Source: an uncultured Verrucomicrobiae bacterium
Lineage (GTDB): Bacteria > Verrucomicrobiota > Verrucomicrobiia > Limisphaerales > UBA11358
DNA length: 64,000 bases
NCBI GenBank assembly: GCA_963842445.1
Contig: CAWJHF010000017.1
Span: 11,706-75,705 of the forward strand
Direction of reading: 5' to 3'
Shown here: piece by piece, positions 1 through 64,000 of the stretch
How positions within the stretch are numbered: the stretch's first letter is position 1
Layout: every line of letters starts with the position of its first letter
Made by a program: the position numbers and the translations under genes
Notes under the pieces: generated by a model
Told to the model about the DNA's origin: nothing
The model's database searches: none
The model's input: the letters and a program-made list of their open reading frames with translations, nothing else

Positions 1-336
1 CAGGTCCGCAAAATCCAGCGGAGTGTCCTTGTAGTACTGGATATGCGGCATGGCATAATTTCCGCCGTGAAATCCCGCCGCCTCCACTCCGGCGCGGTGC
101 GGCTCGTGGGAATAGATGAAGGGAAACAGCGCGTTCACCCCGGCGCGCTCCCGCATGTCATCGAACATCGGATCCAGCTCCCGTTGCGCGAGCGGGGCCA
201 CACTGATAGGCATGGCCACCATGGTGGCGGAAGACTTAGCTGCAACCGGGACGTTTTCGCCGGACACGGAATCCACGCCGGCCAGCGCCGCGCCGGTGCC
301 CACGACACCGAGTTTGATAAAATGACGTCGGTTCAT
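1..336 (-). CDS. secreted protein with twin-arginine (Tat) signal, function unknown; C-terminal part lies outside the window
   Basis: Reverse complement gives ATG at 336-334, then MNRRHFIKLGVVGTGAALAG... (RRxFIK plus a hydrophobic stretch). The frame is open to position 1. It is absent from the ORF track because it is truncated. Confidence 0.5.
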   Translation of the reverse strand, partial: MNRRHFIKLGVVGTGAALAGVDSVSGENVPVAAKSSATMVAMPISVAPLAQRELDPMFDDMRERAGVNALFPFIYSHEPHRAGVEAAGFHGGNYAMPHIQYYKDTPLDFADL

Positions 337-395
337 GCGGCAAGTATCCCGCGCAGCGGCCCGGACTCAAGGGAAATGCTCTCAACTCTTTATCG

Positions 396-588
396 TCCTC
401 GTCCTCGTTCTCGTCCCTCGAAGTTCAAAGTCCAGTTTTACCCACGGATGGACACGGGCGGACACGGATTAAAACCGTGAAAGACGTAAAACACGCAAAA
501 AACTTCTCTTTCAATCGTAAATCGGCAATCGGCCATCGCAAATATGAATGGCCTCAACCTTCAACCCTCAACCCTCAACTCTCAACGG
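396..588. repeat. intergenic mosaic of short-period tandem repeats
   Basis: GTCCTC-type run at 396-420, CACGGAT-type at 443-470, ATTNNCG-type heptamers in reverse orientation at 511-544, and five CTCAAC-type heptamers at 552-588. All read directly from the sequence. Confidence 0.85.
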
Positions 589-788
589 TATTGCCATCAC
601 AAAACTGCATTTCCGTCCTGCGTTTCCCGCGCAATCTGCGCGGACATTAAAGAAGTCGCCACCACCATCAACCAGATGCAGGCCGGCGGCGTCATCGATT
701 GCTACGCCATCGGTGGCGCGGTGACGGCATCACTTTTGATGCGTTTCTTTGTCACCTATTGGCCTTTTTCGGGTGCTTACAGGGTGAT

Positions 789-2813
789 ATGATGACACCC
801 GAAGCAATGGACACGGCGGAATTCAACGATGCCGAACTGGTGGCCGAAAGCCTGGACGGAAACCGGGAGGCCTTCCGTCGGATTGTTGAACGGTATCAAA
901 CCTTGATTTCCTCGCTGGCGTATTGCGCCACCGGCAACGTGAGCCAGAGTGAAGACCTCGCCCAAGAGACCTTCGTGTCCGCCTGGAAACAACTGGCGGA
1001 CCTGCGTGAGCCGGCCAAGCTGCGGCCCTGGTTGTGCAGCATCACCCGTTTTCTCATCAGCAAGGAGTTCCGGCGCCAGGGACACGAGCCGGCTCATGCT
1101 GCCGAATCGCTGGAGGCGGATGAATGGGCTTCGCCGGAACCATTGCCGCCGGATCAGGTCATCAGCGAGGAGGAAAAGGCGATTCTCTGGCGCTCGCTGG
1201 AACGCATCCCGGAAATCTATCGTGAACCGCTGGTCCTGTTTTATCGCGAGCACCAATCCATCGAGGCCGTGGCGCGGGATTTGGAGTTGAGCGAGGACGC
1301 GGTCAAGCAACGATTGTCACGGGGACGGAAATTGTTGCAGGAGCAATTCCTCGCCTTTGTCGCCGGCGCGCTGAAACAAACCGCTCCGGACAAAACCTTC
1401 ACGCTTGGCGTGATTGCGGCCCTGCCGCTGCTGGCCACGACTGCCAAGGCGGCGACAGCGACCGCTACCGCGACCAAGGGCGGCGCGATGGCAAAAGCGA
1501 CAGGACTGGGCGCGTTCTTACAAGCCATTCTCAAGTCCGTTTCCGGCTTTCTCGGCGTGTTCAGTCCCATCCTGCTGCTGGGCGGCTTTTTCGGCTTCAA
1601 GATGGGCGGTGACGCCCGGCAATCGTCGCAGCAACGCGAGTCGGTCGCCACATTCTGGCGCATCATGGTCGGATGCCTGACCGCGTTTGTGCTGGTTCCA
1701 CTGCTGCTGCTCATCGTTCTGGGAGCGATGCCCGTCGATTTTTCCGCCGGTTTCCGGCAAAAACTTTTAGGCGGACTCACCATTTGGCTGGGGCTGATGT
1801 ATGCCGTAATTCCGGCAGCTCTGATACTTTGGGCGTGGCAGCGTCGGCGAAAGTTCCAGTCGCAGCCAGCTTGTGAACCGGAAGTGACAGTGAATCCCAG
1901 GAAGAAAAAACGGCTCGTCCTGTGGGTGATCATCGCAATGATTGGGACGGCGTGTCTGCTGGTCCTTTGTCTCCTGGACACGAACTGGAAGGTCCAGTAT
2001 ATAACCACTGCCGAGGTTCAGAAAATGGTCGCGGATAGCAAAGGCAAGGAAATCCAGTTTTCCATCTCGCAATACCAGAGCGGCTACAGTTATTTTTTTA
2101 TCACGCTGCGGGAAAACGGCAAACGGACCAAGTATTCTGCGCCCGTGGATGACGCCACGCTTGCCCTGCTCAAGGAACAAGGCATCAAGTGCCCAACCTA
2201 CGTCCAAGGCCGCGATTTTGAGGTGTTTGGATGGCCGGGCCGGTTTTTGCCAGTGTTCTGCGTTTTCATCCTGGCGATCGGCGGCGTTGTTCTCCTGCGC
2301 AAGCCGGGAAAATTCAACCCGCAGGAAACGGACACGCAGCGGACAAGAGAAATGCACCAAGTGGAGAGAGTGGCGAACAAGGTATTTGGCACGGCCATTG
2401 CGCTGGTGCTGATCGCCATAAGCCTTCTGCTTGTTCGGTTCACGTTACATCACAACTACGGCCAGACCATTTCTGTGACCGAAGCTCGACGAATCATCGT
2501 AGAGAACAAAAACGCCCGGGCCGGTGTCATTCAATACAATAACGGATCGAAAGAAATGGAGATTTCCATTCCAGGACACGGGAGTTATACCGCTGACATC
2601 ACATCGGCATATGAATCCACACTCGCCCTGTTGGCGGAAAACCAAATTCCATATAACACGGTTATTCAAGGCCGGGATTTCGGATATCGCCAACCAAGCC
2701 GCTGGCTTTTGCTGTCGTGCAGCTTTATTCTGACAGCGGGGGCGGCATTCGTTCTGAGGTGGGCGTGGAAAAAGGAGCGCCGGTTTCCCGCACCTGTAGA
2801 ATCCCGCGTCTGA
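789..2813 (+). CDS. ECF (group IV sigma-70) sigma factor fused to a long polytopic membrane C-terminal region
   Basis: The N-terminal ~190 aa carry region-2-like (DLAQETFVSAWKQL) and region-4-like (EAVARDLELSEDAVKQRLSRGRKLL) motifs. About 480 aa follow, with multiple hydrophobic helices and two similar ~95-aa loop domains. ATG at 789 was chosen over the upstream alternative start at 699. Confidence 0.8.
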   Translation: MMTPEAMDTAEFNDAELVAESLDGNREAFRRIVERYQTLISSLAYCATGNVSQSEDLAQETFVSAWKQLADLREPAKLRPWLCSITRFLISKEFRRQGHEPAHAAESLEADEWASPEPLPPDQVISEEEKAILWRSLERIPEIYREPLVLFYREHQSIEAVARDLELSEDAVKQRLSRGRKLLQEQFLAFVAGALKQTAPDKTFTLGVIAALPLLATTAKAATATATATKGGAMAKATGLGAFLQAILKSVSGFLGVFSPILLLGGFFGFKMGGDARQSSQQRESVATFWRIMVGCLTAFVLVPLLLLIVLGAMPVDFSAGFRQKLLGGLTIWLGLMYAVIPAALILWAWQRRRKFQSQPACEPEVTVNPRKKKRLVLWVIIAMIGTACLLVLCLLDTNWKVQYITTAEVQKMVADSKGKEIQFSISQYQSGYSYFFITLRENGKRTKYSAPVDDATLALLKEQGIKCPTYVQGRDFEVFGWPGRFLPVFCVFILAIGGVVLLRKPGKFNPQETDTQRTREMHQVERVANKVFGTAIALVLIAISLLLVRFTLHHNYGQTISVTEARRIIVENKNARAGVIQYNNGSKEMEISIPGHGSYTADITSAYESTLALLAENQIPYNTVIQGRDFGYRQPSRWLLLSCSFILTAGAAFVLRWAWKKERRFPAPVESRV

Positions 2814-2933
2814 TATTTTACCGGATGACCGAACCATCGGCCGTACTGGAAAAGTATTTTGCTTTTTTGATGTAATCTGTCAGGCTGTGATCGCGTCTGT
2901 TGATAATGACAGGCAAATTTTACCAGTACTTGG

Positions 2934-4064
2934 ATGAAGTTATTGTTTAAAATCGCTGTTTTACTGTGTGTGTTCACTGGCGCGGCCATGTCCCTGCGGG
3001 CACAGATGGCGGTCCCGCCCCCGATGCCCGCCTATCAGCCGCTTTCCGGCGCGCAGCTTGACCAGTTGCTGGGGCCCATTGCGCTTTATCCCGACCCGTT
3101 GATTGCCCAAATCCTGCCGGCATCCACATTCCCCACGCAAATCGTGCTGGCCGACCGTTATGTCAGCGGCGGCGGCGACCCCAACCAGATTGACCAGCAG
3201 CCGTGGGACGCCAGCGTCCAAGCCCTGGCCCGATACCCAAATGTTTTGAAATGGATGGATGATAACTTGAATTGGACGACCGAACTGGGACAGGCTTTTC
3301 TCAATCAACGGCAGGAGGTAATGGATTCCATTCAACGGCTGCGCATGTCGGCTTACAATCTCGGCAACCTGCAATCCACGCCGCAGGAACAGGTGATTAA
3401 TGATGGCGGCTACATTGAAATTGTTCCGGCTGACCCGCAGGTGATTTATGTGCCGGTTTATCAGCCGGATCAGGTTTATTATCAAAGCGGTTTTGGCATC
3501 TCCTTTGGCATTGGCTTTCCGATTGGCTTGTGGCTGGATTGCGATTTTGACTGGGGGCACCACAATATCATTGTTTGGGGTCACGATCATCCGCGTCCAC
3601 CCAATTGGTGGCATGAGCCTGCACGTCAGCGGGACACGAGGCACACAACGGTCTGGCGTCCTGAGAATCGCCCGCGCGCAGGCGAGGAGAATCGTGGCGA
3701 CCGGGGCTGGGGCCAACCTCAACCCGTAATTGCCACGGTAGGCCGGTCCATGTCCGATTCAGTGGCACCGCGACGGACACCAACCCCGGCAGCCCGGCCG
3801 GAAGCGCCGGCAACCCGGTCTGCGACGCCCGTCGCACGACCCGCGCCGGCTCCAGTTGCACATGCCGAACCCATCAGCCGGCCGGAATCAAACGGCGCGT
3901 TCATCGGCATTCAGAGTTCGCATGACACAAAAACCTACAGCAACCGTGGCCAACAGAGCATGCAGACGGTCACCCGTTCAGCACCGGTTTCACGGTCGGC
4001 GCCGGCGATGTCCTCCGGCGGCGGCGGGGGCGGCGGCCATAGTTCAGGTCAGCCAAGGCATTGA
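2934..4064 (+). CDS. DUF3300-family secreted protein
   Basis: Signal peptide followed by LLGPIALYPDPLIAQILPASTFP, the hallmark DUF3300 motif. The C-terminal tail is low-complexity and rich in Pro, Ala and Gly. Confidence 0.8.
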   Translation: MKLLFKIAVLLCVFTGAAMSLRAQMAVPPPMPAYQPLSGAQLDQLLGPIALYPDPLIAQILPASTFPTQIVLADRYVSGGGDPNQIDQQPWDASVQALARYPNVLKWMDDNLNWTTELGQAFLNQRQEVMDSIQRLRMSAYNLGNLQSTPQEQVINDGGYIEIVPADPQVIYVPVYQPDQVYYQSGFGISFGIGFPIGLWLDCDFDWGHHNIIVWGHDHPRPPNWWHEPARQRDTRHTTVWRPENRPRAGEENRGDRGWGQPQPVIATVGRSMSDSVAPRRTPTPAARPEAPATRSATPVARPAPAPVAHAEPISRPESNGAFIGIQSSHDTKTYSNRGQQSMQTVTRSAPVSRSAPAMSSGGGGGGGHSSGQPRH

Positions 4065-4100
4065 TTTTATTCCCATGATTTTCAAAAGAATTTATTGCCG

Positions 4101-5042
4101 ATGAAAATGAACTTGCTCACATGGTGGCGTCAGGCCCGGCTGGTGGTGTTGGGACTGGGTTTGGCGTTGCCGGTATGTGTATCTGTGGCGGATGAACAGA
4201 CTTTTGCTTCGCCGCAGGAAGCCGTCAACGCGCTCGTGAGCGCGGCCCAAAATCATGACACGAATGCCCTGCATTCGATTTTTGGGCCGGCCGGGCATGA
4301 CTTGATTTCGCCCGATGTTGTCCAGGCCACCGAGGAATACAAAATGTTCGTCCAACATCTGACGGAAAAGGTGCAGTTGATCAACAATTCGGATTCCAAC
4401 GTCACGCTGGAAATTGGCACGAACGGCTGGCCATTCCCCATTCCCCTCGTCAAACAGGACGGGCAATGGTTCTTCGACACCGCAGCGGGCAAGGAAGAGA
4501 TTCTCGCCCGGCGCATCGGCATGGACGAAATGGGCGCGATCAATGTCTGCAACGCGTATGTGGAGGCGCAGCGCGAATATGCCGGCCAGGACCGCCTGGG
4601 GGACGGCGTGCTCGCCTACGCGCAGTTCCTGCGCAGCACGCCCGGCACCCACGACGGCCTTTTCTGGCCGACGAATCAACCAGGCGAAGAATTGAGTCCA
4701 TTGGGACCGCTCGTCGCGCAGGCTCGCGTGGAAGGTTATCATCGTACCGCTAAAATGCTGAATGAAAAGCAGGCGCCTTATCACGGCTACTATTTCAAAA
4801 TCCTCACACGCCAGGGAAGACACGCGCCGGGCGGCAAGTATAGTTACATCATCAACGGTCGTATGATTGCCGGATTTGCGCTCGTCGCCTGGCCGGCCGA
4901 ATGGGGCAACACGGGGGTAATGACTTTCATCGTCAATCAACAAGGCAAGGTCTATCAGGAGAACCTTGGACCGAAGACCGCGAAAATCGCCAGGGCCATC
5001 ACCACTTTTGACCCTGACGATACCTGGACTCCGGCACAGTAA
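4101..5042 (+). CDS. DUF2950-family secreted protein
   Basis: Signal peptide; YAQFLRSTPGTHDGLFWP and PYHGYYFKILTRQG...GFALVAWPAEWGNTGVMTFIVNQQGKVY match the DUF2950 pattern. It lies directly downstream of the DUF3300 gene, which is the usual pairing. Confidence 0.8.
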   Translation: MKMNLLTWWRQARLVVLGLGLALPVCVSVADEQTFASPQEAVNALVSAAQNHDTNALHSIFGPAGHDLISPDVVQATEEYKMFVQHLTEKVQLINNSDSNVTLEIGTNGWPFPIPLVKQDGQWFFDTAAGKEEILARRIGMDEMGAINVCNAYVEAQREYAGQDRLGDGVLAYAQFLRSTPGTHDGLFWPTNQPGEELSPLGPLVAQARVEGYHRTAKMLNEKQAPYHGYYFKILTRQGRHAPGGKYSYIINGRMIAGFALVAWPAEWGNTGVMTFIVNQQGKVYQENLGPKTAKIARAITTFDPDDTWTPAQ

Positions 5043-5146
5043 AACCTGGATTGGATGACCACAGGGTGTGGGAGACATAGTTGTGGAATGTGACTCGCCG
5101 CGAAAGCTTTTCCGTCATTTGGTGCGTCATCGAAAAGAAACGGTAA

Positions 5147-5263
5147 TCATTTTGAAACCCGCCCGGCAAACAAATCGTAGTCCGTGTGCCCGATTACTTT
5201 GACGCGGGCAAATTCGCCAGCGGCAGCGCGGAAGGTTTCAATGGGAACTTGAAGCTTGCCATG
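5147..5263 (-). pseudogene. remnant of a RimO/MiaB-family TRAM-domain C-terminus (diverged duplicate of the rimO 3' end)
   Basis: Translates to HGKLQVPIETFRAAAGEFARVKVIGHTDYDLFAGRVSK*, compared with the RimO C-terminus HGKLPIGKFAKVRIIGHTDYDLIAEPLSD*. Nucleotides 5171-5188 are identical to 7844-7861. No upstream radical-SAM part is present. Confidence 0.55.
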
Positions 5264-5315
5264 TGAATCGCGCCAGTGGCAACTTGCACCGTTCTCAACC
5301 CGAAAACCGTGCGGC

Positions 5316-7241
5316 ATGGAAACGAACCGGCAGCCTGAGTCGGAAGAAGTCAAACTGCGCCAGCAGTTGGAGGAATTTCTTCGCTACGCCCGCGTGCTGG
5401 AGGAAGTCACGCGCGCGCCGGCCAATCTGCCGCGCGTCAAAGAGGCGTCGCCGGTCGCCGTGCCGCTGCATGAATCGTTCCTGCGCGGCTCCATTCTCAC
5501 CACGCTGTTTCGCAATCCAAAAACCAGCCGCACGGTGTCGTTCAAGCGCGAGGAGCTGGCCGAACTGGACGGCATGAAGAGCGATTACCTGCTGAATTAT
5601 TACCAGTCGCAATCGCTGTTCACGCCGGACGACGCCGCGCGTTTGCGCAACAGCATCGAGTCGCACTCGCGGCGGCTTCACCAATTGCTGCGCCACAGCG
5701 ACTGGCGCGCGCAGGTTTTCAGCTACGAAGTTGCCAAGGAGGAAGCCATCCTGCGCAGCCTGCTGCAACTGCGCCTGCTGATTGAATGCGCGCAAATCCT
5801 CACGCCGCCTCTGCAGACGGTCAAACGCATCGGCGACGAGGAATTTGATTTGATTGACGACCTGCACGGTTTGGTCCGCCTGTTGGCACTGGCGCTGTGG
5901 CAAAGGCTGGCCACCGACGGATCGGAATTGCAGGCTTACGGCGCGCTTTCCGTTTGCATCGCCGGGCTGGCCGCGAAAGCGGACGACGCGCTGGCGTTGT
6001 TGGAATCCGGTTACGCCGCCGCCAACGGCGACGAAGCCGCGTTTGCGAAATGGTTCGAAAAAGGCGGGCGCAAGGCGATGGAGCGCGTGGAAACCATGTT
6101 GCAGCCGGTGGAGAAGCACGGGCTGGACGAAATTTTCAGCCTGTTCACGCGCCACACGCTGGATTTGGGCTTGCAGCCGGTGACGATCGAATTTGTCCGG
6201 CAGAATTTGCAAACGCTCGTAACAACGCTCGCCAACATGGGCCGCGAAATGTCCGACGCCTGCCGACGCCGCTCCGCCATCATCTCCGCGCAGTTCACGG
6301 AGGTTTCGCGGCAATACGCCGTGGATTTCACCGCGCGCGCCGCCGACCCCGGTGTGAGCGAGGAAGACCTCAACGCCATTTTGAAGGAACTCGACGTGCT
6401 CGTCGGCCTTGAGCCAGTGAAGGCCGAGGTCCACCGCGCCGCGAATTTCGCGCGGATGCAGGTGATGCGCCGGCAACAGGGATTGCCCGTTGTGCAGGCG
6501 AGTTTGCACGGCGTCTTCTTCGGCAATCCCGGCACCGGCAAAACCACGGTCGCGCGGCTCATGGGCCGCATTTACAAATCGCTCGGCCTGCTCCGGCGCG
6601 GCCACGTCGTCGAATGCGACCGCGGCCGGCTCGTGGCCGAATACGTCGGGCAGACGGCGGTGCGCACCCACGCGGTGATTGATTCGGCGCTCGACGGCAT
6701 CCTGTTCATTGACGAGGCGTATTCGCTCGCCGGGCGGGGCGCGGAAGATTTCGGCAGCGAAGCCATCGAGACGCTGCTCAAGCGCATGGAAGACGACCGC
6801 GACCGGCTCATTGTCATCGTTGCCGGCTACAACGAACCGATGAAACAATTCATCGCGTCGAATCCCGGCCTTGAATCGCGCTTCACGAATTATCTCAATT
6901 TCCCCGATTACAAACCGGAGGAACTGCTGGAAATTTTCCATCGCATGGCCGCGCAAAGCGGGCTGGTGTGCGCGCCCGAAACGGAGAAAAAGGTGCTGTC
7001 CATCTGCGCGGACCTGCATGCCGGGCGCAACGAACAATTCGGCAACGCCCGCGAGATGCGGAACCTGTTCGAGTCCGCCGTGCGCAATCAAAGCACGCGG
7101 CTCGTCGCCAGCGGGCAATGCGACCGCGACGCCCTTACGACGCTGTTACCCGAGGATTTGCCCGCCGATTTTGAAACCGGAATGCCCGCTCCGCCGGAAA
7201 TCAAACCGGCTCCATCAAGGATTGCGCCGAAGCGAGGATGA
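5316..7241 (+). CDS. AAA+ ATPase of the CbbX/SpoVK/EccA type with a ~380-aa uncharacterised helical N-terminal region
   Basis: Walker A GNPGTGKTT, Walker B ILFIDEAY, and the CbbX-like stretch RLIVIVAGYNEPMKQFIASNPGLESRF. The start is uncertain (5256 or 5316). Confidence 0.8.
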   Translation: METNRQPESEEVKLRQQLEEFLRYARVLEEVTRAPANLPRVKEASPVAVPLHESFLRGSILTTLFRNPKTSRTVSFKREELAELDGMKSDYLLNYYQSQSLFTPDDAARLRNSIESHSRRLHQLLRHSDWRAQVFSYEVAKEEAILRSLLQLRLLIECAQILTPPLQTVKRIGDEEFDLIDDLHGLVRLLALALWQRLATDGSELQAYGALSVCIAGLAAKADDALALLESGYAAANGDEAAFAKWFEKGGRKAMERVETMLQPVEKHGLDEIFSLFTRHTLDLGLQPVTIEFVRQNLQTLVTTLANMGREMSDACRRRSAIISAQFTEVSRQYAVDFTARAADPGVSEEDLNAILKELDVLVGLEPVKAEVHRAANFARMQVMRRQQGLPVVQASLHGVFFGNPGTGKTTVARLMGRIYKSLGLLRRGHVVECDRGRLVAEYVGQTAVRTHAVIDSALDGILFIDEAYSLAGRGAEDFGSEAIETLLKRMEDDRDRLIVIVAGYNEPMKQFIASNPGLESRFTNYLNFPDYKPEELLEIFHRMAAQSGLVCAPETEKKVLSICADLHAGRNEQFGNAREMRNLFESAVRNQSTRLVASGQCDRDALTTLLPEDLPADFETGMPAPPEIKPAPSRIAPKRG

Positions 7242-7357
7242 AATCGGAAGTGGCGCCCTGGCGGAAAACCCGGAGGGTTTTTGGAAATTAGCCGGGGATA
7301 ACATCCCCGGTTGCATCGGACGAAAAAATCATCTGCCCCGGCAGGGGCGGCGGAAAT

Positions 7358-7804
7358 TCACCACAAATACCGCTCGTTGTATTCCACACCGTTGGCTCTC
7401 AAAAATTCCAAATACTCCTCTTGAAATGCTTTCTTACGATGATGCTCCTCCTGATTGGCGATGTAATGTTTCACTTTTTCAACTAATGACGCGCTCACTG
7501 AAAATGCGCCGTAGCCGTCCTGCCACTCGAATTGTTTGTCACCGATGGATTCATGCACCCACGCCGAGGAAGCGCGTTTGACATCGCGCATCACGTCCGC
7601 CAAGCGGTGCGTCGCGCGGATTCCCACCAACAGATGAACATGGTCGGCCACGCCGCCGACGGCTTCGGGAACCACATCCAAACTCCGAATCGCGCCGCCG
7701 ATGTAAGCGTGAAAGCGAGGACGCCAATCCGCGGCGATGAGAGGGCGCTGGTGTTTGGTGCCGAAAATGACGTGGCAATGGAGGCTTAAATGGGTCGAAG
7801 ACAT
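7358..7804 (-). CDS. IS200/IS605-family Y1 (HUH) transposase-like protein, possibly RAYT-like; solitary
   Basis: HUH motif HVHLLV and a catalytic Tyr context WQDGYGAFSVS; 148 aa. There is no tnpB partner and no clear element ends. Confidence 0.8.
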   Translation of the reverse strand: MSSTHLSLHCHVIFGTKHQRPLIAADWRPRFHAYIGGAIRSLDVVPEAVGGVADHVHLLVGIRATHRLADVMRDVKRASSAWVHESIGDKQFEWQDGYGAFSVSASLVEKVKHYIANQEEHHRKKAFQEEYLEFLRANGVEYNERYLW

Positions 7805-7819
7805 TTCCTCTCTGGTTTA

Positions 7820-9559
<1,740 letters not shown>

Positions 9560-9758
9560 AGGAGAGGCAAGCTATGCGATGCGGCGGACGGAAGCAACCT
9601 CCCGAACTGGCTCGTGGTGCCTGGAATGGGTTGTCGTGTCGGCGACCTGCCCCGACATCGGAAGTCGGGGTGAGAATGCGCCAATTCGGTTGAGCCATCG
9701 GCTCAACGCTACATCGGCCCGCGGGGACGCTCATCCCATCGGGGCAAGGCGTCGAAAA

Positions 9759-11333
9759 TTATTTGCCGGCCGATGGAGCAGCGATCACATTGGTTGGCAG
9801 AGGCGCAACCGGAGCAGGCACATTGGTCGAAATGGCAGCGGCAGACGGCGCATTCGTTTCCGCCGTCATTCTGAGTTGCGTGCGCAGCACGGCGCGCATG
9901 GCGTAAGGGAGGCCCTGTTGCGGATCGAGCAGTTCGTTGAGCACGGTGCGGTCGAGCTCTGGAAACGGCATCAGACCGACTCGTTGCCAGGCGCCTTTCG
10001 TGCCGGACATTTCGGACTGGTAACGATTATAAATTTTCCCGGCCAGCAATTTGTAACCTTCATAACGGTCGTCCTGGCCGACGGCCAAGTAGATATAGGC
10101 CCGGACAAGCAGTCCCTGAATGTCCGAGGTCGTGCGCTCCTGCGACGTCTCGTGGAGGTCCTCCTGCACCCGCGCGACGGCGTATTCGTCGAGCGTGACA
10201 TTTCGCGGAAATGAATTGGTGTCGCCGCCGAGGAGGGTCTTGTCGGGAAATTGCTCGCCCAGGTAATGATACCATTTTGCCGCCTCGGCCAGGCGATTGT
10301 GGTCATAAAGAAAATAAACCGCGTCGGCCAAAAAATTCCGTTGCGCCCTTTGAATGCCGTCCCTTTGGCCCGCATCAGGTTCCTCGGCATATTCTTTTTG
10401 GTAGGATTCATTCACCTTGGGAATGAGGTCGAGATTGGGACCGAGGGTATGACTGCCGAACGGATCAGCAATGTATCGCCCATGGTGAAACGCCTGCTGC
10501 ATGGATTGGTAAATGACCCGGCGCAATTGGGGCAAATCGTTTGTTTTCACATTGCCGGGATTTTCCTTCGCTTTTTCCAGGCCGAGGGAAGCCCAGTAAA
10601 TCGCGTGCGCCTCCGGCAAACGCCAGTCGAGCGGGCCCCACTCCGCATCCACTTTTTGGGCGAACACCGGATCAATCTTGTATTTTTCACGGAGAACCAC
10701 GGCGTTGGTTCTTTCTTCCGCGGTTTGCGGATGGATAAGGGCGGCAAAATTTGTCCCGTTCGGGCCGAAGAACGGCGCCATTTCCCGCGCCCATTCCTGT
10801 TTGTAATATAAATTTGCGTCGTCCATGTTTTGCCCCAGCTTGAACTGGAAGAGCCAGGCCAGTTGCTGGTAGATCAACGGGGAATCCGGGTTGTACCGCA
10901 ACGCCCGGTCACGCAGCAGTTCAATGCCCTGGTCCACCCAGCGCCAGCGATCGGAAGAATCGCTGAACTTCACGGAAATATTGAAGGCCATGTTCCACGC
11001 TTCATAACTCCAGACTTGATCGAAGTGCGGCTCCAAATCCGTGATCCAATCCGCGAGCTGCGCCGCCTCGAACAATTTGTCGTCCAACTGCAAGTCGTTC
11101 GAACGGATCCAGAGATAATTGGAAATCAACCCCCGGAATCCGCCGAGCGCAACGGTCGTGAACGCCAGCAGCGGCGGCGCGTTTTCCAGCACTGACGCAC
11201 GCGTCAACCCAAGCTGATCGCGGTCACGGTTCAAGGATTTTTGCACCTGACCGGAGCCGGCGAGCAGCGCCACCGCGAGCAACAGCAGCGCGAACTTTTT
11301 AAGTCTGCCTGACATTTTTATTTTCCACTTCAA
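9759..11333 (-). CDS. conserved hypothetical protein with N-terminal signal/anchor and a helical-repeat-like body
   Basis: Long ORF with coding-like composition and an N-terminal hydrophobic segment KKFALLLLAVALLAG. It is the last gene of the tight minus-strand cluster. I recognise no family motif. Confidence 0.65.
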   Translation of the reverse strand: MKWKIKMSGRLKKFALLLLAVALLAGSGQVQKSLNRDRDQLGLTRASVLENAPPLLAFTTVALGGFRGLISNYLWIRSNDLQLDDKLFEAAQLADWITDLEPHFDQVWSYEAWNMAFNISVKFSDSSDRWRWVDQGIELLRDRALRYNPDSPLIYQQLAWLFQFKLGQNMDDANLYYKQEWAREMAPFFGPNGTNFAALIHPQTAEERTNAVVLREKYKIDPVFAQKVDAEWGPLDWRLPEAHAIYWASLGLEKAKENPGNVKTNDLPQLRRVIYQSMQQAFHHGRYIADPFGSHTLGPNLDLIPKVNESYQKEYAEEPDAGQRDGIQRAQRNFLADAVYFLYDHNRLAEAAKWYHYLGEQFPDKTLLGGDTNSFPRNVTLDEYAVARVQEDLHETSQERTTSDIQGLLVRAYIYLAVGQDDRYEGYKLLAGKIYNRYQSEMSGTKGAWQRVGLMPFPELDRTVLNELLDPQQGLPYAMRAVLRTQLRMTAETNAPSAAAISTNVPAPVAPLPTNVIAAPSAGK

Positions 11334-11351
11334 ACTTCCGGCTTCGCACTT

Positions 11352-12746
11352 CTATTGATTTCCCTGGGTGGCCGCCAATTCGCGCCGACTGAACAACGCG
11401 ATCCCGGTGAGGCCGGTGATTCCGCCGAGCAACAAAACGATCTGCCCGAAGGCCGTGCCCAGTTCAGTCCACGAAATGCTTCGCCCGGTGCTCAAGGAAT
11501 CAATCGGCGAAAAATTTTTGACCAGGTTGATGACCACCAGAAGACCTTTGAACAGCGGGATCAACACCGTGTCCGCGATGGAATGTCCCATCACGCCCGT
11601 TTCCGCGTTGCCGCCCGCGACCGTGCCTGCTTCCACCGCTTCGTTCAGCGTGCCGCCGGAAAGCCCGACCACCAGGACCGCCATGGAAAAAAATGCTGCG
11701 ACCGGAAACGACAGGAAACTGGCCGCAGCCAGGCCCAATGCCGCCAGGAACGCCATCCAGCAGAAAATGATTCCCAGTCCGCGCGCGAAATTCAGGGCGA
11801 AACCGCCATCGGGATACAAAACTTCCATCCCGTCTTCGAGCGGGAACAACAGCGACGTGCCGTTCGGGTTCGCAAATACGATTGTCAACATCCCCTTGCT
11901 GTCGAAGAGGTTCGGCGGAATTTGAAATTCATGGAACGTGTCCGGTGCCAGGCTCATCGGCTCCCGCGTCTGCCAGAGCCGGGTGACATTTGGCTCGCCC
12001 ACCTGCCACAGGGCGAGGAAGGTGCCGGATGGGCTTTGCTGCGCCGCATTGAACTTCACGCGCAAATGCAGCGGATGGTCATGCAGAAAATTTTTGGCGA
12101 AACCCAGATCAATCTGCCACACATGCGAATAGTCTGGCGGCACGAGTTCATACTGGGCCATGACCTGCCTGCGGATTTGTTTGCGCACCTCCGCCAGATC
12201 CACCGAGTGATCCAATTCCGGATTGGTTTTCAACCGCTCCTTCAACACCTGCTCCGTTTCGGCCTCAATCGCCGCCTCGTAATTTTGCGGCTTTGCCGAA
12301 CCGCGCGCGACGAGCACCTGTTCGCGCAAAACTTTTTGTTCCGCCGCCGGCAGCCGGGCCGCACGCCAGTACAACAACCCGTAAACACACGCACCCGACA
12401 GCGCCAGCAAAACCGCGTTCAGCGACATGATGCCCAGCCATTTGCCCAGCCAGATCTGCCAGCGGGCGATGGGTTTGGTTGCGACGACCTGCATCTGGCA
12501 TTCCTCGATGTCGCGCGCCAGCGTACCGCACGAAAGCCAGAGTGTGGACAGACCCAGCAGGCCGGTGATGACGGTCAACGTGTAAGTCAGCAAAATCTGC
12601 GTGAACCCCTGCGCCGTGCCATCGTCCTTGACCAAAAGCGGCAGGCCAACCACCGACACGAGCAACAACGCCGCGATGACCAGGAACAGCCGGAACCGAA
12701 ACGCGGCTTTCCAAGTCAACCAGGCGATGGCCAAAAGTCTTTGCAT
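11352..12746 (-). CDS. ABC-2-type transporter permease with a large extracytoplasmic loop
   Basis: Multiple TM segments at both ends and a ~200-aa hydrophilic loop. It lies immediately downstream of the ABC ATPase gene. Confidence 0.65.
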   Translation of the reverse strand: MQRLLAIAWLTWKAAFRFRLFLVIAALLLVSVVGLPLLVKDDGTAQGFTQILLTYTLTVITGLLGLSTLWLSCGTLARDIEECQMQVVATKPIARWQIWLGKWLGIMSLNAVLLALSGACVYGLLYWRAARLPAAEQKVLREQVLVARGSAKPQNYEAAIEAETEQVLKERLKTNPELDHSVDLAEVRKQIRRQVMAQYELVPPDYSHVWQIDLGFAKNFLHDHPLHLRVKFNAAQQSPSGTFLALWQVGEPNVTRLWQTREPMSLAPDTFHEFQIPPNLFDSKGMLTIVFANPNGTSLLFPLEDGMEVLYPDGGFALNFARGLGIIFCWMAFLAALGLAAASFLSFPVAAFFSMAVLVVGLSGGTLNEAVEAGTVAGGNAETGVMGHSIADTVLIPLFKGLLVVINLVKNFSPIDSLSTGRSISWTELGTAFGQIVLLLGGITGLTGIALFSRRELAATQGNQ

Positions 12747-12760
12747 GAATCAAATCCTTG

Positions 12761-12818
12761 ACACGGATTTCACGGATTTACACGGATTGAACCGGTGATA
12801 ATCCGTGCTATCCGTGTC
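12761..12818. repeat. inverted CACGGATT-type repeat hairpin between the ABC ATPase and permease genes
   Basis: Three direct CACGGATT-type copies (the first as gacacggattt), followed by the inverted aatccgtgctatccgtgtc. Confidence 0.8.
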
Positions 12819-14027
12819 TCATTTTGGCTTTCCGAGCAGGGACGACAATTTTTCATCCGCCCTCGACAAATCCGCCGGTTTTTGTTCCGCCTCAGTCTTC
12901 GGTTTTGCCGGGACCGGCGTGGCGGCCTTCGTCAACGCTTCCAGTTTATTGGCATCCATGGCCGGTGCGACCGGAGTCGCCGGTTTGGGTCCGGCGGCGG
13001 GTTGGGCGGCCTGTGGTAAAGCCAGACGCTCAAGAACTTTTTCCGCCGGCGGCCGTTCTTCGGCCCCGGCGCGCAGGTAAGCCGCCACGCGGGCGCCGGA
13101 AAGGGCGCCGCTGGTTTCCGCCGCCGCCTGACGTGCCTTTTGCACCACGTCGAGAAAATAGCTTTCGAGATTTTGCGTCGGATTGTCCACGCGCACCTTG
13201 TCGGCGGCCACGTCGTGGCGGATCACTTCGAGCGCGCGTGCCAGCGTTTCGCGCGGCAACACCGGCGTTGTGATGCGCAGCGTGTCCGGTTCGGACAGCA
13301 ATTCCTTCAGGGTGCCCATCGCCTGCACTTTGCCGCCGTAAAGGATCACAACGCGGTCGCAAACGTCCTCAACGTCGGCCAGCAGATGGCTGCTCAAAAT
13401 CACCGTCTTGCCCCGGCGCGACAGCGCGAGAATGAGGTCCTTCATTTCGTGGCAGCCGATGGGATCGAGGCCGGAAGTCGGTTCGTCGAGGATGATGAGG
13501 TCAGGATCATTGATGAGCGCCTGCGCCAGCCCGATGCGGCGCTGCATGCCCTTGGAAAACTCGCCCACGGAGCGCGTGTGGACCTGGCTCAAGCCAACCA
13601 TCTCGAGCAATTGCGCGGCGCGATTGTTGCGTTCGCCGCTGGACAAGTGAAAAAGGTTGCCGAAAAAGTCGAGTGTCTCGCGCGAGTTGAGGTAGCGGTA
13701 GAGATACGATTCCTCCGGCAGATAGCCGATGCGCGACTTGGTCTGCACGTGCCGCGGCGAATGGCCGAAGACCTCGATGTGCCCGCGCGTCGGATTGAGC
13801 AAACCAAGCAGCAGCTTGACAGTGGTGGACTTGCCGGAGCCGTTCGGACCCAGCAGGCCAAAGACCTCGCCGCGCCGGACTTCAAAATCCACGTTGTCCA
13901 CCGCGCGCGCCTTGGGCCGGTTCCAGAAATCCTTGAACACCTTCGTCAGCCCGCGCACGGAGACGATGACCTCTTCGGATTTTTGATTTCCGGTTTGCGA
14001 TTGCAGATTTAGTTCGGCGACGGGCAT
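12819..14027 (-). CDS. ABC transporter ATP-binding protein with a ~100-aa Pro/Ala-rich C-terminal tail
   Basis: Walker A GPNGSGKST, signature FSKGMQRR, and Walker B LIILDEPTSGLD. Confidence 0.9.
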   Translation of the reverse strand: MPVAELNLQSQTGNQKSEEVIVSVRGLTKVFKDFWNRPKARAVDNVDFEVRRGEVFGLLGPNGSGKSTTVKLLLGLLNPTRGHIEVFGHSPRHVQTKSRIGYLPEESYLYRYLNSRETLDFFGNLFHLSSGERNNRAAQLLEMVGLSQVHTRSVGEFSKGMQRRIGLAQALINDPDLIILDEPTSGLDPIGCHEMKDLILALSRRGKTVILSSHLLADVEDVCDRVVILYGGKVQAMGTLKELLSEPDTLRITTPVLPRETLARALEVIRHDVAADKVRVDNPTQNLESYFLDVVQKARQAAAETSGALSGARVAAYLRAGAEERPPAEKVLERLALPQAAQPAAGPKPATPVAPAMDANKLEALTKAATPVPAKPKTEAEQKPADLSRADEKLSSLLGKPK

Positions 14028-14045
14028 AAGCCAGACAGAAAACGT

Positions 14046-16061
14046 TTACGCCAGTTTCGGTGTCAGTTGGCCGGTTGCGCGACGCGGCGGTTCTTCCGTT
14101 TCGGGATGGAAATGTTCCAGCTCCTCGCCTTTGCGCACGAGGCGCGCGCTGTTGAAAATCACGATGAACGTGCCAATGACGTGCAAAATGGCACCGGTGA
14201 CCGGGCCGAACAAGCCGAACGCCCCAGCCGACTGTCCGGCGATGATGAAGCAGATCCCAAAAGCGAAGTTCTGATTGATGATCGCGCGCGTGCTGCGCGA
14301 AAGTTTCACCAGAAACGGCAGCCGTTGCAGGTCGTTGTTCATCAGCGCGATCGTCGCACTGTGGATGGCCACTTCACTGCCCGCCGCGCCCATCGCGATA
14401 CCAAGGTCGCCCGCCGCCAGCGCCGGTGCGTCATTCACGCCGTCGCCGATGACCGCGACCCGGTAACCTTTCGCCTTCATGGTGCGGACAAACTCAACCT
14501 TGTTCTGCGGCAGGCAATCGCCCTTTGACTCCTCGCAACCGATTTCCGCCGCGACCCGGCTGGCCACCAGTTGGCGGTCGCCGGAAATCATTGCAATGCG
14601 GCGCACACCCGCTTCCTTTAATTCGGCCAGCGCAGTTTTGGCTTCCACGCGCACTTGATCCTGCAAGCCAACCCAGCCGATGCAGCGGTGGTTGCGGGCG
14701 ACGAAAATCAGACTCCAGCCTTCAGCCTCGTCGAGGTCAACCGATTTGAGAAAATCCTCGGCGACGCCGTTGTCCTTGAGCCATTGCGCGCGGCCCACCA
14801 AAACTTTTGCGCCATTGATTTCCGCCTTCACGCCGCGGCCGGCGGTTTCGGAAAAATCCTTCGGCTCGGCCAGCGGCACGCCTGCCTCGCCGGCAAGTTG
14901 CGCAAGCGCCTTGGCGGTTGGATGGTTGCTGTATTTTTCCGCCGAGGCGGCGACGCGCAGCAATTCGGCGGGCTTCGTTTCGCCGATGGGTGCCAAGCGG
15001 CTGACAGCGAGCTGGCCTGTCGTGAGCGTGCCGGTCTTGTCAAAGATGAACGCGTTGATTTTCGCGGCGGCCTCGATGTCGGCGACGTTCTTGATCAAAA
15101 TGCCGAGGCGCGCGGCGGCGGACAGCGCGGCGACCATCGCGGTCGGCGTCGCCAGAATGAAAGCACAGGGACAGGACATGACGAACACGGTGATGACGCG
15201 GTTGATGTCGTGGGTGAACGCCCAAACGAGCGCGCCGATGACCAGCGCGAGCGGCGTGTAATAGCCCATGTATTGGTCCACGATTTTCATGATGGGCAGC
15301 TTGGTCTTCTCGGCGGCGAGAATCAGCTCGCGCACGCGGCCCAGTGTCGTGTCCTCGCCGGCGCGGCTGACCTTGACTTCCAGAAGGCCGGTCAGATTTT
15401 GCGTTCCGGCAAAAACCTCGTCGCCGGTCTTTTTGTCGGCGGGCAATGATTCGCCGGTGATGGTCGCCTCGTTGAACGAGCCTTGCCCGCTGACGATGAC
15501 GCCGTCGGCCGCGACATTGTCGCCGGGGCGGATGCGAATCACGTCGCCCACGGCGAGTTCGCTGGCGGCCACTTCCTCCTCGCCGCCGTCTTTTTTGACG
15601 CGGCGCGCCCTGGTGGGGGTGAGTTTGATGAGCGATTCGATGGATTGGCGCGCGCCCTCGGCGGTGCGTGTTTCGATGAGTTCGCCCATGAGCATCAAAA
15701 AGGCGATGAGGCCGGCGGTTTTGTAGCCCGCGCTCATGTTGTTGCCGAATGCGCCGGACGCGAACGCGAAGAGCACAGCAATGGCGACAAGTTCATTGAT
15801 GCTCAGCCGGCCGATGCGCAAATCCTTGATAGCCGTGACCACGATGGGATAGATGAGAATGATCGCGCCGATCATGGCGCTGGCGCTGGCCACCATCGTG
15901 CCCTGATTAAACAGCCAGTCCACGACGAAGGCGTTCAGGACGAAAACGATGCCCGCGACGGCCTGCCAGAGATGCACGACGGAATGCTCGTGGTCGTGGC
16001 CGCTGCCACACTCCGGCTTGTGCTCGTGTTCGTGGCGGCTCAAAAGCGATGTAACCTGCAT
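14046..16061 (-). CDS. P1B-type heavy-metal-translocating ATPase (Zn/Cd/Co-like) with a His-rich N-terminus and no HMA domain
   Basis: CPC motif (MSCPCAFILATP), DKTGTLT, GDGVNDAPAL, and N-terminal HEHEHKPECGSGHDHEHS. Confidence 0.9.
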   Translation of the reverse strand: MQVTSLLSRHEHEHKPECGSGHDHEHSVVHLWQAVAGIVFVLNAFVVDWLFNQGTMVASASAMIGAIILIYPIVVTAIKDLRIGRLSINELVAIAVLFAFASGAFGNNMSAGYKTAGLIAFLMLMGELIETRTAEGARQSIESLIKLTPTRARRVKKDGGEEEVAASELAVGDVIRIRPGDNVAADGVIVSGQGSFNEATITGESLPADKKTGDEVFAGTQNLTGLLEVKVSRAGEDTTLGRVRELILAAEKTKLPIMKIVDQYMGYYTPLALVIGALVWAFTHDINRVITVFVMSCPCAFILATPTAMVAALSAAARLGILIKNVADIEAAAKINAFIFDKTGTLTTGQLAVSRLAPIGETKPAELLRVAASAEKYSNHPTAKALAQLAGEAGVPLAEPKDFSETAGRGVKAEINGAKVLVGRAQWLKDNGVAEDFLKSVDLDEAEGWSLIFVARNHRCIGWVGLQDQVRVEAKTALAELKEAGVRRIAMISGDRQLVASRVAAEIGCEESKGDCLPQNKVEFVRTMKAKGYRVAVIGDGVNDAPALAAGDLGIAMGAAGSEVAIHSATIALMNNDLQRLPFLVKLSRSTRAIINQNFAFGICFIIAGQSAGAFGLFGPVTGAILHVIGTFIVIFNSARLVRKGEELEHFHPETEEPPRRATGQLTPKLA

Positions 16062-16074
16062 ACAAATTTTTGAA

Positions 16075-16102
16075 TTTCGATTTACGATTTACGATTTTAC
16101 GG
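16075..16102. repeat. ATTTACG-type heptamer array between the HflK-like gene and the ATPase gene
   Basis: tttcgatttacgatttacgattttacgg, read directly from the sequence. Confidence 0.8.
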
Positions 16103-17203
16103 ACTCTGCGCCGCCGATTTCGGCTGCGGCGGTTGACGGTTTAACATCAACCGAAGTTCAGTGGGATATCCATTGGCGGTCGTCGGCAAATAAGATTTGA
16201 ACTCCGCATTGGTGAGCGCTTCACCTACCACCTGCACCACCTTCTGCTGTTCAAACAAACCCGGATTGATTTTGTAATTCGGCAGCAAGTCACTGAACGC
16301 CTTCGCGTCGGCCTTGAGGGATTGGACATAGCGCACACGGGCGCTGATAGCTTCACTGATGATGGCCGAGGCCTGCGCGTCGGCGGTGTTGGTAACTTGA
16401 TTTTCGTAGCTGTGCGCGTCGTCGAGGACCTTGGCGCGGTTTACGCGCGCTTCGGTCACCTGGTCAAAAATGCCCTTCAACTGCCGCGGTGCGATGCTGA
16501 CGACATTGCATTGTTTGATGTTGATGCCAAGCCGTTCCTGGTCAGCCAGTTGGCTGGCGCGTTGTTCCACGGCCTCCTGAAACCCAGCCACGTCACTGTA
16601 AAGAATACTATCCACTCCAAAATGCGCGGCGGTGTAAAGCAGGGCATTGTCCAGCACGCTCTGGACGGTGTTGGAAGCTGACGAGAAATCGAACACATAG
16701 CGGATGGGGTCGTCCACCTGATAGTAAAGTGTGGCGCGCGCATGAATGATGTTGCGGTCCGCCGAAATCGCGTAGCCGTCCACCGCCGGATCAAGCGTCT
16801 CTCCGTAGGGCGGTTCCATCCCGCTCAATTCCTGTTCCGGCGCAATGGCATACCAGCCGACGGTGGAAGTGACTTTCTGGACTTCCTTGATTGGGATTTT
16901 CACCACTTCGTCAATCGGATACGGGAACGACCAGTGCAGGCCCGAGCCGAGCAAGGCCTTCTCGCCTTCGCCGACGGGTCTGCCGAAGCGGAGGATCACC
17001 GCCTTTTCCTGCGGTCCGACCTGAAACAAGCCGGAAACGAAGAAAAGCACGATCAACAGGAGCATGATGAATTTGACAATCGCAAAACTGCTGCGCAACG
17101 CTTCCGCCAGCGCCTGTGAACCGGCATCGTCCGGCGTCAGCGGCGCGGACGCGGAAGGCTCGTGCGCGTGATCGTGATGATCGTGCTCGTCGTTCATGGT
17201 CAA
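16097..17203 (-). CDS. SPFH/band-7 protein (HflK-like) with a His-rich N-terminus
   Basis: Single TM followed by QVGPQEKAVILRFGRPV...GLHWSFPYPID, typical of HflK/C. The N-terminus is MTMNDEHDHHDHAHE. Confidence 0.8.
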   Translation of the reverse strand: MTMNDEHDHHDHAHEPSASAPLTPDDAGSQALAEALRSSFAIVKFIMLLLIVLFFVSGLFQVGPQEKAVILRFGRPVGEGEKALLGSGLHWSFPYPIDEVVKIPIKEVQKVTSTVGWYAIAPEQELSGMEPPYGETLDPAVDGYAISADRNIIHARATLYYQVDDPIRYVFDFSSASNTVQSVLDNALLYTAAHFGVDSILYSDVAGFQEAVEQRASQLADQERLGINIKQCNVVSIAPRQLKGIFDQVTEARVNRAKVLDDAHSYENQVTNTADAQASAIISEAISARVRYVQSLKADAKAFSDLLPNYKINPGLFEQQKVVQVVGEALTNAEFKSYLPTTANGYPTELRLMLNRQPPQPKSAAQSP

Positions 17204-18105
17204 TGACTCGGTGTGTTGGTGGGAAGATTCTGGAACAAATCAAACGGCGGCATGTGCTGATCGAAAAACACAGTCGCATTTTGGTTGAGCGCCTGTTGCA
17301 CCGCGTTGATGCGCAGGAGAAAGACGGCCAGATCGGGATTTTCCTCAAAGATGGGCAGTGTTTTGGCGGCTTCCGCCACGCCCTCGCCTTCAATTCGCGT
17401 GGCTTCGGCTTGGGCGTCGGCCAGGGTTTCACTGGCCTGACGGTCGGCGTTGGCCTTGATTATTATGGCCTCGGCCCTGCCGTCGTTTTGTATCTGGCTG
17501 ATGAGTATGTTGCGCTCCGATTTCATGCGGGTGAACACCGCTTCGGTGACGCTGGCAGGCAAGCCGAGCTTTTTGATGCCGAGAAATTCGATTTGAATGC
17601 CATAGCTGTTGGTCATCAACTCGTCCTGGACCGCCTGTTCGATTTCATTTTGAATCTCGTTGAACTTCAGTTGCTTCGGGTCCGCGTTCACAAAATCGGA
17701 GAGTGGATGGTGGCCGACGGTGGCGCTTTTGGCGCTGGTCAACATGCTTTGGAGCTGGCTTTGGGCGGCGGATACGGAGCCATCCTTGAAACTGTTGAGA
17801 AACGCCGGCGCGTCGGAAATCTTCCAGCCCACATAGACGCTGGTAATCAGAGTGATGCTGTCCGCGGTGTAGTTCTCACTGAACTTGTCCTGGAAGTCCT
17901 GGATGCGCTCGTCGAATTTGTAAACCTGTTGAATCGGCCAGGGCCATTTCAAGTGCAGTCCGGGCTGGCACGGGGGGCCCGTTATCCTGCCGAAAGTCGT
18001 GACGACGGCGACTTCGGACCGGCGGACTTGAAAGGTGAAAAGCAGCAGTGCGAAAATCACGACCAGCACTGCGCCGACGATGATGACTAGAAGGTTGCGT
18101 TTCAT
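17200..18105 (-). CDS. SPFH/band-7 protein (HflC-like)
   Basis: N-terminal TM followed by VRRSEVAVVTTFGRI...GLHLKWPWPIQQV. It overlaps both neighbouring genes by 4 nt. Confidence 0.8.
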   Translation of the reverse strand: MKRNLLVIIVGAVLVVIFALLLFTFQVRRSEVAVVTTFGRITGPPCQPGLHLKWPWPIQQVYKFDERIQDFQDKFSENYTADSITLITSVYVGWKISDAPAFLNSFKDGSVSAAQSQLQSMLTSAKSATVGHHPLSDFVNADPKQLKFNEIQNEIEQAVQDELMTNSYGIQIEFLGIKKLGLPASVTEAVFTRMKSERNILISQIQNDGRAEAIIIKANADRQASETLADAQAEATRIEGEGVAEAAKTLPIFEENPDLAVFLLRINAVQQALNQNATVFFDQHMPPFDLFQNLPTNTPSH

Positions 18106-20063
18106 GGCGATGTTGAATTCCTGGGCGACGACGGCACGTTCATATTCAGAAGGTCTGCGCGGATTTTGTCCTCCAGATCGAAAAAGAGCACGTCGCGCGT
18201 GTTGGTCACCAGCAGGATGTATTTGCGCGCATTGGCGGTTGCCTGGGGAAACATCTGGTAATACGCGCGCTGCCGATAGACCAACGGCGCGGCTTCATAC
18301 GCGGCGATCTGGTTGGTGAACAACCCCGCGCTGGCAAACGCGGCCAGTTCCGTCTGGGTCCGCGATGCCCGGGCCTGGTTGACGTCGGCGAACGCCTCCG
18401 CGCCGGCCAGGGCGTTGGTGCGGATGGCATCGGCGACGGCGTTGTTGGTGGCGGCGATCCTCTCCTGGGTGGCGGCGACAACATTTTCGTAGTCGCCCGC
18501 CACTCTCACCGGCGGATGAATGTCCTGCACTCCCACAAAAATGATTTTCGCGCCGAGCCGGTGCCGGTTCGCATCGGTCTGAATCCTTTCACGCAAATCC
18601 TGCGCGGCCTCCAAACGCCCGTGCGACAACACATTGGTCAAATCCACGCCCGCCAGATAATGTATCGCCGCCCGTGTGGCGAGGTCCTGGAGCAGGTTCG
18701 TCGGGTCGGCGTTGTTGTAGGCCCAATCGAGCACGTTTGTAATCTGAAATTGCACTGGAATGCTGACATCAATCAAACCCACCGGCGCCACCTTCAGCAA
18801 ATCGCTGTTGTTGGCAGTCTGATTGGTAATCGTCGTCGGCGCCGCGCTGCCCACGAGAAAATTGACCTCTTCCTTTGTGTGGACAACACTCCACAAAATC
18901 GTCCGCAGCTTTTCGCTCTGCGCGTCAGGCGTAAAACCGATGTCAAACATCTGGATTTGGCCCGTGCGGTAACGATAGGCCCTGTCAATCGGCCACGGCC
19001 ACAGAAGATGCCCGCCCGGATTTAAAACCGGACGCGCGGCAAGCCGGCCGAACCGTTCCAATACGCCCTGCTCCCCCGGCTCAATGAACACCACGCATGT
19101 GGACAGCAGCAGCACGGCCAGTTGCGCCAGAAACAGCACGGGCAGGCTTTTTTGGAGCAACTGGAAAAACCACGTCTCCGAAACCTTGAAACCAAATTGA
19201 TAGTCCAGCGCCTGCGCCGCCGTCGTGAACAAACTCTCCGGTTGCGCCAGCAGGCCGGTGAGCCGGCTGTCGTAGATGGGCCGCGCGACTTTGCCCTTCA
19301 CACGGGGCCGGTAAATCTCCAGCAGCAGGGTGACGAGCATTTCCACGGCCATTACGCCGAGCAGCACGCACAACACCCGCGCGAGATAAAAGTCAGCCCT
19401 CGGAAACTTCGCCTCAATGCCGGCGATGCCGAGCGCCGTGACAAAGCAAATATACGCGCCCGCCAGCAGAAAATTGGCGCCCGGCCGCAACAGCCGGTGG
19501 TTTTCCAGCCGCGCGATGGTCACGGAAAATCGCCCCAGCAAAAACAGCAGCAGCGCAAAAATGCCGAAGAGCGACAGCGTCGTCATCGCGCGTTCGGGCG
19601 CAACGGCGTTGGTGGTTTTGGCAACCCAGTACCAGAGCAGCCACGCGCCACCGGCTTCGAGCAGGAACAGCAGTACGGCGAAGCCGGGCACGAAAAATTT
19701 CTCAAACTGCTCGCGTGCGCGCCGCGCCGGAAAAACCTCGGCTTCTTTTGACTCAAACAATGTGGAATCGCCCCGGGCGCGGGCGAGTTCCTCGACTTCC
19801 AGTCTTTCCAGCCGCTCGTTTTCCTCCAGCCGCATCTGGAACCAGCTCGCGAACGCCACCAGCGCGCCGAGGCCGAGGAAAATCGAGCAGCCCAGCCCGG
19901 TCAGTGAATTCACGTAACAAGTGACGACGAACGCAGCGATGAAAATCACCACCGCCGCGACCAAATTCACCAAACCATTTGTTTGAATGTTGCGTTCCAT
20001 CTGTCTTTCGACCATTACCTGTGCAAATTGTTGAATCGTTGCATCGGCCAGCCGATTCAACAA
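18102..20063 (-). CDS. polytopic membrane protein fused to an SPFH/band-7 domain
   Basis: About 300 aa with multiple TM helices, then IEPGEQGVLERFGRL...GHLLWPWPIDRAY (SPFH). Confidence 0.75.
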   Translation of the reverse strand: MLNRLADATIQQFAQVMVERQMERNIQTNGLVNLVAAVVIFIAAFVVTCYVNSLTGLGCSIFLGLGALVAFASWFQMRLEENERLERLEVEELARARGDSTLFESKEAEVFPARRAREQFEKFFVPGFAVLLFLLEAGGAWLLWYWVAKTTNAVAPERAMTTLSLFGIFALLLFLLGRFSVTIARLENHRLLRPGANFLLAGAYICFVTALGIAGIEAKFPRADFYLARVLCVLLGVMAVEMLVTLLLEIYRPRVKGKVARPIYDSRLTGLLAQPESLFTTAAQALDYQFGFKVSETWFFQLLQKSLPVLFLAQLAVLLLSTCVVFIEPGEQGVLERFGRLAARPVLNPGGHLLWPWPIDRAYRYRTGQIQMFDIGFTPDAQSEKLRTILWSVVHTKEEVNFLVGSAAPTTITNQTANNSDLLKVAPVGLIDVSIPVQFQITNVLDWAYNNADPTNLLQDLATRAAIHYLAGVDLTNVLSHGRLEAAQDLRERIQTDANRHRLGAKIIFVGVQDIHPPVRVAGDYENVVAATQERIAATNNAVADAIRTNALAGAEAFADVNQARASRTQTELAAFASAGLFTNQIAAYEAAPLVYRQRAYYQMFPQATANARKYILLVTNTRDVLFFDLEDKIRADLLNMNVPSSPRNSTSP

Positions 20064-20070
20064 TTCACGT

Positions 20071-21033
20071 TTAACTCAATTCCCGTTCCTCAAACAACGC
20101 CGTCCCGACGGCGAGCGCCGCGCCCGCGTAGGCGACCGCATAGGCAAATGCCTTGCCGACGTAAGTCCAGTGGAACGTGTTTTTGCCCATGCTCAAGGCG
20201 TCCGCGAGCCAGAAAAGCTGCCAGTTTGGTATCGCCGTGTAAAGCGCCGACGCCCACCATTCGCCGGCTTCGGCGCGCCGGCCAATGAAGTAATCCGACA
20301 TCAGCCCAATCAAAAAAAACGCCGAGCAGACCGCCAGAGTGGGAATCGTGTCCAGCCGCGTCGAACACGCCAGCGCCAGCGCCGCCAGAACCCATAACGC
20401 GAACAGAACCAGAATTCCCGCCGGCACCAGCCTCCAATCCACCTGCGCCCGCACGCCAAGGCTCTGCATTTGCCGGGTGAACTGAAAAATGACAAACGCT
20501 GCCAACGTCACCAGCACCAGCAACGCCAGCACCGCGTCGCTCACGAACGGCCGCCTCAGAAAAAAATTGCTGAAGCCCGCCAGCCCGTAGGCCAGCACCA
20601 CTGCGGCCCCAAAAACGCCAAGCGCGGGCAAATCAGTTTTGCCGTAGGCGTCGAATGACATCCAGCTCGCCAGCAGCACGCCGATGAGGTTCACATACGT
20701 CAGCACTGTCAACGCCGCCGCCAATCCGGCGTATTTCGCCAGCAAAAATTGCGCGCGCCCAACCGGCTTGGACAGCACTGCCAGCGCCGTGCCGGTGCGG
20801 ATTTCCCGCGCCAGCGACGCCGACGCGCTCAACACCGCGCCGAACAGCCCCGACAACAGCATCACCGCCAGCGCGCTGTTTTGGACCAGCTTCGGCTCGT
20901 CGCCGAATGCGAAGTAATACGGCACCGCCAGGAATATCTCAAAAAGCACCGACGCCGTCATCAGCAGCAAAAACACTGGCTGCCGGATCAACTCCATGAA
21001 GGCGTTCGCGGCTATGGTCAAAAACTGTCGCAT
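20071..21033 (-). CDS. ABC-2-type permease-like integral membrane protein
   Basis: Six or more hydrophobic segments, plus LAREIRTGTALAVLSKPVGRAQFLLAKY, which is typical of ABC-2/NosY-like permeases. ATG at 21033 is preferred over 21099. Confidence 0.65.
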   Translation of the reverse strand: MRQFLTIAANAFMELIRQPVFLLLMTASVLFEIFLAVPYYFAFGDEPKLVQNSALAVMLLSGLFGAVLSASASLAREIRTGTALAVLSKPVGRAQFLLAKYAGLAAALTVLTYVNLIGVLLASWMSFDAYGKTDLPALGVFGAAVVLAYGLAGFSNFFLRRPFVSDAVLALLVLVTLAAFVIFQFTRQMQSLGVRAQVDWRLVPAGILVLFALWVLAALALACSTRLDTIPTLAVCSAFFLIGLMSDYFIGRRAEAGEWWASALYTAIPNWQLFWLADALSMGKNTFHWTYVGKAFAYAVAYAGAALAVGTALFEERELS

Positions 21034-21167
21034 GTCGAATGTGCCGGACAGGTTACGAACTCGGCTGCAAATTGCCAGCAGTGAATCCGTCCAAAACACA
21101 GGTCATACTTGAAATTCCATGGAAATTGAGCCTGTGGCGGGCGATTGCGTTCAAACGAAATTGCCGT

Positions 21168-23711
21168 TCAGGCCATCACCCGCGCGATGGAATTCCACCA
21201 CACGTCGTGCAATTCAGTCATCGGTGCACTGAGTTCGCCGGCAGCGGTCCTAATGGCCAGCTTGTCGCCGCCGACTTTGCCGATTTGAATTGCCGGAACA
21301 CCCATCAATCTCGCGCGTTCGACCACTTTCACCGCGTCAAGCGGTCTGCACGTGATGACTACGCGGCTTTGCGTTTCGCCAAATAGCAACGCGTCGAGAC
21401 GCAACGCAGGACAGGCATCTTGCCCGCCTCCATTTTTTAAATCAGTTTGAGACAGGCTGGAAGCCTGTCCTACGGCCGTCAAATCTACCGTCGCGCCAAT
21501 CAGCCGTGGTGTCTCGCGCGCGACGAGCTGGCTGATGCAGCTTTCGGCCAGACACACCGCCAGGCCGCCTTCACTGCAATCGTGGGCGCTTTTCACCAGA
21601 CCACTTTGGATGAGTCCGAGCAGCGTTGTGTGCAATGTCTTTGCGGTTTCCAAATCACAGCGTGGCGGCGTGCCGGTTTTTTTGCCGTGAACGACTTGCA
21701 GATAAGCCGAACCGCCGAGACCGAGCAACGGATCGTTTGCATCCACCGCGTCACCGAGCAAAATGATCGCGTCGCCATCGTCCTTGAACCATTGCGTCGT
21801 GACGTGTTCCGGTTTTTCGATCAGGCCGACCACCACCACCGTTGGTGTCGGGTCAATCGGGCCGTTCGGGCTTTGATTGTAAAGTGAGCAATTGCCGCCG
21901 GTGACGGGCGCATTGAACGCCCGGCACGCGTCGGCCAGGCCGCGCACGGATTCCTTGATCTGCCAGAACAAATCCGGCTTGAGCGGGCTGGGCATATTGA
22001 GGTTGTCCGTCGTGCCGAGTGGCACCGCGCCGGAACAAGCCAGATTGCGGCAGGCCTCGGCCATCACGATCTTCGCGCCTTCGTAAGGATCGAGATAGAC
22101 GTAGGTCCCGTTGCCGTCCACCGACAATGCAATCAACTTTGTGGGAAAGGCATCCTGCCTGTCTCCATTTTCATTTTTAATTTGAGACAGGCTGGAAGCC
22201 TGTCCTACGTCGGGCAACGAATCTTCCTTGATACGCAGCACCGCCGCGTCGCTGCCGGGGCAGACGACCGAGCCGTCGCGAACCATGTGATCGTATTGGC
22301 GGTAAACCCAGTTCTTCGATGCAATCGTCGGCCACGCCAGCAATTTCAGCAGATCGGAGATGGGAGATTGGGAATCGGGAATTCCATCCAACCGGAACGC
22401 GCGGACCTCCTTCAAATACTCCGGTTCACGCGATTCGGGATGATATACCGGCGATTCGTCGGCGATTTTCTTCGCCGGTATGTCGGCGACAATTTTCCCA
22501 CCATGCCGCACGACCATGCGGCCGGTATCGGTCACGCTGCCGATTTCCGACCACGGCAAGTCCCACTTGTCGAAAATGCGTTTCACTTCCTCTTCGCGGC
22601 CTTTGTGGACGATGATAAGCATCCGCTCCTGCGATTCCGAGAGCATAATTTCGTAGCTGCTCATGTTCGGTGCGCGTTGCGGGACTTTGTCCAACTCAAT
22701 CTCGATGCCGGTGCCGGCACGCGCGGCGGTTTCGCAAGTCGAGCAGGTCAATCCTGCCGCGCCCATGTCCTGAATCCCCGCGACGGCGCCGGTGGCCAAC
22801 AGCTCAAGGCACGCTTCACACACGAGCTTTTCCATGAACGGATCGCCGACCTGCACCGCGCCACGCTGTTGTTCGGCGGATTCCTCCGTCAAATCCTGCG
22901 ACGCAAACGCCGCGCCCGCGAGGCCGTCGCGGCCAGTGGCGGGGCCGACATAAAACACCGGGTTGCCCACGCCTTTGGCCGCGCCGCGCGCGATTTGTTC
23001 GTGCCGCAGCACGCCGAGGCAGAAGGCGTTTACGAGCGGATTGCCTTCGTAGCTCTTGTCGAAATAGACCTCACCCGCAATGGTCGGGATGCCGAAGCAA
23101 TTGCCGTAGTGCGCAATGCCGGCCACGACACCGGCGAACAACCGGCGGTTGTTCAGAACTTCGGATCGGGGAGCACACGCGCCCTCGCGTGTTGTGGTCG
23201 GCGCCTCGCCGATCACTTCGGCCGGCGCGGTCTTCTGCTCGGCGGGGGCGCAGAGCGGTGCACGCGAGGCGCGTGCGCTCCCCATTTCAATTCCGTTCTC
23301 GGTAATCGGCCCAAAACGCAGGGAATTCACCGAGCAAATCGGCCGCGCGCCCATCGTGAAAATGTCACGCACGATGCCGCCCACGCCCGTGGCCGCGCCT
23401 TGGAACGGCTCGACCGCGCTCGGATGATTGTGCGATTCCATCTTGAACGCAATGGCCAGACCGTCGCCGATGTCAATGATGCCGGCGTTCTCCTCGCCTG
23501 CCCCGACGAGGATTTTTTTGGATTTGGTGGGGAACGTTTTCAGCAACGGACGCGTGTTTTTGTAGCTGCAATGCTCGCTCCACATCACCGAGAAGATGCC
23601 CAGCTCGGTATAACTCGGCTGGCGGCCGAGGAGACGCTGGATGTTGGCATATTCCTCCGGCGTGAGGTTGTGTTTGGCAACCAACTCTGGGGTGATGGCG
23701 GGTTCGGTCAT
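21168..23711 (-). CDS. purL: phosphoribosylformylglycinamidine synthase subunit PurL, with three extra in-frame segments
   Basis: [35 protein letters not shown], and other PurL hallmarks. The ORF is 847 aa, compared with the ~740 aa I recall for Bacillus PurL. Confidence 0.9.
21409..21473. repeat. palindromic element family A, copy 1 (inside purL)
   Basis: Core tttgagacaggctggaagcctgtcctacg at 21446-21474 is identical to 22181-22209. The hairpin is gacaggc-tggaa-gcctgtc. Confidence 0.9.
22149..22209. repeat. palindromic element family A, copy 2 (inside purL)
   Basis: Same 29-nt core. In addition, cctgcctgtctc (22154-22165) is the inverted partner (11 of 12) of gagacaggctgg (22184-22195), across an AT-rich loop. 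Confidence 0.9.
23168..23283. repeat. palindromic element family B (inside purL)
   Basis: Arm ggggagcacacgcgccctcgcgtg (23168-23191) pairs with inverted arm cacgcgaggcgcgtgcgctcccc (23261-23283), with one mismatch and one indel. The spacer is about 69 nt. Confidence 0.85.
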
Positions 23712-24268
23712 TTCAATTTCCCTCGCAATTTCTTCGCGGACAATGCGAGCGCGGTTTCATAGCCGCCCCCGAATGCAAGTCGCGTTATGTCCTTCAAATT
23801 GAATTTCATTTTACCACTCCACTTTGCACTGGGATTTAAATCGTAAATCACGAGTGTTTTCTCGGTGAATCCAGCGAGCGTTCCAATCCAGCAAGCGTCA
23901 TCCTCAACCAATTCCTTTTCGATAGTAACAAGTGAAAATTTTTTGCTGGCGGATTTAATGGCTTCTTCGAGTGACGAGATGGAAACGCCAGGATGAATTG
24001 GCTTTAGTCCGTTCATATTCGCCGCTTTGTTTTGCCAGCAGCCTTTCTTGTCGAAAACCCTTTGGTGCTTGACGTCCTGCTCACGAATCACGACGTAGCC
24101 ATTCAGGGTGAATGTGTTCCACTCAAGCAGATGCAGTAGTATCAAGGAATCGTTGAAATCCAGAACAAACCCAGCGATTCGCTCATTAATTCGCGGGCGG
24201 CGATCAAGCTCAATTAAGTATTTCCTTTCCTGACAGCGTCGAAGCAAAGCTTTGAACTTCGGGTGCAT
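23708..24268 (-). CDS. orphan hypothetical protein embedded between purQ and purL
   Basis: 186-aa ORF starting 8 nt after the purQ stop. Its stop overlaps the purL start. It is visibly AT-richer than its neighbours and carries no motif I recognise. Confidence 0.6.
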
Positions 24269-24276
24269 ATACGTGA

Positions 24277-24987
24277 TTATGCCGCTTTCGCCACAGTTTT
24301 CTTTTCCAGCGCGGTAAAGATGCTTTCAAAAATCCATTTGCCTTCGTCGCTGCCTAACACCGGTTCGCTGGCGCGTTCGGGATGCGGCATCAGGCCGGCC
24401 ACGTTGCGGCGTTCGCTGCAGATGCCAGCGATGTTCTGCACGGAACCGTTGGGATTCGCGGTGTCGGTCAGGTTCCCATTGGCATCGCAGTATTGCCACA
24501 GGATTTGGTTGCCCAGCTTGAGCCGGGCGAGCGTTTCTTCATCCGCGTAATAGCAGCCTTCGCCGTGGGCGATGGGAAGTTTCAGCCATTTGCCCGGCGG
24601 AATTTTGTTCGTGAACGGCGAATCCGGCGTGGCGGTTTTCAGGAAAATGTGTTCGCAGTGGAACTGCAAATCGCGGTTGCGGATGAGCGCGCCGGGCAGC
24701 AGGCCGGCCTCGGTAAGCACTTGAAAGCCGTTGCAGATGCCAAGCACCAGCCCGCCGTTGTCGGCGAATTGTTTCACGGCCTGCATCACCGGGCTGAACC
24801 GCGCGATGGCGCCGCAACGCAGATAATCGCCGTAGCTGAATCCGCCAGGCACGATGACGGCGTCGGCAACGCCGAGGGAATTTTCCTTGTGCCAGACGTA
24901 ACGCGCCGAATGGCCGAGCAGCCCGATGGCGTGGATGGCGTCCTGGTCGCAGTTGCTGGCGGGGAATTGTAAAACAGCGAAGTTCAT
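24277..24987 (-). CDS. purQ: phosphoribosylformylglycinamidine synthase subunit PurQ (glutaminase)
   Basis: VPGGFSYGDYLR and GICNGFQ (catalytic Cys), plus a MPHPER-type C-terminal motif. Confidence 0.9.
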   Translation of the reverse strand: MNFAVLQFPASNCDQDAIHAIGLLGHSARYVWHKENSLGVADAVIVPGGFSYGDYLRCGAIARFSPVMQAVKQFADNGGLVLGICNGFQVLTEAGLLPGALIRNRDLQFHCEHIFLKTATPDSPFTNKIPPGKWLKLPIAHGEGCYYADEETLARLKLGNQILWQYCDANGNLTDTANPNGSVQNIAGICSERRNVAGLMPHPERASEPVLGSDEGKWIFESIFTALEKKTVAKAA

Positions 24988-25074
24988 TTATGATTGATGA
25001 TTTATGATCTATGATTTACGCGCAAACCGGCGGGCGATCCGCCAATCATCAATCGTAAATCATAAATCATAAAT
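24988..25074. repeat. two oppositely oriented arrays of ATT[TG]A[TC]G heptamers flanking a GC-rich core
   Basis: Left arm is 24988-25020 and right arm is 25043-25074, around the core cgcaaaccggcgggcgatccgc. It lies between purQ and purS. Confidence 0.85.
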
Positions 25075-25079
25075 TTCGG

Positions 25080-25322
25080 CTATTCGATTTCCAGTTTGTA
25101 ATCCTCAATGATGGGGTTGCTCAAAAACTTGTGCGCCGCGTCGTTCAATGCCCGGAGTGCGGCGACTTTGTCCGCGCCGGGGACGAGGTCAATCTCGATG
25201 TATTTCCCGACGTGAACAGCGGCCACGCCCTGGTAACCCATTTGTTCGAGGGCGTTCTGGACGGTTTTGCCCTGCGGATCGAGCACGGCTTTCTTGGGGG
25301 TGATGACAATTTTTGCTTTCAT
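25080..25322 (-). CDS. purS: phosphoribosylformylglycinamidine synthase subunit PurS
   Basis: 80-aa MKAKIVITPKKAVLDPQGKTVQNALEQMGY..., typical of PurS. The longer ORF in the track (to 25775) is an upstream extension lacking coding character. Confidence 0.85.
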   Translation of the reverse strand: MKAKIVITPKKAVLDPQGKTVQNALEQMGYQGVAAVHVGKYIEIDLVPGADKVAALRALNDAAHKFLSNPIIEDYKLEIE

Positions 25323-25427
25323 TCGCGCGCGGTGGAATGTTGCGAAAAAATCCGCCGCCGGGCGAGCAATTTTTGAATTCGCGCAACAGCATTGAATTTG
25401 TCCGCCCGCTGCGCCATTGTTTGGGCC

Positions 25428-26984
25428 ATGGCTGACTCTGAACATTTCGACGAAGCGCTGGCCGGCCACATCGGCGCGGAACGCAAGGCGCTGGAACCCT
25501 GCACCATTGTCATCTTTGGCGCGAGCGGCGATCTCACGGCGCGTAAACTCATTCCTGCGTTTTATCATCTCTACAAGGACAAGTTGATGCCCTCGGCATT
25601 TCGCATCGTGGGCTTTGCGCGGCGCGAAAAAACCGATGAGTCGTGGCGAATGGAATTGCGCGCGGCGCTCGACCAGTTTTCCCGCACTAAACCCGTGGAC
25701 GACACCGTCTGGCAGAAATTTGCGGGAAACCTGTCTTATTGCCAGGGCGACGTGACCGACACGGCCGCCTACCATAAGCTTGAAGAACTGCTCACCTCAT
25801 TTGGCAGCGCGCCGTTGCGCGAGAACGCGCTGTTTTATCTGGCCACCCTGCCCAGCCAGTTCGGAACGGTCATTGAAAACGTGCATCGGGCCGGCCTGCT
25901 GCACAAAGAGGGAGCGGGCTGGCAGCGCATCGTCGTCGAGAAACCGTTCGGGCATGACCTCGCGTCCGCACATGCGCTGAACGCCGAACTGACGCGCTTC
26001 GCCCACGAGCAACAGGTCTGCCGTATTGACCATTACCTCGGCAAGGAAACGGTTGCGAACATCTTGATGTTCCGATTTTCCAATTCGATTTTCGAGCGGC
26101 TTTGGAACCGCAACCTGATTGACCGCGTGCAAATCACCGTGAGCGAAAAATTCGGCGTCGGCCAGCGCGGCGGCTATTACGAGGAAGCCGGCGCGCTCCG
26201 CGACATGGTGCAAAACCACATGCTCCAGGTCCTCGCGCTCATCGCGATGGAACCGCCCGTGTCCCTCGACTCCGAATCCATCCGCGATGAAAAAGTGAAA
26301 CTGCTCAAATCCATCCGGCCGCTGGGTCCCGACGACGTGGCGCGGCAGGTGGTGCGCGGCCAATACTTTGCCGGAACGGTGGATGGGAAGCCGGTGTTGG
26401 GCTACCGGCAAGAAGTCAAGGTGAAGCCCGATTCCAACGTTGAAACCTACGTCGCGCTGAAGCTATTCATTGACAACTGGCGCTGGTCCGGCGTCCCGTT
26501 TTATTTGCGCACGGGCAAATACCTGCCGCAAAGCACGAGTGAAGTGCGGGTCCAATTCCGCCCCACGCCGCACGTGCTGTTCGCCGCGCAGTTGGGGCAG
26601 AAATTGGATCCCAATGCCATCGCGCTGCGGCTCCAGCCGAACGAAGGCATTTATCTCCGCTTCAACGGCAAGGTGCCCGGCATGAGCCTCGGCGTGCGGC
26701 CGGTGCGGATGAATTTCAGTTACGACGCGGAGTTCGGCGCCTACACACCGGAAGCTTATGAACGGCTGCTGCTCGAAGCCATCGCCGGTGATGCCACACT
26801 GTTCATCCGCCGCGACGAGGTGGAAACCGCGTGGCAAATCGTGGATTCCATCCGCGCGGGCTGGAAAGACAAGCCGCTGACGAACCGCGAATTTTACGCC
26901 GCCGGCACGTGGGGGCCGGTCGCGTCGGACGATTTGCTCGCCCAAGGCGGTCACGCCTGGCATGAGCCATTGCCGGCGCCATGA
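25428..26984 (+). CDS. zwf: glucose-6-phosphate 1-dehydrogenase
   Basis: FGASGDLTARKL (NADP site), RIDHYLGKE, and EKPFG motifs. Confidence 0.9.
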   Translation: MADSEHFDEALAGHIGAERKALEPCTIVIFGASGDLTARKLIPAFYHLYKDKLMPSAFRIVGFARREKTDESWRMELRAALDQFSRTKPVDDTVWQKFAGNLSYCQGDVTDTAAYHKLEELLTSFGSAPLRENALFYLATLPSQFGTVIENVHRAGLLHKEGAGWQRIVVEKPFGHDLASAHALNAELTRFAHEQQVCRIDHYLGKETVANILMFRFSNSIFERLWNRNLIDRVQITVSEKFGVGQRGGYYEEAGALRDMVQNHMLQVLALIAMEPPVSLDSESIRDEKVKLLKSIRPLGPDDVARQVVRGQYFAGTVDGKPVLGYRQEVKVKPDSNVETYVALKLFIDNWRWSGVPFYLRTGKYLPQSTSEVRVQFRPTPHVLFAAQLGQKLDPNAIALRLQPNEGIYLRFNGKVPGMSLGVRPVRMNFSYDAEFGAYTPEAYERLLLEAIAGDATLFIRRDEVETAWQIVDSIRAGWKDKPLTNREFYAAGTWGPVASDDLLAQGGHAWHEPLPAP

Positions 26985-27706
26985 AAAATTTCGAACTGAT
27001 TTCCTTCGCCACCGCCGATGAACTGGCCCGCACCGTCGCCGCCAAGTGGCTGGACGAAATTGAATCCGTCAATCGCACCGGCAAATCGCATTGCGTTGCG
27101 TTGTCCGGCGGACGCATCGCGCAGAAATTTTTGGGGGCAGCGGTCGAACAGGCCAAGGCACGGGCGATTTCATTCGCCCGCGTCCATTTTTTCTGGGCGG
27201 ACGAGCGTTGTGTTCCGCCGGATGACAGGGAAAGCAACTTTCGGCTGGCGGACAAACTTTTGTTCGCGCCGCTGAAGATTTCCGAAAGCCAAATTCATCG
27301 CATTCGCGGCGAATTGCCGCCGGGGGCTGCAGCCGCCCAAGCTACATCGGAAATTTCCGAAATCACGCCGCGGAACAAGAGCGGCCAGCCGGTGCTGGAT
27401 CTGATTTTTCTCGGCATGGGCGAGGACGGCCATGTGGCGTCGCTGTTTCCGAGCGAAATTGAAGCTGTCAATTCTGATAATGCGGTTTATCGCGCCGTGA
27501 AAAACTCGCCCAAACCGCCGCCGAATCGCGTTACACTTGGCTACGCGGCCATCGCGGCGGCGCGGCAGGTTTGGGTGCTGGTTTCCGGGGCGGGCAAGGA
27601 GGCGGCATTGCACGAATCGCTTGCTGCCAATGGTTATACACCTCTGGCACGAGTGACTAAATTTAGGACACAGACAAGAATTTTTTGCGATTTTTTGCCG
27701 ATTTGA
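26981..27706 (+). CDS. pgl: 6-phosphogluconolactonase
   Basis: ALSGG, FWADERCVPPDD, and LGMGEDGHVASLFP motifs. Its start overlaps the zwf stop. Confidence 0.85.
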   Translation: MKNFELISFATADELARTVAAKWLDEIESVNRTGKSHCVALSGGRIAQKFLGAAVEQAKARAISFARVHFFWADERCVPPDDRESNFRLADKLLFAPLKISESQIHRIRGELPPGAAAAQATSEISEITPRNKSGQPVLDLIFLGMGEDGHVASLFPSEIEAVNSDNAVYRAVKNSPKPPPNRVTLGYAAIAAARQVWVLVSGAGKEAALHESLAANGYTPLARVTKFRTQTRIFCDFLPI

Positions 27707-27773
27707 GCGCGCTAAAAAAAGTAAAAAATTTTTTGAACAATTTGCGTTTTCGCTCCGTCTATGTCATCATAAG

Positions 27774-27909
27774 TAGTGAGGATTTCGCTGTTCGTTTAGG
27801 GTTGGCATAGAGGTTTTGCTTGTGGCGCGGCTCGAACAGCGACCCCCAAGTTGGTCGCGCCACCCTTCTGAGCGCCCGGGTGAGGGCGTATAAACCTCGT
27901 CACTGCGGG
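27774..27909 (+). ncRNA. candidate structured RNA (unclassified) preceding an intrinsic terminator
   Basis: Complementary pairs: 27774-27780 with 27895-27904; 27786-27794 with 27833-27841; 27822-27829 with 27856-27863 (interleaved with the previous pair, so pseudoknot-capable); and the hairpin 27873-27877 with 27884-27888. No ORF is present. Confidence 0.3.
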
Positions 27910-27939
27910 GGCCGGACGCAAGTCCGGCCTTTCGCGTTT
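27910..27939 (+). terminator. Rho-independent terminator
   Basis: ggccggac-gcaa-gtccggcc (8-bp GC-rich stem with a GNRA-like loop), followed by tttcgcgttta. Confidence 0.6.
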
Positions 27940-28079
27940 ATACCGGCCTGATTTTATTCCCGCGCCAAAACGTGATCGCGGGCAGATTAAGATTAAAATT
28001 ATGATTACGACGCGACCTCGAAATCCAACCTCGAAATCCGATTGATTGACCGGCGAAAAGGGTTTAGTCTTCCTGACGC

Positions 28080-29114
28080 ATGAAACATCAGCTCGATTTC
28101 GAGAAACCGATCATCGAACTGCAAGCCAAGCTCGAAGAACTCCGCGAGCACCCGGAAAAACATTCGCTGGACGTCAGCTTTGAGGAGGAAATCCAGCTCA
28201 TCGAAAAAAAGCTGGATGAAACCCGCCGGCAGATTTTTTCCAATCTCACCGCCTGGGAACGGGTGCAATTGGCGCGGTATCCGACACGTCCCTACACACT
28301 GGACTATTTGCGGACGACGTTCGCGGATTTTCAGGAACTGCATGGCGACCGGCTTTTCGCCGAGGACCGCGCGATGGTTGGCGGATTTGCGAAACTGGGT
28401 GAACACCGTGTCATGGTTATTGGCACGCAAAAAGGCCGCGACACCAAGGAAAACATTCTGCGCAATTTCGGCTCCGCGCATCCCGAAGGCTATCGCAAGG
28501 CGCTGCGCCTGATGCGGCTCGCCAGCAAATTCGGCCTGCCCATCATCACGCTCATTGACACCTCCGGCGCGTATCCGGGCATTGGCGCGGAGGAACGCCA
28601 CATCGCCGAGGCCATTGCCGTCAATCTGCGCGAGATGACTTTGCTCGAAGTCCCAATTATCGCCGCCGTCATTGGCGAAGGCGGTTCCGGCGGCGCGCTG
28701 GGCATCGGCGTAGCCGACCGCGTTTTGATATTGGAAAATGCTTATTATTCCGTCATCCCCCCCGAAGGTTGCGCGGCGATTTTGTGGAGAGACCGCACCG
28801 CCACCGCCAAAGCCGCCGAAGCCCTGCGCATCACGGCGAAGGATCTGTTCGAACTCAAACTCGTGGACGAAATCGTGCCCGAACCGCTCGGCGGCGCGCA
28901 CAACGACCCAGCCGCGACCGGTGAAACCTTGAAAACGCATTTGCTCAAACACCTCAATGAACTCCTCGCATTGCCGGTCGCCGAGCGTTTGAAAAAGCGT
29001 TACGAAAAATACCGGGCGCATGGGCATTTCCTCGAGAAAGTCCCCGCTCCGGCGGAAAAGGCCGAGCCGGCCGTAAATGGCGCCGCCACCGCCGCTGTTT
29101 CTCCAGCCGCGTAA
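28080..29114 (+). CDS. accA: acetyl-CoA carboxylase carboxyltransferase alpha subunit
   Basis: LDFEKPIIELQAKLEEL, RPYTLDY, and IDTSGAYPGIGAEERHIAEAIA are hallmark AccA motifs. Confidence 0.9.
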   Translation: MKHQLDFEKPIIELQAKLEELREHPEKHSLDVSFEEEIQLIEKKLDETRRQIFSNLTAWERVQLARYPTRPYTLDYLRTTFADFQELHGDRLFAEDRAMVGGFAKLGEHRVMVIGTQKGRDTKENILRNFGSAHPEGYRKALRLMRLASKFGLPIITLIDTSGAYPGIGAEERHIAEAIAVNLREMTLLEVPIIAAVIGEGGSGGALGIGVADRVLILENAYYSVIPPEGCAAILWRDRTATAKAAEALRITAKDLFELKLVDEIVPEPLGGAHNDPAATGETLKTHLLKHLNELLALPVAERLKKRYEKYRAHGHFLEKVPAPAEKAEPAVNGAATAAVSPAA

Positions 29115-29120
29115 ACCAAA

Positions 29121-30092
29121 GTGCTTTATCCGCTCACCTTCCATCCGATTTACAAGGAACGCGTCTGGGGCGGGCGCAATCTCGAACGGCTTTTCAAAAA
29201 AAATCTGCCGCCGCGCGCGCCCGTCGGCGAATCGTGGGAAATCAGCGACCGGCCGGGCGACGTGAGCGTGGTCGCCAACGGTCCGCTCGCCGGAAAAACC
29301 CTGCGCTGGCTCATGGAGAACCACGCGACTGAAATCCTCGGCGGTGCAAAATCGGCAACCGGGAATCGTTTCCCGTTGCTCTGCAAAATTCTCGACGCGC
29401 GCGACAGGCTTTCGCTGCAAGTCCATCCGCCCGCGAACAAGGCCGCTGAACTTGGCGGCGAACCGAAGACTGAAATGTGGTTCATCGCCGATGCCGCACC
29501 CGGCGCTGAATTGTTCGTCGGCTTGAAGCGCGGCGTTACGCGCCCGGAATTTGAGGAAAAAATCCGGACCGGTGAAGTGGCTGACTGTTTCCACCGGATT
29601 TCCGTCCGGGCGGGGGACGCGATGTTTCTGCCCGGCGGCCGCGTCCACTCCATTGGCGCAGGATTGGTGATTTTTGAAATCCAGCAAAATTCGGACACGA
29701 CGTATCGCGTTTTCGACTGGAACCGCGCCGGGCTGGACGGCAAGCCGCGCAAACTGCACGTCGCACAATCACTGGCTGGCATTGATTTCAGCGACTTCGA
29801 GCCGGCGCTGGTTCAAGGCAAATTTACCGGCCAGGAAATCAAAACGCAGCCGCTCGTGAAGGATCCGTTGTTCAATGCCGAAGCGGTGGAAATGAAAAAC
29901 GGCGCTAGACTGGATTTGAAACCGCGCAAACTTCAAATCATCGCCATCGTGCGCGGCCGGCTTGAAGTCAGCAACAATTCGTTTGCCGCGGGCCTGTCTG
30001 CCGGACAATTTTGTCTGGTGCCTGCCTGCCTGGAAGGTGCGGGAATCTCTGCCAAAGCGGGAACGACCCTGTTGCGGATTGACCCCGGCTAA
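29121..30092 (+). CDS. type I mannose-6-phosphate isomerase
   Basis: GTG start; YKERVWGG, ESWEISD, LSLQVHP, KTEMW, and VHSIGAG...IQQNSDTTYRVFDW. Confidence 0.8.
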   Translation: MLYPLTFHPIYKERVWGGRNLERLFKKNLPPRAPVGESWEISDRPGDVSVVANGPLAGKTLRWLMENHATEILGGAKSATGNRFPLLCKILDARDRLSLQVHPPANKAAELGGEPKTEMWFIADAAPGAELFVGLKRGVTRPEFEEKIRTGEVADCFHRISVRAGDAMFLPGGRVHSIGAGLVIFEIQQNSDTTYRVFDWNRAGLDGKPRKLHVAQSLAGIDFSDFEPALVQGKFTGQEIKTQPLVKDPLFNAEAVEMKNGARLDLKPRKLQIIAIVRGRLEVSNNSFAAGLSAGQFCLVPACLEGAGISAKAGTTLLRIDPG

Positions 30093-30100
30093 ATACTATT

Positions 30101-30168
30101 GTAGGAGCTGGGGTAACGAGGCTCAAATTTTTGCGGTTCATTTAGAGCCTCCTAACGTCGGCTCCTAC
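30101..30168. repeat. palindromic element family F
   Basis: gtaggagctggggtaacgaggctc ... gagcctcctaacgtcggctcctac: inverted arms with a mismatched centre and an AT-rich loop. Confidence 0.8.
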
Positions 30169-30223
30169 GTTTTCAATGCCACGACAGACTTTCCGGCATT
30201 GGAGATATTTGCGATTTATCAAA

Positions 30224-30634
30224 CTATTCGTAGGATGTGTAAATCATCATGATACGGTCGTCTTTGCCGTAAACGACATCCAAAGGTACATTCCAAAGAA
30301 TCTTGCACTGAATCATTCTTTCACCGTCGCCAAGTTTATAATCCCTTCCCCAAAGTGACTCAGTTGGCGAAATTTGTCGTGTTGAATACAGGTGGAGAAA
30401 TTTATCGAGTTCGGCCCGGGTGTTGGGTTCAGCCTTTGACCACTTTCCCTCCAAATAGCAGGCGTAGAAATACGGTATAACAGCGTAACAAAACGATACC
30501 AGCGAAAGAAAAACCATCGCCAAAACAGAACAGGTGAATCTGCGAAGAAAACGATTCGGAATGAACTGAATGCTTGAAACGAATCCTAAAATCACAATCA
30601 ATGGAAGGCTAAGAACTATGAGGATTAAACTCAT
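30224..30634 (-). CDS. small low-GC membrane protein, function unknown
   Basis: 136-aa ORF with 2-3 N-terminal TM segments. One 60-nt line I counted (30481-30540) gave 26 of 60 G+C. Confidence 0.5.
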   Translation of the reverse strand: MSLILIVLSLPLIVILGFVSSIQFIPNRFLRRFTCSVLAMVFLSLVSFCYAVIPYFYACYLEGKWSKAEPNTRAELDKFLHLYSTRQISPTESLWGRDYKLGDGERMIQCKILWNVPLDVVYGKDDRIMMIYTSYE

Positions 30635-30656
30635 AGTGATCTAGCGCACACACGAT

Positions 30657-31238
30657 TTAGTTCCACGACAAATTTTCCGGCATTTGGGAAAGCAGCTTGT
30701 TCCGCCAGCCGCCCTTGCGTTTAATAATTTTTGACCAGAGCTGCTCCGATGGCGTGTCGAAAACCAGTTCGAGTGACGCGGGAAAAATCAACCACGCTTT
30801 GCGTTTTATTTCATCCTCAAGCTGTCCGGACGACCAGCCGGCATATCCGGCGAAGAGCTTGACCTTTTTCTGTGCCGAAAAGGATTCGCCGACTTCCACC
30901 AAATCATCGAGCGAATGGCCGAGCGCCAGGTTCGGCAGCACGTCGGCGTCAGGAATGAAATTGTCCGTGTGCAAAAAACTCAACGCCGTGGGCTGGACCG
31001 GGCCGCCGAGATACAGCGGCGATTCCCTGAGCATGTCGGGCAAATCGGCGACGATCATCTCGCCGACCTTTTTGCCGAGCGAGCGGTTGAGCACAAGACC
31101 GAACGCGCCCTCGGCGTCGTGCTGGCAAATCAACACGACGGTGCGCTGAAAAAAGGAGCCACTCAGTTGCCCGCTGTCCAGCAGCAACTGGCCTTTGAGG
31201 AATTTCCCCGGCGCGTTCACCAGCTTAATTTGCACCAC
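30657..31238 (-). CDS. YqgE/AlgH-family (UPF0301) protein
   Basis: FQRTVVLICQHDAEGAFGLVLNR, LYLGGPV, and FAGYAGWSSGQLEDEI follow the YqgE pattern. Confidence 0.85.
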   Translation of the reverse strand: MVQIKLVNAPGKFLKGQLLLDSGQLSGSFFQRTVVLICQHDAEGAFGLVLNRSLGKKVGEMIVADLPDMLRESPLYLGGPVQPTALSFLHTDNFIPDADVLPNLALGHSLDDLVEVGESFSAQKKVKLFAGYAGWSSGQLEDEIKRKAWLIFPASLELVFDTPSEQLWSKIIKRKGGWRNKLLSQMPENLSWN

Positions 31239-31382
31239 CTTCGCCCGGCTGGCAAAAAGAAAACCGCCAAGGCCACGGACACAAGGAAAAACCGGTCGTT
31301 TTCACTATTTTCAGCATCACCAGAGACGTCCACGCCGAAGAGTGCAGTAAACCCCTGCCCCGCCATTCCGACGCCGGGAATT

Positions 31383-32519
31383 TCAATTCGGCGGCAGGGA
31401 AAGTTCCTGTTCCTTTCCGGAATCAATGTTCTGAATACGAACCGACCTTTCCCGGATCTCCAGGCAACGAACCATCACGTTTGTGTTCCCCAACTGCACC
31501 CGTTCGAAATCATTGGCGAGAAAGGAACGGCCATTGATGATGGCCACGGGCCGGTTCCCCCACAAAATCCCTTCGAGTTTGATGGTGGCCGGGGCAGGCG
31601 CGGGTTGGGGCGCTGGCTTCATACCGTTCAAAACGGCCGGGCGGTCGGCAACCGACTTTGCCGAAGGCATCCTGACATCCCGGAGTTCATCCACGTGCCC
31701 TGCTTCCAATTTCGGGGCTACGCCGTATTTCATCCAATCGAGGACTTCATCGAACCCATAACGCTGTTCGGCTTCGATGAACAGATCAATCTGGCCGCGC
31801 GTGTAATGATTCTGCAGGACTCTTTTCTTTTCCAGTTCTTCGTTTTGGGAGTCCATCAACAAATAACCGACCATTTCGCAGAAACCCTCCTCGGCGTCGC
31901 GTGCCAGCCGCGCGTGACGCCCTTTGGGCACATTTTCGCCCACCCAGGCATGGGAGTATTCGTGGGCACAAGTCTCCTTCAACTGGGCCAGAGGCATCCC
32001 GGTCAACAGGCTCATTTTGTATCTGGTCTTGTTGTTGTCCGTTTGGGGACGGATGCAGCCCAGCAGGTCGGGACTCTCAAAAGTGTTGCCTTCCGTATTA
32101 AACATGGAATCCACATCAATGCGATCGATGACCGTGACATCCACATTCGTCGGGAACGACGTGAAACGGGAAAACAGCCTGTCGAGGTCATCCTTGACCT
32201 GACCGCAAATCTGTTCGATATCGTCAGCCTTCAACACCGCCGTCCTGGCGTCGCGGGCGCAAAGGTAGCGGCCGTCCGACAACTCGACGTAGTTGTACTT
32301 GACGGGCAAACCGCAGATGGCACACCGGGGCAATTTTATGCAATCAGAACAGACAAGCACTCTTTCACCGGTGACCTTGTCCGTCATGATGTAAATCGTG
32401 CCTTGAATTTCTTTGCCGCAGATGGCGCAGATATTATCCGCCTGCGCCACCGAGGGCGTGCCGAAACAAAAACACGCCATCAAAAAGATGATCCAAAGAT
32501 ATCTCGCGCGTTGTTGCAT
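31383..32519 (-). CDS. DA1-like zinc metallopeptidase with N-terminal LIM-like Cys-rich zinc-finger region
   Basis: Signal/anchor; CAICGKEI...CSDCIKLPRCAICG...YLCARD; then CAHEYSHAW and EEGFCEM, which resemble HEMMHAW and EEGICQV of plant DA1. The C-terminal segment is LEGILWGNRPVAIINGRSF. Confidence 0.65.
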   Translation of the reverse strand: MQQRARYLWIIFLMACFCFGTPSVAQADNICAICGKEIQGTIYIMTDKVTGERVLVCSDCIKLPRCAICGLPVKYNYVELSDGRYLCARDARTAVLKADDIEQICGQVKDDLDRLFSRFTSFPTNVDVTVIDRIDVDSMFNTEGNTFESPDLLGCIRPQTDNNKTRYKMSLLTGMPLAQLKETCAHEYSHAWVGENVPKGRHARLARDAEEGFCEMVGYLLMDSQNEELEKKRVLQNHYTRGQIDLFIEAEQRYGFDEVLDWMKYGVAPKLEAGHVDELRDVRMPSAKSVADRPAVLNGMKPAPQPAPAPATIKLEGILWGNRPVAIINGRSFLANDFERVQLGNTNVMVRCLEIRERSVRIQNIDSGKEQELSLPPN

Positions 32520-32606
32520 GGTTTGACCTTTTTCCGAAAATCCACGGACGGCGACAACCAGCCCGTGTCACGTCACCGAATGCAACCAGCACCTCCCGCG
32601 CCAGAA

Positions 32607-34445
32607 TCAACCCAGGGATTTAACCTTTTTTACAATGGCCGCGGCGTCAATGCCGAAGTGCGCGAGTAACTCCTCGGCTTTGCCGGAACGCGGCAACGCC
32701 ATCACCGCGAGTTTGTGGACTTTGACGCCGGCGGAGCTGAGTTCGCCCGCCACCGCGTCGCCCAAACCGCCCTCGGCGTAATGGTCTTCAACGGTGATCA
32801 CGGTACTGTTTGTCTTCTGCGCCGCGGCGCGAATCACGTCCCTGCCCAGCGGTTTGATGCTGTACGCGTCAATCACCGTGACCCCGATGCCTTCGTTCTT
32901 GAGCGCATCGGCGGCCTTGAGCGCTTCAAACAAGGTGACGCCGGCGGCAACAACGGTGACTTTGTCGCCCGCGTTCTGGCGCAGCACCTTGGCACCGCCA
33001 ATCGGAAATAATTCGTCGTTTTTGTAAATCACCGGCGTTTTGGGCCGTGACGTGCGCAAATAACAAATGCCCCTGGCCAACGCCATTTGTTCGATGAGTT
33101 TTTCCGCGCTGACCGCATCGCAAGGATACAACACCGTGCTGCCGACAATCGCGCGCATCATCGCCAGGTCTTCCAGACCCATCTGCGACGGGCCGTCCTC
33201 GCCGATGCTCACACCAACATGCGAGCCGGCGATCTTCAGATTCGCCCGCGAAATGCCCGCAACGCGGATTTGATCGTAAGTGCGCGTGAAGAAACACGCA
33301 AACGTGGACGCGAACGGCACCTTACCGCGCGTGCCGAAGCCGACGGCAACGCCAACCATGTTTTGCTCGGCAATGAAGCACTCGATGAATCGCGCGGGTA
33401 ATTTCTTCATGAATTTTTCCGCGTAAGTGGAATTCTTCGTGTCGCAGTCCATCGCGACGATGCGTTGGTCCGCCTCGCCAATGCGCGCGATCGCATTGCC
33501 ATAAGCCTCGCGCGTGGCAACCGAATCGCCGGGCTTGTAGCTGAGCGGCGGGTAGCCGGCGGGCGCGGCGTTGTTTGGAGCGGGCAATTGATTCGGCGCG
33601 GGAATGGCCACGCCGGCGGCCGGCTTTGCAACCGGCTGGAGTTCGGCGATGGCCTTGGCGGCTTCTTCCTTGTTCAACGGTTTGCCGTGCCAGCCATCCC
33701 GGTCCTGCAAAAATGAAACACCCGCCCCCTTGTAAGTTTTGGCGATGATGGCCAGCGGCTGGTCGTTCAAGCCGACGCCACTGAGCACTTCCAGAATTTC
33801 CTCGATGTCGTGGCCGTCAATGTCTTCGACGCGCCAGCCGAACGCTTCAAATCGTTTGCGGTAAACACCGATGTCATGGCCGAACGGGGTGGCCTGGCTT
33901 TGGCCGAGGCGGTTTGCGTCCACGATGGCAATCAAATTGTTGAGTTTGTAAATGCCGGCGAGCGACGCGGCTTCCCACACGGAGCCTTCGGCGAGTTCGC
34001 CGTCGCCGAGCAGGACGTAGGTGTTGTAATCCAGCTTGTCGAGATGCGCGGCCAGCGCCATGCCGGCCCCGACGCTCAAGCCCTGGCCGAGCGAGCCGGT
34101 GGCCACGTCCACGAACGGCATGCGCGGCGTCGGATGTCCTTCCAGGTCGCTGCCGAATTTGCGGAGCTTCAACAGATCGCTCGCAGGAAACAAACCGGTT
34201 TCCGCCCACGCGGCGTAGAGCACCGGCGCGGCGTGCCCCTTGGAAAGAATGAAACGGTCGTTGTTGTAATAATGCGGATTTTTCGCGTCGTAACGCATGT
34301 GCCCGAAAAACAACGCCGCCATCACGTCTGCCGCCGACAGGCACGAAGTCGGATGGCCGCTGCCCGCGGCGGTGGTGGAGGTAATCGAATGAATGCGCAA
34401 CTGGTTCGCGATGCCCTTTAACAATTCAATGTTTGTATCAATCAT
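32607..34445 (-). CDS. tkt: transketolase
   Basis: GSGHPTSCLSAADVMAALFF and ILSKGHAAPVLYA (ThDP-binding), plus pyrimidine-binding and C-terminal domains. 612 aa. Confidence 0.9.
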   Translation of the reverse strand: MIDTNIELLKGIANQLRIHSITSTTAAGSGHPTSCLSAADVMAALFFGHMRYDAKNPHYYNNDRFILSKGHAAPVLYAAWAETGLFPASDLLKLRKFGSDLEGHPTPRMPFVDVATGSLGQGLSVGAGMALAAHLDKLDYNTYVLLGDGELAEGSVWEAASLAGIYKLNNLIAIVDANRLGQSQATPFGHDIGVYRKRFEAFGWRVEDIDGHDIEEILEVLSGVGLNDQPLAIIAKTYKGAGVSFLQDRDGWHGKPLNKEEAAKAIAELQPVAKPAAGVAIPAPNQLPAPNNAAPAGYPPLSYKPGDSVATREAYGNAIARIGEADQRIVAMDCDTKNSTYAEKFMKKLPARFIECFIAEQNMVGVAVGFGTRGKVPFASTFACFFTRTYDQIRVAGISRANLKIAGSHVGVSIGEDGPSQMGLEDLAMMRAIVGSTVLYPCDAVSAEKLIEQMALARGICYLRTSRPKTPVIYKNDELFPIGGAKVLRQNAGDKVTVVAAGVTLFEALKAADALKNEGIGVTVIDAYSIKPLGRDVIRAAAQKTNSTVITVEDHYAEGGLGDAVAGELSSAGVKVHKLAVMALPRSGKAEELLAHFGIDAAAIVKKVKSLG

Positions 34446-34497
34446 GGAGCGGAGAAATTATGTGAGAAGGCAACCAAAGCCAAGAATGAAAATCACC

Positions 34498-34598
34498 GGG
34501 TAGTAGGTCAGTTTGATTTTTCTGTCGGTAGAGCCGCGCTGTTGCGCAGCCTCAGATGATCAGGAAGCCGTCCCTGCCAGTTAAACTGACCCACCACC
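34498..34598. repeat. MITE-like element with imperfect terminal inverted repeats (family D)
   Basis: gggtagtaggtcagttt (34498-34514) pairs with aaactgacccaccacc (34583-34598). It is intergenic, lying upstream of tkt between tkt and the response regulator gene. Confidence 0.6.
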
Positions 34599-34748
34599 AA
34601 TCACCGTGATGTTTGCGTTACTTGGGATTGTTCAGTTTCACCGAAGGTGCTACGCAATGAGCGGAATGCTGGTCGCCTTATTCCGGAAGAAACTGCGGGC
34701 GGGGCGATGGCACACGGACGGCCGATTGCCGACCCATCAATGCTCGTG

Positions 34749-35183
34749 TCAGGCCCGGAGTCTGAACGTGGGCACATGGTGCATATTCTGGCCCTGGCCG
34801 CAGAGTCGGAGCAACCGGGTCTCCATTGGTTCAACCAGCAGCTCCTGCATTGTGTTCAGAAGTTCGGTCACCTCGAGCGGTTTTTCCATCAGCGCGCCGA
34901 CACCCGCTGCCACGGCCATGTCGTGTTGGTTGGCCTGCCCGGTAATAATGATGATCGGGAGCACGGGAGCTTCGTTGGTAATGCGCTCGAAGGCGTCCCA
35001 TCCGTTCTTGACCGGCAGGCCGATGTCCAGCAGCAGCAAATCAACGTGCCCGCCTTCGAATTGTGCCACCGCTTCCGGGCCGTCTCCTGCCAAGGCGACT
35101 TCGTAGCCCACATCTTCCAGAACCTTGCGCAAGGATTCACGCACGCTGGCGTCATCATCCACCACCAGGACTTTTTCTTTCAT
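34749..35183 (-). CDS. single-domain response regulator (CheY-like receiver)
   Basis: KVLVVDDD, LLLLDIGLP, and the conserved K context MEKPL. ATG at 35183. Confidence 0.8.
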   Translation of the reverse strand: MKEKVLVVDDDASVRESLRKVLEDVGYEVALAGDGPEAVAQFEGGHVDLLLLDIGLPVKNGWDAFERITNEAPVLPIIIITGQANQHDMAVAAGVGALMEKPLEVTELLNTMQELLVEPMETRLLRLCGQGQNMHHVPTFRLRA

Positions 35184-35218
35184 AGGATGCGGGTCTGTTG
35201 AGATCAACCCGCGAACGG

Positions 35219-35569
35219 TCACAATGCCGTTTGCGGACGCATGCCCGTGGCAGGTAGAATCTTTCCACGGGTCGCCGGTTTGGCGGTCATAATCCAAGCG
35301 TCACTTCCGCCTTCGCTCCCGTCGCAACCTTTCTGGCAAATTTCCAAGGCTTCTTTGCAGACCAGCCAGTCTTCCAGGGAAGCCGGCAAACCGGTGTTGA
35401 TGTGGCGCGCAGGACTGCGGGCAGAAATTCGCCCTGCCACGATTGGCTCCGATGAAACTCGCGGAGAATTCGGGCCGTCACCGTTGACACGACCGGTTTT
35501 CTTCACCTTGGTTCGAGGCATAGGGAAAAATACCGACTCGTATGAACCGAGAACAGTTTGCGTTTTCAT
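35219..35569 (-). CDS. possible small hypothetical protein
   Basis: ORF only. No motif, and the composition is ambiguous. Confidence 0.2.
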   Translation of the reverse strand: MKTQTVLGSYESVFFPMPRTKVKKTGRVNGDGPNSPRVSSEPIVAGRISARSPARHINTGLPASLEDWLVCKEALEICQKGCDGSEGGSDAWIMTAKPATRGKILPATGMRPQTAL

Positions 35570-35713
35570 CAGTTTGAAATTTGAGGTTATTATCGGTTTG
35601 GTCTATACTTGGCTCTGCTCTTGCAAAAAGGGACTAGCGGTTGCTGTGCCAGCAGGGTCATGAGGCGATTTTCCTGCAAAAGCCAATGAATTGACGCTGG
35701 CGCCCGCACGCGA

Positions 35714-37129
35714 ATGAAACAGATGGATGCTCCATTTCAAGCCACAGGTGCTCTGCCAAGAGCCAACTCGGGCCGCCCGGCGGTCAAGCTGCGGCTGGCC
35801 GGGCTGGTGCTGACCGTATTGCTTGGCTCAATCCTGGTTGTCTGGGTGAGCCGCACAACTTGGGAACGGGTGGCCCGATTGCAACACGAATTCGCCGGGT
35901 TGAAGCCGGAGAGTTTTTATCTGGGCGTTCGCATGAAGAGTGACATCCAGCGATTGAACGACACATTGCTCCGCTACCGTCTGCGTGGTGAAGCCGCCGA
36001 CTACGACCTGTTCCTCGGCAACGTGCGGGAACTGACCCAATGGTTCGAGATAAGCCGGACCAACGCCGTCACGCCCATGGAACGCCAGTTTTTTGAGCAG
36101 ATGGGAGGTGCTTACTACGATTATCTGAACATGAGCACGAATTTGCTGGTTGCCAGCAACGGAATGCTCCAAACAAAAGTCGGCGCGTTTCCAACCAGCT
36201 ACGAAAAAGTGCAACAGCAGTCCCAGCATCTGCTGGATTTGTGTGATGCGTTCATTTACGGCCAGAAACTGGCTTTCAACGACTTTCTTGCAGAGTCGAA
36301 CAACACGTTGACCACCTTCCAGTGGCTGCTCAAACTTTCCGTGGCGCTGCTGCTGGCACTCATAGCCGCACTGGCCGTATTGGTTTATCGTGGCATGATT
36401 GCGCCGCTGCGCTTTAAATTGACCGAAAGCCAAGCCATCATCGCGCGGCAGGAAAAGCTCGCCTCGCTGGGCGTGCTGGCGGCGGGTGTTGCTCATGAAA
36501 TCCGCAATCCGCTCACGGCAATTAAATTCCGCCTCTACAGTTTGAGAAAGTCGTTGCCCGACGCGGACAACGAAGACGCCGTTGTCATTGCCAATGAGAT
36601 CAGCCGCTTGGAGCGAATCGTCAAGGATTTCCTTCAGTTTGCGCGCCCTTCCGAGCCGGAATTGGTTGCCGTCCCGCCGCAACGGATCCTGCAGGAAGTC
36701 CATGACCTGCTGAGGCCGCAAATGGAAAAGGCCGCGATCGAGTTGAAGCTGGAGCCGTCCGAAGCTGCCTGGGTGCGCGCGGACACCCAACAAATCAAAG
36801 AGGTCTTGATCAACCTGATTCAGAACTCGGCGGACAGTATCGGGCGCAAAGGAGCAATCACATTGCGCGTCCACGACGAAGCCGATTCCGTGGTTTTGGA
36901 AGTTGCCGACACTGGAAAAGGGATTCCCGACGAGGTGCAAAAGCGCCTGTTTGACCCCTTCTTCAGCACCAAGGAAGGTGGAACGGGACTTGGCCTTCCC
37001 ATCGCGGCACGAATCGTCGAGAAACACGGAGGCGAACTCCGTTACCAAACCCAACTCAATCGTGGCACCACTTTTGCCATCGTCCTGCCGCACGTTGATG
37101 AACATGAACCCAAAAATTCTGCTGATTGA
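35714..37129 (+). CDS. membrane sensor histidine kinase (NtrB-like HisKA + HATPase_c)
   Basis: Two TM segments; H-box AAGVAHEIRNPLTAI; N box INLIQNSADS; G boxes DTGKGI and GGTGLGL. Confidence 0.85.
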   Translation: MKQMDAPFQATGALPRANSGRPAVKLRLAGLVLTVLLGSILVVWVSRTTWERVARLQHEFAGLKPESFYLGVRMKSDIQRLNDTLLRYRLRGEAADYDLFLGNVRELTQWFEISRTNAVTPMERQFFEQMGGAYYDYLNMSTNLLVASNGMLQTKVGAFPTSYEKVQQQSQHLLDLCDAFIYGQKLAFNDFLAESNNTLTTFQWLLKLSVALLLALIAALAVLVYRGMIAPLRFKLTESQAIIARQEKLASLGVLAAGVAHEIRNPLTAIKFRLYSLRKSLPDADNEDAVVIANEISRLERIVKDFLQFARPSEPELVAVPPQRILQEVHDLLRPQMEKAAIELKLEPSEAAWVRADTQQIKEVLINLIQNSADSIGRKGAITLRVHDEADSVVLEVADTGKGIPDEVQKRLFDPFFSTKEGGTGLGLPIAARIVEKHGGELRYQTQLNRGTTFAIVLPHVDEHEPKNSAD

Positions 37130-38528
37130 AGATGACGCCAGCACGGCCGCTTCCTTGAAAAAGGTGCTGTGCGCTGAGGGCTATGAAGTGGAAACCGCCG
37201 GTCGCGGTGATGCCGGCTTGGAACTGGCGCGTCAAAACGAGTACAGCGTCGTTATCTCGGACCTGCGCCTGCCCGGCTTAGGCGGGCTGGAACTGGTCGC
37301 CCAGCTCCACGCCGCAAAGCCGAAGCAACCGATCATCCTGATGACCGCGCATGGCACAACCGAGACGGCCATCGAAGCCACCAAGCTGGGAGCGTGCGAT
37401 TATCTGCTCAAACCGTTTGAAGCGGATGAACTGCTTGATTTGGTCGCTTCCGCCGTCGCCAGCAGCCGGCTCATGTCCGAACCGGTGGAGATGGGAGAGG
37501 CCCGGACGGACCAATCGGCAATCATTGGCAAAAGCCGGGCCATGCAGGCCATCTACAAGGAAATCGGACGGGTCGCGGCCACACCCACCACGGTCCTGAT
37601 TCGCGGCGCGACCGGGACCGGCAAGGAACTGATTGCCCGCGCGATTTATCAGCACAGCCTGCGCGCGGACAAACCGTTCATCGCCGTCAACTGTGCCGCC
37701 ATCCCGGATGCGTTGCTGGAAAGCGAATTGTTCGGCCACGAACGCGGCGCGTTCACCGGCGCACAGGCCCGGCGCATAGGCCGTTTCGAGCAGGCACACG
37801 GCGGAACCATTTTTCTTGATGAGATTGGTGATTTAAACGCGAACACCCAAGGCAAGCTGTTGCGTGTGCTCCAGGAACGTTGCATCCAACGGCTTGGCAG
37901 CGAAGCCAGTATTCCCGTGGATGTAAGGGTGCTGGCCGCGACCCATCGGGATCTGGAGACCGCCATCAAGGAAAGGGAATTTCGAGAAGACTTGTTCTAT
38001 CGCCTGAGTGTCGTCACCATCGCGCTGCCGCCGTTGAGCGAGCGCGCGGAAGACATTCCACAACTGGCGAAATACTTTATTCATCGCTATGGAAAAGAGC
38101 TCGGCCTCGACTCTTCCTCCGTCCAGCCTGAAGCCATTTCGTTTCTGCAAAACCAGCCGTGGCCGGGCAACGTGCGCGAACTGGAAAATGTCATCCGCCA
38201 GGCGTTGTTGTCAGCGCGGCCATTTGGCATCAGCCTGGAGCACGTGCAGCAGGTGCTGGCCAAAACCCGAAAACCCGTGGCGGCCTCCCAACAAACCCAC
38301 GCTGCTTACATTGCTGAACTGCTCAACCGTGCGCAAAGCGGCGACGTTCACAATGCCTACTCACGCCTGATCGCGGATCTGGAGCCGGAATTGTTCAAGC
38401 AGGCCATTCAACTGGCGCAAGGCAATCAATCCAAAGCCGCCCGCTGGCTGGGCATCGGCCGGATGAGACTGCGGGAAAAGCTCATTCAGTTTGGATTGTC
38501 TTTCGGGCGTGAGGAGCAAAATAAATAG
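37098..38528 (+). CDS. sigma-54-dependent response regulator (NtrC family)
   Basis: Receiver (ILLIEDD, VISDLRLPG), AAA+ (GATGTGKE, GAFTGA, DEIGDL), and a C-terminal Fis-type HTH. It overlaps the end of the kinase gene. Confidence 0.9.
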   Translation: MNMNPKILLIEDDASTAASLKKVLCAEGYEVETAGRGDAGLELARQNEYSVVISDLRLPGLGGLELVAQLHAAKPKQPIILMTAHGTTETAIEATKLGACDYLLKPFEADELLDLVASAVASSRLMSEPVEMGEARTDQSAIIGKSRAMQAIYKEIGRVAATPTTVLIRGATGTGKELIARAIYQHSLRADKPFIAVNCAAIPDALLESELFGHERGAFTGAQARRIGRFEQAHGGTIFLDEIGDLNANTQGKLLRVLQERCIQRLGSEASIPVDVRVLAATHRDLETAIKEREFREDLFYRLSVVTIALPPLSERAEDIPQLAKYFIHRYGKELGLDSSSVQPEAISFLQNQPWPGNVRELENVIRQALLSARPFGISLEHVQQVLAKTRKPVAASQQTHAAYIAELLNRAQSGDVHNAYSRLIADLEPELFKQAIQLAQGNQSKAARWLGIGRMRLREKLIQFGLSFGREEQNK

Positions 38529-38679
38529 TTTCGCGCACGCGTGCTGGTGGCCAATTGAATTGGCCGGGAAACGACCTCATCCGGCATGGAAAGCACGCGG
38601 GCGTGAAAGCCAACGACTCGCCATGTTAGTGTGTTTTTCCGCATACGCCAACTTAATGCCGCTGTGAGCGGCACAACGC

Positions 38680-39324
38680 CTATTGCGACAGCACGTGACC
38701 GGAAACCGAGCAGGCCGGTGGCAAGCCAACGGCATTAATCGTGTAAGTGCCGCCGCTGGGACACACCGGTAAAACTCCGCCTTTCAAATAGGGCAGCAAA
38801 TCCAGCGCCGTCGGAACGGCTTCATCGGTTTTGTTGTTTACCAGCGCCCACTGCTGCTTGGCCGCGTTGATCTGCCGGAGGTTGTTGATGCAGGCGTTCC
38901 GCTGCGCGGCTTCGGTTTGGGCCTGTTGTTGTGCCGCCAACATGGCGGCACGCTGCGCTTGTTGCGCGGCGACTGCGTCCGCCTGCCATGCCTGCAACGC
39001 ATCCTGCTGCTGTTGCGCGACGAGGTGTACGCTCTTCAACTGCTGGGCCAACTGCTGATTCGTTTCGGTCAACTCGCGGACCTGGTTGCGCAGACGGAGC
39101 AAATCCTGGTTTTCACTGCGGAGGCGGGCAATTTCGGAATTTTGCGACTCAACGCTGGAATTTTTGCTTTTATCCAATTCCGCTTGCAACTGTTCGATCT
39201 GTAGTTTGGCGTCACGCGCGTCGGCCTGGGCCGCGCTTTTTTGCTGGTTGGCTGAAAAGAGGAGAAGTTCGCTGATTATCAGCGCCACGATGCACAACCA
39301 GAGAACCCAGCGTTTAAGTATCAT
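38680..39324 (-). CDS. membrane-anchored coiled-coil protein with a Cys-containing C-terminal domain
   Basis: N-terminal TM, a long Q/A-rich heptad region, and C-terminal CINNLRQINAAKQQWAL...VCPSGGTY...ACS. ATG at 39324 avoids overlap with the tRNA. Confidence 0.6.
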   Translation of the reverse strand: MILKRWVLWLCIVALIISELLLFSANQQKSAAQADARDAKLQIEQLQAELDKSKNSSVESQNSEIARLRSENQDLLRLRNQVRELTETNQQLAQQLKSVHLVAQQQQDALQAWQADAVAAQQAQRAAMLAAQQQAQTEAAQRNACINNLRQINAAKQQWALVNNKTDEAVPTALDLLPYLKGGVLPVCPSGGTYTINAVGLPPACSVSGHVLSQ

Positions 39325-39371
39325 GGTCAAGCTTCTTTTCGCGCTTTCGGCCGCCGCCGTCAAATCAGAAA

Positions 39372-39448
39372 TGGTACGCGAGGCGGGGGTCGAACCCACA
39401 ACCTTCGGCTCCGGAGGCCGACGCTCTATCCAATTGAGCTACTCGCGC
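39372..39448 (-). tRNA. tRNA-Arg (anticodon CCG), CCA encoded
   Basis: Reverse complement is GCGCGAG-TA-GCTC..GAGC-..-CGGCC-TCCGGAG.. Cloverleaf built by hand: anticodon loop CUCCGGA, T-loop GGTTCGA-like, and 3' ACCA. Confidence 0.9.
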
Positions 39449-39585
39449 AAGGCAAACCCACAATACGCACCCGCCTGCTTTTGCTCAAATGGAATCTGCA
39501 CCGCCGGCCGCTGATTTTGCGCGGGAAAGCAAAAAGGGACGGCGCAAGGCCGTCCCGGTGTCAATGCATGTCACCCCACAGATTA

Positions 39586-40080
39586 TTATTGCGGTGGATT
39601 CGCAGGCGGAGGAGTGGGTGCATTCGTGCTCCCGGCATTTGGGCCACCCGGAGGCGGACCCATTCGGCGCCCGCGCATGCCCAGTTGGGGCATTTTCTGC
39701 CACTTTTCAAATTGCTCCGGCGTGAGCAAGGATTTCATTTGCGCTTCTGTCTCGTCCTGGATGGCTTTTACTTTGGCTGCGCGGTCTTCCGGAGACAGGC
39801 TGGCAAAGCCGGGGTCCTGTCGCAGGTCGCGCATTTTCTGCATCCGGGACTCCATGATGGACCTGAATTTCGGCTTCTGGTCATCGGTCAGGTTGAGTTG
39901 CTGGGCAATCATGTCGAGATTCGGCCGGCCCCTCATGCCCGGGCCGCCGGGCGGCGGTCCGCCTGCCGGTGGAGGCGGTGGCGGAGAATTGGTGGCGTCC
40001 TGTGCATGGAGCGCAAAGTTCCACGCCAGCAGATTGCCGGCAACCAGTGCGGTGATGATCAATGGTTTCGTGATTTTCAT
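39586..40080 (-). CDS. periplasmic LTXXQ-motif (Spy/CpxP-family-like) protein
   Basis: Signal peptide, Pro/Gly-rich linkers, and LNLTDDQ and LLTPEQ motifs. Confidence 0.65.
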   Translation of the reverse strand: MKITKPLIITALVAGNLLAWNFALHAQDATNSPPPPPPAGGPPPGGPGMRGRPNLDMIAQQLNLTDDQKPKFRSIMESRMQKMRDLRQDPGFASLSPEDRAAKVKAIQDETEAQMKSLLTPEQFEKWQKMPQLGMRGRRMGPPPGGPNAGSTNAPTPPPANPPQ

Positions 40081-40167
40081 AAATTTGCTTCGGTCATTGT
40101 TTTCAAACTCCACCGCTCCAAAGTGGAACGGCGGCATGTTCCATCAGACGCGCAGGGTGCCGAAAGG

Positions 40168-41526
40168 TTACAACCCGCGCAACACTTTCGCGGCCGCGGT
40201 GACCGTTTTTTTAATATCCGTCAACATGTGCGCGGTGGAAATGAAACCGGCCTCGAATTGCGACGGTGCGAGATAAATACCTTCGTCCAGCATTCCGTGG
40301 AAATACTTTTTGAACCGGTCGCGGTCACTTTTCATCGCATCGGCCAAGCTCCAGACTGGTCCACTTGTGAAATACACGCAAAACATTGAGCTGCAACGGT
40401 TAAACGTAACGGCCACGCCGGCAGACTTTGCGGCGTCCTTCATGCCGGTTTCAAGTTGCGCGCCGAGTTTTTCGAGCTGGTCATAAACGTTCGCTTCGGA
40501 GGGCGGAGTTCCACGACGCCCTGACTTGGTTTCGAACTTCTTTTTAGCGGCTCGCGGAGTTCGTCCCTCCGACAACTCTTTGAGGGCCGCGATGCCCGCC
40601 GCCATTGCAACCGGATTGCCGCTCAACGTCCCGGCCTGATAAACCGGTCCCAGCGGCGCGAGCAAATCCATGATGTCGGCGCGTCCGCCGAACGCGCCCA
40701 CCGGCAAGCCGCCGCCGATGACTTTGCCGAACGTGGACAAATCCGGCGTGATGCCGAAACGTTCCTGCGCGCCGCCGCGTGCCACACGGAAACCCGTCAT
40801 CACTTCGTCGAAAATCAGCAACGCGCCGCTGGCCCTTGCGATTTCTCGGAGAAATTCCAGATAGCCCGGCTTTGGCAAATAAACTCCGGCGTTGCCCGGA
40901 ACAGGCTCAACGATGATTCCGGCGATTTGATTTTTGTTCGCGTTAAACGCGGCCTTCACCGCGTCAACATCGTTGAACGGCAAAACGATGGTGTGTTGCG
41001 TGAATGCCGCGGGCACACCGGCACTGTCAGGATTGCCAAACGTGAGCGCGCCGGAGCCGGCCTTCACGAGCAACGAATCCGCATGGCCGTGGTAGCAGCC
41101 GTCGAATTTGATGATTTTGTCGCGCTGGGTGAATCCGCGCGCAAGCCGAATCGCGCTCATGCACGCTTCCGTTCCCGAATTGCACATGCGGACTTTCTGC
41201 ACGCTCGGCACGAGCGAACAAATCATCTTCGCCATCGTGACTTCGTAAGGATTCGGGATGCCGAAGCTTGTGCCTTTTTCAGCGGCGGCCTTGACGGCGG
41301 AAATGATTTTCGGATGGGCGTGGCCGAGAATCGCCGGCCCCCAGGTGCAGACGTAATCAATGAATTCGTTGCCGTCCACGTCCCAGACGCGCGCGCCCTT
41401 GGCCCGGTTGACGAAAAATGGCCAGCCGCCGACGGCGCGGAAGGCGCGCACGGGCGAATTCACACCGCCGGGAATGTATTTCAGCGCCTCGGCGAACAAC
41501 GCTTCGGATTCGGCCCATGAATTCAT
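40168..41526 (-). CDS. hemL: glutamate-1-semialdehyde 2,1-aminomutase, with one extra in-frame segment
   Basis: [21 protein letters not shown], and FDEVMTGFR, with the PLP-Lys context [11 protein letters not shown] at 41526. Confidence 0.9.
40497..40571. repeat. palindromic element family C (inside hemL, 75 nt)
   Basis: cggagggcggagttccacgacgcc...gcggagttcgtccctccg. The ends ggaggg and ccctcc pair. The arm gagggcggagttccacgacgcc recurs at 50242-50263. Confidence 0.85.
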
Positions 41527-42053
41527 TGCCGTGGTGGGAAAAACGTTTCCTGCAACGAACCCTTCTCGGTGCGGATGACCATGCCGACGCTGATGTTGTG
41601 CCGCGTGAACCAGCCGTCGCTGGTTTCGAGAACGTATAAGATGTTGTCGTTGGTGGCCACGACAGGAATGTTGTCGTTTTTTTCCAGATGATGAATCTCC
41701 TCGATGGCGCCGTCGGGACCGATGTAGGCGGCGGACAGCGACACGGGACAATTGGTCATCCAAAATCCGTTCGGCGCGCGCAGCGCCTCTGGAAGCACAA
41801 ACAGCATGGCGCTTTCATCGGTGACGTTGGTGCGGAACATCATGCCGGTCTGCTGCTCGCGCGGGGTGAGCGCCTGCTCGGCGTCCAGCGTTTCCGCGCC
41901 GAGATAAATTTTCATCGTCGGCAGTTTCGGCTGTGCCTGTTTTGGCAGCAAATTGTCAATGGTCGGCGGTTTGGCGGCGGCTTCGCCGGATTTTTTGCAG
42001 CCGGTCAATAATGCCGCGGTTAAAAACAACGCAATGAATCCTGTCAGTTTCAC
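41523..42053 (-). CDS. DUF192-family lipoprotein
   Basis: GTG start; lipobox LLTGC; GMMFR...MLFV...FWMTNC...LS.AYI is the DUF192 pattern. It overlaps the hemL start by 4 nt. Confidence 0.7.
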
Positions 42054-42172
42054 GCGGCAAGGGTGCGAAATGCGGCGGCGATTTTCAATCAAACGTTGAA
42101 CGGCAAACGCGTTGTTCCATGCCCCGAGCCAACGCCGTGACCGGCGAAACGGATTCCCCGGCGTTTCAACAT

Positions 42173-44188
42173 TCAAGCTGGTTGTGTTGACAAAGCATGA
42201 GCTGGCGCAGGAACGGCATCAGCCGGAGCAAGAGCGCGCTCTTGCTTGCTTCCCGAAGAGGCGTCCAGGCATTTCCGGACTGTCTGGGCCAATTGCAGCG
42301 GCAGATAGGGTTTGGCAATAAAAGTGGTGTCGCTTGCACCGGAATCTTTTCCCATCAATTCGGAACTGTACCCGCTGGTGTAGAGCACTTTGAGTCCGGG
42401 CTTTTGTTTTTTTAATTCCGACGCCAAGTCGTTACCCGTCATGCCACCGGGCATGATCATATCGGTCAGGAGCAAATCAACCTGGCCATTGTGCTCGTTC
42501 CAAATCCGCAGGGCTTCAGCACCGGACGAAGCGGCCAAAACGCGGTAATGGTAGCCTTGAAGAACGTTCCGCACCAATTCCAGCAGGCCGGTTTCATCCT
42601 CGACGACGAGAATGGTTTCTTCACGTCCCTGAACCGGCTTGGGTTCAACGCTTGGCGCGACGGGTGTATTGCGGATTTCGCTGGCCACCGGCAGAAAAAC
42701 CTTGAAGGTGCTGCCGGCACCAATCTCGCTTTGGACTTCAATCCAACCCTGATGTTGTTTGACCATGCCGTAAATGGTGGCCAGACCAAGCCCCGTCCCC
42801 TTGCCCACCTCCTTGGTCGTAAAAAACGGCTCGAAAAGCCGTTGCAATACTTTGTAGTCCATGCCACAGCCGGTGTCCGTAACGGTCAAACAAACGAACC
42901 AGCCCGGCTGGGCTTCGGGATGCTGCCGCACGTGGGCGACCCCGATTTCAACGGCGGAAGTCGCAATGAGAAGCTTGCCGCCTTTGGGCATGGCGTCGCG
43001 CGCGTTGACCGCCAGATTCATGACAATCTGTTCGATCATGCCGGTGTCCGCTTCGATGTGCGGCAGTTTGGGCTGGTAGCGGGTCTCCAGCACGATGTCT
43101 TCGCCGAGCATTTGCGGGAGCATGTTTTCCAAGTTCTGCAGCACTGTGTTCAAATCGAGAATTTTCGAGCGGAAAATTTGCTTGCGACTGAATGTGAGCA
43201 ACTGTCGGACGAAGCTGGCCGCACGTTCCGACGCTGCGGAAATCTGCTTCAATGATCTGACCGAGTCCGAGTCTGGCGGCGTGATGTTGAGCAACAGTCC
43301 CGCGTGCCCCTGGATAACGGTCAAAATGTTGTTGATGTCATGCGCCACGCCGGCGGCCAGCTGGCCCACCGACTCCATTTTTTGCGACTGCCGCAATTGG
43401 GCTTCCAGCGTCAGACGTTCGGTGATGTCTTCGACCGTGACGACCATGCCGTCAATCTTGCCGGCGGCATCAAAAAGCGGTTTAGCGTTGGTCGAAAGCA
43501 AAGTGTGACGGCCATTGGGGCGATTTATCGTATAGCGGACGTCCTGCGCCACCTGGCCGGAATCGAGGACTTGTTTCAAAAGCGAGGGTTGTTCAACCAA
43601 TGGATTGCCTTCCAAATCGGTCGTGCGCCAATCCAGAACACTGCACGTTTTTTGCGCGATGGCGTCCTTGGTCAGGCCAAGCACTTCCTCCGCCCGATGG
43701 TTGGCAAAAGTGATTTTCCCCGCCCGGTCGGTGACAACGATGCCGACAGGGCTCGTTTCCATAATGCGGCTGATGAGGTCGCGGTCACGGCGGAGACGTT
43801 CCTTGGCGTGTTGACCTTCGATGGCATAGCGGATGGCGCGTTCCAGTTTGTCGGCGTCCAACTGGCCTTTGATCAGGTAGTCGGCGGCTCCGGCCTTCGT
43901 GGCTTCGAGATCAATCTCGTGATCACCCTGGCCTGTAAGAAGAACCATCGGTGGCCGGCCACTTAACGACTGCGATTCGCGTAACAACTCAAGTCCGGTC
44001 CGTTCACCCAGGCGATAATCCAACAGACAGATGTCGTGCTCACGACGCTGGAGCGCCGCCAAAGCGGCATCATAATTGTCAATCCAGTCCAGCCGATGGT
44101 TCCCGATTTGAGAAACAAGATCGCGCGTGATGATATAATCATCCTCATCATCATCCACCAGCAGGACTCTGACGGCAGTGTCGGACAT
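42173..44188 (-). CDS. hybrid sensor histidine kinase (REC-PAS-HisKA-HATPase-REC)
   Basis: N-terminal receiver VLLVDDDEDD...CLLDYRLG; H-box AAGVAHDINN; DTGCGM and GTGLGL; C-terminal receiver ILVVEDE...LLLTDMIMPG. Confidence 0.85.
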   Translation of the reverse strand: MSDTAVRVLLVDDDEDDYIITRDLVSQIGNHRLDWIDNYDAALAALQRREHDICLLDYRLGERTGLELLRESQSLSGRPPMVLLTGQGDHEIDLEATKAGAADYLIKGQLDADKLERAIRYAIEGQHAKERLRRDRDLISRIMETSPVGIVVTDRAGKITFANHRAEEVLGLTKDAIAQKTCSVLDWRTTDLEGNPLVEQPSLLKQVLDSGQVAQDVRYTINRPNGRHTLLSTNAKPLFDAAGKIDGMVVTVEDITERLTLEAQLRQSQKMESVGQLAAGVAHDINNILTVIQGHAGLLLNITPPDSDSVRSLKQISAASERAASFVRQLLTFSRKQIFRSKILDLNTVLQNLENMLPQMLGEDIVLETRYQPKLPHIEADTGMIEQIVMNLAVNARDAMPKGGKLLIATSAVEIGVAHVRQHPEAQPGWFVCLTVTDTGCGMDYKVLQRLFEPFFTTKEVGKGTGLGLATIYGMVKQHQGWIEVQSEIGAGSTFKVFLPVASEIRNTPVAPSVEPKPVQGREETILVVEDETGLLELVRNVLQGYHYRVLAASSGAEALRIWNEHNGQVDLLLTDMIMPGGMTGNDLASELKKQKPGLKVLYTSGYSSELMGKDSGASDTTFIAKPYLPLQLAQTVRKCLDASSGSKQERALAPADAVPAPAHALSTQPA

Positions 44189-44196
44189 AAACTGGA

Positions 44197-44652
44197 TTAC
44201 ACTCCGTCTTGCGGAAGTTTGACGACTTCGAACCAGTACTGGCCGAGGACCTTGACCAATTCCACCAGCGATTTGAACGTCACAGGCTTGGTGACGTAGG
44301 AATTTACCCCCAGATCGTAGCTGCGCAGAATATCCTCTTCGGCCTTTGAGGTGGTGAGGACGACGATGGGAATCCGGCGCAGCATGGGGTCTGACTTGAT
44401 TTCTTTGAGCGCCTCGCGCCCGTCTTTGCGTGGCATGTTCAAGTCGAGCAGTATCAGGCCCGGCAATGGCTCGCCGTTCAAATCGCGGTAGCGGCCGCGC
44501 CGGTGCAGGTAGTCCATCAATTCCTCGCCGTCCTCCACGCAATGGAGTTCATTGACCAGGCGGTTCTCCCCAAAAGCATCGCGTGTTAACTGCCGATCAT
44601 CCGGGTCATCGTCTGCCAAAAGAATTGTAATCATTTTCCCTTCCTTTTTCAT
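44197..44652 (-). CDS. CheY-like response regulator (Rcp1-type single domain)
   Basis: ILLADDDPDD, ILLDLNMPRKDG, and VVLTTS...YVTKP. Confidence 0.85.
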   Translation of the reverse strand: MKKEGKMITILLADDDPDDRQLTRDAFGENRLVNELHCVEDGEELMDYLHRRGRYRDLNGEPLPGLILLDLNMPRKDGREALKEIKSDPMLRRIPIVVLTTSKAEEDILRSYDLGVNSYVTKPVTFKSLVELVKVLGQYWFEVVKLPQDGV

Positions 44653-44659
44653 GGTTTCC

Positions 44660-47600
44660 TCATTCGTTTAGTACACCGTTGTTCGTTTCTTTCGTTTCTT
44701 TCGTTTCTTTGGGATGGGTCACCGGCAATGTCACGATAAACGTGGCTCCCGAACCCGGCTTGCTCCTGGCGGTGATGTCACCGTGGTGAAACACCGCAAT
44801 TTTCCGGGCTATTGCCAGCCCCATGCCCGTGCCTTCGTATTCGTTCCGGCTGTGCAACCGCTGAAACACGTTGAAGATCCGGTCGAGATATTTTTCGTCG
44901 AACCCAATGCCGTTGTCGCTGACCGTCAGGCGGCAAAGTTTTTCCTCCGGCGCGTCAGGACCAGCCTGCGGCCGAGGCCCGGAGATAATTTGCGCCGCGA
45001 CTTTCACCACGGGCGGCGCCTCAGGGCGGCGGAATTTGAGGGCGTTGCCAATCAAGTTTTGCAACAACTGACGCATCTGAAGCGCTTCCGCCTCGATAAC
45101 CGGAAGGGTTCCCGCTTCCACGCGCCCTTTGACCAGTTCGATCCGCCCCTCTAAATCGCTCAAGACATCACGGGCCACCTCCGCCAAATCCACCGGCTCG
45201 AACGGTTTTGCCTTGGTCGTGACGCGTGAAAAAGTCAGCAGCTCGTTGATCAGGTTTTGCATGCGCGCGGCCGCCTTCTGCATCCGCTCCAAATAATCGC
45301 GCGATTCGGCCTCCAGGGTTTCACAGGTCTTCTCCTTGAGCCGTTCACCAAAGACCACGATTTTGCGCAACGGTTCCTGCAAATCATGCGAGGCCACGTA
45401 GGCAAAATCCTGCAACTCGCGATTGCTGCGTTCAAGCTGGGCCATGAACTGGCGCAGTTTCTCCTCGCTCTTGCGCAAGGCTTCTTGCGCCACTTTCATC
45501 TCGTGGATATCACGCGTAACTCCCACCGTCCCCAAAACGTTTCCATTGTTGTCGCGCCAGAGCACCTTGCTGGTGACAGACCAGCGTTTCTGATCTGATT
45601 TGTCACCGGGGCTGACCTTGTATTGTTCCTGATTAATGACCGCCTTGCCGGATTTTATGATATTCTGTTCATCATTGTAAAACTGCTCGGCCAGTTCCCG
45701 CGGGAAATAGTCAAAGTCACTCTTGCCCTTCATTTCCTCCGGCGACTTTTCGCCGAGGTTTCCTGCATGAGCCAGATTGTTCAACACAAACCGCCCCTCC
45801 TTGTCTTTGGCATAGATGAAGTCCGGCAAATTGTCAATCAATGTGCGCAACAGGAGGCGCTCCCGGGCCAGCGTCTCTTCCGTCTCTTTGATCGCCGTCA
45901 CGTCACTGGAGATGCCGAAGGTGCCGATGATGTTTCCGTCCTTGTCGCGCCAGGGCATCTTCGCCGAGAGCCACCAAATGGCCTTGCCATCGGGGAGGGC
46001 GGCTTTCTGGATTTTGCCCATGATGGGCTTACCCGTGTGCATAATCTCCTGCTCGTCTTCATACGCGGCACGCGCGTGCGCCTCCGGGTAAGTGTCGAAA
46101 TCGGTTTTACCGATCAGCCATTCGCCGAAAGCCTCAACGCCCGCCAAGTGGGCCGGCCATTCGTCCGGACCGGCGGTCGGGTGGAGCGCGCGATAGCTCT
46201 CACGGGCGGTTTCCAGCGTCGCCTCCACTTTCGATTTGCTCGCCCGCACAAGGCGTGACTTCTGATCTTTGAAATAGATGTTGTCCGGAATATTTTCCAG
46301 CAGTGCCCGGAACAGTTCCCGTTCGTACTCCAGCCTGGCTTCCACCTGCTTGTATTCAGTGATGTCCCGGCCAATTCCCACCAGCCCGATGATTTTCCCG
46401 TTCGGATCGCGCAGCGGCAGCTTGCTGGTCAACAGCCAGCGCTCCTGGCCTGTTTCGTCTATGAAGTATTCCTGCCGGTTTAGTACTGGCTGGCCCTGAA
46501 TCACCTTCTGATCGTCGGCCCAGAATTTTTCGGCAATGTCCGGCGGAAATAGATTGAAATCACTCTTCCCAATGGCCTCGGCCTCGGTTTTGCAGCGGAG
46601 GTTTTTCAGGTTGGCTGGATTAACCAGCGTCTTCCGGCCGGAGGTGTCCTTGGTGTAGATGGCATCCGGCAGGTTGTCAATGAGCGTGCGCAGGAGGAGG
46701 CGTTCCTGGGCCAGCGATTCCTCCGTGTGTTTCTGGTCCGTGATGTCCCGGTTGATGCCCGCGATGCCGACCACCTTGCCTGTCTCGTCCCGAAGCGGCA
46801 CCTTGGTCACCGACGCCCAAGTGACTTCGCCGCCGAGCCGGGTCTGCGTCTCGATCTTGTTAATCAAAGGCTGGCCCGTCTGGATGATCTTTTGCTCGTC
46901 CTGGAAAAACTCCTGGGCTTTTTCCGGCGGGAAGAAATCAAAGTCCGTCTTGCCGACAGCCTGTTCCGGATCCGCCACGCCAATGCGCTTGGCGAGCGTC
47001 CGGCTGAGCTTGAGAAACCGCGATTGGGTGTCTTTGAAATAAATCCGGTCGGGAACGTTGTCCAGCATCGCCTGCAACAGCCGCTGAGCGCCGGCCAGCG
47101 CTTCTTCCGCCCGCTTCCGCTCGGCGATTTGTTGTTGCATCGCTGCGTTCCTCTCGGAAAGTTCGGCGGTGCGTTCGGTGACCCGCTGTTCCAGTTCGTC
47201 ACGCGATTGGCGCAACGCCTCCTCGGCCAGTTTCAGTTTGGTAATATCCCGCGCAATGCCGATCAACCCCGTAACATTGCCCTCATCGTCCTTCAACGGA
47301 ATTTTTGTGGTTAGGGACCAGCGCATTTCCCCCGTTCCTTTGTGCTGGGTGGGTTCCTCTTTGTTCATCGGCTGGCCTGAGCGCATCAGCGATTGTTCGT
47401 CGGCAAGATACTGCTCGGCCAGCTCCGGCCCGACAAAATCCGCGTCGCTCTTTCCCAACACCTTGTCCGGATGGCCGGCCCCCAGTTGCTGGGCGCAGGC
47501 CATGTTGGTGACGACAAACCGGCTCTGCGCGTCTTTGATAAAGACAAGGTCCGGCAGGTTGTCAATGAGCGTGCGCAAGAGGCGGCGTTCCCGGTTCAGC

Positions 47601-48904
47601 GATTCCTCCGTCTGTTTAAGCTCCGTGATGTCCTGGCTGATGCCCACCAGACCGATGACTTTTCCCCCATCATCCCGTAGCGGCACTTTGGTGACGGACG
47701 CCCAGGTGATTTTGCCGTCGGGCATCGTCACCTTCTCGATTTTACCAAGCAAGGGCTGTCCGGCCTCGAAGATTTTTTGCTCGTCCCGACGGAACTCCTC
47801 GGCCTTTTCCCGGGGATAAAAATCAAAGTCCGTTTTGCCAATGACCTGTTCCCAAGTTTCCACGCCCAGGCGCCGGGCGACCGCCCGATTGCACTGAACA
47901 AACCGGGATTCGGTGTCCTTGAAATAAACCCGGTCGGGGATGTTGTCCAGCACCGCCCGCAACTGGCTATTAGTGCGGGCCTGCGATTCCTTCATCTGTA
48001 CTTGATCCGTGATGTCCCGGTTGATGCCCGCGATTCCGAACACCTTGCCCGCCTTGTCCCGCAGCGGCACCTTGGTGGTGGACGTCCAGGCGATTTCGCC
48101 ATTGGGCAGGATCTGCCGCTCGGTCTTGTTGATCAACGCCTCGCCCGTCCGGATAATCCGTTGCTCATCCTGGTAAAATTCCTCGGCCTTTTCCGTTAGA
48201 TTGAAATCAAAGTCCGTCTTGCCAATGGCTTCTTCGGGATCTTTCACGCCCAGGCGCTTGGCGAGCGCATCACTGAGCTTCAAAAACCGGGATTGGGTGT
48301 CCTTGAAATAAATCCGGTCGGGGACGTTGTCCAGGATGGCCTGCAACAACAGGTGGGCATCGGCCATTGATTCCTCCGTCCGTTTCAGCCCCGTGATGTC
48401 CCGGCCGATACCCACCAGCCCGACGATCTTTCCGTTCGGATCGCGCAGCGGCAGCTTGCTGGTCAACAGCCAGCGTTTCTCGCCTTCCTCGTTAAAGAAA
48501 TACTCCTCCCGGCCAGTAACCGGCTCGCCTTGAATCACCTTCTGATCGTCAGCGGAGAATTTGGTCGCAATATCCGCGGGATAGAAATCGAAATCGGTTT
48601 TGCCGATGGCCTCGGTCTCGGTTTTGCAGCGGAGGTTTTTCAGGTCCGCCGGATTGGCCATAGTCTTCCGGCCGGCGGTGTCTTTGGTATAAATCAGGTC
48701 CGGCAGATTATCAATGATGGTGCGCAACAGGTCCCGCTCCTGCGCCAGCCGTGCATTTTCCTGGGTAAGCCGTTTGTTCTCTTGCGCGAGCAGCTCGCCG
48801 GGTTCCGCGGATTTCGAATTTTCCAAACACTTCATCGGGCGTTCGTCCGGCGACGCGGGGACGACTTTAGTCAATGGCGGCTCATTGCAACTAATTGTTT
48901 TCAT
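44660..48904 (-). CDS. multi-PAS sensor histidine kinase (about 9 PAS/PAC modules + HisKA + HATPase_c)
   Basis: Repeated ...DNLPD.IY.KD...GKTDFDF...DITE.K modules; H-box ASHDLQEPLR; DNGIGF and GTGMGL. An ATG lies at 48904, and the track's GTG alternative is at 48925. Confidence 0.85.
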   Translation of the reverse strand: MKTISCNEPPLTKVVPASPDERPMKCLENSKSAEPGELLAQENKRLTQENARLAQERDLLRTIIDNLPDLIYTKDTAGRKTMANPADLKNLRCKTETEAIGKTDFDFYPADIATKFSADDQKVIQGEPVTGREEYFFNEEGEKRWLLTSKLPLRDPNGKIVGLVGIGRDITGLKRTEESMADAHLLLQAILDNVPDRIYFKDTQSRFLKLSDALAKRLGVKDPEEAIGKTDFDFNLTEKAEEFYQDEQRIIRTGEALINKTERQILPNGEIAWTSTTKVPLRDKAGKVFGIAGINRDITDQVQMKESQARTNSQLRAVLDNIPDRVYFKDTESRFVQCNRAVARRLGVETWEQVIGKTDFDFYPREKAEEFRRDEQKIFEAGQPLLGKIEKVTMPDGKITWASVTKVPLRDDGGKVIGLVGISQDITELKQTEESLNRERRLLRTLIDNLPDLVFIKDAQSRFVVTNMACAQQLGAGHPDKVLGKSDADFVGPELAEQYLADEQSLMRSGQPMNKEEPTQHKGTGEMRWSLTTKIPLKDDEGNVTGLIGIARDITKLKLAEEALRQSRDELEQRVTERTAELSERNAAMQQQIAERKRAEEALAGAQRLLQAMLDNVPDRIYFKDTQSRFLKLSRTLAKRIGVADPEQAVGKTDFDFFPPEKAQEFFQDEQKIIQTGQPLINKIETQTRLGGEVTWASVTKVPLRDETGKVVGIAGINRDITDQKHTEESLAQERLLLRTLIDNLPDAIYTKDTSGRKTLVNPANLKNLRCKTEAEAIGKSDFNLFPPDIAEKFWADDQKVIQGQPVLNRQEYFIDETGQERWLLTSKLPLRDPNGKIIGLVGIGRDITEYKQVEARLEYERELFRALLENIPDNIYFKDQKSRLVRASKSKVEATLETARESYRALHPTAGPDEWPAHLAGVEAFGEWLIGKTDFDTYPEAHARAAYEDEQEIMHTGKPIMGKIQKAALPDGKAIWWLSAKMPWRDKDGNIIGTFGISSDVTAIKETEETLARERLLLRTLIDNLPDFIYAKDKEGRFVLNNLAHAGNLGEKSPEEMKGKSDFDYFPRELAEQFYNDEQNIIKSGKAVINQEQYKVSPGDKSDQKRWSVTSKVLWRDNNGNVLGTVGVTRDIHEMKVAQEALRKSEEKLRQFMAQLERSNRELQDFAYVASHDLQEPLRKIVVFGERLKEKTCETLEAESRDYLERMQKAAARMQNLINELLTFSRVTTKAKPFEPVDLAEVARDVLSDLEGRIELVKGRVEAGTLPVIEAEALQMRQLLQNLIGNALKFRRPEAPPVVKVAAQIISGPRPQAGPDAPEEKLCRLTVSDNGIGFDEKYLDRIFNVFQRLHSRNEYEGTGMGLAIARKIAVFHHGDITARSKPGSGATFIVTLPVTHPKETKETKETNNGVLNE

Positions 48905-49218
48905 ACCCAGAACCTGAGCACGCAAGACAGCTCAAGATTCAGTAAAATACAGCAGGTTGAATGCCTTCTCCCAGGCAATCCGTTCTGCCGCCAATTCGTC
49001 TTGGAAAATCCGGTCCCTTGCCATTAAATAGGACACGATGGCGGGGAAACGATACAAGTCCATAACGGCGCGACCTTGTATAAATGCTGGCGGCGCAGGA
49101 GCTTTTGCCAGCATCGCTGCCTGTGCGAAAATTGCAGCGTTTCCAGCCAACCGCTGAGACACACCGGCGGACGAGAGCCTTGCATGGAAGCTGCGTTGGC
49201 ACTAATGTCCCTTTGGCC

Positions 49219-49295
49219 GCGCCCGTAGCTCAGATGGATAGAGCATCTGCCTTCTAAGCAGAGGGTCCCGCGTTCGACTCGCGGCGGGCGCGCCA
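49219..49295 (+). tRNA. tRNA-Arg (anticodon TCT), CCA encoded
   Basis: GCGCCCG-TA-GCTCAGATGGATAGAGC-A-TCTGC-CTTCTAA-GCAGA-GGGTC-CCGCG-TTCGACT-CGCGG-CGGGCGC-G-CCA, folded by hand. Confidence 0.9.
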
Positions 49296-49302
49296 CTTTC
49301 CA

Positions 49303-49338
49303 TTTACGATTGCCGATTTACGATTTACGATTCATTCG
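49303..49338. repeat. ATTNNCG heptamer array directly upstream of the DHPS-like gene
   Basis: atttacg attgccg atttacg atttacg attcatt. The stretch gattgccgatttacgatt is identical to the reverse complement of 517-534. Confidence 0.85.
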
Positions 49339-49340
49339 CG

Positions 49341-50228
49341 ATGCTGACACTGGAACAACTGGCTGAACTCCTCGGAAAAAACCGCGACGCCGCGTCCGCG
49401 CGCGTGAAGGAATTTTCCATCGGAGGCAGACATTTTGCCTTCAATTCACGGGCAGCCTTCATGGGCGTTGTCAATCTCTCGCCGGATTCCTGGTATCGCG
49501 AAAGCGTCTGCCTGACAGCAGAAGCCGCCATTCAACGCGGCAGGATTTTGATCGCGCAAGGTGCGGACATCGTGGACGTCGGCGCGGAATCCACGCTCGC
49601 CCACGCCGCGCGTGCGGATGACGGGGCGCAAAACTCCAAGTTGCTCCCGGTCATCAAGGAACTGCGCACCGCGGACATTCTGGTTTCGGTTGAAACCTAT
49701 TCACCCGCCGTCACGCGCGCCTGCCTCGAAGCCGGCGCAAACATCTTGAATCTCACCGGCACCGACGGCAGTGATGAATTGTATCGTCTGGTTGCGGCGC
49801 ATGACGCAGCGGCGATCATCTGTTATGTGCAGGGCAAAAACGTCCGTGAAGTCGGCGATTTTGATTTCGGCGCCGACCCGATTGAAATGATGGGTTCGTA
49901 TTTTGCGCGGCAGATCGAAATCGCGCAGCGTAACGGCCTCGAAAAAATTCTGCTCGATCCCGGCCTCGGCTTTTACTACCGCAACTTGCAGGACAGCGCG
50001 GTGCGCGTCCGGCATCAGATGAACATTTTCCTGAACACGTTCCGGTTGCGGACGCTCGGTTTTCCGATTTGCCACGCCCTGCCCCACGCCTTTGAATTTT
50101 TCCGCGACGAAGTCCGCTGCGCCGAGCCGTTCTTTGCCATGCTGGCCGCGTTGGGCAAAACCGACTTGTTCCGGACCCACGAAATCCCGCGTATCAAAGC
50201 CGTGCTGGACACGATGAAAGTATTTTAG
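49341..50228 (+). CDS. dihydropteroate synthase-like pterin-binding protein
   Basis: MGVVNLSPDSW (compare GILNVTPDSF), DIVDVGAEST, and LDPGLGF motifs. Confidence 0.65.
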   Translation: MLTLEQLAELLGKNRDAASARVKEFSIGGRHFAFNSRAAFMGVVNLSPDSWYRESVCLTAEAAIQRGRILIAQGADIVDVGAESTLAHAARADDGAQNSKLLPVIKELRTADILVSVETYSPAVTRACLEAGANILNLTGTDGSDELYRLVAAHDAAAIICYVQGKNVREVGDFDFGADPIEMMGSYFARQIEIAQRNGLEKILLDPGLGFYYRNLQDSAVRVRHQMNIFLNTFRLRTLGFPICHALPHAFEFFRDEVRCAEPFFAMLAALGKTDLFRTHEIPRIKAVLDTMKVF

Positions 50229-50240
50229 CCGCCCAAAATC

Positions 50241-50300
50241 AGAGGGCGGAGTTCCACGACGCCTTGATAAAATCAGGGACTCACAGAGCTCGCCCCTCCG
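50241..50300. repeat. palindromic element family C copy spanning the 3' end of the methyltransferase gene
   Basis: agagggcggagttccacgacgcc...gagctcgcccctccg. The last 7 codons and the stop codon of the minus-strand gene lie inside it. Confidence 0.8.
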
Positions 50301-51303
50301 AATTGCGGCAAAGGAACACCCCTTCCTCTTCGGATTTAGTCATCCATTGCCCGCAGACCTCCAAACCATACCGACCAAGAACCACTTGAACTCGCTCCGG
50401 CGTATAACGATACGAGAAGAAAAGCCGGATGGCTTCGCCGGCACGAAAATCAAATGCCTCGTTTTCAATTTCGATCCGGCACGGGCGTGTAAAATGAAAC
50501 TTGGCCACAATGCGTTTCAAGCCGCTGGCTGAATCAGTTTCGATTTTGAAGCGCAGCTTGCCGTCACTGCGCTCGACACCAAGATCGAGCAGAAACATCA
50601 TCAGCCAGTCACGCGTGAGCGGATTGTCGTATTGCGGCAAAACCCTTTTCACTCCGGCGGCATAATTTTTGCCCGGCGCCAGATTCGCGCTCAACAGCAG
50701 AAAATCCTTCGGACGAACCAACGATACGAGCTTCGGCAAAACCTGCTTCGGCTCAAAGTTCGGAATCATGCCGAAAAAAGTGACGAGTGACGGCGTAAAG
50801 CCGCGTGGCGGCCACGCCGCTATACGCGGGTGACGCGTGACGAGAGCTTTGCGCAAATCATCCGCCGTTGCCAGATCGCAAACGAATGGGAAACAATTTT
50901 TCTCCAGCACGACTGCCAGTGCAGTCTGGCGGGCGGTCAAAACCATCGCGGTGCTGACGTCGCACGGCATGTAGAGCACTTCCTTGCCGTGGGCTTTCAG
51001 CAGCTTCAGCAGACGCATATCCTTTTGCCCGCCGCCGCAGCCTAAGCCGATGACCTGAACGCTCTTCGCTGCGATCCGCGCAGCAGCAGCCTTGAAACCT
51101 TTTTCATATACCGCCTGACAATCCGTGTCATTCCACGCCGGCGAATACGTTTGGTGCAGCGCCAGCCATTTTTGGGTTTGCCTGATACTGTCGTAATGAA
51201 ACTTGTGGTTCACGCGCCGCGTGCGCAGCGACTCCAGCAAATCGCGGCGGACCGTGTCGGGAAACTGGCTGCGGTGAATCGTGACGTTGGTGATGGTGCT
51301 CAT
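50281..51303 (-). CDS. SAM-dependent methyltransferase resembling the EgtD/Methyltransf_33 family
   Basis: GLGCGGGQKD (SAM-binding loop), FFGMIPNFEP, and a C-terminal substrate-domain-like pattern. Weak recognition by eye. Confidence 0.55.
   Translation of the reverse strand: MSTITNVTIHRSQFPDTVRRDLLESLRTRRVNHKFHYDSIRQTQKWLALHQTYSPAWNDTDCQAVYEKGFKAAAARIAAKSVQVIGLGCGGGQKDMRLLKLLKAHGKEVLYMPCDVSTAMVLTARQTALAVVLEKNCFPFVCDLATADDLRKALVTRHPRIAAWPPRGFTPSLVTFFGMIPNFEPKQVLPKLVSLVRPKDFLLLSANLAPGKNYAAGVKRVLPQYDNPLTRDWLMMFLLDLGVERSDGKLRFKIETDSASGLKRIVAKFHFTRPCRIEIENEAFDFRAGEAIRLFFSYRYTPERVQVVLGRYGLEVCGQWMTKSEEEGVFLCRNSEGRAL
50774..50844 (+). repeat. GTGACGN heptamer element (family G) with an internal hairpin, inside the methyltransferase gene
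   Basis: 50774-50791 is identical to 7961-7978, and 50828-50844 matches 7979-7995 at 15 of 17 positions. The extra 36 nt in between contain gcgtggc-g-gccacgc. Confidence 0.9.
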
Positions 51304-51309
51304 GCGCTG

Positions 51310-51738
51310 CTACCTTTGCGGGAAAATCTGGTAGAGCAGGAGATAGACAATCACCCCGGTCACGGAAACGTACATCCACAACGGCCACGTCCAGCGCGCG
51401 ATTTTTTTGTGAAGCTCGAAACGCTGCAATCGCGCGCGGTTCAGCGTCACCAAAATCATCGGCACGATGACAACGGCCAGCACGGTATGCGTGAGCAGAA
51501 TCGTCAGGTAAATCGGGCGGAACCATTCCGGATCACGGAAATGTGTCACCGTCCGAACGGTGAAGTGGTAAGTCAGGTAACACGCCAGAAAAAAGATAGA
51601 GGTCACGAACGTCGCTATCATGCAGTTGCGGTGCGCAGTTTTGTTTTTGCGCCGGATGAAAACAAAACCGGCGGTCAGGAAAATCGCGCTCAGGCCGTTG
51701 AGCGAGGCATTGACGGCGGGCAAATCATGAACGTTCAT
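51310..51738 (-). CDS. DUF420-family membrane protein (commonly found in cytochrome oxidase clusters)
   Basis: LPAVNASLNGLSAIFL, HRNCM, and HKKIARWTWPLWMYVSVTGVIVY follow the DUF420 pattern. Confidence 0.75.
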   Translation of the reverse strand: MNVHDLPAVNASLNGLSAIFLTAGFVFIRRKNKTAHRNCMIATFVTSIFFLACYLTYHFTVRTVTHFRDPEWFRPIYLTILLTHTVLAVVIVPMILVTLNRARLQRFELHKKIARWTWPLWMYVSVTGVIVYLLLYQIFPQR

Positions 51739-52391
51739 CGCTCGCGTTCGAGTTGGCGCACAGTGGCGACAATGCGCGACTGGACATTGGTCCATTCGAT
51801 GCCCTCACCTTCGGTTTCAAAGAGGCCACGCAAGCGCGCGTGTTTGTCCACGACGACAAAAATCGTGGTGTGGATGAACAAATCGGCGGAATTTTTTTGG
51901 TCTTCGGATTTCACCGGAACCGCGCTTAATCTCAAACTGCCGCCCGCCAATCCGGCGATTTCCGCCTTGGTGCCGGTCAAGAACGTCCAGCGGTTGAAGT
52001 TCGCGCCGAAGCGTTCGCCGTATTTTTTCATCACGGGCGGCGTGTCGTAATCGGGATCGGTGGTAAGCGTTATTAGTTTCGCCCTGCTTGCCGGCGGCAG
52101 CGCGTCCTGCAGCGATTTCATCTGCGCCGTCATGATCGGGCATGGCCCGGCACAACGGGTGAAGATGATGTCGGCGCCCCAGACATGATTGGTCAAATCG
52201 GCGAGCGTGGTGACTTGGCCGTCCTGATTGGTGAGCGTGAAGTCGGCAACGTGACCGAGCACGGGCAATGGGTGACGTTGCGTGGTGCTCAGTTCCGTCA
52301 GCGAGAGCACATACGCGACGCACAGCAGGGCGAGAAACAGCACAACGCCGATCCAAAGCGTCCGCGGGAGCCGTTGAAAAATATCGTCCAT
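51735..52391 (-). CDS. SCO1/SenC-family copper chaperone
   Basis: FTLTNQDGQ...IIFTRCAGPCP (CxxxC) and the thioredoxin-like remainder. Confidence 0.8.
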   Translation of the reverse strand: MDDIFQRLPRTLWIGVVLFLALLCVAYVLSLTELSTTQRHPLPVLGHVADFTLTNQDGQVTTLADLTNHVWGADIIFTRCAGPCPIMTAQMKSLQDALPPASRAKLITLTTDPDYDTPPVMKKYGERFGANFNRWTFLTGTKAEIAGLAGGSLRLSAVPVKSEDQKNSADLFIHTTIFVVVDKHARLRGLFETEGEGIEWTNVQSRIVATVRQLERER

Positions 52392-52432
52392 GCCCGGCGC
52401 AATTTGGTCACGCGCACATCGGCGCGTCAAAT

Positions 52433-53200
52433 TTATTCAAAGCTGGTGGCCGCGCCGCTCTTGGATTTGAGCCACTTGTCAAAGTCCGCCTGGCTTTCGA
52501 CAATCAGAAAGCCACCGGTCATTGCCGAATGGCCGTTGCCGCAAAGCTGCGCGCAGTTGACCTGATAGCGGCCGATTTTCGTGGGCGTAAACCAACACGG
52601 AATCCGCAGCCCGGGTATCGCGTCCTGACAGACGCGCATGGCGACGACTTTGAAGGAATGGATCACGTCCTTGGAACTGACATAAACGATGACCGGTTTG
52701 TTGACCGGTACGTGGATTTCATTGAGCGTCTGGATGTCGTCCTTGCCGTTCGGGTCGGACGGGTCAACGCCAAAAACGTTTGTGTCGCTGATAAATTTCA
52801 TGTCCTGCTTTCCGAAAACGCCGTCAGGACCGGCGTAGCGGATGTTCCAGGCGAATTGCTGGGCCATAACGTAAATGACGGTGGAGTTCTTCGCGTCAGG
52901 GAAATGGTCCACGGCCTTTGCCCAGACCGGGATGGCCACGCCAATCAGCAGCACGGCTTCGGCAACAACGACGCCAAGTTCAATATAGTTGGACGCATGA
53001 TTCTTGACGCCAGCGTAATTGGCCTTGGGCTGGCGCGAGGCGCGGAAACGCCAGACCGCGTAACCGAAATAAATCAGCCAGCCGAGGAACAGCGCAATCA
53101 TCAACCAGTGGACATAAACGATCAAGGCGTCAACCGCCTCGCCGTTTTGGGAGGCCAGCTCGGGCATGCCGAGGATATGTTGGGCGAACCACTCGGTCAT
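52433..53200 (-). CDS. ctaC: cytochrome c oxidase subunit II (no fused cytochrome c domain)
   Basis: Two N-terminal TM segments; DVIHSF; CuA site CAQLCGNGHSAM. No CxxCH motif. Confidence 0.85.
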   Translation of the reverse strand: MTEWFAQHILGMPELASQNGEAVDALIVYVHWLMIALFLGWLIYFGYAVWRFRASRQPKANYAGVKNHASNYIELGVVVAEAVLLIGVAIPVWAKAVDHFPDAKNSTVIYVMAQQFAWNIRYAGPDGVFGKQDMKFISDTNVFGVDPSDPNGKDDIQTLNEIHVPVNKPVIVYVSSKDVIHSFKVVAMRVCQDAIPGLRIPCWFTPTKIGRYQVNCAQLCGNGHSAMTGGFLIVESQADFDKWLKSKSGAATSFE

Positions 53201-53445
53201 ACGCCGGAAGGATTTTTCGGGGCCGGATTGTTGCTGTTTTGCGCCTTCTCGCCCCGGACGACGTGGACGAAGAACAGCGCGATGCACGTCAGCACGGTCA
53301 AGATGACGCCGAGCAAGGTGAAGATGCCCCAGTTCATGCCGCTGGCCAGAGGCGAATCGGATTTGCCGTAGCACGCTGCGCAGGCGAACAGCGGCGAAGG
53401 TGCAAGTGCGACGGCGGCAACCAGGATTTTGCGGAGTGATTTCAT
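53197..53445 (-). CDS. small membrane protein in the oxidase cluster
   Basis: 82-aa ORF with a signal-like N-terminus and one TM segment. It has start/stop overlaps with both neighbours. Confidence 0.45.
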   Translation of the reverse strand: MKSLRKILVAAVALAPSPLFACAACYGKSDSPLASGMNWGIFTLLGVILTVLTCIALFFVHVVRGEKAQNSNNPAPKNPSGV

Positions 53446-53627
53446 AGGTAGCTCACGTTTTTCAGTTTCTTCAGAAAATAAATCCCGTAAATAATGACCA
53501 GAATTCCCGCGGCGATTCCGAGCGCGCCGAAGAACGGATGGCCTACGGCAAATCCCCACGCCGCGCAGCCGAACGACAGTGTCGTCAGCAGCGTCACGAA
53601 AATGAGATGGAAGGCTTTCAGCGACAT
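53442..53627 (-). CDS. small two-TM membrane protein in the oxidase cluster
   Basis: 61-aa ORF with two hydrophobic helices, tightly packed between the subunit IV gene and the next small ORF. Confidence 0.45.
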   Translation of the reverse strand: MSLKAFHLIFVTLLTTLSFGCAAWGFAVGHPFFGALGIAAGILVIIYGIYFLKKLKNVSYL

Positions 53628-53628
53628 A

Positions 53629-54003
53629 TTAATGGGTCGTGCCCGCCGGGAAATCGTGCATGGCGTAAACCGTCAGCCACATCAGGGCGGCGGCGAAAAA
53701 CACGGTGAAACCCAGCACAGTGTAAATCATTTTCTTTTCTGAAATCAGGTGCATGAGAAAGCCGGCGACGACAAAGGCGTTGCAGCAGGCAACCGCCAGG
53801 ATAAGGCCCACCTTGACCGGCCAACTGAAGTGCTCCTGCGGCAAGTAAGACGCCCAAATCATCAACGACACGGCGCACAGGACCGCGATGAAAACATAAA
53901 CGCAGGTGCGGATGTAACTTTTCAACTCAACCGGATGTTCGTGCAACACCGATTCGCCTGGGAATGGCGCGTTGTGCGGTTCGGTTGTTTTCAATTCGCT
54001 CAT
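53629..54003 (-). CDS. prokaryotic cytochrome c oxidase subunit IV-like protein
   Basis: 124 aa with three TM segments. Position and size fit the COX4_pro-type subunit. Confidence 0.65.
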   Translation of the reverse strand: MSELKTTEPHNAPFPGESVLHEHPVELKSYIRTCVYVFIAVLCAVSLMIWASYLPQEHFSWPVKVGLILAVACCNAFVVAGFLMHLISEKKMIYTVLGFTVFFAAALMWLTVYAMHDFPAGTTH

Positions 54004-54012
54004 AAAATATTT

Positions 54013-54780
54013 TCAGGTCAAATATAAGACCGGATACAAAAATATCCAGATCAGATCCACGAAATGCCAAAACAGGCCGGAAACCTCGACACGGTTGGTG
54101 AACTGTTCCGGGTTGGTCTTCCACAACCGCCGGCCCGGCCCCCATAGATAGCCGATGACGATGCTGCCACCGAGAATGTGCAGCGCGTGCAGGCCGGTAA
54201 GCGTGAAGTAAAGCGCCAGATACGTGTTGTGCCACGGACCGTAGTTCTCCATGGATTTGATTTGCGAGCGCGGGATTTTGATCTCGTCGCGTGGGATGTT
54301 CTTCTGCGCCCGCAAATCGTAAAGCTCGCTCTCATCGCTCACGTAGCGGCCTTCAATCGTCACGGAGCCGGCGTCGCTCGCCATCATGTGCCCGTCGGCA
54401 ATGCGACCGTCGGTAAGCTTGATTTCGTAGTGAATCCATTTGTCATGGTATTCATACATTTTGATGCCAAGGAACGAGAGCGCCAGCAGCAGCGTGCAGG
54501 CATGGAAAACCTTGAATTTGCCGAACTCGCGGACTTTGCACGCGGCCCACGCGAGCAGCGTCGTGATGGCCGAGAGCGCAAGGATGATGGTGTTGGCGGT
54601 GCCGAGGCGGACGTCGAGCCAGCCGTGCGGCCATTGATCGGCGCCGACGCGCAACAGCACATAACCGGAAAACAAGCCGCCGAAGAGCATGACTTCGGAC
54701 GCGAGAAACAGCCAGATGCCCACCTTGGCATTGTAAATACCCGTGTCCGGCCGGGGATGAATTGCGTAGGGAATTTCCAT
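54013..54780 (-). CDS. ctaE: cytochrome c oxidase subunit III
   Basis: WLFLASEVMLFGGLFSGY and FTLTGLHALHILGG...WHFVDLIW motifs. Confidence 0.85.
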   Translation of the reverse strand: MEIPYAIHPRPDTGIYNAKVGIWLFLASEVMLFGGLFSGYVLLRVGADQWPHGWLDVRLGTANTIILALSAITTLLAWAACKVREFGKFKVFHACTLLLALSFLGIKMYEYHDKWIHYEIKLTDGRIADGHMMASDAGSVTIEGRYVSDESELYDLRAQKNIPRDEIKIPRSQIKSMENYGPWHNTYLALYFTLTGLHALHILGGSIVIGYLWGPGRRLWKTNPEQFTNRVEVSGLFWHFVDLIWIFLYPVLYLT

Positions 54781-54789
54781 GAAAAATTT

Positions 54790-56664
54790 TCAGTGTGCGA
54801 CCGGCACGTGTGGGATTTTCGGAACGGCTGCCGGCATCGGGGCGTCCGGTTCGTTTTGCGGCGTGAAATCCGTGTCGTGGCCGGGTACGCTGTATTCGTA
54901 AGGACCGCGACAAATGTGCGGCGGCTCAGCAAAATTGCCATGCGGCGGCGGCGTGGGCGTCTGCCATTCGAGCGTGGTCGAGTGCCACGGATTATCGCCA
55001 ACCCTTTCACCGTGCTTGATGCTCCAGAACAAATTGAGGATGAACGGAATTTGCGCGATGCCCAGTGCCACCGCTGCCCATAGTATCCAAGTGTGCAGTT
55101 CCATGATGGAACCGGGCAGCGTGTCAATCGCACCCGGCACGCGCGCGGCGGAATAATTCGCGCCGCCGTCGGCCATGCGCCGCAACATGCCCTTGATGCC
55201 CTGCGCGAACATCGGCATGAAAACGAGGTTCATGAAGGCGAACGAGCACCAGAAATGAACGCGGCCCCAGAACTCATTCATCTTCCGCCCGGTCATTTTC
55301 GGGAACCAATAATAAATCCCCGCGAACAATGCGAAAATCGTCCCCGGCGCGACAACGTAATGGAAATGCGCGATGACGTAATAGGTGTCGTGCAGGTAAA
55401 CGTCGCTCGCGTTGAACCCGAGCGGCAGACCGGTCAGCCCGCCGATGCCGAACATCGGCAGGAACGCCAGTGCAAAGAGCATCGGCGTGTTGAACCGGAT
55501 CGAGCCGCCCCACAGCGAAATGAACAGGCACGTCAGAATGATCACCGACGGGATGGACACCGCCATGGTCGTGGCCTGGAAGAACGCGGAAATTTTCGTG
55601 CCCATGCCGGTCAGATACATGTGGTGCGCCCAGACGATGAACGACAGGAAGCCAATCGAGAGCACAGAATATACGAGCGATTTATAGCCCCAGATCGGTT
55701 TGCGCGTGTTGTTGGCGATGATTTCGCAAACCGTGCCCATCGCCGGCAGGATCAAGACATAAACCTCCGGGTGGCCGAGGAACCAGAACAAATGCTGCCA
55801 CAACAGCGGGCTGCCGCCGCCGCTGATGTGCGCCAGTTTGCCGCCCACCGCCAAACCCGTCGGCAGGAAGAAACTCGTGTGCGCCAGGTTGTCCATCAAT
55901 TGCATGAGTGCCGCGGCTTCAAGCGGCGGGAACGCGAGCAGCAGCAGGAACGCCGTCACGAATTGCGCCCAGACGAAAAATGGCATCCGCATCCACGTCA
56001 TGCCCGGCGCACGCAGTTGAATGATGGTGGCGATGAAATTCACCGCACCGAGCAGCGATGACGAGATGAGCAGCACCATGCCGATGATCCAGAACGCCTG
56101 TCCGTGTGTCGGTATCGTCGTGGCCAGCGGCGAATACGAGGTCCAACCCGCCTGCGCTGCGCCGCCTGGGATGAAGAAACTCACCAGCATGACGACACCA
56201 CCAAGAAAATACGCCTGATAACTCGCCATGTTGACGCGCGGGAACGCCATGTCCGGCGCGCCAATCATCAACGGCACGACGTAGTTGCCGAACGCGGCGA
56301 ATGCCAGTGGGACAATCGCCAGAAACACCATGATTGTCCCGTGCATCGCGCCGAACGAGTTGTAAAGATCCGCTGAAATCGCGCCGTTGCCTGCCATCGC
56401 CGGCCCGAGAACTTTTTCCAGAAGCGGACCGATGAAGGGCACCGGCTGGCCGGGATGCGCAATCTGCCAGCGCATCAGCAGCATCAGGAAAAATCCGAAC
56501 AGCATGAAACACAGCGCCGTGAAGCCGTATTGAATGCCGATGATTTTGTGGTCGGTGGAAAAAACGCAGCCGCGCCAGAACCCGGGGTCGTGATGGGCGC
56601 GGTCATCTTGGCCGTGATCGTCATCACCGCGATACGGCGGGAATTGTTCAACCGTCGCATCCAT
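54790..56664 (-). CDS. ctaD: cytochrome c oxidase subunit I (heme-copper oxidase, A-type)
   Basis: WFLGHPEVYVLILPAMG, AHHMY, VIAHFHYV, and other invariant heme/CuB ligand contexts. Confidence 0.95.
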   Translation of the reverse strand: MDATVEQFPPYRGDDDHGQDDRAHHDPGFWRGCVFSTDHKIIGIQYGFTALCFMLFGFFLMLLMRWQIAHPGQPVPFIGPLLEKVLGPAMAGNGAISADLYNSFGAMHGTIMVFLAIVPLAFAAFGNYVVPLMIGAPDMAFPRVNMASYQAYFLGGVVMLVSFFIPGGAAQAGWTSYSPLATTIPTHGQAFWIIGMVLLISSSLLGAVNFIATIIQLRAPGMTWMRMPFFVWAQFVTAFLLLLAFPPLEAAALMQLMDNLAHTSFFLPTGLAVGGKLAHISGGGSPLLWQHLFWFLGHPEVYVLILPAMGTVCEIIANNTRKPIWGYKSLVYSVLSIGFLSFIVWAHHMYLTGMGTKISAFFQATTMAVSIPSVIILTCLFISLWGGSIRFNTPMLFALAFLPMFGIGGLTGLPLGFNASDVYLHDTYYVIAHFHYVVAPGTIFALFAGIYYWFPKMTGRKMNEFWGRVHFWCSFAFMNLVFMPMFAQGIKGMLRRMADGGANYSAARVPGAIDTLPGSIMELHTWILWAAVALGIAQIPFILNLFWSIKHGERVGDNPWHSTTLEWQTPTPPPHGNFAEPPHICRGPYEYSVPGHDTDFTPQNEPDAPMPAAVPKIPHVPVAH

Positions 56665-56751
56665 GTTAATTCATTTCAGCCACACGGGCAGCAGTTTTGC
56701 AATTGGTCATTGGGATTTCTTTGGTCATTCGGATTTGGGCATTGGCCTTTT

Positions 56752-57657
56752 TCACTTCACCTTGTCCCAAACCATCAACGCCAGCAGCAGCGGCAGATAC
56801 AGAATGGACGCCAAAAACAACAGCCGCGCGCGCGCCAATGTGAGTTGCCGCAAAAACTGGATGGCGCACCACAAATAACCCGCGCCCAAGGCCAGTGCCC
56901 CGGCGAGATAAACCGGCCCCGCGAGCTTGAAAACAAACGGCGACAGGCTGACCGCCAGCAACGCCAGCGTGTGGCTCACGGCCTGTTCTCCCGTGCAACG
57001 GCCGGCCGGTTCGACCACCGGCAGCATTTTGAAACCGGCGCGCGCGTATTCGTCCCGGTAAATCCATGCGATGGCCATGAAATGTGGAATCTGCCAGAAC
57101 GCCACAATCGCGAACAATGCCCAGCCTTCGCAGCTCATTTCACCGCGCGCCGCCGTCCAGCCCATCAACGCCGGTAACGCGCCGGGCACCGCACCGATGT
57201 TCGTGTTCAGCCATGTCACGCGCTTCAGCGGCGTGTAGATGAACAAGTAACTGACCAGCGTGACCGCGCCAATGACACTCGTGAGCGGGTTCACGGCCAG
57301 CGCGAGATAAATCAGACCTGCCGTTGCGCACGTGCCGCCGAATAGCATCACTGTCGCGGGCTGTAACCGGCCCGATGGCAGCGGACGGTCCTGCGTGCGG
57401 CGCATCTTCGCGTCGTATTCGCGCTCCAGCAACTGGTTCAACGCCGCCGCGCCGGAGGCGACCAGCGCCGTGGCGGCCAGCATGTGAAACATCAGCGCGA
57501 AATTCATTGCGCCGCGCCAGCCAAGGTAAAATCCGACGAGCGTCGTCAGCAGCACGAGTGTCGTCAACCGGGCTTTGACCAAATCGGCAAAGACCGCCGC
57601 CCGGCTTTTTTCCGTGACCGGGGCCGCGCTTAAAATTCCAGCCGAGATTTCTTTCAT
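56752..57657 (-). CDS. ctaB: protoheme IX farnesyltransferase (heme O synthase)
   Basis: UbiA-type polytopic protein with LNQLLEREYDAKMRRTQDRPLPSGR. Confidence 0.9.
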   Translation of the reverse strand: MKEISAGILSAAPVTEKSRAAVFADLVKARLTTLVLLTTLVGFYLGWRGAMNFALMFHMLAATALVASGAAALNQLLEREYDAKMRRTQDRPLPSGRLQPATVMLFGGTCATAGLIYLALAVNPLTSVIGAVTLVSYLFIYTPLKRVTWLNTNIGAVPGALPALMGWTAARGEMSCEGWALFAIVAFWQIPHFMAIAWIYRDEYARAGFKMLPVVEPAGRCTGEQAVSHTLALLAVSLSPFVFKLAGPVYLAGALALGAGYLWCAIQFLRQLTLARARLLFLASILYLPLLLALMVWDKVK

Positions 57658-57658
57658 T

Positions 57659-58762
57659 TCATTTGTTTGCGGCCAGGGCTGGATGCGCACCCACTATAGC
57701 GGCGCTCTGTGAGCGCCGGTCTTTCGTTCGGCGGTCATGGACCACCGCTACAGATTCCCGAAAAGCAACCGCGCACCATAACGCGCCGGTCACCAGCGAA
57801 AGCGCGCCGACCAGCACGTGCGCTGTCGCCACGTCGGCGGCCTTGTTCGACCAGATGGTCCACGCGCCGAGCGCGATCTGCCCCACAATCAGCGCCAGCC
57901 AAAACACCGCCAGCCGTGTCAAAGAATCCTTTTTACCGAGACGACGCCACGCCTGTTGGACGCATGCCGCGACGCCGATGAAGATCGCCAACGCCACAAT
58001 GCGATGCACCATTTGCAATATGATTTGAAACGCCGTGATCGGGTTTTCAGAAATGACCTCGATGCGGTCAGCGTTGTAGCGAGCAACGGCGGCGGCGCTC
58101 GTGTCCGGCCAGATTGCTCCGTAGGCGGTCGGAAAATCGGGGATTGCCAGGCCGGCGTGCCGGTGTCGCATCGTCGCGCCGAGAATCAGTTGCCCGAAAA
58201 TCAAAATCGTCGTTGCCAGCACGAGCCAACGGAGCGCAGCCGTCCCGGCTGCACCCGGCGAATTCGTGCGGTCAGGCAGGCGGGACGCCTGCGCTACGTT
58301 CTGCCACCAACGGCAGGTGAACAGCGCCAAAGCACAAATCAAAACGAAGAACAATTGCGCGAGCGCGCCGTGAACGATGCCGAGTTTGTCCAAGTGCAGC
58401 GTCACGCGCAGGCCGCCGAGGACGCCCTGCAGCGCAACCAGCACAAACGCGAGTACGCCGAGCCACCGCATCCATTGGCGCGAATCCTTAAACCAGAGCC
58501 AGACCGCAAGCATCGTCGTCAAAAGGCCGATGCCCGAAGCCAGCAGGCGGTGCGTGTGCTCGTAAAAAATGCCGCCCATCCATTTTGAAACCGGAAACAA
58601 AAACATGTTGTAACCGTAGGTGTTCGGCCAGTCCGGCACGGACATGCCGGCTTCGTGGCTGGTGACCATGCCGCCCGAGCCGAGCAGCAAAAACGTGGCG
58701 GCGGCGGTCACCACGATAAACCGGTGCAGCCACGGATTGTAATTTTGCGCATTCGCATTCAT
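57659..58762 (-). CDS. ctaA: heme A synthase (COX15/CtaA family)
   Basis: GGMVTSHEAGMSVPDWP, EHTHRLL, and HRHAG...MVHRIVA are paired His-containing helices. Confidence 0.85.
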   Translation of the reverse strand: MNANAQNYNPWLHRFIVVTAAATFLLLGSGGMVTSHEAGMSVPDWPNTYGYNMFLFPVSKWMGGIFYEHTHRLLASGIGLLTTMLAVWLWFKDSRQWMRWLGVLAFVLVALQGVLGGLRVTLHLDKLGIVHGALAQLFFVLICALALFTCRWWQNVAQASRLPDRTNSPGAAGTAALRWLVLATTILIFGQLILGATMRHRHAGLAIPDFPTAYGAIWPDTSAAAVARYNADRIEVISENPITAFQIILQMVHRIVALAIFIGVAACVQQAWRRLGKKDSLTRLAVFWLALIVGQIALGAWTIWSNKAADVATAHVLVGALSLVTGALWCAVAFRESVAVVHDRRTKDRRSQSAAIVGAHPALAANK

Positions 58763-58812
58763 ATCAAAAAACGGCAAACCCCGGCTCGCGCGCGGGGTTG
58801 CCAAACTTGACG

Positions 58813-59523
58813 TTATTTGACTGCAAAAGTGAAATTCACGGTCACATCGCTGTCCTTCACTTCCACGTCCTGCGTCTGTGAACCGAGCTTGCGGTGGTCG
58901 GCCTCTACGGTGTATTTGCCGGGCGGCACGTTTTTGATGACGAATTTGCCGTCTGGGCCGCTGACGCAAAAGTAAGGGCTGTCAATGACGCTCACCCAGG
59001 CGAACATCCACGGATGCACGTCGCATTTGAATCTCAAGAACATCTCCGGTTTCGGAAAGGTGTAGGTCAAATCCGCGCCGCCGGGCATCTGCGCGTCGTT
59101 GTGCTCGTCGTTGCCGACCACGGTGGGCGTGCAGTGGACGTTGTGGATGCAGTTGTCGGAATTTTTGACGACCAGTTTCTGGCCGGTCTGGATCGCCAGG
59201 ATTTGAGGCTCATACAAACAGCCCTTTTGGTCGAGCACGACGGCTGGTGCGCTGGCGCCAGTGGATTTGCCGGTGACGCCCTTCAGCGAAACCACCACGT
59301 CGGCTAGTTCACCCTTCGGTCCGACGACATAAAAATGCGTTGTGGGCGTGGTTTTGTGCATCGCCGCACAATCCGCATTGTCCATGAGCGGCGCGATGGG
59401 GATTTCCTGCGGCGGCGTGCCTTTGAGGATGATGGTGCCAATGATGTCCGCCCCGCGCGCGGCCGCCGCGACGGCCAGCATCGCGGTCAACAGCAGAACC
59501 AGAGAGAATTTTATGTCTTTCAT
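58813..59523 (-). CDS. secreted cupredoxin-like (type-1 copper) protein with a C-terminal CarboxypepD_reg-like beta-sandwich
   Basis: Signal peptide; NVH...FKCDVHPWM (an amicyanin-like C-x2-H-x2-M ligand set); C-terminal GKFVIKNVPPGKYTVEA. Confidence 0.6.
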   Translation of the reverse strand: MKDIKFSLVLLLTAMLAVAAAARGADIIGTIILKGTPPQEIPIAPLMDNADCAAMHKTTPTTHFYVVGPKGELADVVVSLKGVTGKSTGASAPAVVLDQKGCLYEPQILAIQTGQKLVVKNSDNCIHNVHCTPTVVGNDEHNDAQMPGGADLTYTFPKPEMFLRFKCDVHPWMFAWVSVIDSPYFCVSGPDGKFVIKNVPPGKYTVEADHRKLGSQTQDVEVKDSDVTVNFTFAVK

Positions 59524-59727
59524 TTTTCGAGAATTCAACAAAGCGGATGCAGTTTATCATCCGCCCTAATCAACGGCAAGCCCGTTGTGAAAAATTTCAC
59601 AAGCGCTCATTGTCTTCCTCGTTTGTTTGACGGCGGCTAATCGCCGGCGTTCAAATCAGCCCACTTGCGTGTTTTTTTCGCGCCGGAGAAAACCCGTAGT
59701 GATTGCCCGGCTTCATGAAAAATCATT

Positions 59728-59774
59728 GGGCGGAGTTCAAACCGCTGAAACGCAGCGAGTGGTTTGCAAATCCC
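59728..59774. repeat. family C-related hairpin at the 3' end of the small membrane ORF
   Basis: gggcggagttcaaacc ... ggtttgcaaatccc are imperfect inverted arms. Confidence 0.6.
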
Positions 59775-59993
59775 TCACGACTTTCGCGTCATCCGAAAAA
59801 TGGTGATGCCCACAAAAAGTCCAACCTGGCCGAGCACGGTCCCGAGCCAGCCCCAATGAAAATAGAACAAGGTCGCGAGGGAAATCAAAATGGACAAGCC
59901 GCACCATAGCAGGCGTGATTCGTTTTCAAATTCCGCCGCGCGGTAATAGAAAGCCGCAAATAGGGCGATCATCAAAATTGTAAAATAGGGCAT
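59775..59993 (-). CDS. small membrane protein, function unknown
   Basis: 72-aa ORF with 2-3 hydrophobic helices. Confidence 0.4.
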   Translation of the reverse strand: MPYFTILMIALFAAFYYRAAEFENESRLLWCGLSILISLATLFYFHWGWLGTVLGQVGLFVGITIFRMTRKS

Positions 59994-60003
59994 CGCTTGA
60001 AGT

Positions 60004-60507
60004 TCACGCTCCGTTTTCGATGTTGAGGTTTTTCATCACCCGCGCCATGGCCAGCGCGGCCTGCGCCGCCTCCGTGCCGCGATTGTGTTTGGGGTTCAGG
60101 CAGCGAACGCGCGCCTGCTCTTCGTTTTCCAAAAGCAGCACTTCGTGAATGACGGGGATTTCATGCGCGAGCTGGATTTCCATGAGCGCGCGGCTCACGG
60201 CTTCGCCAATGTGCGCGGCATGGACCGTTTCGCCGCGCAGGATGACGCCGAGACAAATGATGGCTGAAAGACGGGATGCGAGATCCGTGCTGCGTGCTGC
60301 GTTTTTCGCCAGCCTGGCGGCGACCACGGGAATTTCATACGCGCCCGGCACGCGGATGATTTGGATCCTTGGAACATCGGCGCGCCACAACTCCGCCTTG
60401 GCCGCGCGCAACATCGAATCCACGTAACGCGCGTTGTAGCGCGACGCGACGATGGCAAATGAGCCGCTGCCCATCTGCGTTTCCGCTTGTTGGTTTCTGC
60501 GAAGCAT
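60004..60507 (-). CDS. ribH: 6,7-dimethyl-8-ribityllumazine synthase
   Basis: [18 protein letters not shown], and [10 protein letters not shown]... motifs. The start is 60507 or 60474. Confidence 0.85.
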
Positions 60508-60689
60508 TGCGGACGATTAAATCACGAATCCGCCCTCCGAAGCAATACTGCGAGGGTGGACGGGCGCGAAAGAACACGCACGAATTGTCCCGGCCAACTC
60601 CTTTGGAGTCTGCGACAGTCTTGTCACCTTTTTTCACCGCCCTGTTAGCGCTGCCACTGATAGGGCGATTTCAACACCCTTGAATTACT

Positions 60690-61547
60690 TCATTCAAAGG
60701 CGCTTTTTGCCGCGGGCGGTCCGGATGGGGCTGGCGATCCGGACGGGGTTGGCGGCTGTGCGCGGAGAACCTTTACCTCTTCGGGTGTCACCTCAAGTCC
60801 GGAGTTTCCGAAGGAATTGTAAACGAAGGTCAGGACATTCGCGATGTCATGGTCGTTGAGCGGGAACGAAGGCATGCTGTTGTTGAATTTCATCCCATTC
60901 ACCACCACTTCCCCCTGCCGGCCAAAGATTACAGTTTTGATGGCCCGGTCCTTGTCAGCATTTAGAAAGTCCGATCCGGCCAAAGGTGGAAACACGTTGG
61001 GAAGTCCCCGTCCCGTGGGTTGATGACAGGCGGCGCAAATGGAGGTAAACAGCCGCCGGCCCAGTTCGATCCGTTCGGCCTTTGATTTAGCGACGCCGGG
61101 CGGCGGGGCCACACCACGCAGGCCGCCGTCGTCCACCCAGTTCCGGATCATCAACCTTTCCTCGTCGGTGAGCGCCAGTGATTCAGGGCTGTTGGCGACC
61201 GGCATTGCCTCTTTGTAATAGGTTCCTTTCCAACTGTCCCAAATCCGCCTTTTGATCTCCCAACGATCGGCGTAGGCCGTTTTATAGTCCAGCCAGTCGT
61301 AAACGAACCGGGACTGTTGGTTGTGGCAGCGGGAACAATTGCCCATGAAGATCGGCTGAATATCGCGGAGGTAAGTCGGGGCTTGATTGGTTGATGCGGG
61401 AGTCATGGCTTTGCTGTCATGTGCCACTGGCGGCGTGCTCTGCGCCAAAGTTTTGGCTAACACGAGGCACCCAATCACCACCGTTACACACGGCCAGACT
61501 AATCGCGCCCGCCGCCGCTGCTGATTCAGAAACAGGAATGTATGCAT
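60690..61547 (-). CDS. dihaem c-type cytochrome (PSCyt1-like N-terminal domain + class I cytochrome c domain)
   Basis: Signal peptide; IQPIFMGNCSRCH; and CAACHQPTG...NNSMPSF. Confidence 0.75.
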   Translation of the reverse strand: MHTFLFLNQQRRRARLVWPCVTVVIGCLVLAKTLAQSTPPVAHDSKAMTPASTNQAPTYLRDIQPIFMGNCSRCHNQQSRFVYDWLDYKTAYADRWEIKRRIWDSWKGTYYKEAMPVANSPESLALTDEERLMIRNWVDDGGLRGVAPPPGVAKSKAERIELGRRLFTSICAACHQPTGRGLPNVFPPLAGSDFLNADKDRAIKTVIFGRQGEVVVNGMKFNNSMPSFPLNDHDIANVLTFVYNSFGNSGLEVTPEEVKVLRAQPPTPSGSPAPSGPPAAKSAFE

Positions 61548-61593
61548 GGCTGCTGCTGGTTTGAATAATCAATCGCAATTTTCATCACTGGCA

Positions 61594-62964
61594 TTAAAAC
61601 CCCAGGGAAAGCTGCAATAAAAGTTGGTTGGTTTGGGTTGGGTCGGTGCTGTGGAGAACCTCATAGTCGCCTTCGAAAAGCAGCGTGTTCGTGATGTAGT
61701 AAATGAAACCCGCGGTGTATCGCCGGGTTTTGGTTCCCAGCCCGTCGTGCAAGGAGTCGTAGCGGCTCACGAGTTCCATATCATTGATGAACGGCAGCTC
61801 CAGATTCAATCCGGCCAGCTTGTAGCTGGCCTGCACAAACCACCCTTGTTGGCGGATGAGACCGAGGTCGTCGCTTCCGTAACGGGATATAATATATTCA
61901 CCCTTGGCCTCAAAGTCTGGCCCCAGGTGCAAGGCCGCATCAAATACGCCCGCCGACCAAAGATGGGTCCCCGCGTTGTCCCATTCGCCGGATTGGCCGG
62001 AAATTCCGAGTTCCAAGTCGTAATGGGGTTTGTATGGGAATGGCAAAAACACCCCCAGACGCGCGCCGCCGGACGGGTCGCTGTGCAGATTCGCCACCAC
62101 GCCGTCGGACCGGAGCCCCACATTCCCGCCCAAATCCAGCGCGCCGGCATCTCCGGTCCCATCCGCCGAACTTGGCCCGTTCACTCCATATACCGAATAA
62201 TTAACGAACTTGCCGTCGTCACCCAGCGGAACCGCTCCGCGCAACTCTGCCCCCACTCCGCTGCCGGGAAGCAGCGCATCCACCGCCAGCGGATCATCCG
62301 GAATCTTGTTCAACCACCCTGCGCCCCGCTCGGTATAGGTCCCGAGCGGCAGCAACAGTTCGCCAACGCACAATGTCATGTAATCATTCATCACATAATC
62401 CATCTGCGCAAAACTCAGATTGAAGGTAGTCGTGTAACCGGGGCTGTTGGTCGCGTTATTTTGGATGGTGGTATCAAAGCCGGCCTCGAACAAAATGTTG
62501 TCCCCGGCGCGATACAGAAAAATGGGCGCAAAATCGGCCAGCAAAAATGACCCGTGTTGTCCCAACGTCTTGTCGTATTGAAACTCCGCGTCGCCCAACA
62601 TCAGGAAGTTGTGATTGACGGTGGCCTCGTCAATGGGCTGCCTCGGAATCGGTTGCGTTTGCGCCGCCTCGACGACCTTCTGTTCCGTGTTCGTGGCCAG
62701 TTGTTGTGTTTCGGCGAGCTTTTCCTGGAGTTGTTGGAGCTGCTGCAGGTCTTTCTCATGCGCCTGCTCCACCAGCATGTTCGTCTGTTGCAAGCCCTGC
62801 ACCTGCTCGCTCAACTTCTGCACCGTCTCCTTCAAGGCGTTGAAGTCAGCATCGCTCACCTCGGCCGATGCGCGCGTTGGCAGCGCCATCCCCAGGGCGC
62901 AGCCTGCGACCACCATTCCAAACATCCAGCGGCGTGTATTCATTGTTTTTTGTTGGTTGCTCAA
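61594..62964 (-). CDS. outer-membrane porin (phosphate-selective porin O/P-like) with N-terminal coiled coil
   Basis: Signal peptide, a Q/L-rich coiled coil, alternating beta-strand pattern, and C-terminal ...LLLQLSLGF. Confidence 0.7.
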   Translation of the reverse strand: MSNQQKTMNTRRWMFGMVVAGCALGMALPTRASAEVSDADFNALKETVQKLSEQVQGLQQTNMLVEQAHEKDLQQLQQLQEKLAETQQLATNTEQKVVEAAQTQPIPRQPIDEATVNHNFLMLGDAEFQYDKTLGQHGSFLLADFAPIFLYRAGDNILFEAGFDTTIQNNATNSPGYTTTFNLSFAQMDYVMNDYMTLCVGELLLPLGTYTERGAGWLNKIPDDPLAVDALLPGSGVGAELRGAVPLGDDGKFVNYSVYGVNGPSSADGTGDAGALDLGGNVGLRSDGVVANLHSDPSGGARLGVFLPFPYKPHYDLELGISGQSGEWDNAGTHLWSAGVFDAALHLGPDFEAKGEYIISRYGSDDLGLIRQQGWFVQASYKLAGLNLELPFINDMELVSRYDSLHDGLGTKTRRYTAGFIYYITNTLLFEGDYEVLHSTDPTQTNQLLLQLSLGF

Positions 62965-62980
62965 GTCATCGCCCGGCCGC

Positions 62981-63352
62981 TCAACGGCCGCTGTTTTCCT
63001 GGAGGTATTGCAAAATCAATTTTGCCTGGCTCACGGGGATGTTCGCGCGCACCTGCATGTGCAGCATGATGGTTTTCCATTGCGCCCCCGTCCGCTCGGT
63101 TGGATAACGCTCCTGATGGCACCGGTTGCAATGCATCGAATAAAGTTCCGCCCCGGTGAGTTGCCTTTTCGCCACAACCTGCTTTGTATCCTTATCCGGC
63201 GTTCTGGCTTTCAAGGCCACGGAATTGGTTTGTGCCGGCGCGGAATCCGTTTTCGCCGGCGGCTGGGCCTGAACCGGCGTCAAGCCGGAGCCGAACAGGC
63301 ACGCGCCGAACAGCGCCGCCGCGCCCCACAAAATCAGTTTCTGTCTTTTCAT
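62981..63352 (-). CDS. small monohaem c-type cytochrome-like protein
   Basis: Signal peptide and a single CNRCH motif. ATG at 63352. Confidence 0.55.
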   Translation of the reverse strand: MKRQKLILWGAAALFGACLFGSGLTPVQAQPPAKTDSAPAQTNSVALKARTPDKDTKQVVAKRQLTGAELYSMHCNRCHQERYPTERTGAQWKTIMLHMQVRANIPVSQAKLILQYLQENSGR

Positions 63353-63742
63353 AGGTGTTGTGTTCGCAGTTGCTATTTTGCCTTGCGCCCTTCCATCATC
63401 GTTTTCCTTTCCCAAATCGCACTCCACATTTCTTGCCATTTAGACACCATTTTTGGAATAATGCAATCTTTTTTTAATGCAAATCATAAAAAGGTAATAT
63501 TAACAGGTGCGCTAAATGTTCCAAGCAGCATGGCTAAAACCTGGATCTGGCGGGGTTTTGTCCGGGAAAATAGTCCGGCAAATAAAAAGTCAGCGATTGG
63601 GAGGGTCGCTGTGCCGGCGACCCAAATTTTTCAGGGACCGCGGCACGCCGTCCCTCCCCAAAATCAATGAGGCGCGCCTCTTTGGTTTCGGTCTTGATTG
63701 GATTTCAGAAATAAAAATCTGTGTCATCCGCGAAATCCGCGG

Positions 63743-64000
63743 TTAAAGCAAATGCCCCATTTTCTGCCGCTTTGTTTTCAAATACCGTTCGTTGTGGGGA
63801 TTGGGTTTCACGCGAATCGGCACCTGCTCGACAATTTTCAATCCGTAGCCCTCCAGTCCGACGACTTTTTTTGGATTGTTCGTCAGCAGCCGGATGGTTT
63901 TCAAACCGAGATCCACGAGGATTTGCGCCCCAAGACCGTATTCGCGCAAATCCATGTCGTAACCCAGTTTCTGGTTGGCCTCGACGGTGTCGTAGCCCTG
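63743..64000 (-). CDS. ribA: GTP cyclohydrolase II C-terminal part (RibA or RibBA); N-terminus outside the window
   Basis: ...[54 protein letters not shown] is the typical RibA C-terminus. Confidence 0.85.

Follow-up and report, generated by a model that had tools for sequence, protein, structure and literature searches.

The 64-kb window (the whole stretch of DNA analysed, 64,000 nt) contains purL, a minus-strand gene with three in-frame inserts that solved PurL structures lack. The features at this locus are as follows.

21168..23711, minus strand: purL (FGAM synthase subunit II, small PurL), the host gene; ORF of 847 aa
23168..23283, minus strand: unrelated 116-nt palindrome at PurL site 1 (within aa 138-185, ...TREGACAP); from fold and repeat search
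22141..22208, minus strand: REP dimer at PurL site 2 (aa ~502-524); from sequence and fold
22186..22208, minus strand: canonical REP unit within the dimer at site 2, GTAG GACAGGCT TCC AGCCTGTC; 8-bp stem, 3-nt loop
21406..21473, minus strand: REP dimer at PurL site 3 (aa ~747-769); from sequence and fold
21451..21473, minus strand: canonical REP unit within the dimer at site 3; same sequence as its counterpart at site 2

The length of 847 aa given in the original prediction is correct and compares with 725 residues for T. thermophilus PurL (PDB 3VIU); Bacillus PurL has ~740 aa. The Pfam domains FGAR-AT_linker, AIRS and AIRS_C were recognised in the protein, and its alignment to 3VIU (E 1e-167) is broken at aa 138-185, 497-526 and 727-774. 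Site 2 corresponds to the hairpin that opens the second AIRS repeat, and site 3 falls within the second AIRS_C domain. An AlphaFold model of PurL (pTM 0.70; TM 0.83 to 3VIU) gives the inserts pLDDT values below 50, assigns them no regular secondary structure and places them between conserved, confidently modelled elements. The 149 sequences supplied for this model were an adequate input, whereas 31 close orthologues gave a mean pLDDT of 31 and an unusable model. An alignment of PurL orthologues supports the placement of the inserts in variable loops. We also noted that, within the window, hemL and ctaA carry inserts in addition to the three in purL, and that inserts break domain models: the AIRS domain is split, and the Pfam match to HemL is truncated.

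Anatomy of the purL repeats

The sequence TTTGAGACAGGCTGGAAGCCTGTCCTACG is present as an exact match twice on the plus strand, at 21446-21474 and 22181-22209, and had no match in any of 100 dinucleotide shuffles, even when three mismatches were allowed. As originally predicted, this 29-nt repeat occurs at a spacing of 735 nt (245 codons) with both copies read in the purL frame, which was confirmed by exact matching and from the ORF. The similarity between the two copies spans about 74 nt (21409-21482 and 22144-22217) at 81% identity. The emphasis that had been placed on the exact spacing was unwarranted. An origin of the 245 codons in the internal symmetry of PurL was considered and rejected, as the alignment places sites 2 and 3 at non-equivalent positions of the homologous halves, and the spacing probably means nothing beyond the fact that both copies share a frame.

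The 68-nt copies each consist of two hairpins in inverted orientation, built from the unit GTAG-GACAGGC-N-TCY-N'-GCCTGTC, which is the architecture of a REP dimer (REPIN). On the sense strand, the site-2 dimer consists of GTAG-GACAGGCTTCCAGCCTGTC, a 22-nt A-rich spacer and GACAGGCAGGATGCCTTTC-CCAC, and the site-3 dimer of GTAG-GACAGGCTTCCAGCCTGTC, a 22-nt A-rich spacer and GGCGGGCAAGATGCCTGTC-CTGC. The second unit is inverted in both dimers, and its tag is degenerate, to GTGG at site 2 and GCAG at site 3; the far end of orthologous dimers has the canonical CTAC tag. The second-unit stem at site 3 pairs via two G-U pairs, on the sense strand only. The sense-strand hairpins of the two copies have predicted energies of -42.5 and -33.5 kcal/mol (z = -6.1 and -5.2 relative to shuffles). 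Given the degenerate tag and imperfect stem of each second unit, the copies in the window may no longer be mobile.

Several defining features of REPs are present. The tag, for which variants such as GTGG and GYRG are known, immediately precedes the stem as GTAG, on its 5´ side, at 21470-21473 and 22205-22208 (minus-strand reading), so that each dimer has the canonical tag on one unit and a degenerate tag on the partner. The 8-bp stem is in the range of the 6-9 bp palindromes, with compensatory change, that adjoin the tag in REPs. The inverted pairing allows one long hairpin to form in both window copies, as well as in most matches listed from the contig scan described below. Both copies lie inside purL, at odds with the extragenic location of REPs, but "extragenic" reflects how REPs were named more than how they work, given that intragenic REPs are documented (PMC3733652). 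Neither the GTAG tag nor the REP-dimer architecture had been recognised in the first reading of the sequence. Beyond the two dimers, the window has one related unit, at 58276-58297.

The insert at site 1, a third in-frame palindrome that was overlooked in the original prediction, is of another kind. It is G+C-rich and lacks a GTAG tag, its ends are inverted repeats of 23-24 nt (GGGGAGCGCACGCGCCTCGCGTG / CACGCGAGGGCGCGTGTGCTCCCC), and it folds at -84 kcal/mol (z -6.8). The arms of this palindrome are 100% identical in the orthologues L121 and L203, while flanking synonymous sites differ, and the same family is also found, in reversed orientation, at site 2 of L171.

Dispersal of the REP family and its linkage to RAYT genes

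Contigs were scanned with the pattern GTAGGACAGGCNNNNNGCCTGTC, in which five loop positions were left free. At least 163 matches were obtained in at least 120 stretches, compared to ~17 expected by chance (4^18 arithmetic). The closing pair of the stem, N1 with N5, is of Watson-Crick type in 159 of the 163 matches listed, where 25% would be expected by chance, and GC, AT, TA and CG are all used; this covariation suggests that the REP hairpin is under selection. Inverted dimers account for the majority of the matches listed. Among these matches, the family is dispersed through many Verrucomicrobiota MAGs as well as other phyla, with several contigs per verrucomicrobial MAG for JBEKMU01 (L014, L034, L206), WYBW01 (L048, L087, L120), VHDE01 (L027, L053, L109) and CAINDV01.

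The family is found in intergenic DNA and within genes. Elements with Pfam domains on both sides were observed in GlnRS (L102), PurM (L038), an ABC ATPase (L043), DnaE (L088), a class-III aminotransferase (L115) and ValRS (L045). The intragenic copies examined are all in frame and stop-free, with an A-rich sense-strand spacer in 9/9, features that point to translation as a constraint on these copies. No target-site duplication or target motif was detected at ~10 inspected copies beyond a one-base extension of the palindrome (C|GTAG...CTAC|G).

REPs are non-autonomous elements. A RAYT (REP-associated tyrosine transposase), an enzyme of the IS200/IS605 Y1 type, presumably moves them in the form of single-stranded DNA hairpins. 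REPIN-RAYT systems are reportedly the subject of work by Nunvar in 2010 and Ton-Hoang in 2012. The structure of E. coli TnpA-REP is 4ER8. In L045, from a Verrucomicrobia MAG, a 204-aa ORF lies between two REPs of the same family as those in purL; this ORF matches NCBIfam REP_Tyr_transpos (E 8e-18), as well as Pfam Y1_Tnp above the cut-off. A homologue is located between inverted REPs of this family in L008 (Cylindrospermum), and there are 2860 homologues in all, many of which are named RayT. The RAYT gene of L045 is carried in frame inside ValRS. We also noted a second valS::RAYT candidate, L208, for which the frame is not readable on a contig riddled with frameshifts. A tblastn search of the 64-kb window detected no RAYT gene, and we know of no in vivo demonstration of RAYT-driven REP transposition in any organism. 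We infer that the particular copies in the window were moved by a RAYT; presence/absence differences and turnover among orthologues lend some support to such mobilisation.

Empty and variously filled loops among PurL orthologues

About 200 PurL orthologues were compared, with the insert sites mapped via MAFFT. Distant PurLs have 3, ~9-10 and 6-8 residues at sites 1, 2 and 3, respectively. The three loops are empty in other phyla; the original prediction had named the presence of similar inserts in PurLs of unrelated phyla as grounds for refutation, and this is not what is seen. In Limisphaerales, the loops are hot spots, filled by at least 10 palindromic repeat families; simple tandem repeats are among the unrelated sequences that occupy them. 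L124, an orthologue whose core is 88% identical, is free of palindromes at all three sites, and other verrucomicrobial PurLs are also without inserts. The empty alleles in distant PurLs and L124 argue that the inserts are insertions rather than ancestral sequence.

Occupancy and identity of the repeats differ between close relatives. Site 3 is 6-8 aa long in L123, L124 and L126. Site 2 is empty in L124 and L207 and holds another REP family in L121, L122 and L206, and L121 and L205 have different GTAG families at the site-3 nucleotide position. Of the 120 closest orthologues, 106 have site 1 occupied, 101 site 2 and all 120 site 3; the window's REP family accounts for 25 of the occupied site-2 loops and 38 of those at site 3. 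The near-100% occupancy of site 3 exceeds what a purely neutral insert-and-filter model predicts.

Between genomes, dimers of the same family at the same site are 83-97% identical, whereas identity at fourfold-degenerate positions in the core of purL is 58-74%. The two purL copies of one genome have a loop variant in common: both read GTCGC in L203, and TTCCA in L202, L204 and the window. Length variation among orthologous inserts is in whole codons, such as +2 codons in P0086. Host loop residues seen in empty alleles are absent from filled alleles. This loss, together with the length of the bare dimer (68 nt, not a multiple of 3), indicates that the inserts are not simple clean insertions.

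Comparison with known elements and alternative explanations

MITEs stem from DDE-type insertion sequences and make target-site duplications. The purL elements resemble MITEs such as Correia/NEMIS, ERIC, RUP and Nezha in that these are short non-autonomous hairpin repeats with inverted ends, some of them intragenic, but the purL elements are without a flanking duplication and their ends are GTAG-tagged REP hairpins. As in the REPIN-RAYT systems (Bertels & Rainey 2011, PMC3116915), inverted REPs and a spacer form one long hairpin, a dominant variant is common to the copies of one genome, and RAYT genes are flanked by the same REP (here in L045 and L008). Classical REPINs are extragenic and described mostly in Proteobacteria, whereas many copies here are intragenic and in frame. 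The original comparison to the palindromic elements (RPEs) of Rickettsia was right in kind, as RPEs are likewise in-frame palindromes in conserved, presumably functional genes, to which they add a peptide segment thought to be surface-located (Ogata et al. 2000, cited in PMC3733652). Tag and length set the purL elements apart from RPEs: RPE-4 and RPE-6 are in a CGTC-tagged superfamily rather than GTAG (PMC3733652), and RPE-1 is about 100-150 bp, compared to 68 nt here. The RPE hosts are reduced intracellular alphaproteobacteria.

The closest precedent is in the same phylum, and the claim that such insertions are undescribed for genomes of this kind was wrong. Di Nocera, De Gregorio & Rocco (2013, BMC Genomics 14:522, PMC3733652) reported GTAG-tagged REPs inside ORFs. 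The verrucomicrobium Opitutus terrae had the most of these, mainly dimers that encode 20-30 aa, and two GTAG-17 dimers are located in its FGAM synthase Oter_3711 (Additional file 3). The O. terrae elements and those in purL share the GTAG tag with a short stem-loop, the organisation as in-frame inverted dimers within ORFs that encode about 16-30 residues, the frequent reading of GTA-GGx as Val-Gly (VGPALAAG in O. terrae, VGQASSLS in purL) and the presence of two dimers in one gene, for an enzyme of the same reaction. The hosts differ in order (Limisphaerales-like here, Opitutales there), and the small two-subunit-type PurL contrasts with a 1438-aa large form in O. terrae, so that the insertion sites differ. 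The REP sequence is a different one as well: GACAGGC and VGQAS are absent from the supplementary tables of PMC3733652, and the family was therefore not assigned to any of GTAG-1 to GTAG-24. The hot-spot turnover among families that we observed across orthologues was outside the analysis in that study.

A very improbable account is that the two copies arose from each other within purL, by intragenic duplication or gene conversion, rather than by two mobile-element insertions. While the identical 29-nt stretch and the genome-specific loop variant found at both sites are consistent with sequence exchange or a recent common source, the flanking purL sequence is not duplicated, some orthologues have the family at one site only (L205 and L206, as well as L207 with its empty site 2), and the same family is present in many unrelated genes, intergenic DNA and other genomes. 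These dispersed copies refute an intra-purL origin as the sole explanation; gene conversion may homogenise the purL copies but cannot be their origin. Assembly artefact, with a repeat collapsed or spliced into purL, would have negligible probability. The window does come from a metagenome assembly (ENA ERZ25039540, contig_36812), and L208, of the same project series, is full of frameshifts, but the purL frame is intact throughout and the same family is found at these positions in independent JGI, ENA and NCBI assemblies (L202, L203, L204, L206, L207). Thus, the artefact that the original prediction had allowed for, with no other copies of the element, is effectively refuted by many copies and independent assemblies.

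It is also improbable that selection maintains the hairpins for a role in the purL gene or mRNA, for instance as translational pause sites at domain boundaries, RNase or stability elements, or gyrase- or other protein-binding sites, for which the repeats were raw material. Such a role is suggested by the very high occupancy (site 3 in 120/120 close orthologues), nucleotide conservation above the synonymous-site level, the covariation of the hairpin, the location of site 2 where the second AIRS repeat begins, and the site-3 G-U pairs that function on the sense strand only. Covariation, however, is equally expected from recognition by a transposase, unrelated sequences including simple tandem repeats occupy the same loops, L124 and other verrucomicrobial PurLs do without inserts, and the same REP is present in many unrelated genes and between genes. 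In addition, the elements belong to no Rfam family, and a scan for terminator- and promoter-like signals did not pick them out. In Rfam 15, two tRNAs are the only matches of the window at or above gathering score, and the REP elements gave only sub-threshold miRNA-precursor hairpins (20-27 bits compared to cut-offs of 56-107). An intrinsic terminator on the antisense strand was not flagged by a simple scan; the T-run begins ~5 nt after the stem. The strong hairpins inside a coding region also raise the prospect that the segments are absent from the mature protein, through mRNA removal or ribosome skipping as in phage T4 gene 60 or mitochondrial "byp", but the chance of this is slight. Every examined intragenic copy is in frame and stop-free, orthologous length differences are in whole codons, and the sense-strand spacer is biased to A-rich hydrophilic codons in 9/9, all of which would be needless if the segments were removed or bypassed.

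We consider it likely that the purL inserts are GTAG-REP dimers of the RAYT-mobilised type that landed in PurL loops tolerant of extra residues, are translated, are near-neutral and have been replaced in place. The inserts would have survived because the element and its junctions are in frame and stop-free, with a sense-strand spacer that encodes hydrophilic residues. They would be part of both transcript and protein, forming floppy loops of about 23 residues on the surface, and would be neutral or near-neutral for the enzyme. Once occupied, a loop would remain occupied, with REP families swapping at the same nucleotide position, and the loop variant shared across a genome could be due to gene conversion or re-insertion from the dominant copy of that genome.

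A stronger proposal, which we regard as unlikely, is that the PurL loops do more than permit insertion and act as self-perpetuating landing pads in an essential gene: a GTAG hairpin already in place would draw in the next REP, one family would give way to another in place through exchange or conversion mediated by a RAYT, and clean loss would seldom occur. Were this true, loops of essential genes would be safe havens in which REPIN populations persist, with the RAYT gene inside ValRS (L045) as an extreme case. It would also imply a distinct intragenic REPIN-RAYT lifestyle in Verrucomicrobiota and a steady supply of new surface loops on housekeeping enzymes.

REPs have been studied almost only in Proteobacteria. 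The REP inserts in purL are a new example of a phenomenon described in 2013 for another verrucomicrobium, and neither the kind of element nor the mechanism is new; what is new is the REP family, the recurrent occupancy of hot spots with turnover of families and the nucleotide conservation above the synonymous-site level. The inserts inflate protein length and can mislead annotation and orthologue alignment in Verrucomicrobiota MAGs. At this locus, the housekeeping enzymes of an uncultured verrucomicrobial lineage are seen to house REPs frequently and in frame. The PurL orthologue series comprises three loops and at least 10 repeat families, and close relatives include empty as well as filled alleles. 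It amounts to a natural experiment that could be used to measure the tolerance of proteins to random loop insertions, to date REP gains, losses and replacements, and to test whether resident REPs attract new ones.

In-frame REP dimers in purL

The original prediction had described an exact 29-nt repeat pair in a shared purL frame, and exact-match search, ORF analysis and folding upheld every detail of that observation. The 29-mer TTTGAGACAGGCTGGAAGCCTGTCCTACG occurs in the whole window only at positions 21446-21474 and 22181-22209, with zero matches in shuffled sequences, and similarity between the two copies reaches ~74 nt at 81% identity. The surrounding ORF was identified as PurL by its Pfam FGAR-AT_linker, AIRS and AIRS_C matches and by a match to T. 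thermophilus PurL (3VIU; E 1e-167). Relative to solved PurLs, the window protein carries three inserts (aa 138-185, 497-526 and 727-774), in loops referred to here as sites 1, 2 and 3.

21168-23711, minus strand: purL, a 2544-nt ORF (847 aa) with both 29-mer copies inside, read as 25- and 26-aa segments
23168-23283, in frame within purL: site-1 palindrome, 116 nt, G+C-rich, with 23-24-nt inverted termini and without a GTAG tag
22141-22208 (plus-strand coordinates; sense is the purL minus strand): REP dimer, site 2
21406-21473 (plus-strand coordinates; sense is the purL minus strand): REP dimer, site 3
23708-24268: 186-aa ORF between purQ (24277-24987) and purL, with a 4-nt overlap at the purL start

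On the sense strand, the first unit of both dimers consists of GTAG followed by GACAGGC-TTCCA-GCCTGTC. A 22-nt, A-rich spacer separates it from an inverted second unit, GACAGGC-AGGAT-GCCTTTC-CCAC at site 2 and GGCGGGC-AAGAT-GCCTGTC-CTGC at site 3. Each copy has the architecture of a GTAG-tagged REP dimer, which is predicted to fold as two small hairpins or as one long hairpin; on either strand, both copies fold much better than shuffled sequences (z ~ -5 to -6). The 186-aa ORF had zero Pfam matches. In a genome from the same sample (purL locus L204) purQ abuts purL directly, and upstream genes differ in other orthologues.

Three variable loops in PurL

The proteins closest to the window PurL come from Verrucomicrobiota/Limisphaerales and are 79-87% identical to it, yet 799-927 aa long. 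Aligned with PurL orthologues, as the original prediction had proposed, the inserts fall in three hypervariable sites of an otherwise almost invariant core. At the DNA level, we compared 80 metagenomic purL loci and six orthologues. In the unfilled state, PurLs at 45-57% identity have a site 1 of 3 residues and a site 3 of 6-8, and the nearest alleles with an empty site 2 show ~9-10 residues there; one locus with 88% core identity (L124) lacks a palindrome at all three sites. Among the 120 closest orthologues, occupancy is 106/120 at site 1, 101/120 at site 2 and 120/120 at site 3. The occupants belong to 10 or more palindromic families that can be recognised, and site 1 can also contain simple tandem repeats; the GACAGGC family fills site 2 in 25 orthologues and site 3 in 38. 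Chthoniobacterales-like PurLs (~60% identity) have their own REP families at sites 1 and 3. The site-1 palindrome of the window differs in sequence family from the dimers at sites 2 and 3. Two other purL loci (L121 and L203) have arms exactly matching the 23-24-nt arms of this palindrome, despite differences at neighbouring synonymous sites, and the same family is present in reversed orientation at site 2 of a further locus (L171).

At site 3, different GTAG families occupy the identical nucleotide position, ...ACx GCx / GTAG...CTAC / x (TTG) CGx CTC GAC, and no target-site duplication was seen when orthologue junctions at this site were compared. The bare dimer of 68 nt is read as 23 codons with one additional base, and filled alleles lack some host loop residues found in empty alleles. 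The events at the PurL sites are not clean insertions.

Comparison between these genomes gives 83-97% identity for dimers of one family at one site, against 58-74% for fourfold-degenerate positions in the purL core. Both dimers of one purL share a loop variant specific to the genome: in the window and in loci L202 and L204, TTCCA is combined with AAGAT or AGGAT, and in L203, GTCGC is combined with GCGAC (site 2) or GCGCC (site 3). The site 2/site 3 combinations are reticulate, with (G,G), (G,C), (P,G), (P,C) and (empty,G') all found (G, P and C being three different families), and site 2 content varies inside groups nearest at synonymous sites. From these sequence comparisons we infer that elements stay at a site for long, become homogenised within genomes and are occasionally replaced in place.

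Selection via translation also appears to have left its marks: all intragenic copies are stop-free, length differences between orthologous copies are whole codons, and in 9/9 intragenic verrucomicrobial dimers the spacer is rich in A on the sense strand (Lys/Asn/Glu/Ser codons), whichever element end leads. An AlphaFold model (alignment of 149 sequences; pTM 0.70; target-normalised TM-score 0.83 against 3VIU) suggests that the inserts are surface exposed. The model places site 2 (residues 502-520), as a low-confidence excursion, after strand 490-494 and before strand 525-532; site 3 (residues 751-767) follows strand 740-743 and precedes helix 772-777, within a domain that is otherwise very confident. 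Site 1 falls in a long low-confidence stretch without secondary structure, a weaker point given that the N-terminal half is modelled less well.

The GACAGGC family, RAYT genes and other repeats

A pattern scan for GTAGGACAGGCNNNNNGCCTGTC, with the five loop positions unconstrained, was run against one genome per species (GTDB). It yielded at least 163 matches in at least 120 stretches, against a chance expectation of ~17 (an arithmetic estimate from 18 specified bases in 596 Gb, both strands). Among the matches listed, hosts include many Verrucomicrobiota MAGs as well as Acidobacteriota, Planctomycetota, Chloroflexota, Cyanobacteria, Nitrospirota and others, and most matches are arranged as inverted dimers with tags pointing outward. 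The spacer ends GTCTCcat...ttaGAGAC are common to the window and verrucomicrobial dimers. Although the loop was unconstrained, its first and last positions are Watson-Crick paired in 159/163 matches listed (GC 82, AT 37, TA 27, CG 13), which argues that the structure under selection is an 8-bp stem with a 3-nt loop. Across these loci (L001-L120), the GTAG-tagged GACAGGC/GCCTGTC stem forms multicopy dimers in at least eight phyla, and loop variants partly track the genome; a MAG labelled Caldilinea aerophila alone accounts for at least eight of the loci listed.

Long ORFs read through the element at many loci. In all six host ORFs checked against Pfam, domains flank the insert on both sides or the insert lies inside one domain match. 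Five of the six reading frames of the REP unit are open, TAG occurring only in forward frame 2.

L102: GlnRS, 24-aa encoded insert
L038: PurM, encoded insert VGQASRLSPSKKTSQVRDRQDACPT
L043: ABC ATPase
L088: DnaE
L115: class-III aminotransferase
L045: ValRS, RAYT-like gene in the insert

No RAYT gene was found within the 64-kb window. At L045 (VFJO01000280.1, Verrucomicrobia MAG Bin_73_16), a 204-aa ORF is flanked by two direct GACAGGC REPs. It matches the NCBIfam model 'REP-associated tyrosine transposase' below the 80-bit cut-off (E 8e-18, 64.7 bits), Pfam Y1_Tnp above cut-off (24.7 bits) and, weakly, E. coli TnpA-REP (4ER8). In Cylindrospermum (L008), inverted GACAGGC REPs enclose a homologue (37% identity), an arrangement that is a classical REPtron. 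In the protein database there are 2860 homologues; many carry the name RayT, and several belong to PVC-group bacteria. In the region 97-2340 of L045, the whole RAYT-like gene with its flanking REPs sits in frame and stop-free inside a ValRS variable loop bordered by GHRIPVWYKKD and QDSDVLDTWFSS. A second ValRS (P0163; contig L208, 2102-5341) has a RAYT (51% identical) in the same loop, on a contig full of frameshifts. Many RayT homologues among database proteins P0150-P0224 are called as a single ORF joined to host domains; among them, Y1_Tnp is combined with AdoMet decarboxylase (PF02675) in at least 12 clusters, and other cases combine it with D-Tyr-tRNA deacylase or B12-binding. Their joints hold REP-encoded peptides (e.g. 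IVGRASRP...GRDAPSTP in P0162), and such ORFs may be genuine fusions or products of read-through annotation.

The window contains further repeats, the two intergenic palindromes being given in the order 30101-30168, 12760-12818.

58276-58297, in frame in ctaA/COX15 (57659-58969, minus strand): single related GTAG REP unit GTAGCGCAGGCGTCCCGCCTGC, read VAQASRLP
40496-40572, in frame in hemL (40168-41763, minus strand): further palindrome family, copy 1, 26-aa encoded segment
50239-50305, between convergent genes: hemL palindrome family, copy 2
30101-30168, between convergent genes: palindrome GTAGGAGC...GCTCCTAC, another GTAG-ended element
12760-12818, between two minus-strand ORFs: palindrome GACACGGATT...ATCCGTGTC
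513-550, 9107-9151, 13979-14009, 16059-16096, 24986-25074 and 49288-49332: A+T-rich short tandem/palindromic motifs of the type AATCGTAAATCG / CGATTTACGATT

After the ctaA/COX15 unit comes another small hairpin, GCAGCCGGGACGGCTGC. In hemL, the Pfam Aminotran_3 match ends ahead of the insert; the second copy of that family provides the final residues NSEGRAL* of a 340-aa ORF (50281-51303). Among the A+T-rich motifs, the copy at 24986-25074 is directly upstream of the purQ start and that at 49288-49332 separates a tRNA from the ORF after it. This motif type is translated at PurL site 1 of relatives (...SEIANRKSQIANN), including 43 aa of QSTIRNP repeats at purL locus L140.

Precedents and new elements

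The in-frame REP dimers in purL are real, and the mechanistic idea behind the original prediction, in-frame mobile palindromes in a conserved enzyme, was right; its claim of novelty fails. The GTAG- and CGTC-tagged REP superfamilies were defined, and GTAG REPs tied to RAYTs, by Di Nocera, De Gregorio & Rocco 2013 (PMC3733652), who assigned Rickettsia RPE-4 and RPE-6 to the CGTC type and found intragenic GTAG REPs to be most numerous in the verrucomicrobium Opitutus terrae. Of these O. terrae elements, more than 50% occur as dimers or groups that encode 20-30 aa, and certain genes contain two insertions. Oter_3711, the phosphoribosylformylglycinamidine synthase of O. terrae, carries two GTAG-17 dimers (aa 878-893 and 1017-1032; Additional file 3), so the phenomenon was already known in the same phylum and in the enzyme of the same reaction. 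Many peptides in that file start with VG, as do those of the window dimers. REPIN-RAYT biology has been described in PMC3116915 and later papers. The GACAGGC-stem family was not found in the tables of PMC3733652. What is new here is this REP family and its presence in Limisphaerales-like genomes, together with the evidence for three recurrent hot-spot loops, family turnover and conservation above the synonymous-site level.

What the first reader, a model, noticed from the sequence alone, without database searches (positions are those of the whole stretch)
23168..23283. Third in-frame insertion in purL: a different element with 23-24-nt terminal inverted repeats
ggggagcacacgcgccctcgcgtg (23168-23191) and cacgcgaggcgcgtgcgctcccc (23261-23283) are inverted repeats, with one mismatch and one indel, flanking about 69 nt. 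The segment is translated as ...[40 protein letters not shown].... It sits exactly where Bacillus PurL, as I recall it, runs [27 protein letters not shown] with no such stretch. One enzyme therefore carries insertions of two unrelated element families.
Basis: partly seen in the sequence, partly recalled or inferred. Interest (0 to 1): 0.7.

Follow-up and report, generated by a model that had tools for sequence, protein, structure and literature searches.

The report
REPIN-type palindromic element inside purL
A 116-bp hairpin-forming mobile repeat, of a family that elsewhere flanks a small tyrosine transposase gene in Verrucomicrobiota, sits in frame in a loop of the purine enzyme PurL; this kind of event is known, and the unusual part is that close relatives carry other repeats at the same site.

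Summary
Window 23168-23191 and 23261-23283 are inverted repeats bounding a 116-bp, 77% GC segment. It is translated in frame within purL (21168-23711, minus strand). It is an insertion: Thermus PurL (3VIU) is contiguous at this point, and some 85-95% identical relatives lack it.

It belongs to a repeat family found in 85 scanned loci, nearly all Verrucomicrobiota. Each end is a double hairpin: an invariant outer hairpin with a TCY-GGGGA head, then an inner hairpin whose stem varies but stays paired. In four genomes the same ends flank a gene that passes the NCBIfam model for REP-associated tyrosine transposase. There is no target-site duplication, and 31 of 34 short copies are intergenic.

The best reading is a REPIN/TIRtron-type non-autonomous element moved by a Y1 (HUH) transposase and tolerated in a permissive PurL loop. 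It is not a DDE-type MITE.

Relatives carry at least four different palindromic families at this codon position, and carriers do not cluster by PurL similarity. The site therefore turns over quickly.

Intragenic REPs are already published, including in Opitutus terrae FGAM synthase. I rate this a new member of a known kind, of moderate interest.

The parts
21168..23711 (-). purL (FGAM synthase subunit PurL), 847 aa, the host gene of the insertion
   Evidence: ORF listed. The 120 listed homologues are 79-100% identical, are named PurL where a name is given, and carry Pfam FGAR-AT_linker/AIRS/AIRS_C.
23168..23283 (.). Complete 116-bp REPIN-type element (77% GC, against 60% for purL). It encodes about residues 143-181 of PurL.
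   Evidence: The architecture is the same as in 31 complete 107-170-bp copies in other genomes.
23168..23191 (.). Outer arm 1: GGGGA head plus a self-complementary hairpin, (A)CACGCG-CCCT-CGCGTG(T)
   Evidence: It is identical to the family consensus GGGGAGCRCACGCGCC(C)TCGCGTG.
23194..23216 (.). Inner hairpin 1: GTGGTCGGCG-CCT-CGCCGATCAC (variable stem, conserved GGCG-CCT-CGCC apex)
   Evidence: pair I7. It is parsed as a family inner hairpin.
23237..23256 (.). Inner hairpin 2, degenerate: GCTCGGCG-GGGG-CGCAGAGC (mirror of the inner hairpin module)
   Evidence: Read directly. Partial pairing is seen (I3, I6) and in the fold.
23261..23283 (.). Outer arm 2, the mirror image of arm 1 (CACGCG-AGG-CGCGTG + CGCTCCCC)
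   Evidence: The HMM hit covers 23237-23285 on the minus strand.
23165..23167 (.). Position of the family's 3-nt head extension (consensus TCY). Here it reads ATC, a partial match; the mirror site 23284-23286 reads ATT, which does not match RGA.
   Evidence: Flank statistics over 124 arms: T 57% at -3, C 51% at -2, C/T 88% at -1. Flank complementarity drops to background beyond 3 nt.
22139..22210 (.). Context: a GTAG-headed REP doublet ('family A') in frame in purL, in hypervariable block aa 504-522
   Evidence: gtaggacaggcttccagcctgtc...gacaggcaggatgcctttcc, fold -35.1 kcal/mol. Variable block defined. The weak miRNA-model hits in Rfam are spurious.
21405..21474 (.). Context: second GTAG-headed REP doublet ('family A') in frame in purL, in hypervariable block aa 752-764
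   Evidence: fold -46.6 kcal/mol; it shares a 29-nt block with the other copy. Variable block defined.

Best explanation
The segment is a non-autonomous REPIN/TIRtron-type element. It consists of two inverted 'double-hairpin' ends around a short spacer. The family's long form has the same ends flanking a roughly 160-aa REP-associated tyrosine (Y1, HUH) transposase gene. By analogy with E. coli TnpA-REP and IS200/IS605 TnpA, the transposase would recognise the hairpins on single-stranded DNA, cut next to the conserved TCY-GGGGA head, and move or copy the unit without duplicating the target. One copy landed in, or was recombined into, the codons of a length-tolerant PurL loop between SLRFGPI and [18 protein letters not shown]. 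It sits in an orientation and frame without stop codons, so the enzyme carries about 40 extra Ala/Arg/Gly/Pro/Ser-rich residues. Selection on PurL acts only as a filter (frame kept, no stops). The DNA arms stay identical to the family consensus through element-level processes, not through protein-level selection. Shown here: the anatomy, family membership, association with a RAYT gene in other genomes, absence of target duplication, rarity of intragenic copies, and hypervariability of the site. Inferred: that the RAYT catalyses the movement, that hairpins are recognised on ssDNA, and that the peptide is neutral and surface-exposed.
For: Of these, 85 carry the full outer hairpin (121 arms in 652 kb) and, by record title, nearly all are Verrucomicrobiota. 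The 35 loci with only the 16-mer hold all the hits from other phyla except L107 (titled Proteobacteria), plus some Verrucomicrobiota loci. Thirty-one complete copies of 107-170 bp share the modular plan.

Transposase: in L014, L027, L030 and L063 the same arms, inverted and 577-626 bp apart, enclose an ORF. The L063 ORF matches NCBIfam NF047646 REP-associated tyrosine transposase at 82.2 bits (cut-off 80, E 3e-23). The L063 and L014 ORFs match Pfam Y1_Tnp (E 4e-9 and 2e-7). The best PDB match is TnpA-REP 4ER8, with the HUH (PDHVHML) and Tyr (YVCRNPW) motifs aligned. A RAYT unit and short copies co-occur in one genome: L014 and L097 lie on the same 4-Mb contig, and L063 and L122 come from the same MAG.

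Structure: in 86 distinct inner hairpins, five variable stem positions are 95-100% paired with 4-6 pair types each. With shuffled partners the figure is 39-69%.

No target-site duplication at any offset from 0 to 4 nt or length from 2 to 8 nt.

Insertion rather than ancestral loop: shown by the 3VIU alignment, by the element-free L003 and by the 41-110-aa length range of the segment.

DNA-level conservation: the arms are 49/49 nt identical between the window and L001/L002, while fourfold-degenerate sites of the same genes are only 60-63% identical.
Against: The window holds a single copy and no RAYT gene, so multi-copy status and a cognate transposase are not shown for this organism's own genome. 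The head is TCY-GGGGA, not the GTAG that defines classical REPs. All 16 carriers of this family in PurL share one orientation and frame. Junction sequences are also partly shared (window with L127 on the left, window with L002 on the right). That pattern fits one old insertion spread by recombination as well as it fits repeated transposition. The start codon of the RAYT ORFs is unresolved, because the open frame runs into the arms. Mobility was not observed. Surface exposure of the peptide is only inferred, because the AlphaFold model failed.
Confidence: 0.8

Rival explanations
1. It is a classical MITE: a deletion derivative of an insertion sequence with a DDE transposase, which recognises the terminal inverted repeats on double-stranded DNA and duplicates a target dinucleotide.
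For: The element is 116 bp long with 23-24-nt terminal inverted repeats, and the family is dispersed.
Against: The 39 elements show no target-site duplication at any offset or length. The long forms encode a Y1/HUH RAYT, not a DDE enzyme. Each 'TIR' is itself a hairpin and is followed by a covarying second hairpin, as expected for recognition on ssDNA.
Confidence: 0.03
2. It is a lineage-specific PurL loop kept for a protein function, or for an mRNA function such as a translational pause or a stabilising hairpin. Its palindromic nature would then be secondary or co-opted.
For: The gene is intact, and the insert keeps the same frame in 16 homologues. The mRNA hairpin is very stable. REPs are reported to act as RNA elements (PMC3733652).
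Against: The stretch is absent from, or replaced by unrelated palindromes in, relatives up to 95% identical. What is conserved is the DNA of the arms, and the interior peptide differs between carriers. No terminator-like or promoter-like site lies in the element. The same arms are intergenic in 31 of 34 copies elsewhere.
Confidence: 0.08
3. There was one ancient insertion, and it has since been exchanged between lineages as a 'loop cassette' by homologous recombination through the conserved purL flanks. On this view the turnover at the site is recombinational and not transpositional. The nature of the element is the same as in the best explanation; only the history differs.
For: All carriers share orientation, frame and partly the junction sequences. 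Carriers are not closer to each other than to non-carriers: mean identity is 0.895 against 0.892, and P0046 (carrier) is 95% identical to P0084 (no element). 'Filled' and 'empty' alleles also differ in the adjacent residues (RTEIL against ESEISNLKSEIA), as expected for a swapped cassette.
Against: The inner hairpin stems of the window copy differ from those of L001/L002 while the arms are identical. That is more easily explained by replacement with another family member. At least four unrelated palindromic families occupy the same site, so several independent arrivals are needed in any case.
Confidence: 0.35
4. It is an assembly artefact: a repeat collapsed or chimerically joined into purL in a metagenome-assembled genome.
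For: The source appears to be a metagenome assembly, and the repeat is common in such samples.
Against: An independent contig with 0 differences spans the left junction. Three other assemblies (L001, L002, L127) have the same family at the same codon position, and the reading frame is intact.
Confidence: 0.01

Closest known systems
REPINs and their RAYTs (REP doublets forming hairpins with REP-associated tyrosine transposases; Pseudomonas, Enterobacteria; PMC3116915, PMC3337134, PMC5581495)
   Same: Both have two inverted palindromic units around a spacer that fold into a long hairpin. Both have a short form without a gene and a long form in which the same units flank a single Y1/HUH transposase gene. 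Both lack target duplication and are mostly extragenic.
   Different: The head is TCY-GGGGA and not GTAG. Each end holds two hairpins (an invariant outer one and a covarying inner one) rather than one REP. The host phylum is Verrucomicrobiota. The RAYT group was not assigned. This copy is intragenic.
TIRtrons / TIRYTs (tyrosine transposase genes flanked by long TIRs, some 'double palindromic', some sharing a GGGGWSAS motif; Di Nocera et al. 2013, PMC3733652)
   Same: A RAYT-like gene is flanked by long inverted repeats that overlap the ORF ends. The repeats start with GGGG and are made of two self-complementary tracts. Moderately abundant solo, dimer or grouped copies occur.
   Different: The arm begins GGGGAGCR, which fits GGGGWS but not the following AS. 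The published examples named in the section I read are from Acidobacteria, Stenotrophomonas and others. I could not check whether this exact family is among them, because the figures are not held.
Intragenic REPs, including Opitutus terrae FGAM synthase Oter_3711 with two GTAG-17 dimers (Additional file 3 of PMC3733652)
   Same: REP dimers are translated in frame inside a verrucomicrobial FGAM synthase, encoding short Gly/Ala/Pro/Arg-rich stretches.
   Different: That case involves the large single-chain PurL (1438 aa), other positions and another REP family (GTAG-17), and the inserts are 16 aa long. Here the host is the small PurL subunit, with a 116-bp GGGG-headed element and site-specific turnover among relatives.
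Rickettsia palindromic elements (RPE; my own knowledge, Ogata et al. 2000; also mentioned in PMC3733652)
   Same: Both are palindromic repeats inserted in frame in housekeeping genes. Both add a peptide segment that the protein tolerates.
   Different: I know of no sequence relationship. No transposase is associated with RPEs. The host lineage differs.
Correia/NEMIS and other bacterial MITEs (my own knowledge)
   Same: Similar size (about 100-150 bp), TIRs of about 25 nt, and dispersed copies.
   Different: Those elements duplicate a target (TA for Correia) and are attributed to DDE-type transposition. Here there is no duplication, and the partner enzyme is a Y1 transposase.

Membership tests
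REP/REPIN-RAYT system | Repeat unit is a short imperfect palindrome able to form a hairpin | tested here: met
   The outer arm is GCRCACGCG-CC(C)T-CGCGTG. The inner hairpin is 95-100% paired across 86 distinct variants.
REP/REPIN-RAYT system | [quoted passage not shown] | tested here: met
   The window copy folds at -78.7 kcal/mol with z = -6.3. Thirty-one further complete doublets of 107-170 bp were found.
REP/REPIN-RAYT system | The same repeats flank a RAYT (Y1/HUH transposase) gene | tested here: met
   Met in four other genomes (L014, L027, L030, L063). The L063 ORF scores 82.2 bits on NF047646 (cut-off 80); the L063 and L014 ORFs match Pfam Y1_Tnp. Not testable for the window's own genome: the 64 kb holds no RAYT.
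REP/REPIN-RAYT system | Tens to hundreds of dispersed, mostly extragenic copies per genome | tested here: inconclusive
Thirty-one of 34 short copies are intergenic. Per-genome counts could not be obtained. The window holds one copy.
REP/REPIN-RAYT system | Conserved GTAG tetranucleotide at the 5' foot of the hairpin | tested here: not met
   The head is (T)(C)(Y)GGGGA. The window's other purL inserts do carry GTAG.
REP/REPIN-RAYT system | No target-site duplication (Y1/HUH chemistry) | tested here: met
   Direct repeats at the flanks do not exceed expectation at offsets 0-4 and k = 2-8; none of 5 nt or longer was found.
TIRtron/TIRYT (PMC3733652) | Tyrosine transposase gene flanked by long TIRs, in some cases double palindromic and overlapping the ORF ends | tested here: met
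   The arms plus inner hairpins (about 50 nt) lie at both ends of the 577-626-bp units, and the open frame runs into them. The definition is quoted.
TIRtron/TIRYT (PMC3733652) | TIR motif GGGGWSAS (in one subgroup) | tested here: inconclusive
   GGGGAGCR agrees at the first 6 of 8 positions only (direct reading). The published TIR sequences are in a figure that is not held.
DDE-type MITE | Target-site duplication flanking the TIRs | tested here: not met
DDE-type MITE | Parent insertion sequence with a DDE transposase between the same TIRs | tested here: not met
   Four of the five longer arm pairs inspected for ORFs encode a Y1 transposase. The fifth, a 2.1-kb pair in L020, encloses a nucleotidyltransferase-like ORF and no transposase.
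Rickettsia palindromic elements | Sequence membership in an RPE family | not tested
   No RPE reference sequences were at hand. Rfam gave no relevant match in 20500-24500. Only the in-frame behaviour is shared.

The most novel reading that the evidence does not exclude
The PurL loop between SLRFGPI and NNRRLF, and two further loops of the same enzyme, would be preferred landing or exchange sites for hairpin elements. At least four sequence-unrelated palindromic families occupy the identical codon position in relatives that are 85-95% identical. The content of the site changes faster than the protein diverges. This would mean that Y1-transposase-driven (or hairpin-directed recombinational) insertion can be targeted to a specific intragenic site of an essential gene. 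It would give a natural system in which REPIN gain, loss and replacement can be dated against a housekeeping-gene clock.
Probability: 0.2. Interest if true: 0.6.

Novelty: new member of a known kind. Interest (0 to 1): 0.4.

Why it matters
The finding shows that the long, odd PurL proteins of Limisphaerales (799-927 aa, against 725 aa for Thermus thermophilus PurL, 3VIU) are explained by mobile hairpin repeats translated in frame, not by new domains. It defines a Verrucomicrobiota-wide REPIN/TIRtron-like family with a clear two-hairpin end and a candidate transposase. That pair can be tested directly in vitro. The covarying inner hairpin next to an invariant outer one suggests which part the enzyme reads by sequence and which by shape. 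The same-site turnover in an essential gene offers a convenient marker for REPIN dynamics. It is also a caution for annotation and for phylogenies built on purL. The general phenomenon, REPs inside genes (including a verrucomicrobial FGAM synthase), is already published.

Tried and rejected
- **Rfam** (evalue mode, 20500-24500): only weak miRNA-model hits on the family A hairpins and nothing on this element. I rejected these as spurious.
- **Other copies in the window:** searched with up to 3 mismatches, fuzzy regex, six-frame peptide motifs and a profile HMM. None was found.
- **AlphaFold2** of the 847-aa PurL with 47 close homologues: mean pLDDT 35.5. The model is unusable, so no claim about surface exposure rests on it and no fold search was run.
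- **MAFFT alignment of half-elements** (A1) put the 3' side of the inner stem out of register because loop length varies. I therefore counted covariation on loop-anchored hairpins with my own script and did not use the count of structure pairs.
- **Intrinsic terminator or promoter** in the element: none.
- **NJ tree of 120 PurLs**: poorly resolved and star-like, so it was not used as proof of multiple insertions. I used nearest-neighbour and mean-identity comparisons instead.
- **The 2.1-kb arm pair in L020:** contains no transposase.
- **RAYT group** (Bertels 2017 scheme): could not be assigned from the text alone.
Full report
**1. The observation**

On the + strand, 23168-23191 (ggggagcacacgcgccctcgcgtg) and 23261-23283 (cacgcgaggcgcgtgcgctcccc) are reverse complements with one mismatch and one 1-nt indel, 69 nt apart. 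The repeat finder lists the outer 16 nt as 94% complementary. The mRNA-sense strand folds at -78.7 kcal/mol; none of 200 dinucleotide shuffles does as well (z = -6.3).

The stretch lies in an 847-aa ORF on the minus strand, 21168-23711. Its 120 listed homologues (79-100% identical) are PurL of Verrucomicrobiota/Limisphaerales. It is read as [41 protein letters not shown]. It is 77% GC, against 60% for purL.

It is the only copy in the window. An independent Logan contig with no differences spans the left junction. Other contigs match the arms only and diverge exactly at 23166/7 and 23283.

**2. It is an insertion**

Thermus thermophilus PurL (PDB 3VIU) aligns up to ...SLRFGPPEE (residue 131) and resumes at ARSRYLLKGVVSGIAFYGN (residue 132). 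About 47 residues of the window protein have no counterpart.

Among the 120 homologues, the segment between NSLRFGPI and [18 protein letters not shown] ranges from 41 to 110 residues. It is one of three hypervariable blocks: aa 141-181, 504-522 and 752-764. The relative L003 has no element there.

**3. The family**

The relatives L001, L002 and L127 carry the same kind of element at the same place.

- Eighty-five loci hold the full outer hairpin: 121 arms in 652 kb.
- By record title these are Verrucomicrobiota of several orders (Chthoniobacterales, Limisphaerales, Akkermansiaceae, Terrimicrobiaceae, Udaeobacter, Luteolibacter), one Kiritimatiellia, one 'PVC group' MAG and one MAG titled Proteobacteria (L107).
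- The 35 loci with the bare 16-mer include all hits from other phyla except L107, such as Streptomyces and Pseudomonas, along with a minority of Verrucomicrobiota loci.

Thirty-one complete copies of 107-170 bp share one plan:
- a head TCY-GGGGA;
- an outer hairpin GCRCACGCG-CC(C)T-CGCGTG, invariant in sequence;
- a 2-nt linker;
- an inner hairpin with the conserved apex GGCG-CCYT-CGCC and a stem that differs from copy to copy;
- a variable centre, followed by the mirror image of the above.

In 86 distinct inner hairpins, the five variable stem positions are 95-100% paired with 4-6 different pair types each. With partners shuffled the figure is 39-69%. The window copy has all modules; its second inner hairpin is degenerate.

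**4. The partner gene**

In four genomes (L014, L027, L030, L063) the same double-hairpin ends, inverted and 577-626 bp apart, enclose one ORF.
- The L063 ORF passes NCBIfam NF047646 'REP-associated tyrosine transposase' (82.2 bits, cut-off 80, E 3e-23).
- The L063 and L014 ORFs match Pfam Y1_Tnp.
- The best solved relative is E. coli TnpA-REP, 4ER8. The match is weak (E 0.07), but the HUH (PDHVHML) and Tyr (YVCRNPW) motifs align.

RAYT units and short copies occur in the same genome: L014 and L097 on one 4-Mb contig, and L063 and L122 in one MAG. The short element is therefore the gene-less form of a RAYT unit. This is the REPIN/RAYT relationship (PMC3116915, PMC3337134). It also fits the 'TIRtron/TIRYT' variant with long, double-palindromic TIRs starting with GGGG (PMC3733652).

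**5. Discriminating tests**

The 39 elements have no target-site duplication at any offset (0-4 nt) or length (2-8 nt). The conserved TCC...GGA or TCT...AGA next to the arms is a 3-nt extension of the inverted repeat, present in about 60% of copies. Beyond it, complementarity falls to background. This fits Y1/HUH transposition and argues against a DDE-type MITE.

Thirty-one of 34 short copies are intergenic, often just upstream of a gene. Only the purL copies are internal to a gene. Elements are open in 4-5 of 6 frames as a rule, and their lengths show no bias towards multiples of three. An in-frame survivor is therefore a matter of filtering. The element holds no terminator-like or promoter-like site.

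**6. The site**

At the same codon position, relatives carry other palindromes:
- L124: gtagccgccgacgtcagtcggc...gccgactcacgtcggctgctac
- L125: cacctcaccccgcccctctccctc...gagggagagggccggggtgagggcg
- L126: ggtagggcgggctgtcccc...ggggacaccgcgccctacc

All fold strongly, at -42 to -102 kcal/mol.

Sorted by loop content, the 120 homologues fall into this family (16), four other motif groups (33, 23, 17 and 3; palindromes were confirmed at DNA level for three of them), unclassified 'other' (14) and 'empty' (14). Carriers of this family are no closer to one another than to the rest (0.895 against 0.892 identity on conserved columns). A carrier (P0046) is 95% identical to an empty allele (P0084).

The arms are 49/49 nt identical between the window and L001/L002. 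Fourfold-degenerate sites of the same genes are only 60-63% identical, and the inner stems differ.

All carriers share orientation, frame and partly the junctions. I cannot decide between repeated arrival or replacement and one insertion spread by recombination of a loop cassette. Either way, the site turns over faster than the protein diverges.

**7. Comparison with what is known**

Intragenic REPs are published. Di Nocera et al. list them in several species. Their Additional file 3 includes Opitutus terrae FGAM synthase Oter_3711 with two GTAG-17 dimers. Rickettsia palindromic elements are the classical in-frame case (my own knowledge; mentioned).

The window's other two purL inserts are GTAG-headed REP doublets. 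This element differs from classical REPs in three ways: the GGGGA head, the two-hairpin ends, and the host phylum. It fits the TIRtron description except for the last two letters of the GGGGWSAS motif.

I file it as a new member of a known kind.

**8. Limits**

- No RAYT and no second copy lie within the 64 kb, and the organism's full genome was not available.
- Mobility, ssDNA recognition and the neutrality and exposure of the peptide are inferred.
- The AlphaFold model failed (pLDDT 35.5).
- The NJ tree is poorly resolved.
- The RAYT start codon is unresolved.

Noticed in passing
window 21405-21474 and 22139-22210: The two other in-frame purL inserts ('family A') are GTAG-headed REP doublets (gtaggacaggcttccagcctgtc ... 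gacaggc..gcctgtcc) sharing a 29-nt block. They coincide with the other two hypervariable PurL blocks (aa 752-764 and 504-522). Rfam's weak miRNA-model hits there are artefacts of the hairpins.
   Followed up: partly
window 23708-24268 (minus strand): A 186-aa ORF lies between purQ and purL and has no Pfam or NCBIfam match. In relatives the same purQ-purL gap holds different cargo: HigB toxin plus a small ORF in L125, a D12 methyltransferase plus an unknown ORF in L002, a run of SGL, DUF362, WD40 and HicB-like genes in L001, and nothing in L003 and L126. The gap looks like a second variable spot of the pur locus.
   Followed up: partly
L001 418-894 (minus strand) with flanks 395-440 and 905-940: A second, different RAYT-like gene (NF047646 67.7 bits, below the cut-off of 80) lies 9 kb upstream of purL in a relative. 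It is flanked by another hairpin family (gggacggcgtgccgccgtccc / gggacggcgacacgccgtccc). These genomes therefore host several REP-RAYT pairs.
   Followed up: partly
L020 5511-7617: Two arms of this family in inverted orientation, nearly identical over the first 66 nt, lie 2.1 kb apart. They enclose a nucleotidyltransferase-like ORF (Pfam Polbeta/NTP_transf_2) and a 148-aa ORF without matches, and no transposase. This may be a cargo-carrying composite.
   Followed up: partly
L127 about 3420-3530 (purL of P0073): The left arm has changed on both sides of its own hairpin (gcagccg-cct-cggctgc in place of gcacgcg-cct-cgcgtgc). Local pairing is kept while the long-range match to the right arm is lost. 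This hints that the local hairpins, and not the long stem, are what is maintained. It is a single case.
   Followed up: no
L003 about 6490-6540, and many homologues: 'Empty' alleles still hold short tandem motifs (ESEISNLKSEIANN, EIANRKSQIANNK; DNA gaaatc[tg]caaat repeats) just before NNRRLF. Even the shortest versions of this loop are repeat-derived.
   Followed up: no
window 23142-23311 against its flanks, runs X19 and X13: In soil and peat metagenomes and in a metatranscriptome, contig depth at 90% likeness is in the hundreds over conserved purL but drops to about 2-30 over the loop. This reflects many related strains with different loop content.
   Followed up: no

Follow-up and report, generated by a model that had tools for sequence, protein, structure and literature searches.

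A REP-doublet-like dispersed repeat, probably a translated passenger, in the HemL hinge loop of an uncultured Verrucomicrobiae bacterium

The gene for glutamate-1-semialdehyde 2,1-aminomutase (hemL) of an uncultured Verrucomicrobiae bacterium carries, in frame, one copy of a short dispersed repeat, here termed family C. The gene lies in a window of 64,000 nucleotides (GenBank assembly GCA_963842445.1, contig CAWJHF010000017.1), the whole stretch of DNA that was analysed and to which the coordinates below refer. We consider it probable that the repeat is a selfish or dispersed element of the REP-doublet type, and that HemL carries it in a permissive hinge loop, where it is translated as a passenger. 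An earlier note on this DNA had described a 75-nt palindromic element inserted in hemL. Its core observation is confirmed and its reading of that observation is supported; as a whole it is partly confirmed. The evidence supports the view that the hemL segment is a copy of a dispersed palindromic repeat, inserted relative to other phyla and to many Verrucomicrobiota, though it is neither private nor recent. The gene and the parts of the element are as follows.

40168 to 41526, minus strand: hemL (glutamate-1-semialdehyde 2,1-aminomutase), 452 aa, from ORF, Pfam and PDB matches
40496 to 40572, minus strand: family C element, copy 1, 77 nt, in frame in hemL, HemL residues 319-343
40498 to 40521, minus strand: intact arm (the 3' arm in mRNA sense), GGGCGTCGTGGAACTCCGCCCTCC, with stem GGGCG/CGCCC and 11-nt loop
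40522 to 40546, minus strand: spacer, 25 nt, A-rich, encoding ...AKKKFETKS
40547 to 40570, minus strand: degenerate arm (the 5' arm in mRNA sense), GGAGGGACGAACTCCGCGAGCCGC, its own stem broken in this genome

The hemL product matches the Pfam Aminotran_3 profile at 1.3e-75 and the PDB chains of GSAM at E values of 1e-150 or better. Translation of the minus-strand ORF confirms an in-frame insert of 25 codons. On the coding strand copy 1 reads TCG GAG GGA ... CCC TCC GA, and the 25 extra residues are strongly basic, being rich in Lys, Arg, Pro, Gly and Ser. Its ends form a perfect 8-bp inverted repeat, TCGGAGGG / CCCTCCGA. The sequence that the earlier note had placed at 40497-40571 is indeed found there, and by these termini the full element is larger, 77 nt. 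In a phmmer comparison with PDB the HemL alignment splits at query residues 319/346, corresponding to 323/326 of 2GSA; the hinge loop spans 26 residues in the query versus 2 in the solved HemL/GSAM structures, in keeping with the earlier description of the segment as an insertion relative to other HemLs. For Arabidopsis GSA1, Gly328 is the last residue of the PLP-binding domain and Thr329 the first of the C-terminal domain (PMC4909244). Since the query aligns to 5HDM as far as residue 327, the insert sits at the hinge between these two domains, and by alignment its site equals the Gly328/Thr329 boundary of AtGSA1. The question of whether the insert lies in a loop of the C-terminal domain is therefore answered in part: it is in a loop, but at the hinge with the PLP-binding domain and not within the C-terminal domain. 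An AlphaFold2 model of the window HemL, built from 37 close homologues, was unusable (mean pLDDT 38.8), and because that alignment was too shallow the insert was placed by sequence alignment to PDB chains. From the solved structures so aligned and the published domain limits, the insert is predicted to be exposed on the surface.

The insert is confined to close relatives. Among 80 metagenomic hemL loci, a four-residue loop is found in every locus at 54-65% identity and also in ten loci at 74-78% identity, which make up most of that band. The 120 closest HemLs (80-90% identity) all have something in the loop, and about 78 of them have family C with a homologous spacer, four of these with a further 60 nt nested in the element. 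Judged from its presence in most HemLs at 80-90% identity and its lack in most at 74-78% and in all at 54-65%, the hemL copy is old. The earlier note had named two observations that would speak against it, the segment in HemLs of other phyla and reads that do not support the insertion; neither holds, as HemLs of other phyla are without the segment and public contigs back it.

The canonical form of family C is TCGGAGGG-NN-GAGYTMYRCGA-N'N'-CCC, a spacer, then GGG-NN-TCGTGKAACTC-N'N'-CCCTCCGA. Each arm is composed of a conserved TCGGA tail, a G+C-rich stem of 5-6 bp (GGGNN...N'N'CCC) and a conserved 11-nt loop. The set comprises 91 doublets, whose spacers range from 7 to 75 nt with a median of 20 nt, and 43 arms without a recognisable partner; singlet arms also occur. 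Direct tandem arrays of arms, as opposed to inverted doublets, are seen in L090 (3864-4445, period about 172 nt), L171 (2293-2470, period 51 nt), L114, L168 and L169. In copy 1 the intact arm retains 15 of 15 fixed positions, its two free stem pairs are complementary, and as single-stranded DNA it forms a stem of 6 bp; it is identical to an arm in the hemL of L081 and L084. The degenerate arm retains 13 of 15 fixed positions and one of two free pairs and forms no arm hairpin; the orthologous arm in L081 is intact (GGGGC...GCCCC). The spacer varies at 14 of 23 sites among five orthologues.

A second copy lies in the following setting.

50239 to 50301, minus strand: family C element, copy 2, 63 nt, spacer 11 nt, between convergent genes
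50241 to 50264 and 50276 to 50299: the two arms of copy 2, from the arm scan
50281 to 51303, minus strand: Methyltransf_33 (EgtD-like) gene, from ORF and Pfam
49341 to 50228, plus strand: pterin-binding (DHPS-like) gene, ending 11 nt before copy 2, from ORF and Pfam

The 22-nt arm GAGGGCGGAGTTCCACGACGCC, which the earlier note had seen to recur at 50242-50263, does so exactly, with 0 matches in 100 shuffles. A relaxed arm scan of the window returns exactly four arms (40498-40521, 40547-40570, 50241-50264 and 50276-50299) and 0 in the reversed-sequence control. Two further hairpins, at 59728-59774 and 60529-60563, had been counted as related; they were rejected as members of family C, as they have only 11-nt words in common with the element (BLAST E 0.79), fail the arm scan and have folds no stronger than those of shuffled sequences (z -1.28 and -0.23). 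An Rfam scan of the window at gathering score gave two tRNAs only and no match for the element. Copy 2 also contributes to a protein: the Methyltransf_33 ORF ends ...CRNSEGRAL*, of which the last residues, SEGRAL, and the stop codon come from the repeat; the match to the Pfam profile extends to position 303 of its 304, which falls at residue 333 of the 340 in the protein.

Beyond the window, the degenerate arm pattern GGVSTCGTGKAACTCSBCCCTC was run on GTDB species genomes, where it occurs in at least 116 stretches; among the matches listed, nearly all are in Verrucomicrobiota, the hosts being Limisphaerales, Pedosphaera, subdivision 3 and a few Kiritimatiellae, and single MAGs have five or more family C loci. 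A search of 2.9 million viral contigs with the same pattern gave only 4 matches, so nothing points to phages as a vehicle. Across distant HemL loci, 651 kb in total, the arm scan gave 2 matches against 1 in the control. Copy density is modest, with 2 copies in the 64-kb window and, in close relatives, about one copy outside hemL for every 150 kb. Full doublets also stand on contigs of MAGs labelled Terriglobia, Aquilonibacter, Bifidobacteriaceae and Sulfopaludibacter (L091, L093, L127, L137 and L165), either because verrucomicrobial contigs were mis-binned or because the family has spread horizontally.

Residence inside genes is common for this family. In the GTDB loci, 32 of 80 full elements (about 40%) are embedded in an open frame that continues without a stop for 60 codons or more on each side; 13 of these intragenic copies have the same orientation as the frame and 19 the opposite one, and all three frames are used. 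Every one of ten in-frame copies tested proved to be in a conserved gene, with Pfam domains spanning or flanking the insert. The host genes are these.

isoleucyl-tRNA synthetase
NAD-dependent DNA ligase
peptidase U32 (orthologous insert, two MAGs)
amine oxidase
SDR
GlnE
class I/II aminotransferase
3-dehydroquinate synthase
BamB-like propeller

The arms are open in nearly every frame, which leaves the host gene intact. The sole stop-bearing frame is the one read GTG TAA, and coding copies avoid this stop through TGGAAC or GAGCTC variants. Conserved in-frame copies are not peculiar to hemL, as the orthologous U32 peptidase genes of L130 and L119, which come from different MAGs, hold family C at the equivalent position, and two paralogous genes on one contig (L170, 762-829 and 4196-4263) hold copies at the same position.

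The HemL loop itself has received more than one kind of repeat. In close relatives the same four-codon gap is occupied by at least eight other repeat types, among them the following.

L003/L210, L207 and L212: GTAG-tagged REP doublets in the hemL loop
L211, L005 and L208: heptamer arrays in the hemL loop
L209: GEGE-type palindrome in the hemL loop
L206 (about 1500-1560; P0069), likewise P0056, P0059 and P0077: 60-nt nested element in hemL

Several further inserts, or none, occupy this loop in other close relatives, and some of the non-C repeat families recur at non-hemL sites. In L003/L210 and L212 the terminal CTAC of the REP provides a conserved Tyr codon, and in L210 GTAG is altered to GGAG. 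The nested element, an unrelated 60 nt (DH.SRSERPNLGNKSVAGLG), sits in frame exactly in the 11-nt loop of an arm (TCGTG^...^AACTC). In some insert-free HemLs, such as that of L006 (GAC ACC TAC), the last bases of the native loop are CCTAC, which is GTAGG, the REP tag, in reverse complement; this may be target mimicry or a coincidence. Either the loop is the one permissive place in the protein or resident hairpins draw further insertions to it; the nested case and the shared junctions would favour some targeting.

The crowding of this loop bears on whether the hemL copies of family C go back to one old insertion or are repeated recent insertions or replacements at a preferred target. The latter is a real possibility, though we rate it as distinctly the less probable. 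It draws on a mismatch between insert and gene, in that the window gene is nearest to L083 and L001 (11% divergence) and its insert is nearest to that of L081, from which the gene diverges by 17%. It also draws on the trees, in which arm variants switch at least six times against a minimum of one and insert types change 42 times against a minimum of 12 (neighbour-joining), and on the insert-free HemL of L008, which clusters with a carrier. GTAG REP doublets in the same codon gap and the 60-nt element nested in the arm loop of L206 likewise speak for it. Against it, the spacers of the hemL copies are homologous (...PKKKSEIKSG...) and unrelated to those at other loci, which argues for common descent of the family C copies in hemL, and insert type is far more clustered on the tree than permuted labels, which require 86 steps. 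The trees, made by UPGMA and neighbour-joining, are rough and shallow, with about 420 residues, and this too weakens the case for repeated insertion. The figure of 42 steps, set between the minimum of 12 and the 86 of permuted labels, is best read as mostly vertical descent with repeated replacement.

The arms of the hemL copy change far more slowly than synonymous sites. Between the window and L081 there are 2 differences in 51 arm bases and 0 in the 27 of the intact arm, versus 34% at third positions, and the alternative arm state differs by paired, compensatory changes. This suggests either that the arms are constrained at the DNA level or that other copies overwrite them; they could also be conserved if lineages exchange segments of hemL by recombination. 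No target-site duplication or exact DNA-level empty site can be defined at hemL, where the insert-free relatives are too diverged, and none of the flanks of 91 family C copies has a direct duplication.

What is conserved in the element is the arm hairpin. Both free stem pairs are Watson-Crick in 129 of the 142 arms found with the pattern, and these 129 use just four combinations (AC/GT, GC/GC, CG/CG and CC/GG) where the pattern permitted 36. In 70 distinct partner arms, which the pattern did not constrain, 90.6% of stem cells are paired and 30 are changed on both sides; none of 500 shuffles reaches this value, and controls slid along the sequence stay at or below 57%. The two arms of one element, on the other hand, are fully complementary at the free positions in only 27 of 91 cases and mismatched at all four in 18. 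As the two arms often have different stems, it is the small arm hairpins that are conserved and not a long palindrome. The earlier note's 75-nt palindrome therefore stands as a repeat and not as a strong fold: the long fold of copy 1 is weak (RNA z -1.84, DNA z +0.30) because the arm at 40547-40570 is degenerate. The element as one long hairpin was set aside in favour of two arm hairpins, given this weak fold and the covariation within arms.

The same data make it quite improbable that the element is kept as a long RNA hairpin in hemL mRNA, acting in pausing, stability or translational control. Such a role would suit the mRNA-sense strand, which folds at -34.2 kcal/mol with G-U pairs, better than the opposite strand; it would also suit copy 2, at the 3' ends of two convergent genes, and the view that REPs near 3' ends are RNA elements (PMC3733652). 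However, 10 of 200 shuffles fold as well as the element, covariation backs the stems within arms, pairing between arms is broken in most elements, including that of L081, and the intragenic copies show no orientation bias (13 same, 19 opposite).

A protein-level role fares slightly worse still. The insert might have been adopted as a functional HemL loop, for instance as a flexible, basic arm for contact with glutamyl-tRNA reductase or some other binding partner; its retention in most HemLs at 80-90% identity, its strongly basic character and the mere 5 differences in 75 nt between the window and L081 would all accord with this. Those 5 differences nevertheless fall 2/2/1 over the codon positions, and insert differences among orthologues are distributed about 1:1:1, as compared with about 0.10-0.12 / 0.05 / 0.34 in the rest of the gene. 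Such codon-blind substitution indicates that the peptide is not under selection at the protein level. Moreover, close relatives have unrelated loop sequences (SSSRRE..., AEFGMRNS..., GEGE..., GANPKS...) or none at all, and the same DNA is found between genes and, in other frames, in other proteins. An artefact of assembly or binning has a negligible chance, for although short-read contigs break inside the arm, two contigs from an independent run are exact over both junctions, the identical protein is encoded on 2 contigs, and the insert stands in frame in over 70 related proteins from JGI, ENA and NCBI assemblies.

Public data agree with this. The two exact contigs are from a public soil-metagenome run, and the identical 452-aa protein is on 2 contigs of a public collection. 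Where public short-read contigs end inside the arm, read depth is 10-25 fold higher, as expected of a repeat. One relative, in another run, has an insert-free allele with 31 nt in place of a 103-nt stretch. One metatranscriptome run yielded contigs of relatives only, none of them across the insert. The insert is probably translated and tolerated by the loop.

The favoured reading, a REP-doublet passenger, can be put as a sequence of events. The element would be a short non-coding REP or REP-doublet (REPIN-like) repeat of a kind common in Verrucomicrobiota, with the arm as its unit and two inverted arms around a variable spacer of 7-75 nt. One copy may have entered the codons of the four-residue HemL hinge loop in an ancestor of a Limisphaerales-type lineage. 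With its arms open, hemL would have stayed intact and the element would have been read through as 25 extra residues. The peptide would then be a tolerated passenger, and the DNA of the arms (or their RNA) the thing conserved. Spread would have been through a Y1/HUH-type transposase that recognises hairpins in single-stranded DNA, as in REP-RAYT and IS200/IS605 systems. What suggests such a transposase is anatomy, namely a stem with a conserved tail, units that occur as doublets, singlets or arrays, and targets that are not duplicated.

A partner enzyme was sought in 1.8 Mb by phmmer over stop-to-stop frames, with an IS200 TnpA sequence as seed, and hits were checked against Pfam and NCBIfam. 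Three divergent Y1_Tnp genes were found, at 7358-7804 of the window and in L191 and L113, with scores for NCBIfam REP_Tyr_transpos below the cut-off. None of the three is flanked by family C arms, other hairpins being present instead, and the 1.8 Mb holds no insertion sequence with family C termini. The gene at 7358-7804 (minus strand) encodes an IS200-like Y1 transposase of 148 aa (Pfam Y1_Tnp 3.5e-21; NCBIfam transpos_IS200 55.3 bits against a cut-off of 55) and begins 15 nt past the stop of a rimO/miaB-like gene. On its 3' side are small G+C hairpins, CCGGGGATAACATCCCCGG and GCCCCGGCAGGGGC, which are not family C arms, and the L191 and L113 genes are flanked by yet other hairpin repeats. 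The 7358-7804 gene may be domesticated, RAYT-like and tied to another repeat family.

A stronger version of the mechanism is conceivable, though we think it unlikely. The HemL hinge loop would be a true exchange site, at which a single-strand transposase guided by hairpins cuts REP-type doublets at the junction of tail and stem and replaces them with other REP families, or overwrites them from copies elsewhere in the genome. Family C would then represent a REPIN lineage of Verrucomicrobiota with a GGAG tail and a putative, possibly domesticated Y1 transposase. Were this so, an orthologous codon gap would record repeated replacement of elements with the enzyme left intact.

Other repeats are present in the window. 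At 7820-9559 (minus strand), a radical-SAM methylthiotransferase gene (UPF0004, Radical_SAM and TRAM domains) encodes about 125 extra residues between its first two domains, including HRTSNIEHRTS from tandem heptamers, (CATCGAA)n, with repeats at 9107-9151. The CATCGAA heptamer family is also found at 513-550, 13979, 16066, 24986-25076 and 49288-49332. The repeat in the methylthiotransferase is probably among the other in-frame cases to which the earlier note alluded. Another repeat is represented by two 74-nt copies, 81% alike, at 21409-21482 and 22144-22217, with hairpins GGACAGGC...GCCTGTCC. Two tRNA genes with equal Rfam scores, at 39375-39448 (minus strand) and 49219-49292 (plus strand), form an inverted pair 9.8 kb apart with 87-nt arms that are 70% complementary; hemL with copy 1 lies between them, and copy 2 lies about 1 kb past the second. 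Four to six internal direct repeats at 45680-48750, with periods of about 384-500 nt and 60-81% alike, are presumably a repeated protein domain in a large minus-strand gene.

Several known systems resemble family C in part. Rickettsia palindromic elements (RPEs), the classic in-frame case, lie in many housekeeping genes and add extra surface peptides of no evident function; RPE-1, the best-known type, is about 100-150 bp long and A+T-rich. RPEs are not known outside Rickettsia, an alphaproteobacterial genus, and they were reportedly described by Ogata and co-workers in 2000, a study cited in PMC3733652. Family C is like them in its in-frame insertion in conserved genes with the ORF preserved (hemL and ten others), but host phylum, length and base composition differ, the two being compared by description, and kinship in sequence would not be expected. 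MITEs, such as Correia elements and the Coxiella MITEs that alter proteins (PMC5896051), are likewise small with terminal inverted repeats, and some of them extend or interrupt ORFs. They are, however, defined by a parent insertion sequence and target-site duplication, neither of which is seen for family C. The Y1 (HUH) transposases of IS200/IS605 act on imperfect single-stranded DNA hairpins beside a short cleavage motif and leave no target duplication, which fits the arm anatomy and the lack of duplications in family C by way of analogy.

The closest match is with REPs and REPINs (PMC3733652; Bertels & Rainey 2011, PMC3116915). Like family C, these are short imperfect palindromes with a conserved tail beside the stem; they form inverted doublets with variable spacers as well as singlets and tandem arrays, and they are dispersed, mostly chromosomal repeats that adjoin 3' ends and can provide stop codons. 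REPs inside genes were described by Di Nocera et al. (2013), over half of these inserts being dimers or grouped repeats that encode 20-30 aa. In that study the verrucomicrobium Opitutus terrae had the largest number of in-frame dimers, and recB of two Xanthomonas species carried different REPs at about the same site (PMC3733652). The differences are equally clear. REP tails are GTAG or CGTC, and the tail of family C is TCGGAGGG, with GGAG where REPs have GTAG. Nor is family C predominantly extragenic, with about 40% of sampled copies (32 of 80) in long open frames; no RAYT flanked by family C arms was found, and the two arms of one element usually have different stem sequences. Given the tail, the location and the lack of a demonstrated RAYT, family C is best called REP-doublet-like rather than a proven REPIN-RAYT system. 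As in-frame REP dimers in Verrucomicrobia were already described in 2013, the novelty is modest; what is added is covariation at the level of the arm, evolution that ignores codon position though the arms are conserved, and a HemL loop that has been used again and again.

Taken together, it seems that in soil and peat Verrucomicrobiota a REP-like family has been written into many core enzymes with none of them broken, and that a single hinge loop of HemL has put up with nine or more different peptides derived from repeats. Annotators thereby have an explanation for odd stretches of low complexity in otherwise conserved proteins of the phylum, SEGR...GTPPS and SRREEAH...LLTSSPT among them. To protein engineers the loop shows a point of the GSAM fold at which insertions are tolerated. 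Since substitutions in the insert are codon-blind, constraint on the arms at the DNA level can be separated from constraint at the protein level, and the HemL site, an orthologous and selectable position, offers a natural test bed in which a tree can be used to date when REP doublets were gained, lost or replaced.
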